Origin: Octopus vulgaris
Lineage: Eukaryota
Reading direction: 5' to 3'
Assembly (NCBI GenBank): GCA_951406725.2
Contig: OX597830.1
Span: 50,964,001 to 51,028,000 of the forward strand
DNA length: 64,000 nucleotides
The position numbers and the translations under genes were made by a program. The number at the start of each line of letters is the position of its first letter. Position 1 is the first letter of the stretch. This document shows positions 1-64,000 of this stretch, piece by piece. Under the pieces are notes generated by a model. That model saw nothing but the letters and a program-made list of their open reading frames with translations, was not told the DNA's origin and searched no databases.

Positions 1-153
1 TGGATAGATGGTTACATACATACATACACACAGACTCTCTCTGTCTCTCTGTCTTTCTGTCTCTCTGTCTCTCTCTCACTCTCTCTCGCTCTCTCTCTCT
101 CACTCTCTCTCTCTCTCTCTCTCTCTCCCTCTTTCTCTCTCTCTCTCCCTCCT
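1..153. repeat. (CT)n/(CA)n simple repeat
   Basis: Direct reading: a (TC)n polypyrimidine tract. Confidence 0.9.
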
Positions 154-976
154 CAGAATGCGTACCAGCAGATCAATTTTTTAAGGAAAAAAGTTTTACC
201 CGAGTGTGAAAACGTGTTTCGCGTGGAAGGTGTGGATGTTTAATATTTTAATACGTAAGTTACACCACTTTGATCGTCAGCAATTCAGGTTTTAATCGTT
301 ATATACCAGAAAGCGTATTAGGAAATGTAGATTCGCGCCCACCAGATCAGGTCTGCAATGTCAAATCAATAGTATCCATGCTGAAGTCACATCAAACAGG
401 CAATATAAAACGATCAAAAAGAAAGCTTTTATATTGTTATGTATAAGAGAGATTTGAGAAAAAAGATTTTGTAATGATGTTTCATCATTAACACAGAGGC
501 AAATGTAACGCGACTTTTTAAAGCTACATCTTGACATTCAGGGACAGCAGCTTCATTAACAACATGCAAAGGTAGGTTCTCGAAACATGAAATCCAGCGT
601 TAGAGGATCAACGAGATACAGCTTCATTACATCAGAAAAGAGATACATGCAAAAAGACAGGCTGCTAAAGCCGAACTACTACAACTATTGACATTGCAGA
701 ATTAATATATTCACCAGATGTATCCAAAACGTCGAGTTTCATAAATCGAATTGGAAGTTACCTCTTACGCCAGGATGACTACACTTCAATTCACCAGGAT
801 ATTATAGAATGCCATTGCAATTCTTAATCTGATCAATGTGCATGCATAGCATATACGTATACTTTGTGACAAACTTAAGAAATACCTAGAATTTGAGGCA
901 TTTCAACGAAGCATCGACATTAGATATCCATACCATAAACTATTTCCTCAACTACACAAGAACCAATATTACATAT

Positions 977-1199
977 GTTAGTTAGTTAGTTAATTTTTTG
1001 GCTCAAAAAGCAAAAATCAAGGCCATGTAGGGGGACAGGGAGTTATGTACAGGGTGGTGTTCATGTAAAGAGTTCAGGCCACTTGAGGTCAAGGGAGACT
1101 TTGAACCGAGCGGTCGTCGGCATCTTCACCATCTCGTCTGGCAGCTTATACCACGGATCCGCAACCCGGACGGAGAAAGCCCCTCTCCTTCGATTGATA
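977..1199 (-). mobile_element. CR1/L2-group LINE, 3' end (5'-truncated)
   Basis: Minus strand reads INRRRGAFSVRVADPWYKLPDEMVKMPTTARFKVSLDLKWPELFT* (TGA at 1061-1063), matching the CR1-type ORF2 C-terminus (RxxFFSxRVxxxWNxLP...FKxxLD). A short 3' UTR and (AACT)n tail follow. Confidence 0.8.
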
Positions 1200-2029
1200 T
1201 AAACACAAGTAAATTCTGTTCCACGTAATAATGAATACATATTAGTGAATGTTTTTCTCTTTCAGAATTTCAGCTGAATTAATTGTCGACGATTCAAGCG
1301 GCGCAAGTTTTACTTTAAAATCCTGAGATTTTCTCTCCCATTTATTAGCAAAGCAAACATGCCCACATAAATAACGCAGATCTTTACACATTAATTGGTT
1401 GAAATTGCCGAAATACGAGAAATTTAACAAATAGCTTACAAACTACATAATTTTCTCAAGAACGCCAAGAGAAAAAGATATTTTATGTGATACATTCTAC
1501 CAGTATACGAAGTTTTAAAGTGTTTAGTTACAAAACATTATTTATTAAAATCTGCCGGTCAAAGTGAAAAGATCCAATAACGCTTTTCTCGAAATAACTC
1601 GTACTACCAACAGCCACATCCGAGACACAATTGAGGAAAGTTAAGTAATATATCTTTTATCGGACAGTTAAAGAGATAGAGTGGCCATGAATAGATCGTA
1701 TTTCGATCGAAGCTTTGCTCAATAGAAGGCGCCCTGGGACTAAATGACAATAAAAACAAAAACAATCTATCATTCTACAATATTACCAAACAAAAAAGTG
1801 AATAAAAACTATACCGAAATAAATCACTAACACACTACGTCTCTGATATCGATCTATAACAAATCAATAATTTAATCAAATCTATTAATATTTATTGTAG
1901 TTCCTTTTACTTGATTTTAAAAACACATTTGCAGAGATTTTATCGATGAGAAATATTTTTCTTACAATACACTCCTAGATTCTTCATCACAAATCGCGGA
2001 TTCATGCGTACATGCATACGTTCCTATGC

Positions 2030-2162
2030 ACACGCACACGCACACGCACGGACACATACACACACATATACACACACACATAAACACACACCCATATAAT
2101 GTATGTGAGTGTGTGTATGTGTGAGTGTGTATATATATATGTATGTATTAATCTACGGATAC

Positions 2163-2224
<62 letters not shown>

Positions 2225-2504
2225 GTATGCAAGTTTATATATATGTATATACATATGTATGTATGAATATATATATATAATATATATACACACACACATA
2301 CACATACACATCCATGAATCTCTAAGGAGGTTCGACGAACTTGTTCGTTAATGGACCATTCCTTGATGTCAGGAATATTTACAGAGTTCAACTAAGATTA
2401 TTAACCGCTATATATTGTGAAACAGCAAACTGAAGGACTCTTTCGGTGCTAACAAAAACCGATGTCTGCAAGAAGCGTATAGCATTTCTTATACATACGT
2501 ATAC

Positions 2505-2559
<55 letters not shown>

Positions 2560-2683
2560 TATGTATCTATCTATCTGTCTATCTAAATATCTATCTATAC
2601 ATATATATATGTGTGTGTGTGTGTATCTCTATCTATATGTAGCTATATATGTATATATATATATACACACACACACTCTCTCT

Positions 2684-2738
<55 letters not shown>

Positions 2739-3185
2739 TTGTATGTATATATATATATATATGTATGTATTAAATACATATATGCATGTATTCCCAAATA
2801 TATATATATATATATGTCTATGTTCGTGTATGTGACAAAATAACTAGATATATAGCATTCCTCATTGTACACACACGGACACACGCATGTATACACACAC
2901 ACAAACACACACACGCGCACACATGCAACCGTCCTTCATGCGTGCATACTCACGCACACGCTCACGCACGCACACATACACATGTATGTATCCATCCATT
3001 CATCTATCTTCCTATCAATCTACCTACACGTATGAATATATAAACATGTATGTGTGTGGTGTGAGTGAGATAACTAGGGAGAGAGAGTGAGAAAGAAAGA
3101 GAGAGAGAGAGAGAAAGAAAGAAAGAGAGAGAGTGAGAAAGAAAGAGAGCGGGAGAGAGAGAGAGATGCGCACACACACACACCC
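2030..3185. repeat. Compound (CA)/(TA)/(GA) microsatellite region
   Basis: Direct reading; it accounts for the [12 protein letters not shown] ORFs. Confidence 0.9.
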
Positions 3186-3639
3186 ATATGCATAAATATC
3201 TTATATATTTATTTTATGCAATTTAAATTCCCAAAGCGCATATTCTTTTTAGTGGAATCCAGTTTCTGTCATTGTAAGTGTTTACATAGAACTCTGCATA
3301 AGAATTATTTCATGCTGCTTACCTCTTTCATACACTGAGCTATGTTTTTAATGCTGCTTCCTTGCCACAACCAATATAAATCCGAAGACAAATCGCACAG
3401 CAAGAAGCCTTTCTAGAGCGTTATTGGACATTAGTAAGAATTCCGAGATAAAACTGTCAGTTTGGAGTTGAGGATTACTTAGAATAATATAATACTAGCT
3501 AACAGCTTGCTGATACTGAATCACTCATACTCTTTTATTTTTACGTTTCATTTATTCTTTCTTCATTTCACAGCTCCTGCATTTAATCAGAAATACGATT
3601 TTCGCACAATTATTCGTTTTCTATTCGCACTTCCATTTT

Positions 3640-3750
3640 GTTCATTATTATTATTGCTGTTGTTGTTGTTGCTCTTGTTATTGTTGCTTTTTTCGTTGTT
3701 GTTATTGTTGCTCTTTCTGCTGCTGCTACTGTTGCTGTTATTGTTGTAGT
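3640..3750. repeat. Degenerate (TTG/CTG)n trinucleotide repeat
   Basis: Direct reading. Confidence 0.85.
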
Positions 3751-3904
3751 TTTCTTTTGCGTGTTTCCACTGTGCAACAGAGCACATATTTCTGTGCCTT
3801 GGGTATGCGTGCTACTTCGCTTCATTTTGTGATTCCTCTCTCATTTTAAGTCCTCTACATAATATCTATACGTGCAGCACCTAGTAGGCCTATATTCTCT
3901 ATGC

Positions 3905-4098
<194 letters not shown>

Positions 4099-4424
4099 GT
4101 GAAGTCCTTGTGACTTTAGCTATGTATTTATCTCTGTTTTCTCCATTTTCTAAATCATTCTCACTGTATATATATATCATCGGGATGCGTTTCTATTTGC
4201 ATTCCCTACATCCTGATTACAACTCTGCCAGTTGTTCATACAGATACAACATCGCTTTTCCGGAAACTTACTTCCAAATTCTTCTCTGGAATACTGATTT
4301 ATTTTCCTTACTGAACACACTCTCAACTAAACAAATATTAAATTTAGTTAAATAATGGGAATGAAATAAATGCAATTGTAAATCAGTATAAATGATACAG
4401 GTTTATCAATTCTGTACTGAACAA

Positions 4425-5015
4425 GACCCATACTCTCAACAATACGCTCTTAAATATGGTTTCTGATTACAAATATCTTGGGTCATACATGTCATCATCT
4501 AAAAAAGATTTTCTAACTAGAAAGGGTATGGCCTGGTCAGCCTGTAATGATATGCATAAGATCTGGACATCAAATCTAAAATCTTCAAAGCCACAGTCGA
4601 ACCAGTTCTACTATATGGCTCAGAAACCTGGACGTTATCAAAAAAGCTTGAGAGGCGGTTGGATAGAACTTACACTCGCCTCCTTATGAGAGCTCAAAAT
4701 CTCTCATGGAAGCATCATCCAACCAAAGTACAAATATATGGGAAACTACCACCTGTATTATCTCTTGTGGAAGGTAGAAGAGTCCAGTTTGCTGGACATT
4801 GTTGTAGAGCTGAAAACGAGGTAATTTCTACTCTTCTCCTCTGGAAGCCATCTACTCGCAATACCAGAGGGCGCACACTCTCCTACTCTGACGTAATCTC
4901 CAGGGATACAGGCATCCAGCAACAGGACCTCCGTAATGCTATGATGGACCGTGAGGTCTGGCGTAACATAGTAAATTCCATTGTCTCGACCATGGTCGAA
5001 CAATGAATGAATGAA
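4425..5015 (+). mobile_element. RTE-clade LINE, 3' fragment (RT C-terminus, frameshifted)
   Basis: YKYLGS...KIW (ORF 4456), then after a frameshift IFKATVEPVLLYGSETW...RRVQFAGHC...MMDREVWR (ORF 4659..5006). The stop is followed directly by a (TGAA)n tail. Confidence 0.9.
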
Positions 5016-8000
5016 GACCCAAATTTGTGCAAGGTGCCTATAAACTAGTCCCATGGAAATTTGAATTTGTTGGTCGTAATCGTCAATCAATGCGGGTATA
5101 AATTCCATGCGCGGATACACACAAACACACACACACGCCTCCCGACTCACCCACACGTACTGTTACATATGGGCAACAATCAAAAGTGTTGTTAATTATT
5201 TCTTCTTAACATTCATATAATACATAGGTTATGTGTTTTGTTCCCAAAACAGAAACTGGGAAAAACTATTTTGTGCTTTTTATAGTTACTGATTTGAAGG
5301 CATATTTCGTTTCGAGAAGAATCCTCTGGTCGCAGCTCTAAATATTGCACATTTCAGCCAATGCTACCGTATTTTTCATCGGATTCTCACCCACCCCTAT
5401 GTATAGTTTTATCAACTGTGGATCGAACTAAGGATTTTCTTGCAATTTCAACCCCATATGCCAAGCACTATGTCAACTTGGAGGAAAAGCGTTAGAGACA
5501 CGTAAAAAGCGTCAGAGACACATGATAAAAGATGAATGCACCTAGAGGAAAAGAAAGACGTTATCTGGAGCTGAAAAGGAATACTGCAAGCCACTAAACA
5601 TAGTAGGAGGGAAACTTGGTTTGAAAAAGATCCATAGTAGGGCTAGGTCTTGAAATGGTCTTCGTGACCGATTGATATACACTACAGTTCGGAGTTCAAA
5701 TTCCATTAAATGTGGCATATCAAAAGCTGCAAGAGAATGCCTTGGGGATGCCGCGCTCCCTCAGACTGTCAAGAAATAATAAGCCGAAGCAAATGCTTGA
5801 CGAGAGCTTTTCCTCTAAAGATTTCAGCAGCTTTCCTCCATAGCGAGTTTCTTTTTCCCAACATCGTGTAGTTCAATTTTTATGGTTTTCTTTAAAATAA
5901 TTTCTGTTCAACACTTCCTAGTCTAGCAATCCATTACGTTCGCCACTGTTTTTGTATTTGTTGCCTTCTTGCAAGGTAAAAAGTTCGTTGTTGATGTTGT
6001 CATTGTATTAATGTTTCGTAGCCATTTATTATTCTTTATTAGATATTTTTGCTATTTTCTAGTGGATATTTATTACATTTTTCTCGTTACTGAAAACTGT
6101 TAACACCAAGCATTCATAATAAATATCTTCTGACGTTCGATATAGTGTTGGGTATTATAATTTCTGTCTTTATTTGACTTATTTACTTGTTTATTCATAT
6201 TTATTTACATTAAACCCATTTAAGAATATTATGAATTATTTCCGAAACTGATAGACAATATCTGCCTGTTGCCATATAGTTTTCTATTTTACGATATATA
6301 AATTTTTATTAATAAATGTATTTGCTCTAACTCTTTTAACGCCTATTTATATTTTATTATCTAACATGACACAAATGTTTTCTTATTCTACTCAACCCAG
6401 TCTTCACTTACCTCGTAAAACAAATTTCGCATAAATTACTGTAGTGATACCATAGATTGTCTGTAGCAGTGTTTCTAGTTATTTTTGAACCGTGGTGTAT
6501 AGCTTGAGGTAACCCATATTCATATGGTAACATAATCATCCACCCATCGCGTTTCACAGGGATTTAGCATGGTTTATCATGGCTGTGGATGAAAATACAT
6601 AACACCAGGCAGCTACGTAGTGAGCGGGAGAGAGAGAGAGATGTGACGATCTCTCTGGAATATTACTCTTCTAATAGTGATACATCGATTTTCATAATCC
6701 CTTTGTTTATTCGTTCTAGTACCTGCAAAATCTTTTGCCATTCAGTAAAGGCATGTTTATGGTGCCTGTTTTTTAATGGTGCCACACTTGCCCATGGTTA
6801 ATGCTTTTGGGATCCATGACTAGAGATTATCATCTAAACGCTTACAGTAGCCTATCTATTCTTCACTCAAGCACAACTCTTTATTTTATTTTTCGTTTAT
6901 CGCTGTTTATGGTCCATAATTAATCTTTAGAATCATATGAATCTCTACAGATTCTTTTCAGATTAAAATAAGTAATTTTTTTCCTGGTTATTTTTTTAAT
7001 TCTCTGCAATATCAGCGTACACTCGGAAGATGATTGAAATAGAAGCTGCGATTTTTGAGCTATGTATGCATGTATGTATGTATGTATGTATGCATGCATG
7101 TATGTATGTATGTATGTATGTATGTATGTATGTATGTATGTATGTGTGTATGTATGTGTGTGTGCATGATTGTATATAAGCTGAGAGAAAAGCAATCAGA
7201 AGCACGTATTAAGGGCAGGTGGTTAAAAAATACTCTGCATATATATGTGTGTGTGAGTATGTGTGTGTTTGTGTGTGTGTATGTGTGTAATACTGACCCT
7301 CACGTCGAAGACGACGTATAAGTGTTGATATTTTGTCGAACGACCTACGCTCTTCGACAGAAATGAACACAGAAATAAACAGGTAGAGAAAATAAAAAAT
7401 GGCTTAGTGTGCAGTGATCTATCATGGTGAATGCCGGACAGAGGGGACACAAAGGGGAGCTAGGAAGAAAGGCAGATAATAAAGTAGTGGTGATCCCAAA
7501 ACGAAGGTGCGCGTGCGTATGTATGTTCATTTGGAAGGGGACTGGTGACCATGACGTGTGCGTGTGTGTATGTGTAGGTGTATGGATGGTGGTGTGAGTG
7601 CTGGGAAGTGGTCAGTGCTAGTATGTGCGGGGTGGTGTGATGTGGTGTGGTGGTGTTGGGGTGTGGGTGAGGCGAGAGTGGAGGAAGCAAGGTTAGTGTG
7701 CAAGGGATGGGTGGGTGTTATAGGATATATAGGGGTGATGGGGTAGGAATGTGTAAGTGTGGGTTAACGAGGGAGGGGTGATGATGAAAGCAGAGGGTGG
7801 AAGGGAGAAGAGCAAGAGAGGAGAAGTGGGTTAGAGAAAGTAGGTGTGAGAGGAAGAGAGGAGAGAGGAGGAGAGTTACATGAAGAGAGTTGAGCCCATG
7901 TGGCGCAACTGAGCGAAGAGAGAACATACATAAATACATAAAAACATACATACATTTAACATACATACATGATTGATATACAAATTTGCATATGTGAGCG

Positions 8001-9452
8001 CATACCGATATATATGTGTGCATACATATGCACGAGCGTGTATACATACGCGCACACATACACAAGAAAAGAGAGAAATAGAGAGAGGATTGAAAGATTC
8101 TTTGGATATTGTCAATTGAGAATTAATGAGACAAAGAATGGTTACATACGATGTATGTTGACTACTGTTTCCTCTTGCCTACTTGTATGGACGTCAGTGT
8201 ATATATATATATATATATTGGTGTGCATTTATATAGGTGGGTTTGGTTGTGTATGTGTATGGACATATGTGTTTTGGTTAAGAGTGTAGTGGATTAAATA
8301 TTTAGAGAATAAAGGAACAAAATGCAATTCGGTACCATTTCTCCAAACATTTATTTAATTCTCTGCAATATTAGCGTACACTCGGAAAACTGATATCAAA
8401 GTAAATATTCGCAGATTTCTTAAGTGATATGCGAAACATGACAAAGATGGCATGGTCTCATGCTCAGTAGAATATCGCAGTGGGTGTATTAGTTTCGCGC
8501 TTTGAGAGATGAAAACCAATATTCGACTAAAATCGAAATTAATCAAAATTCGTTACCGGTTGCACAAAGTTATATTTAATCCTCTGAAACAGAGGCGACT
8601 TCAAAGAAAATATAAATGGAAGAATGTAATATGGTAAGTTGTCTTCAGATGTAGCACTTTAGATATAAATCGTACAGATATTATGTAAATTAAATATGGA
8701 CGTTTTGAAAGGAGAGCTTTACAAAAACAGAACTACTGCTTCGAGCGAAACCACGATCATTGCTATTCATTTTTCATTCGTTTTGTAGATATTACATCAA
8801 ATGTACGTTGTTAATACGTGTAAAATATCATCTCTAATCCGCTATGTTTATGTGTTTCAGTCATTGCTTACTTTTGAAAATATCTGTTTGTCTTACTGTA
8901 GAATAGTTCTGAGGATTGAGCTCTTAAGTATTTTAAATATGCCACGTAACTAGCAGGTCAACTAAAATTTCCTCAAATCTGCTATGAGTGTAGATACATC
9001 CGTGTGAATAAGTTTCTTTCACAATCTTATTGATATTCAGGTTCGGTTTCCAAACTAACCTCTGGATTCCTAGGCAAGTGCCTGCTGCCATAGCCTGAAC
9101 TCAAGTCGACCAGTTTATTGTGCATGAAATTATATCGACAGAAAATGTGCAGAAATCAGTCAGCCCTAACTTCGACCAGCAGCTGAGTTCAAGTTGAGGT
9201 CAACAGCACATATCTATAAATAGCAGACCCCAACCTCCCACAGAAGAACAAAAATTTACTTCAATCAATTCGCTTCGAAGATGGTCAAATGGACGGACCC
9301 TGATGAAGCTGCACCGACAATATTGCCAAGGTTGCGTCCGTAACACTGAGTAGTCGCTGTAGGTCATTATAAAATACTGTATATAACTGAAAAAGGAATT
9401 TGGCGGATGTACATATTTCCATACTCGTTATTGTCATTAATACTAATATACA

Positions 9453-10709
9453 CAGACACGCAGGAAGTAAATAGACACCTTTAATTTTCAAAATCTTTTA
9501 TTTGATACGCAAAGCGAACTATTGAAATGTAATATATAGGGAGGACTACATACTTTGGTATTTAGCTGACTTACCCTCGCATTTTTTTTAATTCAAAAAC
9601 TCTTTTTTGACATTGAACTGATGAGCTTTGTGATTGGTTCTTGTCGAATTTCTGCCCACTTTTCAAGCAACAATCGAAATAATTCAGTTTTAGATTTAGG
9701 TTTCTGTCGCGTTTTTCGTATTGCTCTATTTAGTATGCTCGAAAGATTTTCAATTGGGTTCATGTCAGCAGATTGGCTCGGCCAAGGAAGCTTTTTGATT
9801 CCATTTTCAGTCAGCCATTGTTGATTCCTTTACGCGGTGTGGCATGGAGCCCCATCTTCCATGAATAAAAAAAAACTCGTTTTTCATTGTTATCGTGTGA
9901 ATACATCGTAAGTAGTCCTTGCTTAAGTATTTCGATGTATTTTTCAGAGTTTAGGGTTCCAACACATTCGATCAGTTCAGAAGGACCATTGCTGGTGACA
10001 GCTTCCCATACCATTACAGAGATACTGCCCTGTTTCACAGTTGGTTGGAGTAATTTCAAACCAAATTCTTGATTGGGATGCCTCCAGACCCAAACACGTC
10101 CACTGTCTGAAAATATGCAAATTTGGATTCGTCTGAGAAAATCACTCTATCCCAGAATGAAATGAATTTTTCTGACATCTCCTTAGCCCATTTCTTTTTT
10201 TTTTTTCATAGTATTAATTGGTTGAAGGAGAGGTTTTCTTCTAGCTGATCGTCCATAATACCCAAGCTTATGCAGATATGTAACACACGTTCTTGGACTA
10301 ACTTCTAGCTGCTTGGCAATGTCAGAAGACTTCGAATGAGGTTATCCACAATTTTCTTCAAACAGGTCCCGAGGGCCGGGACGAGAATCTGTTGATTCCT
10401 TTTCTTGGCTTTTGAATTGCACTATAATTCTATTAACAGCAGCAAGAGGAATTTGAAGATTTCCGGCAATTTTTCAATGGCTTACACCAGTCTCAGATTG
10501 TCCAACAATACGACCTCATTGAAAATCTGACGGTTCTGGTGAATTTTTTTGTGCGTGACATGGTCACTCTCCGCAAATGTTTAATATAATGGCACTTGGA
10601 ATGAAAAAGAATAAGTATATTGTAAATTCTACACCACTGAAGTCATACTAAGACGCTTAGATCAGAAAATTTGAAAATTAAAGGTGTCTTTGTACTTCCT
10701 GCGTGTCTG
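9453..10709 (-). mobile_element. Full-length decayed Tc1-family (DD34E) DNA transposon
   Basis: TIRs of about 40 bp: CAGACACGCAGGAAGTAAATAGACACCTTTAATTTTCAAA from 9453 and its near-perfect complement ending at 10709, followed by TA. The transposase lies inside on the minus strand. Confidence 0.93.
9555..10561 (-). pseudogene. Tc1 transposase pseudogene
   Basis: ATG at 10561, then motifs WDRVIFSDESKF, PTVKQGSISVMVW, FMEDGAPCH and WPSQSADMNPIE. There are 34 codons between the second D and E, plus internal stops and frameshifts. Confidence 0.9.
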
Positions 10710-10721
10710 TATATAGTCTAA

Positions 10722-10812
10722 GGAATGGCTGTGTGGTAAGTACCTTGCTTACCAACTACATGCTTCCAGGTTCAGTCCAACTGTGTGGTACCTTGCGCAA
10801 TTGTCTTCTACT
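10722..10812 (+). mobile_element. tRNA-derived SINE family A, 5' fragment
   Basis: Matches the head of the copy at 41759 (TGGCTGTGTGGTAAG...GGTTCAGTCC...CCTTG..CAA.TGTCTTCTA); followed by (GATA)n. Confidence 0.8.
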
Positions 10813-10814
10813 AC

Positions 10815-10861
<47 letters not shown>

Positions 10862-11156
10862 AGGGATTCTCCACCAAATATTTACAAGTTCTTTTTTATA
10901 GTATTGCTTTATATGTATTTCGAAAACCAATTCCAAGAAGGAAATATATGCGTATGTGCATGTTTGTGTGGGGGATGGGGAGCATGCAAATATTGATACA
11001 TAGATATATATGTTATATATATACATATTAGACACACATATCCATACAAATAAAACACAGACGCACAATTTTGTGCACGCATGCACCCACACACAAACAT
11101 GTATATGTGTGCATATGTATGTGTATACATTTTGGTGTTCGTATATGTAAACAACC

Positions 11157-11202
<46 letters not shown>

Positions 11203-12585
11203 TAAAATATTTAAAGAACAGTAAAGAAGCGGCGGAATTAGTATTCTCATATAAAGAAATATTTGGTGAGATAGTTCGTTTGTAACTTCCACTGATAGAA
11301 AGTACTAGAAAACTGATTAGACCGTAGGAAACTTGCATCTAACTATGTCACTTTTCATCATTTTTCAGCAAAATACGTTATAAAAATGAATATTTATTTG
11401 ATGTAGTAAACAATTAAATTTTATTAAAGGAGAACATTTTAATCAGCCATTTTTAAGTATCGTCGACCATAGATACTGCCCCTCACTAACGTCGATTTTA
11501 TTGCCTTGATTATATCATCAGACAGAAATATTGTCTTAATCATATCATCAACTAGCAGAGATACCCGGTTACATTCAAATAAAGAATTAGACTTTTCTGT
11601 TATATATTCTGAATGAACTGGAATATATGTTTCGAATTTCATAAAAATTGCAAATGAGGGTTATTTCCCTCTTTACACACCCTAAAAAAATTGTAATCGT
11701 GCCACATGGAAACCAAAAGACGAATGATCACAATAAGCAGTCAGTAACCCTACCGTAGTCGTTACCACTCCCAATGTAGGATTCCTCACCATCCAGGTGA
11801 CAGGCACAGCCGTAAGATGCATTACGAATCTATAGCAATTGGAAGGGCGTGACCCAACTGAAATCAACATTAACAACTGTGTGACGTGAGGGCTTAAGAG
11901 AAATTAAAGTGTCACATCTGGAGTTTGCAAATGACCACTATACTGTTACGTAACTGGACAGAATGAATTTAAAATCTATAAATGTCTTTGAATAACCAGT
12001 CACTCATCTGGGAATCAATGTTACCATCAGGGGACTATGTGTTACCGAGTGATTATAAAAAGACTGAAAGGAGGTCTGCAATCAAATAACTTTACTCTGC
12101 ACTTTGCAACTGAATCAGTGGAGACAAAGATGCCTCCCATTTACTTAACAATTTATGCACCACATTGCAGAAATCACAATTTAAGTATATGTCAAAGCAA
12201 ACTGTTACACTGTTGTACCATTGAATTAGAAATAATGCCCAACTTTTATGCTCGGGTAACCCTACAGCTTCCAAGAGCACAACTATATTCGTTTTTGCTT
12301 AGATAAAATGACAAAATTGTGGGTGTTAAGTCCCCATGGAGGGGTCTTTCTAACTTTGTAAGAAGATGAAATTTTATAGATATTACTTCATTTTTGTCTA
12401 ATATCTATGGTTAAAATTTCATCAACAGCAAAAATATATGAATTGTCATGGGGGTTTTGGCCCTTATGCTCAGAATATAATTTCCAAATTTCATAAAGAT
12501 CCATTCAGTAATTTTGACCTAGGTTTTGATCATAAAAGAAATGACTAAAATTTGGGAGTTAAAGCTCCCATTAGGGTGTTATATC

Positions 12586-12617
<32 letters not shown>

Positions 12618-12744
12618 TAGATAGATAGATAGATATAGATATACATATAGATACACATACACACACACACACGCACAAAGATAAATTGATAGATACAACT
12701 GAGTGGGCAAACAAAAATATGAGACACAGCCTAATGCTTTTTTA

Positions 12745-12936
12745 TGTTGATAAACCTAGTACTTATTCTATCAGTTTGTTCTTGTGAAACCAGTAAGTTT
12801 TGTGGAAGTAAATAAATAAACAGCAGCTGGGAAGCAGTAATGAGGGCGAAACACAGAGACAAAGACACACACATACACTTACATATATACATATATATAC
12901 GATTGATTTGTTTCAGTTCCTGTCTACGAAATCCAT
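12745..12936 (-). mobile_element. SINE family A, internal/3' fragment
   Basis: Reverse complement of the GGATTT.GTAGAC.GAA.CTGAAA...GATAGAATAAGTACT segment of family A. Confidence 0.65.
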
Positions 12937-12941
12937 ATATA

Positions 12942-13672
12942 TTGTTGTTGGCATCCTTTTTGTCTCGGGAGACAATGGAGTTGCGCATAAAATAATCTAG
13001 TCCGGCTTTTACATTTCATGTTCTAATACATCTCCTGCTGTGGCTGTGTAGTCCTATTCTGGACAAACACTCCCTCTGGCAGGTGCTGCAAATGTAGCGA
13101 AGACTTTGCCTGGCTAGTTGTAATGTCATACTTTCTTGTTGACGTCTTTTCTTGTCTTTCCTTTCCTCATCTCCCTCTATGTCACTCCTTTGTGCTCCCT
13201 CTTTTACGGTACGTCGCCAATCTCCACGGTTGCTGGCAACTGCTTCCCAGTTGGTAATATTGATGTTGCAGGTCACTTTTGCAAACATCCTTGTATCGTA
13301 AGAACGGTCTTCCCACACACCTAGTGCCCCTAGCAAGCTCTCCGTTGAGTATGTCCTTGGGGATTCTGCCATCTTCCATACGGCTAACATGTCGAAGCCA
13401 TCTCATACGTCTTTGTGTGAGGAGTGTAAACATGCTTGGTATTCCTGCTTGCTTGAGGACATCTTTGTCGGGGAAATGATTCTGCCATTTTATGCGAAGA
13501 AATTCCCAGAGGCAGCGCAGGTGAAAGATATTTAGGCGACGTATGGCGTCGTATGGCGTGTGTATGACGTCCAAGTCTCACTTCCATACAGTAGAGTGCT
13601 AAGTACACATGCCTGGTAAATCTTCATTTTTGTGGTCTTGGTCAGCTTATTGTTGTCCCATACCCTCTGGAA
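12942..13672 (-). mobile_element. RTE (BovB-like) LINE, 3' fragment with C-terminal Zn finger
   Basis: IYQACVLSTLLYGSETW, FHLRCL, RRMRWLRHVSRMEDGRIPKDIL.GEL..G.R..GRP.LRYKD and YICSTCQRECLSRIGLHSH across ORFs 13182..13574 and 13016..13390; short 3' UTR with (CAA)n tail. Confidence 0.92.
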
Positions 13673-14207
13673 CTTTTATCTTCCACCGGTGTTTGTAATC
13701 GATGGTGACATATGCAATGATTTTGCGGCTATCTTATATTTAACAGAGAAATTGGAAGCCCCGAATGTAAGCCACCACTTTATACATAATACAATATTTA
13801 TAGTTCTCTATTTCTAACTCAAATTCCATCCTCAATAATTATAGATCTCTATTTCTAAATGTAATTCTTTTTCTTCTCGTTCAGTTAATAACTATAACAC
13901 GCATTCTTGTCTGTCTCTTGACAAAGCTTTTTTTTTCTCCAGCGTTCACCACTACACCTCGTTAGGGTTAAACAGCCCTTACCGAATGTTTTCACTGTCC
14001 TGTTTTTGCTAGCAGCTTTGATCTTCCACTTATCTCAAATTTTATTTAATTTGCTTTGGGGGAGCAATTGCTTTGACGAAGACACATGTTGTTCCACCGC
14101 TCGCAATGGGGAGTAGATAAATCTGCCAACAATTGAGGAAGGTTTGTTTTTTATGCTGCCTTCGCGCTATAGTTCTCAATATATAATGGAAACCCAACCC
14201 AACCCAA

Positions 14208-14301
14208 CGCCGCCCAGAGCGAGCTCTGGTCACCATGGCGTCGACTGTGGGCTTGTGGCTGTGTACAGTCGCCTCAATGCCGCCCAAAGCGAGCTCTGGT
14301 C
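14208..14301. repeat. Diverged ~1.3 copies of the 70-bp GC-rich unit, directly upstream of the ORF1 ATG
   Basis: GCCCAGAGCGAGCTCTGGTCACCATGGCGTCGACTGTGGG...TACAGTCG matches the array at 15385-15905. Confidence 0.9.
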
Positions 14302-15307
14302 ATGATTACAATTGAAGACGGTGTTGTGAAAGTTCAATCCCCGGAAGAACTATTAATGTTAGAAAAAAGAAAAACAATTAATTTTAAATCTTACTGTCTA
14401 AAAGGAAAAAAATTGATGAGGTGAGCGAACAGAGAAGTGCTTGAAACCCATCTGGCAGGATATCAGATACCTAGCCAGAGGGAAGAAGTTTGGTGCTATA
14501 GAAGTACGACTAAAAGATATAGAAACTGCACAAATGCAATCAGTTAAATCTTTACAAATGGAGGACGTTTTAATTCCAATATACATGGAAATGAAGACGT
14601 CAAAGATACGTATAACTAGGGTATCACCTCAAGTCCACCCTATGTGATTGATGGAGGCAGTCCTGGCGAAAAAGAAGTTAATATAACACTCCTTCAGGCT
14701 ACCATCACAGAAAAGGCTTATTGGACCGGTCAAACGGTTCACCTCCTAATACAAGCATAACCGTCAATTTTAGAACAGTTACAGGAGAAAATAGAAATTG
14801 GGGAGGAATTCCTTAACGTATTCGTCGAGGGCCGTAAGCCCCGATGTTTGCAGTGAGGCCAGCTGGGCCATATAAAAAAAAACACTGTAGAGACGGTGAG
14901 AAAGAATCCGATGAGGAAGTGGAGGAGGAGGGGAGAGAGAGAAACAGAAGAAAAGAAAGCAACTAATAACAAGAGAAAAATGGAAAGCTCAAATCAACAA
15001 AAACAGGTCGAACTAAGACCGAAAAAAAAAAAAACTGCGAAAAGAGACAAACCAAAAATGAATACTTAATGAGGGAAATAAAGCGAAAAGATCAGCCACG
15101 ATGATTGCAGAACTTTCTGATAAATATAAGAACTACGAGTTCAACGAAATGTATAAGAAGTCTCATAATGAATTACTTAACGCGTATAGAAAGTCGGTGT
15201 CGATGATGAGATTGGATATTAATCAATCCATTTTTCAAGACTTGCCACCTCCGACCCTATGTGAAGAAAAGGTGGAGAGTCCCTCTCCACGGGAGACCCT
15301 GGATTAG
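14302..15307 (+). pseudogene. Decayed gag-like ORF1 of a Tx1/L1-type non-LTR element (CCHC zinc knuckle)
   Basis: ATG at 14302; IRYLARGKKFGAIEVR...KIRITRVSP; LNVFVEGRKPRCLQ*GQLGHIKK.HC (CX2CX4HX4C with a TGC>TGA change, ~14840-14890); Lys/Glu-rich C-terminal part; stop at 15307. Confidence 0.7.
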
Positions 15308-15384
15308 ATATGTAAATAATGTCTATTCACATTGGTTGTGTAAATGGTCGTGGCCTGATGTCTAGCTGGAAGTAAGGGTTTCCT

Positions 15385-15905
15385 CTGGTCGCCATAGCGT
15401 CGACTGTGGGCTGGTAGCTGTGTACAGTTTTCCCGATGGCGCCCAGAGCGAGCTCTGGTAGCCATAGCGTCGACTGTGGGCCTGTAGCTGTGTACAGTCG
15501 TCCCAATGGCGCCCAGAGCGAGCTCTGGTAGCCATAGCGTCGACTGTGGGCTGGTAGCTGTGTACAGTCGTCCCAATGGCGCCCAGAGCGAGCTCTGGTA
15601 GCCATAGCGTCGACTGTGGGCTGGTAGCTGTGTACAGTCGTCCCGATGGCGCCCAGAGTGAGCTCAGGTAGCCATAGCGTCGACTGTGGGCCTGTAGTTG
15701 TGTACAGTCGTCCCAATGGCGCCCAGAGCGAGCTCAGGTAGCCATAGCGTCGACTGTGGGCTGGTAGCAGTGAAAAGTCGCCCCAATGGCGCCCAGAGCG
15801 AGCTCTAGTCGCCATAGCGTCGACTGTGGGCCTGTAGCTGTGTACAGTCACCCCAATGGCGCCCAGAGTGAGCTCTGGGCGCCATAGCGTCGACTGTGGG
15901 CTGGT
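15385..15905. repeat. 70-bp GC-rich tandem minisatellite, ~7.4 copies
   Basis: GCCATAGCGT recurs at 15391, 15461, 15531, 15601, 15671, 15741, 15811 and 15881; units are near-identical. Confidence 0.97.
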
Positions 15906-15911
15906 ATGATG

Positions 15912-16012
15912 CTATAGCAGAAGACAGATGCCAAGTTACCACACAGTGGGACTGAACTGGGGACCAAGTGTTTTGGAACCAAGTTTGTTACCACACAGCC
16001 ACACCTGCACCT
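15912..16012 (-). mobile_element. SINE family A head
   Basis: Reverse complement AGGTGCAGGTGTGGCTGTGTGGTAA...GTTCAGTCCCACTG. Confidence 0.75.
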
Positions 16013-16318
16013 GTGTGTGTGTTTGTGTGGGTGGGTGGGAGAGTGGGTGTATATGTCTTGGTGTATATATGTATGCATGTATATATGTGTATATATATAA
16101 ATATATATATATGTGTGTACATATTACATGTACCTCTATATATACATCTAGACATACATGTTTACATATACATGTATATCTATAGAAAAACATCTACAAA
16201 TGTGATTACAATAGTCAAACAGTAATAATAATAACAACAAACCTTTTTAATTTATTCCTATTTATGTGAAACCACTTATTCAAGTTCAAGTCATTGATGC
16301 AATTTATACGAATTGCTA

Positions 16319-16354
<36 letters not shown>

Positions 16355-16355
<1 letters not shown>

Positions 16356-16460
16356 ATAAGGGTGAAAAATTGAATATTAATTTGATTAATATGAATTGAA
16401 AACCAGTAATGTAGCATATAAGACCATAGCAGATCTTCTAGCAAAATGGATGACCACTGT
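16355..16460. mobile_element. Terminal fragment of the foldback family seen at 20050-22608
   Basis: Starts TAAGGGTGAAAAATTGAATATTAATTTGATTAATAT, the same terminus as 21951, abutting a (CA)n tract. Confidence 0.7.
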
Positions 16461-16619
16461 TAATGGTTCATCCCTGTTATATAATACTTTCACTTTAATA
16501 GTTTCAGTATTAAAGTGAATGTCTGCATTGCAATAGAGAGTTATTTTTGTTTCACTTTTACCACGTAATACTGAAATAGTGGAGAAGATATGATATTGCT
16601 GTGGGGTCGCCCTAGGGAA

Positions 16620-16751
16620 AAAGTTAGATTTTTTGCCGATGACACTCCCCGGACCGTAAGACATGTGTAAAATTTGAATGAAATTGGTTGTGTAATTCTC
16701 AAGACAGACAGACAGACAGACACACATTCTCAATTTTATATATAGAGAGAT
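16620..16751 (+). mobile_element. Possible non-autonomous rolling-circle (Helentron/HINE-like) element end
   Basis: AAATTTGAATGAAATTGGTTG...(GACA)n...TTTTATATATAG end architecture; resemblance only. Confidence 0.35.
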
Positions 16752-18034
16752 TAGCCTTATTTTCATAAACCAGTTATGTAGGACCTATTCAAAGAAATTG
16801 GTCTATTCGATGTAGCCATATGTCATACTCTTGTTAACAGTTATCTCGTAGACGCCTTCTGTTCTACATGAAATATATTGTTTTGTCTCAGGTACATAAC
16901 ACTGGACTACATTTTCAGAAAGATGTTTTCATTTAAGTATTGGGCGCAGAATCAACTCTGCTCTCGGAAATTTCATATGTAGTAAATTTATTTCGGAAGC
17001 ACATTTTAGAATTTTGGTACCATAGTATGCATGAAATTCGTATACAAATAGAGCAGAAGATTGACGTATGTGCTTTGATAGCTAATATAGGCATTATAAC
17101 TGTTTTATAGGAAGATCTAAAGTTTTTCACCTATATTTAGATACTACATTAAATTTATATTTATAAAAATTACATACATTTTGTAAACATTTATTAAAAT
17201 TGGTATATTTTATTACATATATCTCGTCGCTCTTGCACTATCTGGAGACGAAAAAGTAATAAAATACATAAAATATCAGTGACATAACAGTGAGAATAGT
17301 AAACAGTGCTACAGCGTGAGAAGAAATACACCACCCAGCCAATAAATTCATTCCGTTCCACATTAATTGAAAGTCGAAAGATGTAGAATACGCATAAAAA
17401 AAACCCAGAAAACACGGCTGATTTGGCAAGTGCACTAGTTTAACTAGAGCAGCTGCCTGTTTCGAGGTTGTTGAATATGATAAATTCTTATTTGTTCACT
17501 TATTTGGCAGCAACAATAATCTGACATATATTCGTATTTAACCTGGTATCTTTTTGTCTTTTTAGTGTTGTGTGTTTGTGTGTGTGTGCGCGTGTGTGTG
17601 TGTGTGAGTATATGACTGCGTGTGCGTGTTTGTGTGTGTATTGGAAACGCCTCGTTTGCTCTTTTCTAGCAACCCTTAAATTGGCGTGGGCTTTATCTAA
17701 ATGGACAGGGTGAGGGGGAATTAACTTTAATATTCATATTTCAACCAAGTTTCTGAAACGGAAGATTTATTCATTAGATCGCTTATAGACACGTTGTGGC
17801 CCAGAACGCTTTTACCAACTTCTGTGAATGCAACGCAAGCATTCTTTTTTTTTTTTTTTTTTAGTTTTTAGTAAACAATGGCGTAGGGAGTGTGTGTTTC
17901 GCCTAGACTAGCCTTTGGAGTTTGTCGTCCCCGCCCTTTCGAACACTACACAGGCTTGTATAGCAAGCCTAAAAGTGCCTTCTGGGACCGACAGCCTCAT
18001 ATCCCTCACTGTCTTCGTAACTGCAAATGAACTT

Positions 18035-18200
18035 ATAAAAAGCTCCTGCCAACTGTTATGAACACCATCCTGAGTCAGGGGTTGAACACTGACAGAACAA
18101 TCCAGAATAGTCAGCCAGACATAATTATTAAAGAAAGGGAAGAAAATACTTGTAGACTTAGTAAACATACTTGCCTTAAATATTTCTCTTGAATTAAAAA
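18035..18200 (+). mobile_element. R4/Dong-type LINE fragment (RLE endonuclease)
   Basis: YEHHPES...TDRTIQNSQPDIIIKEREENTC; homologous to 24545-24930 and 38590-38750. Confidence 0.7.
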
Positions 18201-19244
18201 ATATTTCTCGCATCAATACTTGAAAAATACACATAGTTAGACTTTTAACTGATTCTATTTTAAAATCTTCATTGATATGAGAATTTTTCTTGTTTTACAA
18301 GGTGATGTGGATGATGTACTCTCCACCATCTTAATCTCTCTTTCCGTTTGCTTTTCACCAAAGCGTTTCTTTTACCTCGATTCTCCCATAAACAAAAAAT
18401 ACAGTTCAATATAACCGCTTTACTGGGCAGCCAGTGTCAAAATTAGTTTCAAAACCTCTGAATATCATCCAAATTGCATTCAAGTATTGTGGCTTTACCA
18501 GTTTATTTTCATGGTTTCATTATACTTTTGTAGATGTACCGATTGACTTGTTTGCACCGAAACAGATATATTTCTATTACTCACTAAAACATACCTTAAT
18601 TTTAGCTCTCATTGAAGAATCACCATTTGTCTGATACTAACGATGTTGTATTGTATTTAACAAACCATTAACTCTCTTGCAGTAAACATTTGGCAAACTA
18701 TTTACTCTGTTACACTAAACATCAGCCATACAGAAGAAATGCAACAGATCTTATTCGCTTTGTCGATAAAAACAAAATACTCTCTCCATTGATTGTGGTT
18801 ATTTTTTAATCAAGCTGGATACAGAAACTTTTACCGAATCATTGGAAGATCTACATCGCACTCTATCTATGTCACTTAACTGCGACTGAATGAAGGAATT
18901 GTGTATCTTTATATCAGTATGGTTCGTATCAACTTCGAGCTCAATGTTTCCCTCTCACGTCCCGCACATAACTTTATTGATGAGACTTTATTAAATACAT
19001 GCATTTCGGTATAATGCAGTACCGTGCGGAGTGACCTTATTCTGAGCAACATCACGAGTCCTTGTTGTTGTTGCTGTTGTTGTTGTTAATGATGATGATG
19101 ATGATGAGATTCCATCTGATAGCAGAATGCAGAGATGTGAAAAAGAAATGCAGCAGGAGGAATAGGCAGATCATGCTAGATGGGGCGAAGTCGTATAAGA
19201 AAGCATTAAAATTCTCACCCCAATTCGCATTTCCGGAAAAAGAA

Positions 19245-19550
19245 AAATCTTCTTTAGCCTTCCTTACTACTCGAAACATTGTCTCGTCGTCGTAAGCTTG
19301 CCGAAGCATGATTGATGTCTCTGTAGCTGAATTCCCAAGTTTAACGCGAAATTTCACGCTGGCGATTTGTTCTAACTTCCCGTCTGTGGTAAAAATTCAC
19401 ACACTGCAGCATACGTGTGATTACAAAAACACAAATTTCACAACTTGCGAATTAAACACAGTGATGTCACCTGGCACACTGCCTCATGAAGGTCACTTCT
19501 AGCTCTCAGTACGCACGAAGTATACTGTTCCATGACGGTAAGGTAAAAAA
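19245..19550 (-). mobile_element. mariner 5' fragment (HTH N-terminus of transposase)
   Basis: LEQIASVKFRVKLGNSATETSIMLRQAYDDETM matches the mariner N-terminal pattern EQRxxIKFCVKLGKSATETxxMLxQAYGDxxM. Confidence 0.8.
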
Positions 19551-19705
19551 AAAGTTACTCCATTTGACGAGAGATAAATATTATTTGATAAACACAAGAC
19601 ATGCTTTTATGTGCTATTATTAGTTTCATGTGGTGAGAGCATGCCGGGCAGTTTTTTAACACATCTGCTGTCCTAGCACAATCATCAGTCACTGCCCTCG
19701 AACTA

Positions 19706-19857
19706 CATGGTGAATTTATGGAATGAAGTTCCATAAATCACATCAATTTTAAGCTTCTTATAAGAAATAAACTTCTTATAAATTTTAGCAACTCTTCTCC
19801 TCCATTTTTAACAAAATGGATGGAATTTATGGAACTTCATTCTACAAATTCATCCTG
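19706..19857. mobile_element. Small MITE with ~45-bp TIRs (Tc1/mariner-type ends)
   Basis: TA|CATGGTGAATTTATGGAATGAAGTTCCATAAATCACATCAATTTT vs AAAATGGATGGAATTTATGGAACTTCATTCTACAAATTCATCCTG are imperfect reverse complements. Confidence 0.75.
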
Positions 19858-20002
19858 CATTATATACAAATACTACTTTCATATCTTCTCAAATGTACGC
19901 TTGTGAACTGCCAGCACAGTATGAAGAATCAACATAAGAAATCTCGAATTAAAGGACGAATCCACATTCAGCGTTTATACACCTATATAGATAGATAGAT
20001 AA

Positions 20003-20049
<47 letters not shown>

Positions 20050-20057
<8 letters not shown>

Positions 20058-20495
20058 TACATATAAGAGGGATGACCGCTAGCTGGACATCCAGTTTGCT
20101 AAATGTATGAAGAATCAACATAAGAAACTTTTTGGGAAACCTCGAATTAAAGGACGAATCCACATTCAACGTTTATACACCTATATAGATAGATAGATAA
20201 ATGTATGTATATATAGATATAAATATTACATATAAGTGGGATGACCGCTAGGTGGACATCCAATTTGCTAAATGTAGACCACATATGATCATATCATCTG
20301 ATCACTAAGAAAAATTGTTATCAAGAAAATTCGGCAAACGCCAGAACGTAAGCGAGCAAGACAAAATATATTGGATGGCCTGCTGGCCATCCCTCTAATA
20401 TGTATGTAATATAATTTTTCTAAAGCTTCAGATTTTTCCCTATGCTAGGCCACTGGTTTAAATTGATATTAATCAAATTAATATAATTTCTTTAC

Positions 20496-20500
<5 letters not shown>
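20050..20500. mobile_element. Internally deleted foldback element (family of 21269/21951) in (TA)n
   Basis: Left-arm piece (GCAAACGCCAGAACGTAAGCGAGCAAGACAAA) joined to a right-arm piece ending TTTACCCTTA|TATA; the spacer is missing. Confidence 0.75.
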
Positions 20501-20533
<33 letters not shown>

Positions 20534-20548
20534 CTGCGGTACAAATTC

Positions 20549-20599
<51 letters not shown>

Positions 20600-20601
20600 C
20601 A

Positions 20602-20900
20602 CGGCGCATGAATTAAAGGGGTCAGTGTGGCTCTCATGGCTGCGAGATCATGGCTTCGATTCGTAGACTTGGCGTTACGTTGTGTTCTTGAGCAAAACAC
20701 TTCATTTCCTGTTGCTCTACATTCATTTCATTTTCTGACAAGCGGCACATCGTACACCTGTGTAGGTAATGTCGATTTGATGGAAGGAGTGAGTTTATGT
20801 GAGCAGAAACTCTCGATCACTATAAACAAACCAACTGTGTGGTTGTTCAGCAAGAAATTCCAAAGCCCTCATTAATCGTCTAACGATGGGAGAGTCCTTT
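20602..20900 (+). mobile_element. tRNA-derived SINE, degenerate (family C/D-type)
   Basis: B-box-like GGCTTCGATTC, central GTTGTGTTCTTGAGCAAAACACTTCATTTC, and tail CCCTCAT...CGTC.AACGA.GG.GAG shared with 55246. Confidence 0.7.
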
Positions 20901-21167
20901 GTGATCCTAAATAAATTTATAGTTATGTACACTGATGTGTCTATGTGTTCGTACATGTATCTACTATTGCCCTTTTTTGCATTCACATGCATATCTTATT
21001 CTGTACATGTTTTTCTATGCATATCTCTACACTCCTCGGCATGTTTAATTCTAGGAGTGCGTGTTTATGCTAACATGAATACAAATAAACCTACGAATAC
21101 ATGCGCAAGTGCCTATGTATGTGTATGCGTATAAGCATACATGTATATATATATATGTATGTATATG

Positions 21168-21206
<39 letters not shown>

Positions 21207-21214
21207 TTATCTAT

Positions 21215-21261
<47 letters not shown>

Positions 21262-21268
21262 ACGTACA

Positions 21269-21765
21269 TATGCTAGAAGCAGATTCGCCATGGTCTTACC
21301 ACTAAGAAAGGAATGTTCTCAAGAAAATTTAGCAAACGCCAGAACGTAAGCGAACAAGATAACCCCAAGTGTAATTGGTAGAACTGTATACATGTTCAAT
21401 CTCATGCGAACGTCTCGTGTATAGTTCTGCAAATTATATTTGCAATGGCTATCGTACTGAACAGCTACGGACAATTACGTAAGTAATTTGCGTAAGTGTT
21501 AATAGCGAAATTTAATTATTATTAATTTATATTTCTTTCTTTTCATTTGTCTTGCTCGCTTACGTTCTGGTGCTTGCTAAAATGTCTTGAGAACATTCCT
21601 TTCTTAGTGGTAAGACCATAGCGGATCTACTTCTAGCATAATGGATATTCACGTAGTGATCACCCCTCTTATATGTATGTAATATAATTCTTCAAATTTA
21701 TTATGCTAGACCACTGGTTTTGAATTGATATTAATCCAATCAATATTCAATTTTTCACCCTTATA
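21269..21765. mobile_element. Foldback element with decayed hammerhead-like spacer (Penelope pLTR-like)
   Basis: Inverted arms ~21269-21360 and ~21548-21640; right end CACCCTTATA in (TA)n; spacer CTGAACA-GCTAC...ATAGC-GAAA at 21457-21510. Confidence 0.8.
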
Positions 21766-21835
21766 ATTTTATATTTAAATATATATATATATACAAATAT
21801 ATATTTGTATGCATGTATGTATGTATGTATGTATG

Positions 21836-21866
<31 letters not shown>

Positions 21867-21950
21867 GATTCGAATGCACTCGCTATAGCGCGCCAAAATT
21901 CACGGAAACAGATACTGCATAAAAAATTTACTGCAGTATAATTAAAATCA

Positions 21951-22602
21951 AAAATAAGGGTGAAAAAATTGGATATTAATTCAATAATACCATCAATTTA
22001 ACACCAAGTGGCTTACCGCATAAAAACCAGGGATACAATAAAAGTTTATACACAAATATAAGAGAGTGTCCACTATGTGGTCGAATCTTGCGCTAAAAAT
22101 AGATCCGCTATGGTCTCAACCACCAAGAATTGTTTCCAAGGAGAATTAGCACAACTATGAGCGTAAACGAGCAGGGCAAAAGAAAAATAACTGCGAATAT
22201 AATCGACTAAACCACACGTGTGTTTGACGTAATGTTAAAATCTAGCGTGCGGTTTAGGAAATTGTATCCAAGACAAATTCTATTGATGAGCTATGGATAT
22301 AGTGTGTAAGTAAAATTGCATAATTTATTAATAGCGAAACAATTGTCTAGAATTAATCTAAATTTTTGTTATTTTTCATTTGCCCTGCTCGTTTACGTTC
22401 ATAGTTGTGCTAATTCTCCTTGGAAACAATTCTTGGTGATTGAGACCATAGCGGTTCTATTTTTAGCGCAAGAGTCGACCACATAGTGGAAACTCTCTTA
22501 TATTTGTGTATAAACTTTTATTGTGTCCCTGGTTCTTATGCTCTAAGCCACTTGGTGTTAAATTGATGGTATTATTAAATCAATATCCAATTTTTTCACC
22601 CT

Positions 22603-22608
<6 letters not shown>
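21951..22608. mobile_element. Foldback element with ~240-bp inverted arms and a central hammerhead motif
   Basis: Arms 21951-22191 and 22368-22608 are reverse complements with scattered mismatches; termini AAAATAAGGGTG / CACCCTTATTTT; followed by (TA)n. Confidence 0.92.
22276..22354 (+). ncRNA. Minimal type-I hammerhead ribozyme motif (C3U variant)
   Basis: Stem I AATTCTA/TAGAATT (7 bp), core TTGATGA, stem II GCTAT/ATAGC, GAAAC, palindromic AC-AATT-GT, cleavage triplet GTC (22345-22347). Confidence 0.8.
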
Positions 22609-22642
<34 letters not shown>

Positions 22643-23379
22643 TCTTTGATACGATCTCCTCTATGCATTCCTGTTCGCTACCCTCGCTCTATGAATAACT
22701 ATTCTGCCCCCTTTCTCTTTCTCTCTCAGGTGTCTCCCCTGTCAAAACAGTTAACTCTCACTTCCAACAATACAAATAATCCTCCTCCACACCTAAAAGC
22801 TAATTATTCTGTTCAGAAACTATAAAATTCCAAACTACGGAATTTCCCCCATCCCACCAATATTCTGTATTCACCAACAAACCACTAAAACTCATTTCGC
22901 TACAAATATATTTATTGTATGCACCAGAAATCTTATTTTCGCAAAGAAACAACCATGTCTGTTTAATTACCAAAATCACTTCTCCGACATATTCTCGCAA
23001 CGCCGCCGTTGGCGTAAATTAAACATATCCACCATGTTGTCAAACAGAAATATACCAACAAATCAGCTAGACGCACACCATCAGCCGAAATCACACTAAA
23101 TCACCGATTTTAATTAAAAATAAAGAGAAACACTAACAACTACGACTCCAAAAGAGGACTGCATGAAGTAAACACACACTGCGCTCCATACTCGCAGCCA
23201 AATAAATACAACCGCAATCGCTCGGAATCCCACCATCTATGAGAGCTTTACCTCTTTACCTTTTGGAATGAAATTGTAACATATTCAATCTCCAGCATAT
23301 GTATGTATGTTTAGTGTATGTGTTTATGTATGTATGTCTTTATGGATGAATATATATACTTACATATAAGAACAATACA

Positions 23380-23422
23380 TATATATATATATATATATAT
23401 ATAAGCATTTATACTTATTTAC

Positions 23423-23458
<36 letters not shown>

Positions 23459-23536
23459 AATATCTAAAACATATACATATATGTAAAAAGTAAACATATA
23501 TCTATGTGCAAATATGTGTATATGCACGTATGTATG

Positions 23537-23570
<34 letters not shown>

Positions 23571-24104
23571 TGTATGTATGTGTGTGTGTGTGTGTGTGTA
23601 TGTATGTGTGTATGTATGTATGTGTGTGTGTGTATGTATGTGTGTGTGTATGTATCTGTGTGTGTATGTATGTAAATGTGTGTGTATATATATGTATACC
23701 GTGTGAACTACATTTTAGTGAACTAGAGTTATCAGTAATTCCTGACCTAGATCCTGGGAGATATTCAGTCAGCAAACCTTCTGAGTATTTCTTTATTACA
23801 AATCAATGAAACAAGAGGGGAGCGGATGTGAAAGATGGGTGAATCTTAATTCGATTGTGGTGCAAAAATAAATGTACATAGGAGGTTACAGAGAAGATAA
23901 TAAAATAGGACACATATATATATAAAACTGAAATCTTTTGAAATCGAGGTAATTTTAGTGTAATCTCATATAATATTCCTCGCTCTCCAGTCGATCATTC
24001 AGTGCGAATATAAGATTTGATATATTAAATGTAAGATGTCTAAAAAAACACCAGTCGCCTCTGGTCTTATGCAAATATAAAATCAAATAAGCACTCTCAT
24101 ATAC

Positions 24105-24175
<71 letters not shown>

Positions 24176-24330
24176 ATATATGTGTGTGTTTATGTGTATA
24201 TATTAAGTATACATAAACATGTACATATATATATACACATATATAAATACACAGACACGCACGCAAAAACACCGGGCTTGCACACACACGCACACACACA
24301 CACACATACACACACATGCACACACGGACA
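23380..24330. repeat. (TA)/(TATG)/(CA) microsatellite clusters
   Basis: Direct reading; short unique spacers lie between tracts. Confidence 0.85.
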
Positions 24331-24544
24331 TATATTGAATACGTTATCTTGTTGTCTGAATGCTCTTTTTGTACTGTGCTGCATAAATTGATGAATTCTC
24401 ATAACATTGTTTCATTAGTTTCATTTACATCTTTGGTTTTGTTCCACGACAACAACAACAGCAACACCACCACCAACAACAACAGCAGCAGCAGCAGCAG
24501 CAGAAGCAACAAAACAACAACAACGACAATAACAATCAGCACTC

Positions 24545-25074
24545 TTGCTAACTACTATCAGCACCATGCTGAAGTTAAAATGTAACAATCCTCTTGGATT
24601 TTCCACTCAACACTTATAGAACAATCCAGATTAATCGACCAGACATAATTATTAAAGACTGGGAAGAAAATACTTCTGGAAGTATAGATGTGTCCCCAGT
24701 CATAAAATATATGTATTAAACAATTTGGCAAACTTAGCAAGTATAATTACCAGGAATTTGAAATACAAACGATGTGACATCATAAGACAAAAACAGTTCC
24801 TATTGTTGTGGATGCCATAAGTATGATAAAAAAAAGGTATGTTAAAAACAGCTAGACGACATCTCAGGAGAACCATAAGAAGGTGCTAACAATTACTGCC
24901 CACATTTTAAGAAAACCCCAGTTAATTTATATGATCGTGTTATATGAATGTATTTTTGTACTGTTATCCCACATCCTCTACTAAAGCTGTCAGTTTTATT
25001 TCAACATCTCTTACCCTTCATTTGCCCCAGGGCTCTGGGCGTGTGCTGACAAGTGATTGCATCAAATATTAAGA

Positions 25075-25078
<4 letters not shown>
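24545..25078 (+). mobile_element. R4/Dong-type LINE 3' end (RLE domain + 3' UTR) ending in (AAT)n
   Basis: VTILLDF...TIQINRPDIIIKD...IDV...KLSKY...TVPIVV...TAHILRK; the tail runs into (AAT)n at 25078-25135. Confidence 0.85.
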
Positions 25079-25105
<27 letters not shown>

Positions 25106-25137
25106 AATGATAATAATGATAATAATGATAATAATAT

Positions 25138-25545
25138 ATTGGCATGGAATTTGGGATCGAGAAATATGGTGTAATGATTCTCAAAAGGGGGAAAAACCAG
25201 TAAAAGCCATGGGATCAAGCTGGAAAGTGGCAGAACTATAAAGGAAGTCGCAGAGGAAGGATATAAGTAGCTGGGTATCATTGAAAGAGACAAGCTGAAC
25301 GAACACAAGATGAAAGAAATGTACAGGGAATAGTATTTGAGGAGAACTCGGCTTGTGCTCCAATCGAAGCTAAATGGCCGCTATAAAATTAGAGCAATTA
25401 ACACGTGAGCGGTTGCTTTGATGAGTTAAGGAGCAGGAATAGTACCTTGGAAGAAGAATGAATACAAGAGATAGACCGGAGAACACGTAAATTAATGGCA
25501 ATGAGCAAGGAACTACACCCCAGGAGTGTAAAAGCAGTGCTCTAC
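25138..25545 (+). mobile_element. R4/Dong-type LINE RT fragment
   Basis: IGMEFGIEK.GVMILKRGK, GYK*LGI, YLRRTRLVLQSKLNGRYKIRAINT*AV...GAGIVPW. Confidence 0.82.
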
Positions 25546-25559
25546 CAAAATAACGAAAG

Positions 25560-26540
25560 CACAACAACATATACATATAAAATCTGGATGAAAGGTAACC
25601 TAAATAAAGACTTGGATGAACCCTAATAAACTAGCTAACATACGAAAACATATTCTCAAAACAAAAATATATCAGAAATAGAAATAGAACATATAAAAGG
25701 TAAAATATATCAGGAAAATCTAGATGGTAGCCACACAGAAATGCCAAATAAGATAAACACTGAGATAGTAAAACACGAAGACAGACGTAACATTTCCAAC
25801 AAAAGCGAAGTAAACAACAAAAGACAACAAACCCAGAGCGTACGAATGTATAATAACGTGCAAAAAGCACCAATCCAGAACACCAGAGACAAATATATGA
25901 ATGAGAAGGAAGGCGAAATAAATCTAAAACCTGGAAACAGTGAAGGGAAACCTAATGATTTTGATACTCTAAAAATGAGCATAATCAAAGAATTGAAAAC
26001 CAGAGATCTCAGAATGGACCACAGATTATACCTCCCAAAAATCAAAATAGACAATAAAACAACATCAATAATGAATAGCATGAACCTGGCCGTCACGGAA
26101 CTAATAGCCACAGAAACAAAGGTCAAAATCACCGAGCTATATGACATAATATATGCAGCAGCCACTGCAACCACAAAATAAGCTGGACAATCCTTCAAAC
26201 CCTTCCAAACAGGAGTACCACCGCCCAAGCAAACCATGTTGATAAATAATATCCAAATAAATATAGAAAAAAAGAGAAAAGATCTGTCAATTCTTAACAA
26301 AATTAGTAGACGGTCAACAAGAAGAGAACTAAGCAACAAGAAGAGAACTGTGCCAATGCAACATTACAGGAAAAGTTACACCTGAGGTAAAAGAAAAGCT
26401 AAAGCAAGATATCCTTGCCAAAGCACAAAAGATCCGCCGGTATGAGAAGCGCCAACGTTTCTTTGAACAAAATACACAGTTCAGCTCCAACCCCAAAACA
26501 TTCTACCAAGAACTTGGCAAAAATAAAACGGAACCAGCAT
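25560..26540 (+). mobile_element. R4/Dong-type LINE N-terminal ORF fragment
   Basis: ORF 25741..26181 (RLYLPKIK...ITELYDIIYAAA), continuing IEKKRKDLSIL and LKQDILAKAQKIRRYEKRQRFFEQNTQFSSNPKTFYQEL. Confidence 0.8.
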
Positions 26541-26920
26541 GATAAGTGGGAATTAGAAATAAAATTAGTCTACTCCCATCTGATATTAAAATGATCAAGA
26601 TTATCAAAGACGAAAACAATATTAAGGTAACAAAATCTATGAAGCTGTGAAGAAAATGACATAAATAGGATAAGTGAAATTGAAAAAGCAACCGAGAAAC
26701 ATAATAAGCCAATATTTCAAACTAAAGCAACACGTATTAAGACGTTTGGAAAAAATTCAAATTTTTTCGAGGAAAACGGTATGTTCAGAAACAATCTGAA
26801 AAGTTCTTATAGGAAAATTCCAAAAGTTAATATAACTATTAAAACCACACCTGCCGAGTGGGAAGTTTCAAAAGTTTTGGAAATCGAACTGGTCGACCCT
26901 TCAGAACATAATTGTTATGC

Positions 26921-27364
<444 letters not shown>

Positions 27365-28063
27365 ATAATTTTTATGCTCTTTGGATTCATCAACAAGTTA
27401 GAGACTCTTAACTTAATAAAGAGCATAAATGGAAAGGCATCTCTGTTGAGAATCTCAGGACTGCATTGAGAATATCTAAAAAGCGGAATTCATGTGATAT
27501 AAATAACAATCTCTAGCTTAGGTTTAATACTGTCCATTAATCTCAATTTGGGACTGATTCCTTTTATTATTATGATCCCAGGAAAATTCCTTACTATTTA
27601 GGGAATGGAGTTACAAAACTTATAATTACCGACCAATAACAGGGATATCAATCATTATTGAATGTATCTATATCTTCTGGAAGGATAACAAGTTATTCCA
27701 CGATGAACAAAGTGGGTGGAAACGTGTTTTGTATGATTGTAACGACAAGCAATCAATGAAATATATTCTAGAAGACCGCCACGAATGGCACAAAAATCTT
27801 CTCATTGCATAGAGTGATCACAAAAAATAAAATAATATAAAATAAAGAGAGAAATGTCTGACAGTCTTCTTCATAGCTGGATTGGTAAATTCATGGAAAT
27901 ATATGAGAGGTCTCTGATTGTTGCTAATTTTCTGTCGAATTCTCTGCAGCACTGGAAGACTATTTGTAAAGAGATGCTATGAACGCTTCTGACATTGACA
28001 TAAACTGCACCGTTTTTCAATGTGATTCTCTGTCAACACTACACTTTTGCTTGGCTCTCATAT

Positions 28064-28430
28064 AGACGCAGACGTAATTGTGTGGTAAGAAGATTGCTTC
28101 CCAACCACATGGGTTCCGGGTTCATTCCCACTCCGTTGCACCTTGGGCAAGTATCTTCTACTATAGGCTCGCGCCGACTAAAGCCTTGTGAGTGGATTTG
28201 GTAGACGGAAACTGAAAGAAGCCTGTCGCATATACTTGTGTGTGTGTGTGTGTCTGTGAGTTTGTCCCTCCCAACATCGCTTGACAACCGATGCTGGTAC
28301 GTTTATGTCCCCGATTGAATAAATCCTAGGCTTACAAAGAATAAGTCACGGAGTCGAGTTCTTCGATGAAAAACCTTTAAGGTGGTGCACTAGCATGGCT
28401 GCAGTCAAATGACTGAAACTGGTAGGAGAA
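28064..28430 (+). mobile_element. SINE family A, near full length
   Basis: Head, CCTTGGGCAAGT central part, internal (GT)n and CATGGCTGCAGTCAAATGACTGAAAC tail as in 41759. Confidence 0.85.
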
Positions 28431-28889
28431 TTTTCTCAAATATGCAGTTAAATGATACAAAATATGGGTACTGAGTTTACAATAGACAACTTTATCCCCG
28501 GAGAGAACAACGTTTCATATTCTAAATTCTCTCTATATCACCGATAGGTTCTGATTAATGTGTTACCCTTAATTTGTCAAGCCCTTTCTTATCTTTCTGC
28601 TCCGTTCTCACCTGATCTTTTCTCTTTATCTCACTCCCGATTTTGCTTGCGTCTCCTTATTTTATCAAACTTACATCCTTCCATCTTATACTGTCTCTTC
28701 TACCACCTCTTTTTGACGTATGAAGCTCACGTGGCCCAAATTTCCTTGTCTGCTGCAGCGAGTCGCTTTTTCATTGTGGATCTACATCTCTGCTGTCTCT
28801 CGTTAAATATATATATATTTATTTGAGAGAAAGATACGGAAGTGATTCAGGAGTTAAGAGTTTATAAATGGTACTTATTTGTGTGTGTT

Positions 28890-28935
<46 letters not shown>

Positions 28936-28979
28936 GATATACACATCCATCTATTTAACTAGTATATAATATTTTCTAA

Positions 28980-29075
28980 TCTAGGTACAAGGCCCGAAAT
29001 TTTTGGAGTGGGTGGGGGGCAGTCGATAAAATAGACCCCTGTACGCAACTGGTACTTAATTTATCGACCCTGAAA
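28980..29075 (-). mobile_element. SINE family B 3' fragment
   Basis: Reverse complement of CTTTC.GGGTCGATAAATTAAGTACCAGTT. Confidence 0.75.
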
Positions 29076-29076
29076 G

Positions 29077-29175
29077 CTATTATAGAAGCCATTTACCCAA
29101 GGTATCATGCAGTGGGACTGAACCCGGAACCGCATGGTTTGGAAGCAAGCTACTTACCACACAGCCACGCCTATG
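29077..29175 (-). mobile_element. SINE family A head
   Basis: CAGTGGGACTGAACCCGGAACC...CTTACCACACAGCCAC. Confidence 0.8.
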
Positions 29176-29579
29176 CCATTAAATTCTCCAATAGTTGTAT
29201 AATAGACGTATGCGGTGTGAAGCCATAATTTCGCACCAAAATCTGTGAAAGAAGTCGTTACTGCGTCAGCAAATCTGAAGACGACAGTAACTTATTGTGT
29301 GGCAAATCTTTAGTGAATTGAATTAATCTGACAGAGCAATAACACAAGTCAAATTTATCAACACAGATAAGACTCCACTAAATTCTCGCCTCTTCTATCT
29401 GGACAATACATCAGTGATAGATTGATAATGCCATCATACTTCTAATTCATTGTAATAGGATCAGCTGATTCTTTTCTTACACTTACCGTTTCACTTACAG
29501 TGTTATTGTGAATCGAATACCTTTAATTTTGTCACTGTGTGTTTTAGAATTCAAATCGTACGTATTTTATTTTTGTATT

Positions 29580-29755
29580 TTTTACATGTTTCAGTCATTA
29601 CATTGCGGCCATGCTGGGTTGTCGAACGAATCGATATCAGCATTTACTTTTTTAAGCCTGGTACTTATTCTATCGGTCCTTTTTACTGTGTCACTAAGTT
29701 ACAGGGATATAAACACATCAACACCGATTATCAATCGCTGGTGGGGGACAAATAT

Positions 29756-29788
<33 letters not shown>

Positions 29789-29815
29789 AAATAGGCTTCT
29801 TCGTCTATCGAAGCC
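29580..29815 (-). mobile_element. SINE family A 3' half
   Basis: GTTTCAGTCAT...TGCGGCCATGCTGG...GTACTTATTCTATCGGTC. Confidence 0.75.
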
Positions 29816-30431
29816 ACATACATAGCTTTGATCGCCTACTATGGCTACTATTGCTTTATACATCTGAAACAACACTATATGACCATTCTCGGAATATTTT
29901 TTTCCTCATAGCTCTGTATAATCAATGCTGAAGTGAAGATAAGAGACAACATTTACAATATACCTGCCTGATTCAATCTTGAACTCATGACCTAAAGATT
30001 TGCAGTGCAATGCTTTCTCCATTGTATCATAATTAATTAATGGCTGACATTTTCACCTTCAATCTTTTAAATATGATTCAATGTCATTGACTCTATCAGG
30101 GTGTCTTTAATATAGAAATACCAGTGAATGTATACACAAGAATGGGAGAAGCATTCCTGGAATGGTTTAGCAAATTCACTGACAATGGATAATGAAGAAT
30201 TTAACGTTTCGGACGTTCATTTCACGGAGAATGATGAATGAAGAAATATAGAAAATGGTGTCGTAGACTTAGTCATTAGGAATGTATACTTCCTGATCCT
30301 TTGTTCATATTGCACCTCACACACACCATTCCCATATCCCACCCCACTAAATTCCCCCTTTCATTTCTATCAGGTCTTCATTTGGCGGATTATAACCAAT
30401 GTAGCAACATATTCTCACTGTTGTTATTTAA

Positions 30432-30800
30432 TGGCAAATAGGCAGAACCGTTAGTACGCAAAAGTTCTTAGTGATATTTCTTCCGGATTTACGCTCTGAG
30501 TTCAAATTCCGCCGAGGCCCAGTTTACGTTTCATACTTTCAGGGTCGATAAAATAAGTAACAGCAATTGTGCAGCAATTTGAAACCATTATTTGACGGCG
30601 GACTAGCAGAACCTTAAGCACGCAAAACAAAATGCACAGGGGCATTTTCTCGGGCATTACATTCTGAGATCAAATTCTGCCGAGGTTGACTTTGTATTTC
30701 ATTATATCAGAGTAGATAAAATAGCTTCCAGTCAAGTGCTGGTCTCAATGTAATCAACTACCCCTCCCCTAAATATCAGGTCTTGTGCCTATAGAAAAAG
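30432..30800 (+). mobile_element. Two adjacent degenerate SINE family B copies
   Basis: TCTGAG.TCAAATTC.GCCGAGG occurs twice (~30495, ~30663), each followed by GATAAAATA. Confidence 0.75.
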
Positions 30801-31472
30801 GATTATTTAGCTGATACAATTCTTCCAGTGGTTAATTATTGATGACATCATCAGATCACCATCAGTGGACGTGGATTCAAGACAAGACTTTCATCTCAAC
30901 TCGCAACTAATAGTCGCATTCATCACTGATTCTACACACAGAGAGACTGTGAGTGAGAGAGCGAGAGAGAGAAGCAGGCAGAAAGACATACCCCACACTC
31001 ACATGCACTAGTGGTGTATATTCTATTGCCGGATAAGACACCCGCCTGGTGTTATATATCGTGCAACGCCATGTGTTTTTAGGGTTCATGTTGTTGATGT
31101 TATTTACTGTATGTCAACTTTGATACAGCAGACGTTTGGCCTACAGCATTGGTTGCTTCATCTTTTCTCATTGAAGCAGTATAGCCATGAGCTCAGAATC
31201 TAATCTGTAAGCTGTGTGGTGTAATTTGTGTGTGATTTGACAGATGCTTTTAGCAGGTCGAGCAAACTGACAAAATGCTCATCCCTCAGATCGAATCTAA
31301 TGTTGATATTGATATGTGTAAGAAAACCAGGTAGAACTCAGCGGGCAAAGCCCCAGATATTACAGCTGTAACCAAATCTCTCGACTTTGACTGGAACCTA
31401 GAAGTAGTTCTCTGCCCGTTCCCTCTCCTTCACAGAAATTGAAATCATCAGAGCAAACTAAATCGCTAAATT

Positions 31473-31850
31473 TAGGCGCAGGCGTGACTATCTGGTAAGA
31501 ATTTTGCTTCTCAGCGACATAGTTCTCGGTTCAGTTTTTCTGCTGTAAATTCGGATTAACCAATGACTTGCGAGTGGATTTGGTAGATGGAAAGAATCCT
31601 GTCGTATGTATTTATCAATTTGTGTGTCTTAGTGTGTGTGTTTGTCCCCTGCCACCGCTTGAGAACTTGCGGTGGTATTTTACGTTCCCGTAAGTTAGAG
31701 ATTCAGCCAAGTGACCAATAGAATAAGCGCCAAATCTTACAAAAAACTGATGATTTCTCGGCTTAATTCTTTCGACAATAATTCTTCAAGGCGGTTGTCC
31801 ATCATAGTTGTAGTCTAATAACTGAAACAAGACAAAAAAAAAAGAAAAAC
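31473..31850 (+). mobile_element. SINE family A, degenerate
   Basis: AGGCGCAGGCGTG...GAGTGGATTTGGTAGATGGAAA...ACTGAAACAAG. Confidence 0.75.
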
Positions 31851-33034
31851 TTGCTATTTTCTGAGAAATAATGGTTCTCATCTCCTCACGACAGGGTTTT
31901 ATTTTAGGGGATGTTATAAAACTTTTATTTTAAATCACTAGCGGTAGATTAGTCCACCCTGTGCGGTACTTTCAAAGGGGGACCACTTTTGGGTCCGCTG
32001 TAGGCAACATGTGTTTTGTGTGGGGTCCAAGGACGGCAAACGGAAGGGCCGCCCCGGGTGGCACACACTCTAGCTACGCTGGTAATTTTAATTAATCACT
32101 TTCGGTTTCGTGATAGTGGTGTAGGATTATATGCAGACCCTTGAAAACTTTCCCAAAATTCTACTTTTGAGGGGATTAATTTCGCTCAAATAACGACTCG
32201 TTAATGTGTTTATGCTCCTACTTACAACAGCTGAGAGGGCTTCTATTATAGCTAACTTCTGAACTCCGAGATATGTGTAAGCAGGGTGTTGGCATAATGG
32301 TTAAAGTTCGTGTGGAATTTGCTGTTTGGAAGTTATGCAGAAGATAAGTATTCCATCCAATGCAGCGTCCCTGTTCTGGATGATCTCTTAATATTTATCC
32401 CCACGTACAGATCATTCATTGATTTCACGGGAGTTCAATACGTTGCAAGCATTGGTAATTGAGGAAACTAATGATTGGAAAATATCTTCCTCCTCGATTA
32501 TCAAATGTCTTGGAGGTCCTTGAAAAATCTAATGGAAGAGACGATGATTAACCCAACGGGTTAAAGATTTTAAAGAATGAATACCGAGCAGGTAATTTCA
32601 TGAGAACATAATTTCCTTTATTCATTCTCACCAATCTCAGAGTTCCTGCAAAAAAAAAAAAAAAAGAAGTGTCAGTGAAGCAACCTATTCAAATGTATTT
32701 CAACCACTACAGAAAACCAAAAAAAAAGGAAGAAAAAGAGAAAAAGTAAGTAGAGGGTATAACACCAACAAGTATATTAGGGAATGCACAACACTTAATT
32801 CTTCCAGTTCATCATTTATAAACATACACACACCCACGCACGCACGCACACTAACGAGTACATGAGCCAAAACACAAGCGCAAACACACGCTCAGATATT
32901 CAGGAGAGAAACTGCACACATCCACCGCAGTACTAAGGTGAAGCAGAGGCTTTTATTTGTGTTTTTATCTTAGTTTTGCTTGTTTGCTCTTTCTGTCTCA
33001 TTTCATAAATAAGTGAAAAAAAATCCTCTTGATG

Positions 33035-33061
33035 AATATATATATATATATATATATGCAC

Positions 33062-33105
<44 letters not shown>

Positions 33106-33421
33106 GTGCATATATATATATATGTATATATATATGTACATATATATATATATATGCATATATATATATAAATGTATATATATATATGTACATATATATA
33201 TATATGCATATATATATATATATATATGTATGTACATATATATATATAGCATATATATATATATGTATATATATGCATATATATATATATGTATATATAT
33301 GTACATATATATGCATATATATATGTATATATATGTACATATATATGCATATATATATATTTTCATCAAATATAATATGTGTGACTTTATATGTATATAT
33401 ATGTCTATATATATATATATA

Positions 33422-33460
<39 letters not shown>

Positions 33461-34110
33461 TTGTATCTATCTGTTTATAAAGAATAAATGTGAGGGAGAT
33501 GAACTGTTTTTTAAATACGCCTCACTAGACTGAGAGCTCGCTTGATTTACTAATAATCTGATACAACAAATAGTCGGTTTATAAATAGATGTAATATTTC
33601 GACAGAAGATAGTGTAAATACTGACACTACGTCACACACGCATACTACACGCTCACGCATGCACACCTACACACTCCTACATGCGGACACGCACTCCTTA
33701 CACGCTTACTTTAATTATATGTATCTATAATAGACATACATATATGTGTATACATATTATATATATATGTATATATATATATGTGTGTGTGTACATACAT
33801 ACATATATACACATAAATATCTGTAAACATAGATACATACATACGCACATGCATATATATATATTTGTGTATACCTATATGTATATATTTATGTATTTAT
33901 GTATATATATATATGCATATGTGTGTATATATATATATATATATTTGTGTTTTGCATATATGTATATATGTTATATAAGTATATAAATTTGTAAACATCG
34001 ATTTGTGTGTGAATGTATATATATTTGCATGTGTTTGTATATATTTTTGTATGTGTTTATATATATTTATATATGTGTGTGTGTGTGTATGTGTGTGTGT
34101 GTGTGTATGA
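33035..34110. repeat. (TA)n-based low-complexity tracts with periodic TGCA/TGTACA interruptions
   Basis: Direct reading. Confidence 0.9.
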
Positions 34111-34664
34111 AACGTTCAACTAAATACACACTCTCTCTTTCAAATACAGGCGCATACATCCCTCCCCCTCTTCACACACATACTCACACGAGTGTATATA
34201 GAGCTATGAGTACGTATAAAAATTTGCCAATGGCGGTTTTCAAGAGTAAGATATTAAAGATTACCTACAGAGCGCTAATTGAAAATCTTGTGCGGCCATG
34301 CGTATCGTAGCTAAATGATATTGAAAATAACTTTTGTCCGCCTTCACTAAATTGCTTTCTTTGCTAATTTCTTTTTCGTTTTATCTTACATTTTCAAACT
34401 TACCTAACTTCATCTCCCTCTCTCTCTCCCTCTCTCTCTCTCCCTCTCTCTCTCTCCCTCTCTCTCTCCCTCTCTCTCCCTCTCTCCCCTCTATCACTTC
34501 CTCCTCTCTGTCTCTCTCTCCTTGTTTTTCTCCTCTTTCTTTCTATTTCACGCCGCCTTCACACTCTCTTCTTCTATAACTTCCTTTTAGTCTATCACAT
34601 TAATCTGCTCTCTGTCATAGCCTGGCTCACACTTTCCCAATCTCTCTCTCTCATCCCCGCTGAA

Positions 34665-34715
<51 letters not shown>

Positions 34716-34939
34716 GTGTGTATACGTCTGTGTGAATGCATGTACGTGTAAGTATTTCTATGAATGAATGTGCGCAGATATATTTGTATGAAAGAGAAAT
34801 ATTACACATTGCATATAGATGAGTTTCTATGTTCGAAGCTGAGCATTTACTGCCTCCTATCAAGCGTGAGAGACTCCTCGGAGTAACGAATATATACGAA
34901 TAATTATGTGTGTGCAAAGTGTCGAGCCAGCTGTATCGT

Positions 34940-35110
34940 CAGCAAGTCGGGCAAGATTCTTAGCGACATTTCGACCGTCTTTTATGATCTGATTTCAATT
35001 GTCGCTGAGGTCGACTTTGCTTTTCATCTATTCGACGTCGATAAAGTTGAGAACTGGAGTCGATGTAATCAACTGACACATTACCTCGAACTTCCTGGCT
35101 TCGAGCAAAC
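34940..35110 (+). mobile_element. SINE family B, degenerate
   Basis: GAGGTCGACTTTGCTTTTCATC...GTCGATAAA...GTCGATGTAATC. Confidence 0.65.
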
Positions 35111-35155
35111 CATTTAAAGCAATACATGTGTCTGTGTGTCTATGGGAATGTATGT

Positions 35156-35209
<54 letters not shown>

Positions 35210-35850
35210 ACACATACAAACCATATCATATATAAAGTAAAACATTATCGGATGTAAACCAAAGGCCAATCCAAGGTCAGTTTCAACATAAATTTCCAAT
35301 GGTTAGATCCAAGTTAGAAGTATCGGTTCAAAATAAGCGTTGAATGTATTAAAACAAGTTAAAATTCTCTAAACAAAGAGCTCAAAGGGAAAGATAAATA
35401 TAAAATAACATCATTTAGAAAACAGAGAGTACCATCAACAATACGTTAATGCGCTAACAAGTCTTTATTAACACAAACAAGTTCCTAAATACATTAACGC
35501 CTTATTCAGCATGTTACTTTATTGTTTGACTATTACTAATGTGATGTTTAAATTTGTTTTTGTACTTTCTTTCATCTACGCCTTAGGCATTCATTTAATA
35601 AATCGCTCTTCGCAATATTCCACAGATTGTCTTTTACAGATAATAAAACTCGCAGCAGCTACCTAACAGCCCATACATGCATATAAACATATTTTACATA
35701 CATATACGTATTCATGTGTTTACATATATATATATGTCTGGATGTGTGAGTGTGTGTGTGTGTGCGCGTCTGTGTGTATATATATATATATGTATGTATA
35801 TATATATATGCGCATATATATATGTATATATATACATATATACGTATATA

Positions 35851-35913
<63 letters not shown>

Positions 35914-36159
35914 GATATTAGCCAACTGAATATGGCTAGGGACAGGGCAGGGTGGTGGGGGTGTCACTGTTGCATTTAGCCCCAGGCGAACATCAACGTC
36001 ACCAGATTGGCCTGACGCCATCACGGCGTCCTCTATCTTGCAAAGGGAGATCATCCACCAAGAAGCGGATACCACACACGGACCTAGGTTTCAAGGTGTA
36101 TTGCCTATTATCAACGTGTGGTAGGCATCGCTTCTCGACCAACTGTGCAAGATATATAT

Positions 36160-36645
36160 AAGGATTTTCAAGTAAATACATTTACTGATTTCTGAAAATC
36201 CCAGTTTATCCAGATTCTCCTTTAAGCATTTACTAACAAAACCTAGTACTCCAATCATTATTGACATGAATGCCAATTCATAGTCTGGATATAGAAGCTG
36301 GATGTTTAAAAGCAGTTGTCCATAAATATCTCCTTTTCCTTTAATTTTCAAAGAGATATTTATATCTGCAGGGCAGCAGGCCTCCGTGATACTATATACC
36401 TTTGCCCCTCTATCCTAAACAACAAAATCCGACCTGTTATGCTTAAATTCGACAGAGGTTTTGATTGGAATATACCACCAGTATTCCTTGAGTTGGTGTT
36501 TATGAATGTATTCCATAAGAGAGGGATTTTCTAAGTTTATTTCAGCACAGTCTTTTTTGCGGATGGCATTGTAAATTGTTTTAGCAACAACAACGTGCCG
36601 CATAGGAAGGTAACACCGTGATGACATTTTAGGACATGCGTAATA
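36160..36645 (-). mobile_element. R4/Dong-type LINE fragment (post-CCHC + RLE), distinct family
   Basis: ORFs 36415..36666 (CPKMSSR.YLPMRH.VVAK...EYWW.IPIKT...HNRSD.VV) and 36091..36351 (K.DIYG.L..NIQLLYPDY...IMIGVLG). Confidence 0.8.
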
Positions 36646-36735
36646 CCTTCCACAAAAACATGGCATAGCCTACACATACGGTAGGCTATGCACCTTGGGA
36701 TAACAAGAGCGTCACTGTCTCACTTGTTCACCAGA

Positions 36736-36738
36736 TAC

Positions 36739-36779
<41 letters not shown>

Positions 36780-36816
36780 CATCAGCATCAGCAGCAGCAG
36801 CAGCAGTAGCAGTAGC

Positions 36817-36889
<73 letters not shown>

Positions 36890-36890
36890 T
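36736..36890. repeat. (TAG)/(CAG) trinucleotide repeat
   Basis: Direct reading. Confidence 0.95.
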
Positions 36891-37519
36891 GTTTCCTTGT
36901 TTTTTTTTGTTTTTTATGCAATTGCTTTAGTTGTTGTTTAACCCCAAGTCCGCTATCATCGAGAAGATCGATGACCAAAGGTGGTCCAAACTCCAGTCAT
37001 TATCTTTTATTGAGAAAAAGAAAAGATAAACAATTAATTCAGTAATGAGTTTTAAGTAATTAGATGGAATTTGATAAGTTTATAATTAAGAAGGCAGGTT
37101 TTTGTTTTGCTCCAGGTTATTCTTGATCGAACAGATATCGAAGGTTAGAAGTATTTCAGCATGATTGATTTACCAGTATATTTTAATGACAATTACACCA
37201 TCATTGTTGTCTGTCCGTGTTTGATCCGGCAAAACGTGAGGAAAATTTGACTGCAATTTGCAGGTTGAGGGACAACGAAGACGTTTCAGGAACCAAACGT
37301 ATCACAGAAAGCTATAAATGTCAGAGTATTCTAGATAAGGGATATTCATAAATAATTTTAAAGCATTATTTACATTATTAGCATTGAACGGATATGTTTC
37401 CTCATCTAGTTTGTTCTTACCACAACATTGCGGCTGATTTACTCTCCAGCCTTCATCAGGTGTCTAGGTGAAAGTGTGAAATCAACACTCTGTTCTCATT
37501 TCTAAGGTATTTTTTGATG

Positions 37520-37577
<58 letters not shown>

Positions 37578-37689
37578 CATTTCTTCAAGTTTTCTTCCGT
37601 TTCTCGCCTAGTGTTTTCCGTACACCTAGGTCAGAGAAGCTCATTGTATGTATTTCCAGATTACACACGCATATTCACAGGTAGAATAT

Positions 37690-37695
<6 letters not shown>
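37578..37695 (-). mobile_element. Short insert within (ATT)n, probably the 3' UTR of an R4/Dong-type LINE
   Basis: Unique ~120 bp with (ATT)n on both sides; loose resemblance to the 3' UTRs at 25000-25078 and 39020-39100. Confidence 0.45.
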
Positions 37696-37746
<51 letters not shown>

Positions 37747-37842
37747 GTACTCTTATCATTTATTCAAAGTATTATTCGGAATCTTGGGGTTAGCAGCCCG
37801 CGCTCTTAACCACTACGCTATAAGCCCGGGGCAGTGCCTTAA

Positions 37843-39100
<1,258 letters not shown>

Positions 39101-40569
39101 AATAATAATAATAATAATAACATAAAAATACCTTAGGAATGAGAACCCAGGGTTGGGTTCAAAATTCCACCAGGACACCTGGTGACGGCTGGAAAATAAA
39201 CCAGCCGAAACGTTGTAGTAACAACAAACAAGACGAGGATACATATCCGTCCAATGCAAATAATGGATATAACGTTTAAAATTCCTCATCTCTAAAATAT
39301 AGAACAGCAAACTTAAAGCGTTTTATTACACAGTACTAAAAGAAACCTGTGCATCTGTTGTCTTTCTATTCGGATCTAAATAATTTTAATCATTACGAGT
39401 TGATTAGTCTTAAATACAGAAATTTTGCGGAGAAGGACTGCCGATTAAATCAATAATAGTACCTTGCTGTTACTTCGTTTATTGATCGCAAAGCCATGAA
39501 AAGCAAACATGATTTAGGCAGCACTTGAACTCAGAATGTTGAAGAATCATAACTAAATACTACAAGACCCTTTGTTCGACTGTGACGATTTTTCTAACCT
39601 AACGCCCACTTATATGCTGTTGAATATACTCTGAAGAATAGTTTGTGTATTTTTCCATCTGTTCTAAACGATATTTTCGTGATTGTCTTTCGAGAATCTC
39701 TCTAACTGCATATCCTTAAATTCCACAGAAATCTTTTAAATATTGTTATTGAATCAAAACTATGTAGTAGAGAAAAGAAAATCAATATGTGAATAAGAAA
39801 TGATACCAATTCCTTTATGAAAATATCTTCTTCAGAATCTTCCTATGGCGTGTTTGTGCAGAACAATTTAACCTTCTACAATCACTGGAAAATGTTTAAT
39901 TTAAAATCAGAATTACTCCCAGCAAACTAAACAAATAAATATAGAAGTAGGATACATAAATCTGAAAAAAGAAAACATACAAGCGAAATTGATAATCATA
40001 TTTTATGTAAGTTATTTTAAGTTAATTGTGTTTTATCGTTCGCATTGGTGGCATTTAAATGAAATTCGAGCTGTCATGCAAAGTCAGATACAGGTTAATA
40101 AAGCAGACTGTTAGCTTTGTTAATTTCACAATTTAAATGAGATTTCTTTTTTGTTTTTCAGCAAAGTGAAGTATTGATTTGCTATATAAGCGCATGAACA
40201 TTTAGATTTATAGCTGTGTGCTGACCAGACATGAGATTTTTATTACCCCAAGAGAATTTACAGCGTATTTCATTTCGAAATTTTACTTCCGGGGATCGAA
40301 ACGATGTTGAAGACTTTCTAATCGTTTACGAAGGGGAGTGTGGTGTTCACTGTTTTGATTACAATGTGAAAATAAAATAATCAAATCACGAGAAACCGCA
40401 AGAACTCAAGTATAATGATTTATTAAATTAGTGAAGGTCTGTAGAATTGGCCCAAGGCCAAGCCACAGAACTTCACAGGTGAAGTACTGTCAGTTTTATC
40501 GACTTCTTTCCAGAGCTTTATTAGTATTTATTTACTGAACTCGATAAAATAATATAAATTATTTTTTTC

Positions 40570-40680
40570 AGCAACGTGAAATGCAGTGCTTTGCTCAAGA
40601 ACATAATGCACGAACCGTCTGGGAAACGAAACCATAATCTCACGATCATGGGTGCAATACCCTAACTATTAGGCCATTGG
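40570..40680 (-). mobile_element. SINE family D head fragment
   Basis: GCAACGTGAAAT...TTGCTCAAGAACA...GAAACC...CCCTAAC.A.TAGGCC. Confidence 0.65.
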
Positions 40681-41027
40681 TTTTCCAAAGAAAACTACCC
40701 TGTTATACATATTTCTCGCATAACAATAGGGAACACGGAAATTTAAAATCGGAAATTCAACAGATTATTCTCATAATCAGTGTATTTAATTAAAAATAAA
40801 CATAAATAGCTTCAATTTGTCCACTGTTTGCAATTGGGTTCAACATATTTTTATGAGAAGATTTTACCGGTTTTGACACCAGTTCAAACCAACAAGCGAA
40901 AGTAATTTGCTTGTATTTCATTTTACGCTTTGGATTTGTTCTCAAATGTTTTGTAGCAAATTTAGTTTCCGCATTCCAACATTTTTGTAAGTTTCATACA
41001 AATTTCCTAATACATGGTTTTAATGTG

Positions 41028-41265
41028 TTTCCTTCTCAAGCCATGCCAAGCTCATAAGGGCCGGTTTCCTGGTGTCAGTGGCGTATATATTCCCCACCTG
41101 GACGGGACACTGGTCCATCACAGAATTACTCACTTTTGCAAGCTGAGTGGACTGGAGCAATGTGAAATGAAGTGTTTTGCTCAAGAGCACAACACATCGC
41201 CCGGTCCAAGAATCGAAACCACAATCTTGCGACTATGAATCCAGCACCCTAAGCCACGCACCTCT
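41028..41265 (-). mobile_element. SINE family D
   Basis: tRNA-like head (GTTTCGATTC B box) and GTGTTGTGCTCTTGAGCAAAACACTTCATTTCAC core on the minus strand. Confidence 0.8.
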
Positions 41266-41439
41266 TCGGTTTTAATGTATACTTATGTAAATTATGACCA
41301 TGAATTAATAAGCTTTGCTATAATTCCAAAATATATATAAGTATTTTTAATAATTTTTACAAATGATTTTAACTAAAAATATATTATTTTTAATTCTATC
41401 AACTGACTAGTAATTTGAAACGTGCTTTCATCAATGATA

Positions 41440-41928
41440 GAAATAGCAGGTAGGATTCCTCAAATATGGCTCCACAGAAATAGAAGAGAACGAATGAAAA
41501 TGTGTCGTTTGTTTAAATGTTTCGAATTCTCAGCCTTTTATAAAGAATTATCGGAAGAAATACGTCGCTCATTCGCATTCAAATTTCTATTCGCAACCAT
41601 TGAAATACTGTTAGAATTCAGAAGTAACTATCAAAAGGCATAGATCAAAAATAAAGAAACAGTAGGCCTGGTAGATCGGCCATATTATAAAGCCACATAC
41701 AAAGGGAAATTAATCGGTCACTCCAGCGGTTATAAAAAAAATATTTGAAAAGATATATAGCCAGGAGTGGCTGTGTGGTAAGTAGCTTGCTAACCAACCA
41801 CATGGGTCCGGGTTCAGTCCCACTGCGTGGCATCTTGGGCAAGTGTCTTCTATTATAGCCCCGGGCCGACCAATGCCTTGTGAGTGGATTTGGTAGACGG
41901 AAACTGAAAGAAGCCTGTCGTATATATG

Positions 41929-41963
<35 letters not shown>

Positions 41964-43530
41964 TTGTGTTTGTCCCCCCTAGCATTGCTTGACAACCGAT
42001 GCTGGTGTGTTTACGTCCCCGTCACTTAGCGGTTCGGCAAAAGAGACCGATAGAATAAGTACTGGGCTTACAAAGAATAAGTCCCGGGGCCAATTAACTC
42101 GACTAAAGGCGGTGCTCCAGCATGGCCGCAGTCAAATGCCTGAAACAAGTAAAAGAGTAAAAGAGTAAAGAAAAGAGAGAGCCAGAAAATAGTTCTGGAA
42201 AAAATCAGTCCTTTTTTATTGTACGAGAACGAGTACGACCGAATTTCTATTTTATTAGAAAATGTGAGAAACCTTGACATTTCTTCAGTCAAAGAGGACG
42301 TAAGATTTTGTTAAACAGCTTGATAACACTACAGATATTAGTAGTAATTCACAATTAATGGTGTTTGTTAATTACAGGAGTTCTGTCGCAATCGAAAACG
42401 TAATGTTATTTTGTTCTACGCTTGAATTGAGATCCCATTAAATAGATGATTACATCAGGATTGATATTAACTTCAAAGCTGTCAGCAATGGTTGAAAGTA
42501 GAAAGACTGTATTAGTGTATCTGTTGAAAGAATTACAGCTATGTTAGTCCATGCCAATCGGTATGTAATTTCGGTAAAATAACAGAACCTTAAAATTGAA
42601 GTTACTCGTTGTATGATCCATTCCGAATCATTCACTATGAAAACTTAGAAACCTGAGCTGGAGGCTGTAATAAATAAGATAATGAAGTCGAAGCGTATGC
42701 ACTAAACACGCAAGTCTTTCGTAATTCAAATGAGGATGGGAGGGTGGGGGTTCTTTTTCCGACAGAAACAAGTTGGTTTGTACTTAGAGGTGTAATTAAT
42801 AGAGCTTAGATTAGCACAACTAAACTTTAAACCTGTCAGGTGGATGACAACGATGTCCCAGCAGATAGGTTCAGTAAATTTATTGAGTTGGATGTTATTT
42901 GATATTAAGCTGATGCCTTCGGACATGTCGGTGCATTAAGTAAGAATTGCAAGTGGAGAAATAATAATGTCGTTTCAGCAAGAGAAAGAATTTGATGTAA
43001 CAGAACCAGAAAGAAGAACATAACAATGTTAACAGTTTTTCTGAAGCTAGGAGCTATTTTAGAAAACTGAGGAAATCAGCAAGTCTTGGTGACATTTTTG
43101 AATCAGTTCCATAGAGGTTTATCGTATTCAAAGAATAATTTTCTGGGAACATTTAAGAGTGTGATTCCTTTGTTATAAGCTAAGCTGTGAATCCTTTTAA
43201 CTGTAAAATTAATGATGTATCAGAAGAGCTGCAACAATAATCAGAGATATGCCTTAAACTCTAGTTCTGGCAGTGAATTCATAGAACTTCAGAACGAGAT
43301 ATCTCTCTCATCCTCTCGGATATCAAAAGCTGCAAAAATTTAAAAACTGCAAAGGGGAAGCCGTTTACAACAAACACTCTTTGTGAAATAGAAGATATTC
43401 TACATTCATGAATTGAGAAACAAAAAGAAATCGATTTAAGCTCGAAGACAACTTCCAAGTTATTCTGACAGCAAAGCTTACTAAATGTTCATATTATTAT
43501 ATCAAAAACGAAATGGTGTCATTTATTTCA
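41440..43530 (+). pseudogene. Ancient hAT (Buster/Charlie-type) transposase relic, interrupted by a SINE
   Basis: Collinear decayed motifs: KCVVCL...HSH (BED-like), KPHTKG...PA, QLDNTTDISSNSQLMVFVNY...MLFC (42316), TRCMIHSE, ALNTQVF, TETSW, Y*ADAF, NPF, EFIELQ, PFTTNTLCE, KRNRFKLEDNFQV. Confidence 0.85.
41759..42180 (+). mobile_element. SINE family A, full-length young copy
   Basis: A-box-like TGGCTGTGTGG, B-box-like GGTTCAGTCCC, internal (TA)(GT) tract, and tail CCAGCATGGCCGCAGTCAAATGCCTGAAACAAG(TAAAAGAG)n. Confidence 0.92.
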
Positions 43531-44094
43531 AACCTTAAAGTGGAATAATCTTGAATCAAATTCCTCTATTATTTCGTCTTTTATATTCATTTCTTTACGC
43601 ACCCTTTTATATTAACGTGTTCCATTTCCTTATTTTCAGCACAATAATTCGTTTTCACAATTTTATAATCTCAAACAATTCTTATTGCTTTGTATATAGG
43701 CTACAAAATTCGGTCGGAACCTGATGAGGTGAGAAGCCAAATTGATTTGATATCATAATTTTCATATTTCGTTCCAGAGTACAAAATAGAGCATCACAGT
43801 CTCTCATAGAACTAAATAACAAACATTTTGAAGAGTATTATAGTTCTTCAAAGAAATTATTCTGTCCTTTTATGTTATTCTCATGACAGTATGGACCTTT
43901 TAAAAATTTTGCTATTAATCTATCGAATGAATAATTTCTTCAAAATCCCATGTTGACAAACTAAATAGAAGCTATATCGGGAGTAAGTAACACAAAGATA
44001 ATTCTGAGAATGAATCATATATCTTTAATCTTCTTATCTTTTACTTGTTTCTGTCATTAAATACTGCAGCAATGTGGTATTTAAGACATTAAGT

Positions 44095-44425
44095 GTTGAT
44101 ATGATATGTTGATGTTATGATATTTAGTTTTTCGGTAATGCAGAGCAAGCTCGCATTTGCTTCCCCGTACCCTGTGTATCATGGTCTTAGCTATGATGCT
44201 CCAGTTTATGCGGGGATTGTTCACGTTCCTCTCTTTAAATTTCTCTACCAAACTAAATACAGACGATGTGTTTACTTGACTTTTATCTCCGAACAAAGCC
44301 AAGCGCTCCCTAGGTCACTTATTGAAGGCAGTTCCTGTCATTCCAATGTAAGTTTTTCTTGTTCCATTCAAATCGATAATGTTGGCCTTGTACACTTTTC
44401 CTTTTTCCAAAGACTTATTTGACTC
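44095..44425 (-). mobile_element. Penelope-like element GIY-YIG endonuclease fragment
   Basis: LEKGKVYKANI...KTYIGMTGTAFNK*..E....F...KERNVNNPRINWSIIAK...GSKCELAL. Confidence 0.78.
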
Positions 44426-44459
44426 CTGAAATGCTTCAAGATGTCTTTCACAACGTCTT

Positions 44460-45596
44460 CCGTTTCCCCTTCCCTACCACCATACCCCTACCACACTCCC
44501 CTACCCTTCTAACGTACCATTTTCCGAGACTTCCAGCGACTCCATTCCGCCCCTTCCAACCCGCACATCTTCCCTAAGCTACTACTTCACTCCTTCAAAC
44601 GAGCTCATAACCTGTGTGAGCTCCTGGTCCACAATATCTCCTATACCACCGCCTTCCAGCCTGGCTCCTTCTCCTGCTCCTGCCCGTGCTGTTATACCTA
44701 CCCTTATCTCTTCAACAAAACCATCCTCACATCTCTTCCTCTCTCTGTCCTTCCTTGTACATTGGTCAGATGGGAAGACCTTTGGCTGACCGGTTCGTTG
44801 AGCATCTCTGAGACATCGGATTCATTAATGAAGCCCTGTCTCGCGCCATTTCCGCTCTACTGATCATTCGCTACAACACCTGTCTCTAGACAGGGGTTAC
44901 TCCGACATCTGCCGTGTACAGGAATTATTCTTCTCTCTTCATTTCTTTGCCCCACATAAGCCCAACTCACCACTATATGTGTCGTTAGACACACTGTTTG
45001 ACTCAGTGTACACACCACATACCATCATACACACTCCCACCCACAGAAGCACATGATGCCTAAACACAGACAATACATACACATACTCACATATACAGAC
45101 GCAACACACATAAACACATGCAACACACAAAGACAAAGATAACTTTCTCCCTAATACATACAGTATAAGCATGCAAACTATTTGGTTACAGTGACACGCT
45201 CACATGTAGAAGAACACACATATAAAAGCTCACACACACTCGTCAAACTCACTCGCCCCCTTTCACACATACATACATACACGATTCTCACATACACACA
45301 GACGCTTGAGCACCTCCTCTTGTTGGGATTACCCTGAATTATTTTCCCATTAATTCAACCTCTCTTTATTATTATCTCCCTTTCGTTCAAACTCTTTTTT
45401 CCAATCATTCGCCATTTTGGATCTCTGTATTCAGCACGTTTTCTTCATTCTTTCTACATTTCCTCTTATTCCGTTCCATCGACGAGCATAGGCTCGAAAT
45501 ATAAAAGACTTTTCCATTTTTCCCGAGAGTCAAACAAATACACTTGTTTGTTGATCCTACTCCTGTCTTCGTCATTGTTTTTCTATAAATTCGGAC

Positions 45597-45600
<4 letters not shown>
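44460..45600 (+). mobile_element. Neptune-type Penelope-like element 3' part (linker, GIY-YIG, pLTR)
   Basis: IFRDFQRL....HIFP....SFKRAHNL.ELLVH, PGSFSC..P.C.T.P, CPSLYIGQMGRPLADRFVEHL*DI; decayed hammerhead-like CGACGA-GC-ATAG-GCTC-GAAA at 45480-45508; ends at (TATG)n. Confidence 0.8.
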
Positions 45601-45628
<28 letters not shown>

Positions 45629-47164
45629 TTTATGTGTACTTGCTTATGTATGTATGTATGTATTCATAGGTTTGCTTCTATAAGTCTGACTTCGAATTAT
45701 TCTTCTCTATATGATTTCATTAGTCGGTTTTTCTAAATATTATTTTGGTGACAATGATGTATTTTGTTTGTAATTATCGTTATTGATTGTTTTCGTTATC
45801 TCTTATCAGCGACTTCTGTAAATTTGTGCGTCGTGAATTTTTCCTCTCATTGATTATTTTTGTGTTGTCACCTTCCATTGTCTTATCATTCCGTTGTCAC
45901 ATCTCTGATCATAGATGTCTTTTACTGTGTCCAGTTTCGTTAAAATATATTCATCGAATATGACAACATATTCTTCTCGGTATCTAACAGTTATAGTTAT
46001 CCTGGATCTGAGTGAAATTCGGCAAGATCTGGAACATATTTTCCTAACATTTTCTTAGTCCAACACACCTATCTTTTAACAGATAATGGAATCGACCAAC
46101 ATCCTTCCTTAAGGACAAGGGAAGTTACGTTGATCACGTGGGACTACTTGAAATAATTCTAACACCTCATAGTGCATTGTCAGCCCATTTTGACGATACA
46201 CTATGTGGACTAAAGCGTAGAGTTTTACGTTAACTGTATAACTTAAGAAAAGTTCTTTCTCTGATTAGCTTCACACATTTTCAGGAATGAAATTAATCGA
46301 TTAACTCGGTGAGTTAAAATATTGACCAGAAGAAATTGAACGCAAAACATAAGAAAGATGTAATTGCATCATCTTTTCCTCCCCTCTAGATAGTTCTCCC
46401 TCAGTAGGAATTGAACGCAACACATAAAAAAGATGTAATTGCATACAAGATATTTATTTAATGAGGTGTCTGTCATCATCGCCATCAGATAAGTCCAAAG
46501 GCCGCACAGGTTAGAAGAAATAGAGGACAAATTTCGCTCAAAGCATTTTCAGGTGAATTGCATAAGTGATGGTTTTGTGTACGATGAAATATAAGAGCAA
46601 ATGGTCACGGCTGATCATACATCATAGATCATTTGATCAAAGATCAGTTCGAATAGGAATGATTTATGTTGAGCAACAATGAGCACGGACAGATAAAGAA
46701 ATCAAGAAGGAATTTTCTACACGGTCTAGTCAGCTGCCAGAAACGAGACAAAAATTTTCCTTCAAAACGATTTCATTATCTGAGCTATTGTTTTCAGTCG
46801 GATTTGACCTTCGAGGAAATAACAGCACCAAGAATTGGTAAGTAAATAACTAGGAAAAACTAAAACCCGAGAAACTTAGAGATGGCCTACGAGTACATTG
46901 CGAAATGGCAAATGAGAAACGTTTCAGACAATGGGTTATATTTTAGGTGTTGAAGAACAACAGGTCTCCCGTGTTTGGATAAAACTCTTCCAGAAAGGGT
47001 TCTACTCGAAACTTTTGACTTGTACACTTCTGTTTGGCACAATGTTTATTCAAGTATTGAAATTTTCTGTGTCCAACAAAGAAACAAAATATTTACTGAT
47101 AACAACTCGCACACTCTCAGAAACTTCTACAGATATATAGACGCACACAATATATATGTTTACA

Positions 47165-47205
47165 GATACGTACATTAATACATACATACATACGTACATA
47201 TATAC

Positions 47206-47299
<94 letters not shown>

Positions 47300-47436
47300 C
47301 ATATATATGCATACATACATATATATATTTGTATACATATAATCTATATATATGTATATATACAGATATATATATAAATATATATATATGAATATTTGCA
47401 TTTGTTTATATATATATATATATGCCTGTGTGTGCG

Positions 47437-47471
<35 letters not shown>

Positions 47472-48132
47472 ACATATGCGCATATATATATACATATATA
47501 CATATAAAAATATATATGTACTTATATATATATATACACACATATATATGAATATATATATATTTGTATAAGAATATATACCTATATATAAGGGAATAAT
47601 ACTTTTTTGTACACTAAGCAACAAGACCCACCAACATCGCAACACAACCATCACAACATCCACCACTACCACCACCACCACCACCGCCACCACCCAAACA
47701 CAAACACAAATACCACTTTATATAATTTTTTAAGTAACAGCCTCAAAAACATAGCAACATTATGTCATTCTTTGAACAGCTACCTTCAAATAGAAAGAAC
47801 AAACAGGCTGAAAGATCGTAAAAGAGATAAAGAAACAGACGAACCCAGAGAAAATATATATCAGTAAATATATTTAAGAAATATTCAAAGGTTATATAAG
47901 TATTAATCATATCAGAGGAACTCACGACTATGCAACAGTGAATACAGCAAAAACTTCAGAAGAGGCGAAAAAGAAATATAATATACTAATGGTATGGATT
48001 TTTTTTTTTTGAAAGAAACGCTTGTACGAGTAACAAAATCTTAGTGTGTTAGTAAGATTATATATGTGTGTGTATGTGTGTTCGTGTTTAAACATTTATA
48101 TATGTGTGTGTGTATGCATGCGTATGTGTGTG

Positions 48133-48211
<79 letters not shown>

Positions 48212-48461
48212 GTGTATGTGTGTGTGTATATATCTAAGTACCTATGTATATCCGAAGAAGTATATGTATAAAATACACACTCACATACACACACACACAC
48301 ACACACACACATATGTGTGTGTGTATGTATTTATGTATGCTTGTATGAAATGCACATATATATGTATATATTTATATTACTCAGCACGTTTTATTATTAT
48401 CTGCCGTATGTGTGTTTTATGCATGTATGTATACCTTTATGTATGTATACATAAACATACT

Positions 48462-48494
<33 letters not shown>

Positions 48495-48600
48495 CCGTAT
48501 TATTAGACCTGTTGTATTAGTGTATATACATAATACACCCCACCACACACACATATATGTATGCGTGTGTATATGTATGTATGTGTATATAAACATGCAC
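47165..48600. repeat. (TA)/(CA)/(CAC) microsatellite clusters
   Basis: Direct reading. Confidence 0.85.
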
Positions 48601-49560
48601 GCGTAATTTAGAATTTGTTACTTTTCCATCAGATAGGTTGAAGAAACAGAACTATATCCTTACTTCCTTTATAATAAAAAAACCCGTTTGGTGAGGAATA
48701 TGGTTTATACAAGTAATCCAATGTCGGAGAATCACGGACTCTTAGTTCCACTCTAAAACGGTTAAATTCTCTTTTCTTGAAGAGATCAAAGCAATACATA
48801 TCCATCCTTATTTTTCACTTGCTTTTTGTTCTCGTTTTGTCCCGACAGAACCAGTCTGTGATCATAACTGTTCACGCTGTGACCTCTCCCTAATTTTGTC
48901 TAAAATATTGTACTCAAGAACCCCTTATCCTTGTGTATCTGCTTCTTTCCATTAGCATGCTTGTTGTTGTGGTACTCCTCTGTCAACCATGATAGAGCAG
49001 GCTAATTCTTTATGCCCATACCGTAGTGACCATTCCTTTTTCCAGCAGTCCCCTCTTGCAATTCACCTAATGTTGTTACTTGAGGTGCAGGGAATTATTT
49101 ACTGCTTGTAGCAATTAGGCTTCCACATAAATCCGGCCCAGATGGCTTCAGTGCGTATATATTTGCCTTTTACTACTAGTGTGTTAAGTATCCATATAAG
49201 CATACTCCCTCTGACAGGATTTCATTGTGTGACTTGATAAAGTTTAAAGTTTCAACCCGTTTAGTTTGTTTTCATACTAGTATTTAGATCACAATCTCTT
49301 CTTGCGTTTCAGGTTTCTTCACTTCCGGACCCTTCATACACGCTAATTATTCAAAGGTTTCTGTGTCGTGTAAGGATTTGGACTTGTGTGGAAAGGTGAA
49401 ACCTCATGAATGTTTGGTGAATTATTCATTATTCCCTTAGTTTGTTGTGCCTATTTCCCTTTCAAGGAGTGCATATGTGGAAAGGTTTCCGCAAAATATT
49501 TCCGGCTAGAACAAGGGCTCAATCCTAAGGATAACACTTCGAGAGTACAGTGAATGAAAA

Positions 49561-49624
<64 letters not shown>

Positions 49625-50092
49625 TTCATGACCGTTATTCTTCTCATGCCTAAGATTTCGAAAATAGCAGCTGAAGAAATTCACTCCCAGAAGGTAGGTG
49701 AGACAATATGCTTGACAAGTTACTCTACTTATCGCTTGTTAGGAAACTTTCAAACATATTTCTCTCCGATATTCACCTTTCTGTTATCTCGATTCCATTA
49801 TTGCTGTCTTGCCAAGGTCTAGTGTATAACTATTTCTGAAAGTTAGAATCTTCTCTGATAAATGGAATCCACTTCCTTCACCTGTTCATATGTTTCACTT
49901 GGATGTCAATGTCGGCTGCAATGGTGGCCAGTTACTCAGGTTGTAATTCCCCGTTCCTCTAATTTATTTACAATCACTATTGAGCGAACGAGTCAACGAA
50001 TGAACCTCTACATTTTCAGTTAGTAGTAGCAGCCAAATATCTTTCTTATTACATCCTACCATCTAAAAGAAGAGGGGTTTTTTTTTTCTGCT

Positions 50093-50293
50093 CCAGGTAC
50101 AAAGACCGAATTTTGGGGGAGAGGGCCAGCCGATTAGATTGACCCCAGTACGCAACTGGTACTTAATTTTTCGACTCCGAAAGGATGAAAGACAAAGTCG
50201 ACCGCGGCGGAATTTGAACCCAGAACGTAAAGACAGGCGAAATACCGTGAAGCATTTCGCCCGGCGTGATAACAATATGGCCAGCTCGTCGCC
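50093..50293 (-). mobile_element. SINE family B (Meta/MESC-like central domain)
   Basis: Reverse complement of GTTCAAATTCCGCCG.GGTCGACTTTG.CTTTCATCCTTTCGG.GTCGA.AAATTAAGTACCAG. Confidence 0.85.
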
Positions 50294-51270
50294 CTGAAAA
50301 GAAGAGGGGTTGTGTTAAATAAATGATATATTGTGAAAAAATATTCAGAGAAAAAATATCGAGATTACTACGTATATATATACGTATATACATACATATA
50401 TACACATTACTATGTATATATACGTATATACATACATACATATATACACATATACACATGCCTTTGATAATAGCTTTGCTCGATTGAGATTCATTTTGGG
50501 ATATATAACGGTTATATAATTTATGTTAACATAATTCCCATTAAAGAAGATTGTAACAATGTAATTTAAAGTTCAATCAGGGTTTGATATAGTAGTACCA
50601 TGTACACTTTATCGTCTCCACAACGACAGATTTCCTATTCATCTATTAATATAATCATTATAAAAAGCTCCATTTGAATAATTTACTTAAAATCTCTGAT
50701 GATGGCCATATGCCTTGCTGAGAATACAGACGTTTCTTTTTATGCTTTTCCCTTTTTCATTTATATGAACACGTGTTTACAAAGCACTGAATATGGACTT
50801 ATCTATTAGATAACGCAGAAGGTTGGTTTTGGAAGAGGAAGCGAGTAATTGATTAAATCGAATCTCAATGCGATACCAGTGTATCGATTTTTCCGATCAA
50901 AGAGCAAATAAATTCAAGTTGCACAAGTTTGAACTTAAAAACTTAGACAAAATTTAAAAGTATGACGTTATCTGTTTAATGCTAACATGTTCAGTAGCTT
51001 CCACAAGGTAAATGGAACTGGCAGCAACAAACAAAATTCACCGTAGTGTTTATTAAGGTTATCAATGCCTTCTTTGCGCTCTAATCTCACCGAGATCCAC
51101 AGTGCTTTCTGTTCTCCCGGAGACACTAAAATAAAGCATCAGTAATTCAATAACATAAATTCCATTCCAGGATTCTCCTTCAAGTTATCTTTTATTTCAT
51201 TTTATTTATTTACTCATTTATTATGTCAAATGCTAACTGACTTAAGATCTCTGTAAAGTGATGCACCGAA

Positions 51271-51370
51271 GTGTTTTCCTGATGATCCATTGTGGTTAGG
51301 CATCCAAACGCACGGGAAACATCCAATGTTGAGTTTCAAATAACTGCAGTGATGAAACGCGCGTACGAAC
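51271..51370 (+). ncRNA. Hammerhead-like motif with extended stem II (Penelope-type)
   Basis: CTGATGA (51279), stem II CATTGTGGTTA/TAACTGCAGTG (with G-U pairs), GAAAC-GCGC-GTA; stem I decayed. Confidence 0.6.
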
Positions 51371-51680
51371 TAATAATTTATACTTATAATCATCTTAATT
51401 TTTTTCAGCATATACTCTGCATATCATAACTAGTACAGTGGTAGACCACTAAGCACAGTGGTAGGCGAACCATTGTACTGGAACCTGATTGCATAATAAT
51501 GACAACCTATAAAGATCTCTGACACATACAGTGAGAGCTGTTTCTATCCATACGCATAATACACATGCATAAGTAAATACGCGTATTTATATATATATAT
51601 ATACATAGGTATGTATATATATATATATGAATATATATATGTAAATTTATATGTATGCATATATATATATATACATATAC

Positions 51681-51713
<33 letters not shown>

Positions 51714-52760
51714 TGTATGTATGTATGTATGTATCTATTGGTAGCTAGATAGATATTTTATCAAAAAGTTACACATAGACTGACATGTAGAGACACTAAA
51801 CCATCCTAACTAGACATAAAATACAGAGTTACATAGTAAGAGATACTTTTATACATAGAAACAGAAACAAAGGGAAACCGAGAACAATGTACGTTGGGTA
51901 TGTGTATGTTCGTATGTGTGTGTGATTGCGTATATACTATATATAAATATATTCACATATACATATATATATTTGTACGATGGGTCTGTGTATATATATA
52001 TATATATGTGTGAGTGTGTATCTTCATACACACACAGACACACACATATACTCACCCACACACACACCCATATATATATATATATATTTGTACATACATA
52101 ATTACATGTATATGTATTTAAGCAGGCGGTATTTGACTGGGTGTTAGTGCGTCCGTGATGAAAACAAAATTTGGTAACTTAGGACAATACAGATTTTAAT
52201 AATAATTTTTATGTGCCAGCGTAAAGCTGCAATAAAAATATTGTCTTGGAAATAATCTGAATTTGCCATGTTGTCCATTATAATTCTCTGCCACCCAGTG
52301 GAATAATCTCTGCTTACAATCCTATCATAGAATTTACTAGGTTGGGAAAACTGAGCAATGAGAAAAGAAATAAAGAAAATGATTGGATATACGCTAAGAA
52401 TTTGATTAGCGGAATGAAAATATACCTCTTGATTTTAGTGTGATATAGATTGTATGTGAGTGAGTGCGTGCTGTGATTGTGTGTGCAAGTGTGTGTGTGC
52501 ACGCTTGTGTGTGCACGCGTGTGTGTGTGTGTGTGTGCACTCGTGTGTGTGAGTATATATGGGCCTGAGTGTGTGTACACTCAGTACATACACATCTATA
52601 AATTCATGTGTGTGTGTGTATATATATATATATATAGATAGATAGATATATATGTATGTGTGTATATATGTATGTATATATATATATAGAGACAGAGAGG
52701 ATGAGAGAGAGTGAGAAATGTGCACATGTGTATACACATGCGTTATATATTCATATGCAT

Positions 52761-52791
<31 letters not shown>

Positions 52792-52856
52792 CATACGTAT
52801 ATACATGCATACATATATACACATATACACATGCATAAATATATATGTATATGCAT

Positions 52857-52930
<74 letters not shown>

Positions 52931-53779
52931 GCATGTATATGTCTGCATATGTATGTATACATACACACATAAAGGCCCGTACATTCCTAGATAAGGGAAA
53001 TCTTCCTTTCCGATTGCTATTTTAAGATTTGTAGAAAATGGCGTCGACTTTATTAGACTTAGGAATGAAAAGTGTTTTGCGATGTTGTTGTGACAGCTGT
53101 ACGGAGATGATTTGATATATCAGTTTCCGCTCACAGAATTTGTCAATAAATCGGTTTTATGTTCATTTCTGTTGCGTATTTCTTTATCGCAAGCGAACTC
53201 TTAGCTTTGGTCAAATACCTACAACTATTGGCCACCTATTCATACATTATTGAAACATCTGTATCTATATCATATTGAGATTTTTCGACACGTGTATCAG
53301 AATTATTTATGTATAAGCGTACACATGTAAATGAAAATAAGACTTAGTTTATTTATTGGCCAATGACTTAGAACTAAAAATAATAATCTTTGTTTTAAGT
53401 GTAGGCGTCCAATCGGAAAAAACTTATGGCGCCGCAGATTACTTACACTAGGCGCATACACACATCAGACATACCTCACACATACACACATAGATGCATA
53501 GGCATATAAGTATACACACAGTCATATTAATACACCTATATGTATATAAGTGCATTCAATATGTATTCTAAGTTGCTCTTGGCCATTGTAGTTAAATCTA
53601 TACTGGAATACTTGTAGTTTGTGAAATTCGAGCAGTGACGATGTAAAATGAAATATATATCTTACATCTCCAGGATAAATCATTTTTACTCCAATGATGG
53701 AGTAACATCTGTAGACCCTCCAAGACTGGTGAGGATGAGGTATTGGTGATTAAGTTTAGAACTTTGGCATTGTGTCTGT

Positions 53780-54115
53780 CTGGGACCGCCTTCGGTCACA
53801 TGTCAGAGCATGGGATTGCACCTAGAAAGTTACCCTCCCAGGCATAAGTCCAAGCAAAGGTGTTTATGGAAGACCAGCAGTCGACCATACATACCGGCCC
53901 CTCCTCTCCACGCCACCGGTGTTATCCAAGGGAAAGGGACCGATACAGCTTGGCACTTGTGACGTCGCAGCTCATTTCTATAGCTGAGTGAACTGGAACG
54001 ACGTGAAATAAAGTGTCTTGCTCAAGAACACAACACGCAGCCCTGTCCGAGATTCGAGCTCACAACCTCACAATCGTAAGCTCGACGCTCCAACCACTGA
54101 CACATGCGCCTTCAC
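53780..54115 (-). mobile_element. Full-length tRNA-derived SINE (family D variant) with TSD
   Basis: TSD ATTGTGTCTGT at 53769-53779 and 54116-54126; head GTGAAGGCGCATG...CAGTGGTT...CTTACGAT...CTCGAATC. Confidence 0.88.
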
Positions 54116-54535
54116 ATTGTGTCTGTAGTGCCGATTAAATTATCACCAGCAATCGACTGATGTTAACTTTATCGATCCCGGAAGAAATAAAAATAAATTA
54201 CACGTCATGATCGTAGGAGTCAATTCAGACAATTCAGACATTAAGTACACCCATTCTGCTATTTATTTGTTCTTGAATTTTAATTATGATAATCATTAAA
54301 TTTTAGTCTGCCTCGCTTTCGCACATATCAGTGAATGCTTAGCCTATCTATTACAACACAGGGAGCAATAATCCGACTTAGGTGAGGATATCCGGTGATG
54401 TTCATCCCTGAGGAGTTTAAATCTGCCTGAAACTCTGTGTCTGGCTTTCTGACAATAATATTTTGAGCAAACATTTTAAAAATGTTTTTGCTTTTACTAC
54501 AAGTCACTTTAAGAAGTATTTATAAGGCACAATGT

Positions 54536-54786
54536 TACTGATATCGTTAGCACGCCGGGCGAAATGCTTAGCGGTTTTTCGTCTGTCGCTACGTTCTGAG
54601 TCCAAATTCCGCCGAGGTGGACTTTCCCTTTCATCCTTTCGGGGTCGATAAATTAAGTACCAGTTACGCACTGGGGTCGATATAATCGACTTAATCCGTT
54701 TGTCTGTCCTTATTTGTCCTCTATGTGTTTAGCCCCTTGTGGGTAGTAAAGAAATAGTTATTTCGTCTGCCGCTACGTTCTGAGTT
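54536..54786 (+). mobile_element. SINE family B with partial internal duplication at the 3' end
   Basis: CGTTAGCACGCCGGGCGAAATGCTTAGCGG...CCCCTTGTGGGTAGTAAAGAAATA, then a repeat of TTTCGTCTG.CGCTACGTTCTGAGT. Confidence 0.88.
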
Positions 54787-54798
54787 CTTGCATTATAT

Positions 54799-54842
54799 GC
54801 GCTACTAATAGTTTTACGTACATAAGTACGTTCATCAGGCGC
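54799..54842 (-). ncRNA. Compact type-I hammerhead motif with G12A change
   Basis: Minus strand: GCGC-CTGATGA-ACGTAC(TTAT)GTACGT-AAAAC-TATTA-GTA-GCGC. Confidence 0.7.
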
Positions 54843-55245
54843 TGACAAACATTATACCAGTTCAAATATGTTCGAGACATGTTCGAACGCATAAGAAAAC
54901 CGCTCACTGCATTTTACCATGGAGAACATTTCTTGTTATTTACGAATAGGTGTAAATAAACCGAGTCAACGTACGGGGTTTCTTATTCGGAGTGTTTATC
55001 TCCTCTTCACCAGCGGAGACTGAAAAGGCAGACGCTGCGAAATAACGTGATACAGGTCTCTCTTATGTTCTCCTCTTCATCGAAGGAATGGCTGTGAAAT
55101 TCAGGAGCGCGCCGTAAATGAGATACTGAGCGACAGTGCTAAGCGATGATGTGTATAGGTACAAACTCACCTCCGGTTCAACTATGCTTGAAGTATATTC
55201 GAACCCGTAAGAAAGCCATTCACTGTATTTGTTGTGGAGGTGACC

Positions 55246-55629
55246 AGGAGGCGCAATGGCCCAGTGGTTAGGGCAGCGGACTCGCGGTCGTAGGATCGCG
55301 GTTTCGATTCCCAGACCGCGCGTTCTGAGTGTTTATTGAGCGAAAACACCTAAAGCTCCACCCGGCTCCGGCAGGGGATGGTGGTGATCCCTGCTGTACT
55401 CTTTCACCACAACTTTCTCTCACTCTTACTTCCTGTTTCTATTGTACCTGTATTTCAAAGGGCCGGCCTTGTCACTCTCTGTGTCACGCTGAATATCCCC
55501 GAGAACTACGTTAAGGGTACACGTGTCTGTGGAGTGCTCAGCCACTTAGACGTTAATTTCACGAGCAGGCTGTTCCGTTGATCGGATCAACCGGAACCCT
55601 CATCGTCGTAATCGACGGAGTGCTTCCAC
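55246..55629 (+). mobile_element. SINE family C, full length with 13-bp TSD
   Basis: A box TGGCCCAGTGG, B box GTTTCGATTCC; TSD TGTGGAGGTGACC at 55233-55245 and 55630-55642. Confidence 0.93.
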
Positions 55630-55894
55630 TGTGGAGGTGACCGCAAGATATATTGCTTACAACAATGAACGTAAAACTTAAACTATATTTCTTCATTTTT
55701 GAACATAATATAGTTTGATAAGAACAATTCAAAATTTCTAATTAAAAGTTATTTAATTAATAGTGATATAACGATGAGGTTATCGGTCAAAGAAATAATC
55801 AAAAGTAGCAGATGTGTTGAATGCCTGGTCTCATTAGGGTTTATAAACGAGTGCAGCTGCAATAAACATCAAGAACAATAACAATGCTTTCTAC

Positions 55895-56545
55895 TATAGA
55901 CACGAGACCTAACACTTTAGAGTGAGGGGCTAATTGATTATATTGACCCCAAAGCTCAACTCGGGAATATTTTCGGAAAGGATGAATGCCAAATTAGACT
56001 TCAGCGTATTTTGAACTAGGATCCAAAGCCGGAAAAAATGTAGATAAGCATTTTGTTCGACATGCTAAGTAGTCTGCCGGCTCGCTGCTTTATAATAATT
56101 GTGGGTTTTTTTCAAATTTTGGCAGAAGGCTACCAATTTTCGGGCAAGGGGCAAATAGATTACATCGACCGCAGTGGTCAACTGGTACTTATTTTATTGA
56201 TCTCAGAAAGGGATTAAGGCAAAGTCGGCCTCGGTGGAAATTGAACTGAGAACGTAAGGTGGAAGAAATACCGCTAAGGATTTTGTTCGACGTGCTAACT
56301 ACTTTGCCATCTCACCGCCTTATAATAACCTTTTTCATTGTGGATATAAGGAGTGAAATTTGGGAGAGGAGCTAGTCGATTACATCGAACCCAATACACC
56401 ATTGGTATTTATTTCATCAACTCCTACAGGATGAACGGTAAAGTCAACCTCTGGCGGATTTCGATGTTAGAACGTAGTGACGGATGAAATGACGCTAAGC
56501 ATTTTTCTCGGCGTGCTAACGATTCTGCCAGCTCGCCGTCTTGCC
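55895..56545 (-). mobile_element. Three head-to-tail degenerate SINE family B copies
   Basis: Units of ~215-225 bp ending near 56090, 56322 and 56540, each with ...GTGCTAA...TGCC..CTC.C.GC followed by TTATAATAA. Confidence 0.75.
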
Positions 56546-56769
56546 GACTTATAATAAGGAAGTAAATAACTTATAACATATGCGATACGGTAGATCGCAG
56601 TGACAAGGATACTTGCATATCATTATTTTCGTCTCCATGTGATGAAAGACAAAGGAAATCTCAATGGGACTTGAACGAAATAACTGAAGACATAAAATAC
56701 ACTTTCTGATAATTTTGTGAACACTACAGCCGAACCAATGGTAGTGGTAGCAGCACCAACAGCAGCACC

Positions 56770-56818
<49 letters not shown>

Positions 56819-57099
56819 AAAGACGAAACAGAATTTAGGTTTGCGGTGGGTGTGTTAGGGCGAGTGGGTGGCATAAAAAGTATACAATGTAATGTTTTTA
56901 AATGCATTCTATTCAAAATTTCAATGAAAGAGAGAGAGATAGAGGGGCGGGAGAAGAGATCGGAGAGATGGAGAAAGGGGAGGGGATGGGAGGGGAGAGG
57001 GGGAAGAACAAGGAAAATGTGACATCGGTGCATATATCTCAATATTTATTTCCATAATGTCAATTGAGATCATACAAATATAGTCATACGAATGAATAT

Positions 57100-57148
57100 T
57101 CATAACATACATACGTAAATATATGTATGTATATATGTATATATGTGT

Positions 57149-57183
<35 letters not shown>

Positions 57184-57683
57184 AACATACATATATGTAT
57201 GTCTATATACATAGACATACATATGTGCATATATGTATGTATATGTATGTATATTTACTCATATATATGAACACATCTATACATACATATGCGTATGTTT
57301 CAATGTACATGTGTATAATTTGATGTACGCTTCATTGTATAACTATGTACATATACAGATTAGTATAACTGTATACATACATATCATACATATATATATA
57401 CATATGTATGCACGTATGTATGTATCTATCTTTATCTACACACACACACACAAACACCACAACACACACATATGAATAAAAAATGGAGTTAACGCAGGTA
57501 TAAACAAATATTTTTACTTTCGACACATGTTTCGAAAATTGTTAACAAGGTAAAAATACACTCATCTATTTATTTACCTCTATTATGTATTGTAGTATAT
57601 AGGCATTTATATATATATATATATATATTTATTTATTTATAATTTATGTGAATGTGTGTGTTTGTATATATGAGTATTTGATG

Positions 57684-57724
<41 letters not shown>

Positions 57725-57810
57725 ATGGTATGAGGCGAAACAGCCTGCTGCTAGCCCTCTTATTTACTTTACTATATATATATATGCACATATATATATA
57801 TATATATGTC
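57100..57810. repeat. (TA)/(CA) low-complexity region
   Basis: Direct reading. Confidence 0.85.
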
Positions 57811-58419
57811 TGTAGTAATATCAACAATAATCCTTGGATGGCATTTACAAAGATATCTTAATGCATCGCTACGCGCGTTTCCCCAATTAGTATATGTTCC
57901 TTAAGATTACAGTCCGTATTCCAGGGATGATTACAGTCCCTAGTATCCATGGACATCATGTAGACCACGATCATGCATTCATTCCATCCAGTGATTGTTC
58001 TTGTTATTACAATATTTATCCTACATTATATAGACATAGTTCCATGCGACACCTAGCAATTGGTATCGCCATTTGGCATCACTAAGCTGTAGCCAGCATA
58101 ATACAATAGGAGCTTTTATATTCATATTCAAAACTTTTCCTGTATACTAACTTAAAGGATATGTATGTGTGTGTGTGAGCGTGCGTGTGTTAGTGTTTAC
58201 ACGAAATATTTAGTGCATTCCAGAAGTTTTGGGATTTTTTGAGAAAGGTAATTATAACTGTTCTAAAATTTTGTAATTTTGCTATGTCATTATTATACCT
58301 CTAATAAGCTAATTTTGCAATTATTTTTTTTCAGAATGAATGAGATATCTGTAACAGCTCTTTGAACACAGCCTACTAAATGCTGTTTGTCACAAATATC
58401 TAGCTTTCTGAATGTTGCT

Positions 58420-58500
58420 GTTATAGAAGACACGCACCTAAGGTGCCGTGCAGTGGGACTGAACCCGAAACCTTGTGGCTGGTAATCATCGAACAGCTGC
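58420..58500 (-). mobile_element. SINE family A head fragment
   Basis: ATAGAAGACAC...AAGGTGCCG.GCAGTGGGACTGAACCCG. Confidence 0.7.
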
Positions 58501-58524
58501 TCGTACACACACACACACACACGC

Positions 58525-58588
<64 letters not shown>

Positions 58589-59253
58589 GCGTTTATTTGT
58601 GTGTTCGTGTTTCTGTGTGCTGGAGGTTTTAATACGTGGATGTCACAGTGCTACGGGAAACCTTACAAAATAGCCGCGTATTAGGATAAATCCGGTAAGC
58701 CCATTAAGGTATAAGCACTTGAAATCCCATTAAAGTTTATGAATCCATCTCTAACGTTCAACAATGAGGATACAATTGTTCGATCCATTCAATAATTACC
58801 TCCTGAATGAACTCGGTTGAGAGACCCGTGTACAATTAACATAAATCAGAATGAAAGAATTTGTAAGAAGACTCTACCTTCTTATTAACAAGTACAATCC
58901 ATTCAGAGGACTTCTGCTCAGCTTCTGTGCAACCTTTTTTACTCAAATTCGTGGGGATAATGGATGTGAGGCTTTAGAAAATTACATATAACCAGAATCG
59001 TGGAATCGAGCGTGGAATCGAGCCCGGGTGTTATGGTTGAAGGGAACTTCTTAACTATCCCATCATACATGAATATACACTCGCGCGCACACACACCCAC
59101 TCACACATATATATGTACATATGTCTATATATATATGTAGAAAGTTATGTATATATATATATATATATACACATACATGCATATACATGTATGTATATAT
59201 ATACACATATATATACGTGTACCTACTTATACATATAAATATATATATATGTG

Positions 59254-59322
<69 letters not shown>

Positions 59323-59520
59323 CATATATAGATATATGTGTGTGTATATATATAGAGAGAGAGAGAAAGGGTGAGAGAGAGAGTGAGAGAGAGAGAGGTT
59401 ATGAAAGGCAATAGTGGGAATAAGACCCAAAGGTGTCAGGTAATGCTGAGTAAGTGCTATGGACAGACCATAGTTAAGCTCCAGTTTCGGTGATTATGCG
59501 AATAAAGAGTCCAACGTAGG

Positions 59521-59585
<65 letters not shown>

Positions 59586-59591
<6 letters not shown>

Positions 59592-59812
59592 TAATTAGAG
59601 ACAAAACCACTATTAGGCAAATCAAACAATGAAAAACTTAAACCAATACATAAGATTATTTAATTTATATTATTTAAATATAAAACAAATTTATTAAAAA
59701 AATATAATTAATATCACACTACGATCGTTTCATGCCTGCTAACATCTTCAAATTTTTGAGTCGCAGTCATTCATCAGGTGGTTTAAATATCTATCTTGGC
59801 GAGGTTTAAACA
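59586..59812 (-). mobile_element. Solo Penelope pLTR-like element between two (TA)n tracts
   Basis: ~225 bp unique segment flanked by (TA)n; intact hammerhead core near its 5' end, then AATAAA and an AT-rich 3' part. Confidence 0.7.
59717..59780 (-). ncRNA. Minimal type-I hammerhead ribozyme motif with intact core
   Basis: CAC-CTGATGA-ATGACTGC...GCAGGCAT-GAAAC-GATC-GTA-GTG; palindromic ACGATCGT in place of stem III. Confidence 0.78.
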
Positions 59813-60928
59813 ATATATATATATATATCTTGCTATTTATCTATCTGTCTGTCTCTCTGTCTCTCATTCTCTCTGTCTATCTATCTTTATCCTGCTCTGT
59901 ATGTTTATATATATTCATTAACATTTTGCTTATTTCTTTGATTTACTATCTTGTTTGGTGTCGAAAAACCCTAGTTTTGAAATCTGACTAAAATTTATGG
60001 ATATATAAATGGATGTATGTTTTTGTGTGTGTATTCATATATGTGCATGTATATATGTATACGTATGTGTATGTATGTATGTATGTATATACTTACTCAT
60101 GCATATATGTGTGTGTTGGTGTATGTGAGTATAGAGACACGTGTGTATTGTTCACTCGTTTACGTTTGTTTAAAAATGTAAACACGTACTTGGCATTTAA
60201 TCATAGTTTCAGCTGTAATAAATCTAATTTAGTATATGCGTATGTGTTGGTGTGCTTGTACATGTTAACGTGTGTGTATTTCCCCGTGTGTGTGTGTGTG
60301 TGTGTGTGTATGTGTTAGTGAGTGTATAATTGAATATATATATATACAATAAATATACGTGTGTTATTGTGTACAGTTTTAAATCATGATACAAACAGAT
60401 AATGTTTGCAGTCCTTGTGTACGTGTGTGTATTTTTATAGAACAGATTTCATAAAAGAAACGTGTCATTGAATTGAAAAGCAAAGATATTTATTTGATGA
60501 AATGAAAGTAAAATTTCGCTCTTCAAAAGGTAGAATGTATTCATTTGTTTGTTACGGCTTACACTTCTGAATTTCCTGGTAGAAAAATTTTCAGACATTA
60601 TTTTACAACACCAACCGCTTCTCGATTCCCTCAAATATCCTTCGAATCATTCTCTTGAGGAAAAAAAATAAAGAAAAGAAAAGACACATTTGACAAGTTA
60701 GTCCGAGTTAGAAACTTCTTGGCGAAAAACGGGGTGATCGCCGTAAAGTAATCCTTTGTACATGAGCATTCTTAATCAAGCCTTACTTGAGTTTAAAATT
60801 TGATATTTACAATAGTATAATTAAATCCACGGGCTAGCGGCAAGAACTACGTTCGACACTGTTTTCTGTGAGTTGTCAGTAATATCGTTCAATTCATTTC
60901 AATCCTAAGCGCTTATATTTCTATCTGT

Positions 60929-61158
60929 TATTTCTTTACTACCCACAAGGGGCTAAACACAGAGATGACAAACAAGGGCAGACAAACGGATTAAGTTGAT
61001 TATATCGACCCCAGTGCGTAACTGGTACTTATTTAATCGACCCCGAAAGGATGAAAGGCAAAGTCGACCTCGGCGGAATTTGAACTCAGAACGTAACGGC
61101 AGACGAAATACCGCTAAGCATTTCGTCCGGCGTGCTGACGTTTCTGCCAGCTCGCCGT
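60929..61158 (-). mobile_element. SINE family B, full-length young copy
   Basis: Near-exact reverse complement of 54536-54756 plus the head GGCGAGCTGGCAGAAACGT. Confidence 0.92.
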
Positions 61159-62108
61159 CTTCCATCTCTTTCCACACAATACTTTCCCTCAAAGCAAATG
61201 TACAAAACGTCTTCAATAACAAGAGATTTGGGGTCAGTTGCTCTTACCAGGGTAACCTGGATTTCTTTTCAGATCATATACTACAGCCGAAAACAGAAAT
61301 ATTCAATAGTGAACATGCAGCGGTGTAAGGTCACTGTAACTGTCAAGTCAGAAGATCTTGCATATCTAAAGCTATTATGTTCGGATCGTTAATAACGCCA
61401 AGACGTATTTATATTATTTTCACTCATTCAGATTAAGGGACAAAATTAATTATACATTTCCTAATTCTTTCGGAAACTCAAGGACAATATCAAGAGCGTA
61501 TGAATAATTGCCAACCATAAAATCCCACCATGCATCATTGTATCGCGAAGCTGTAAGATGCGCTTAACAGAACATTTCCAAATATAAAAAATAACCTTGA
61601 TATCACGTAACTGGAGACTTCAGTTTACGTCGAGTTGTCTTCACTAGGAAAATTGTCTTTTGGATAGCTTGCACGCAACCGTGAGTTAAATGTATGTATG
61701 TATGTATGTATGTATGTATGTATATATGCAGATCACAGCTAGAAGCTTTACCATCATATGAAGCAAGTTTATGGGTCTAAGAGATCCACATAAGCTCCTT
61801 TGTTTTCCATTTACTAAATCAACAGAAATCACAGGTCGTTTGATTGGACACTTTTCTGAACTCTGAAACTATAAGTCAGTTGTGGACGAAACAGAGATTG
61901 ATACTATGCAACAAAGACCTATCATTGGCTCTTTAAATTCCACTCAGACGTTCTTGCTCCCTAGATGATGAAATATCTTTCAGGCTGCAGAGAGCAACGT
62001 AACAGCAGTCGAAATACGGTTACGCATTTCGCCCGGCGTGCTAACGATTATGTCAGCTCGCCGCCTTTGATATTGTACCAAAATTAAAAAGAATTGTTAA
62101 AAGCAGTA

Positions 62109-62490
62109 GGAGCACTCCGTCGGTTGCGACGATGAGGGTCCCAGCTGGAACGATCAACGGAACAGCTTGCTCGTGATATTAACGTGCAAGTGGCTGAGCA
62201 CTCCACAGACACGTGTACCCTTAACGTAGTTCTCGAGGAGATTCAGCGTGACACAGAGTGTGACAAGGCTGGCCCTTTGAAATACAGGTACAAGAGAAAC
62301 AGGAAGAAAGAGCGAGAGAAAGTTGTGGTGAAAGAGTACGGCAGGGTTCACCACCACCCCCTGCCGGAGCCTCGTGGAGCTATAGGTGTTTTCGCTCAAT
62401 AAACACTCACAATGCCCGGTCTAGGAATCGAAACCACGAACCTCCGACCGCGAGTCCGCTGCCCAAACCACTGGGCCATTGCACCTCCAC
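62109..62490 (-). mobile_element. SINE family C, full length with 13-bp TSD
   Basis: TSD GTTAAAAGCAGTA at 62096-62108 and 62491-62503; homologous to 55246. Confidence 0.93.
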
Positions 62491-62504
62491 GTTAAAAGCA
62501 GTAA

Positions 62505-62700
62505 GGAGGAGACGAAAAGGTGCAATCGTTAGCGCGTCGAAAAACATGATTAGAATGATTTCTTTCGATTCTTTAGGTACTGAGTTCAAATTCTGCAGGA
62601 GCTGGCTTTAACTTTCACCCTTTCAAGGTCGATAACATAATAACAGTCATGTGCTGGAGAATCGATATAATCGACTTTCCCTCCAAATTGCTGAATTTGT
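62505..62700 (+). mobile_element. SINE family B, degenerate
   Basis: ATCGTTAGCGCG...CTGAGTTCAAATTC...CTTTCA.CCTTTC..GGTCGATAA...TCGATATAATCGACT. Confidence 0.65.
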
Positions 62701-63275
62701 AGCAAAATTAGATAGAATTATTTGAAGTAGCAAGCCGACGGCCCTTGCACAAACAGTGTTTAAACAAGTGTTTCGTTCTTGTTGTGACCAGAAAAGGAAA
62801 TATTTAAATGAGTTAATCATTGACAAGTTTAGAGGAATGTCACGTGACATCGTCCAACATTGAGCAGATGGAGATAAATAGCTTGCTTCATTCATTCATT
62901 ATGGAAATATTATTTGTATCATTTAGTTGGTCAGTGTAAATTCCTGTCGTGTAAACGAATATTACCTCTCACGCTATGGAGACGTGAATTATTAACAGAA
63001 TCTCTGTTATGGCAGTGATTAATATAGTCAGATATCGATTCTCAATGTCTTTGATATATTTTAGATGTGATATTAGGAATATTTGGATGGGAATTGTGTA
63101 ATAACCTAAATGCCAATCATGGAATAATGTCGTTTGCGTCTATCTGTTTCTTTATGGCGGGGGAACCACTTAATCACGGCATTCATTGTCTGTTTAGCAT
63201 GTTGCAGCATACATAGCTAGCAAATGATCGAGTCGTTAGCACACACATACATACATATATACATACATAGACACA

Positions 63276-63309
<34 letters not shown>

Positions 63310-63554
63310 CATACATGCATAGAGACACGCATAGATGCATTCACACACACATATACTTGCAAATGTTCACACATATATTATTATTTTAGTTATATATATT
63401 TTTGACGACATGAGAGTTATGTAAACTTTCGAGAGAACGTGAAATAGTTGTTTTTTGTTTTGTTTCGTTTTGTTTTGTTTTTGGTGGAGAGGTGGAGATA
63501 ATAGTGGTCCTTGAATGTACATCACATGCAGCTGAAAAGAAAAATAAGTCGGGG

Positions 63555-63759
63555 ACAAGAAACAAGAGGAAAGAGTGAGAGAATGTTGGGGCGAAAGAGT
63601 ACAACATGGGTCGCCACGCCCACCCACCCTCTGCCGGAGCCTCATGGAGCTTGAGGTGTTTTCGCTCAATAAACACACACAACGCCCGGTATGGGAATCG
63701 AAACCACGATCCTCCGACCGCGAGTCCGCTGCCCTAACCACGGGGCATTGCGCCTCCAC
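63555..63759 (-). mobile_element. SINE family C, head and body lacking the normal 3' tail
   Basis: GTGGAGGCGCAATG...GGTTTCGATTCCC...GTTTATTGAGCGAAAACACC; diverges from the other copies below ~63555. Confidence 0.85.
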
Positions 63760-63960
63760 TGTTGTTGCTGCTGTTGCTGTTGCGGTTAGATTTACTGTTG
63801 CTAGTGTTTCAGTCGTTGTTGTAACTGCTGTAGGATTTTTTATAGCTGTTGCTGCTTCTGTTATTCCTGGTTTGCAATTATAATTACTGTTGTTATTCTT
63901 GCAGTTGTTATTGCTACTGTTGCTGCTGCTGCTGCTGTTGTTGTTGTTGTTATCGTTGTC
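63760..63960. repeat. Degenerate (TTG/CTG)n repeat
   Basis: Direct reading. Confidence 0.8.
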
Positions 63961-64000
63961 ATTTCACTCCAGCTCAGCTATTATTTTCAAGACCTATAAT

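Follow-up and report, generated by a model that had tools for sequence, protein, structure and literature searches.

What kind of mobile element carries a hammerhead ribozyme between two long inverted arms? The window analyzed here, by which we mean the whole 64,000-nucleotide stretch of the Octopus vulgaris genome, holds one such element. A sequence-only reading had noted its resemblance to a MITE and had assigned it instead to a retro-element, namely a solo pseudo-LTR (pLTR) of a Penelope-like element (PLE) accompanied by an inverted partial copy. We arrive at another reading, to which we give a probability of roughly 0.8: the element is a 5'-truncated, head-to-head retrozyme insertion, likely reverse-transcribed from circular RNA into a (TA)n tract by a Penelope-like reverse transcriptase (RT)/GIY-YIG protein that primed both strands.

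The inverted arms of about 240 bp are real, with 241 nt each (21951-22191 and 22368-22608), 95% complementarity (12 mismatches) and 176 nt between them. The whole element occupies 21864-22608, and because its left piece extends to 21864, i.e., 87 nt past the limit of the "arm," it is asymmetric. It is made up of two 5'-truncated pieces of one circularly permuted 506-nt monomer, placed head-to-head. In a numbering that starts at the base after the ribozyme cut (m1), the inverted left piece (21864-22191, minus strand, 97% to the family majority) corresponds to m21-348 and turns its RNA-3' end outward into (TA)n, and the direct right piece (22187-22608, plus strand, 422 nt, 95% to the family majority) starts at m346, passes through the ribozyme and ends at m261 of the following unit (m346-767). 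Their 5'-to-5' junction is a 5-nt overlap, or microhomology, at 22187-22191 (junction gap -5). The earlier reading overlooked m262-348 of the left piece (21864-21950, minus strand), the sequence that lies directly upstream of the "spacer" in other copies; its "TIRs" are m21-261, the stretch common to both pieces. The element is flanked on both sides by (TA)n: a (TA)n/(TATG)n tract on the left (21780-21863), common to a neighboring older element, and a tract on the right read from the sequence (22609-22641).

The monomer can be recognized from the other copies, in which the spacer continues into the right arm and is preceded by an 86-nt linker and, before that, by the arm end again; this order of arm, linker, spacer and arm defines the unit as circularly permuted. 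Loci chosen by similarity to the window copy, 192 in all, yielded 106 distinct loci (110 elements) of what we call family A. A family-A-specific pattern has 50 matches in the genome and a strict pattern for subfamily B has 19. The subfamily-B unit is about 536 nt long and 70% identical to A; family D, whose loci come from contig C1 only, is young, has a 531-535-nt unit that is also 70% identical to A, and forms arrays that reach 12.8 units. Of the first 100 genome matches listed for the hammerhead core, the majority belong to family D, and copies longer than one unit occur in family A as well (e.g., locus L219, with two ribozymes). The units of A and D are non-coding and low in GC, with no long open reading frame (the longest stop-free frames have 58 and 72 codons), and the longest members that we found are tandem arrays of the same non-coding unit with no transposase between the arms. 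Since the sister subfamily forms tandem arrays, the family is, as judged from its sequences, an animal non-LTR retrozyme with PLE-type ends, rather than a solo pseudo-LTR, with self-cleavage and circular RNA as predicted properties. Pieces of the family were also seen in contigs of four runs that we guessed to be RNA; level, strand and ends are unreadable there, and we do not count these contigs as evidence.

Animal non-LTR retrozymes (PMC7229834; bioRxiv 10.64898/2026.07.22.740005) are described in similar terms: non-coding, low-GC tandem units that each carry a type I hammerhead, found as monomers, dimers and multimers, with a highly self-paired circular fold predicted and with co-occurring PLEs. 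Units of 506-535 nt compare with 150-450 nt in the first of these sources and 51-972 nt in the second. Retrozymes of this kind may also have long target-site duplications; the octopus copies end in (TA)n, a sequence that would mask any duplication. Two features distinguish the octopus family from the retrozyme descriptions in the available text of both: helix II carries a long stem-loop extension, and the copies lie head-to-head in (TA)n with a PLE-type tail.

The window has further traces of these elements and their surroundings. The window copy is inserted in the (TA)n tail of an older, head-to-head subfamily-B copy (21269-21787, plus strand) whose hammerhead core has decayed (CTGAACA at 21457-21463). 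This copy is one of four older subfamily-B pieces within 6.3 kb, two of them head-to-head, the other three being at 20227-20526, 20046-20108 and 16355-16480. A tandem duplication of 186-198 nt at 19919-20275 covers a (TA)n tract together with the end of a subfamily-B piece. Among 15 window frames scanned out of 33, one matched zf-RVT, a 269-codon frame at 37919-38725 (plus strand) that is likely a LINE fragment; we found no PLE protein match in the window.

The hammerhead that had been reported in the spacer can be read part by part at 22276-22354 (plus strand). Helix I pairs 22276-22282 with 22348-22354 and helix II pairs 22290-22294 with 22331-22335; the other parts are TTGATGA (22283-22289), GAAA (22336-22339) and C-AATT-GTC (22340-22347), with the predicted cut after C22347, and the motif ends 13 nt before the right arm. 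A palindrome, occupying 22339-22346, had been taken to replace stem III; what we find is the usual 2-bp helix III closed by a palindromic tetraloop. When both strands of the 64 kb were scanned with a loose motif, the window hammerhead was the single match. A search of 18000-27000 against Rfam (E <= 1) gave no hammerhead match, and its 47 matches were driven by microsatellites. Across the genome, 2,220 sites match the core pattern exactly and the reversed pattern, used as a control, matches nowhere, which places the hammerhead beyond chance.

The motif is also of another class than had been supposed. Canonical metazoan hammerheads have a helix I of 6 bp, a helix II of 4 bp and a helix III of 1-2 bp with a palindromic loop, and are active as dimers (PMC4209133). 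The octopus family has the same type I layout, with a helix I of 6-7 bp, a helix II of 4-5 bp, a 2-bp helix III and a palindromic loop. The PLE minimal hammerhead, to which the motif had been assigned, differs in its short helix I, its helix II of 7-8 bp and its extra base at 9/10.1, as far as the available text of the same source describes it; the family has none of these.

The hammerhead is conserved across the family. Of 78 family-A segments spanning the core, 74 have C at position 3 and 67 keep the entire core intact. The sequence-only reading survives two ways in which it might have failed: a core missing from the family and a transposase between the arms of longer members. Because C prevails in family A, the U of the window copy (22283) is a C3U change. 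Such a change is expected to lower hammerhead activity. The 12 invariant core positions of family A show 1.5% mismatch versus 5.9% over the monomer, and N7 varies at 33%. Seven of 20 named hammerhead pairs are altered on both sides between subfamilies A and B. Among A, B and D, five of the six helix I pairs are so altered, with a covariation score reached by 0/500 shuffles, in a comparison of three related subfamilies that therefore holds few covariation events. One row of the alignment (L044 in A1, L294 in A2) lacked the greater part of the motif and contributed few cells. All three subfamilies have a palindromic loop III, with a sequence that differs between A/D and B, and two copies of it are predicted to pair at -6.4 kcal/mol. 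For the window copy, the hammerhead fold (-17.0 kcal/mol) is not the minimum-energy fold (-20.4 kcal/mol). The ribozyme-capped 240-bp double-stranded RNA envisaged for this copy, in which core position 3 is U, is a possibility read from its letters.

What RNA served as template can be approached through the variation among units. The 97 full units of family D, taken from 27 loci, show 1.6 substitutions within an arm and 1.2 between opposite arms, versus 12.9 between loci; there are 26 haplotypes among the 27 loci, and the arms are identical in 6/8 loci with full units on both. In family A, 4.1% of sites differ between the arms of one element versus 8.6% between elements, and non-majority bases are common to both arms at 3.7% of sites versus 0.7% between elements (29 elements). 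The window copy is a weak example, with 12 differences and 2 shared bases in 244, and its left arm is more similar to 6/22 other arms than to the right arm of the same copy. The cut site shows no excess of 5' ends (13/187 versus 11.1 expected; 4/74 versus 4.2), so that the template appears to have had no free end there; a barrier at the ribozyme cut, acting as the RNA 5' end, is thereby rejected. Circular monomers are predicted to fold at z-scores of -4.8 to -7.4 relative to 30 shuffles (natural A and D: -4.8 and -7.0). These observations incline us toward a single circular template; alternatively, gene conversion, unequal crossover or a collapse in the assembly could underlie the identity of arms and units.

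The best-surviving alternative retains the same element and enzyme and replaces the circle with a linear, uncut multimer, the arrays having been lengthened or homogenized later in DNA. It has support from an in vitro system in which unprocessed RNA was the main substrate and hammerhead mutants still inserted (PMC11167929), from the invocation of unequal crossover for retrozyme arrays (bioRxiv 10.64898/2026.07.22.740005), and from arrays L277, L279 and L338, where the same variant occurs in several units and could have been passed on by a varied master array. However, 26 haplotypes at 27 loci, each with near-identical units and matching opposite arms, would call for many separately homogenized masters, and both the low mismatch of the core beside a freely varying N7 and the folding of the circular monomer far better than its shuffles speak against it. 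We regard a linear template as a serious candidate, but an unlikely one. In those three arrays, the recurring substitution is found in non-adjacent units, in L338 on both arms; this could stem from conversion, from an assembly error, from two templates, or from one modified base that was misread repeatedly on a circle.

Young PLEs of the same genome have an intact 781-codon frame in which RT (RVT_1) and GIY-YIG both score over cut-off, with a CxxC motif before the nuclease, a feature that points to the Neptune or Nematis clade (PMC8557442). Copies of this resident PLE end in (TA)n, and the family has a different, minimal U3-A8 hammerhead motif, found at 12 loci on the PLE strand. PLE protein matches near family-A copies are few and consist of separate short fragments. 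At L223:430-5672 and L224:467-5388, the 781-codon frame of this young autonomous family follows an open frame of 360-380 codons with no clear Pfam family, and there are also tandem repeats of about 90 nt in the 3' UTR, a 35-nt tail and a U3-A8 minimal hammerhead-like motif. An unrelated hammerhead family at L225:1260-1905, with the palindromic loop ACGATCGT, has entered the (TA)n tail of a PLE as a head-to-head copy, and the ends of this element resemble site Y of family A (see below). Further hammerhead motifs, with a TCGA palindromic loop, occur near GIY-YIG fragments at L226 and L272.

Could the first proposal, that of an autonomous PLE's solo pLTR joined to an inverted partial copy, nevertheless hold? 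Every insertion mark is of the PLE type, Xenopus retrozymes are related to pLTRs (bioRxiv 10.64898/2026.07.22.740005), and the 53 PLE loci that we compared are a minority of 6,136 GIY-YIG candidates. Within those 53 loci, however, there is no terminal repeat homologous to A, B or D. The RT and GIY-YIG frame expected upstream of homologous spacers is likewise absent: in 106 family-A loci, the unit, which is circularly permuted and forms multimers, continues into itself and never into an ORF. The canonical hammerhead of the family also contrasts with the minimal U3-A8 motif of the resident 781-aa PLE. The element is thus probably not a solo pLTR, an origin to which we assign a low probability. 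The other half of the first proposal is upheld: this is a retro-element from the PLE orbit, and it includes a partial copy in inverted orientation.

The retrozyme reading draws its connection to PLEs from the ends of the copies. Orientation switches in family A (106 loci, 110 elements) are 5'-to-5' in 53 cases and 3'-to-3' in one; in family D (44 loci), the corresponding counts are 23 and one. In the first 97 family-A loci, 70/146 outer 3' ends fall at m155-170 (site X) and 59/146 at m259-275 (site Y), together 129/146, and 109/146 adjoin TA-rich DNA versus a 3.5% background. The two sites are not used independently. Both 3' ends point outward in 52 family-A elements, and the 39 with both ends at a site comprise 37 XY, one XX and one YY (P=1e-9 versus independence); in the remaining 13, one end or both are off-site. 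Of 21 inverted elements in family D, 18 have a site at each end, every one of them XY (P=4e-6). The resident 781-aa PLE (20 loci) behaves alike, in that all six uninterrupted inverted copies combine one plain end with one bearing a 35-nt tail; what appears to be a seventh inverted copy, L313, is interrupted. Sites X and Y (m145-165 and m250-270 in family A) open with a similar motif, CYCTTATWTT, in both A and D, which is perhaps a duplicated start signal. Our literature search, which covered few subscription papers, found no count of X+Y pairing and no report of such pairing for retrozymes.

The window copy departs from this rule, being among the 13 with an off-site end. Its right piece reads through site X (22502-22512, plus strand, m155-165), one of the two preferred 3' end sites of the family, and stops at site Y (m261), so that it includes the "tail" of about 100 nt between the two sites (22513-22608, plus strand). 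Its left piece ends off-site at m348, adjoining the start of the right piece at m346. In L1 twin priming, the end of an inverted 5' part abuts the start of the direct part, and the m348/m346 arrangement of the window copy resembles this, as do L021, L026 and L203. Breakpoints abut within 15 nt in 12/36 simple inverted family-A copies (permutation mean 6.3, P=0.004), in 12/43 of a larger family-A set and in 2/19 family-D copies. Abutting breakpoints of the L1 type were rejected as a general rule, the effect being modest in A and near absent in D. Here, unlike in L1 twin priming, both primers normally lie at fixed internal sites and the contents of the arms overlap, and abutting is the exception.

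Insertions of endonuclease-bearing PLEs (PMC3846280, PMC8557442, PMC11167929) share with these copies the 5' truncation, the inverted, 5'-truncated head-to-head copy, the partial tandems, the tail at one end and the AT-rich or (TA)n targets. The octopus family differs from them in its lack of an ORF, its arrays of up to about 13 units and its tail of about 100-120 nt, compared with 30-40 nt for the PLE tail, in the descriptions that these sources make available. The PLE protein studied in vitro nicks both strands and extends them, beginning at two internal positions of the RNA between which the tail lies; for PAc, the start site showed no strand difference in the accessible account and the hammerhead was dispensable for insertion (PMC11167929).

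A tail on one of two inverted pLTRs has been noted before, and for Penelope the inverted arm was proposed to arise by fold-back self-priming on an antisense template (PMC3846280). Such an origin would suit the dominance of the head-to-head orientation, as well as the 6/43 A and 5/19 D copies whose 5' ends are no more than 20 nt apart. In most copies, though, the junction is asymmetric, with an offset of tens to hundreds of bases (m21 versus m346 in the window), and fold-back alone leaves the X+Y pairing unexplained; we consider it quite improbable here. As for a MITE, i.e., a non-autonomous DNA transposon with a captured hammerhead, the 241-bp, 95% inverted repeats, TA targets and lack of an ORF give it a surface likeness, but the element is not one, and this reading is effectively refuted by the lack of fixed TIRs at both ends of all copies and of a DDE transposase in longer members, by arms that are unequal and vary in extent from copy to copy, by the 58/110 family-A elements without the form in which both ends point outward, by tandem arrays, and by ends that are RNA-3' ends at internal sites.

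That the retrozyme was mobilized by a PLE is, in our judgment, highly probable; how the two ends came to be paired is more tentative. Under the retrozyme reading, multimeric transcripts would cleave themselves, helix III likely being completed as a dimer, and the monomer would be ligated into a circle. A PLE protein dimer would nick both strands of a (TA)n tract, and the two nicks would prime at different sites of the same RNA, one at X and one at Y. Each cDNA would then travel a random distance around the circle, from 0.1 to 13 turns, before the two cDNA ends were joined through a few bases of microhomology. In the window copy, the second primer likely landed off-site at m348, exactly where the first cDNA stops (m346). 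Abutting of this type may reflect an occasional second primer that lands ahead of the first enzyme, as in L1 twin priming. The 241-bp "TIRs" would be the stretch that was copied twice. We offer as a working model, at somewhat less than even odds, that a PLE dimer sits on one retrozyme circle, with one subunit at X and the other at Y, and copies for up to 13 rounds.

The formation of tandem and inverted ends by PLEs has been called undefined (PMC8557442), and the link between retrozymes and PLEs has so far consisted of co-occurrence and pLTR trees (bioRxiv 10.64898/2026.07.22.740005). The retrozyme described here, with more than 2,000 young units, itself displays the end signature of PLEs. The tendency toward a one-sided tail has already been published qualitatively; what is added here is a quantified rule of one X and one Y that is shared with an autonomous PLE. 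There is a practical consequence too, as TIR-based tools would class such copies as MITEs. The pairing of the two start sites, nearly strict as counted here, gives a figure that can be put to the test in vitro with a PLE protein; the published experiment showed no strand difference. If the model of one dimer on one circle is true, the one-X-one-Y rule would account in one step for both the inverted pLTRs and the one-sided tail, and, as it is shared by the resident autonomous PLE, it would be cis evidence that PLEs mobilize retrozyme circles.
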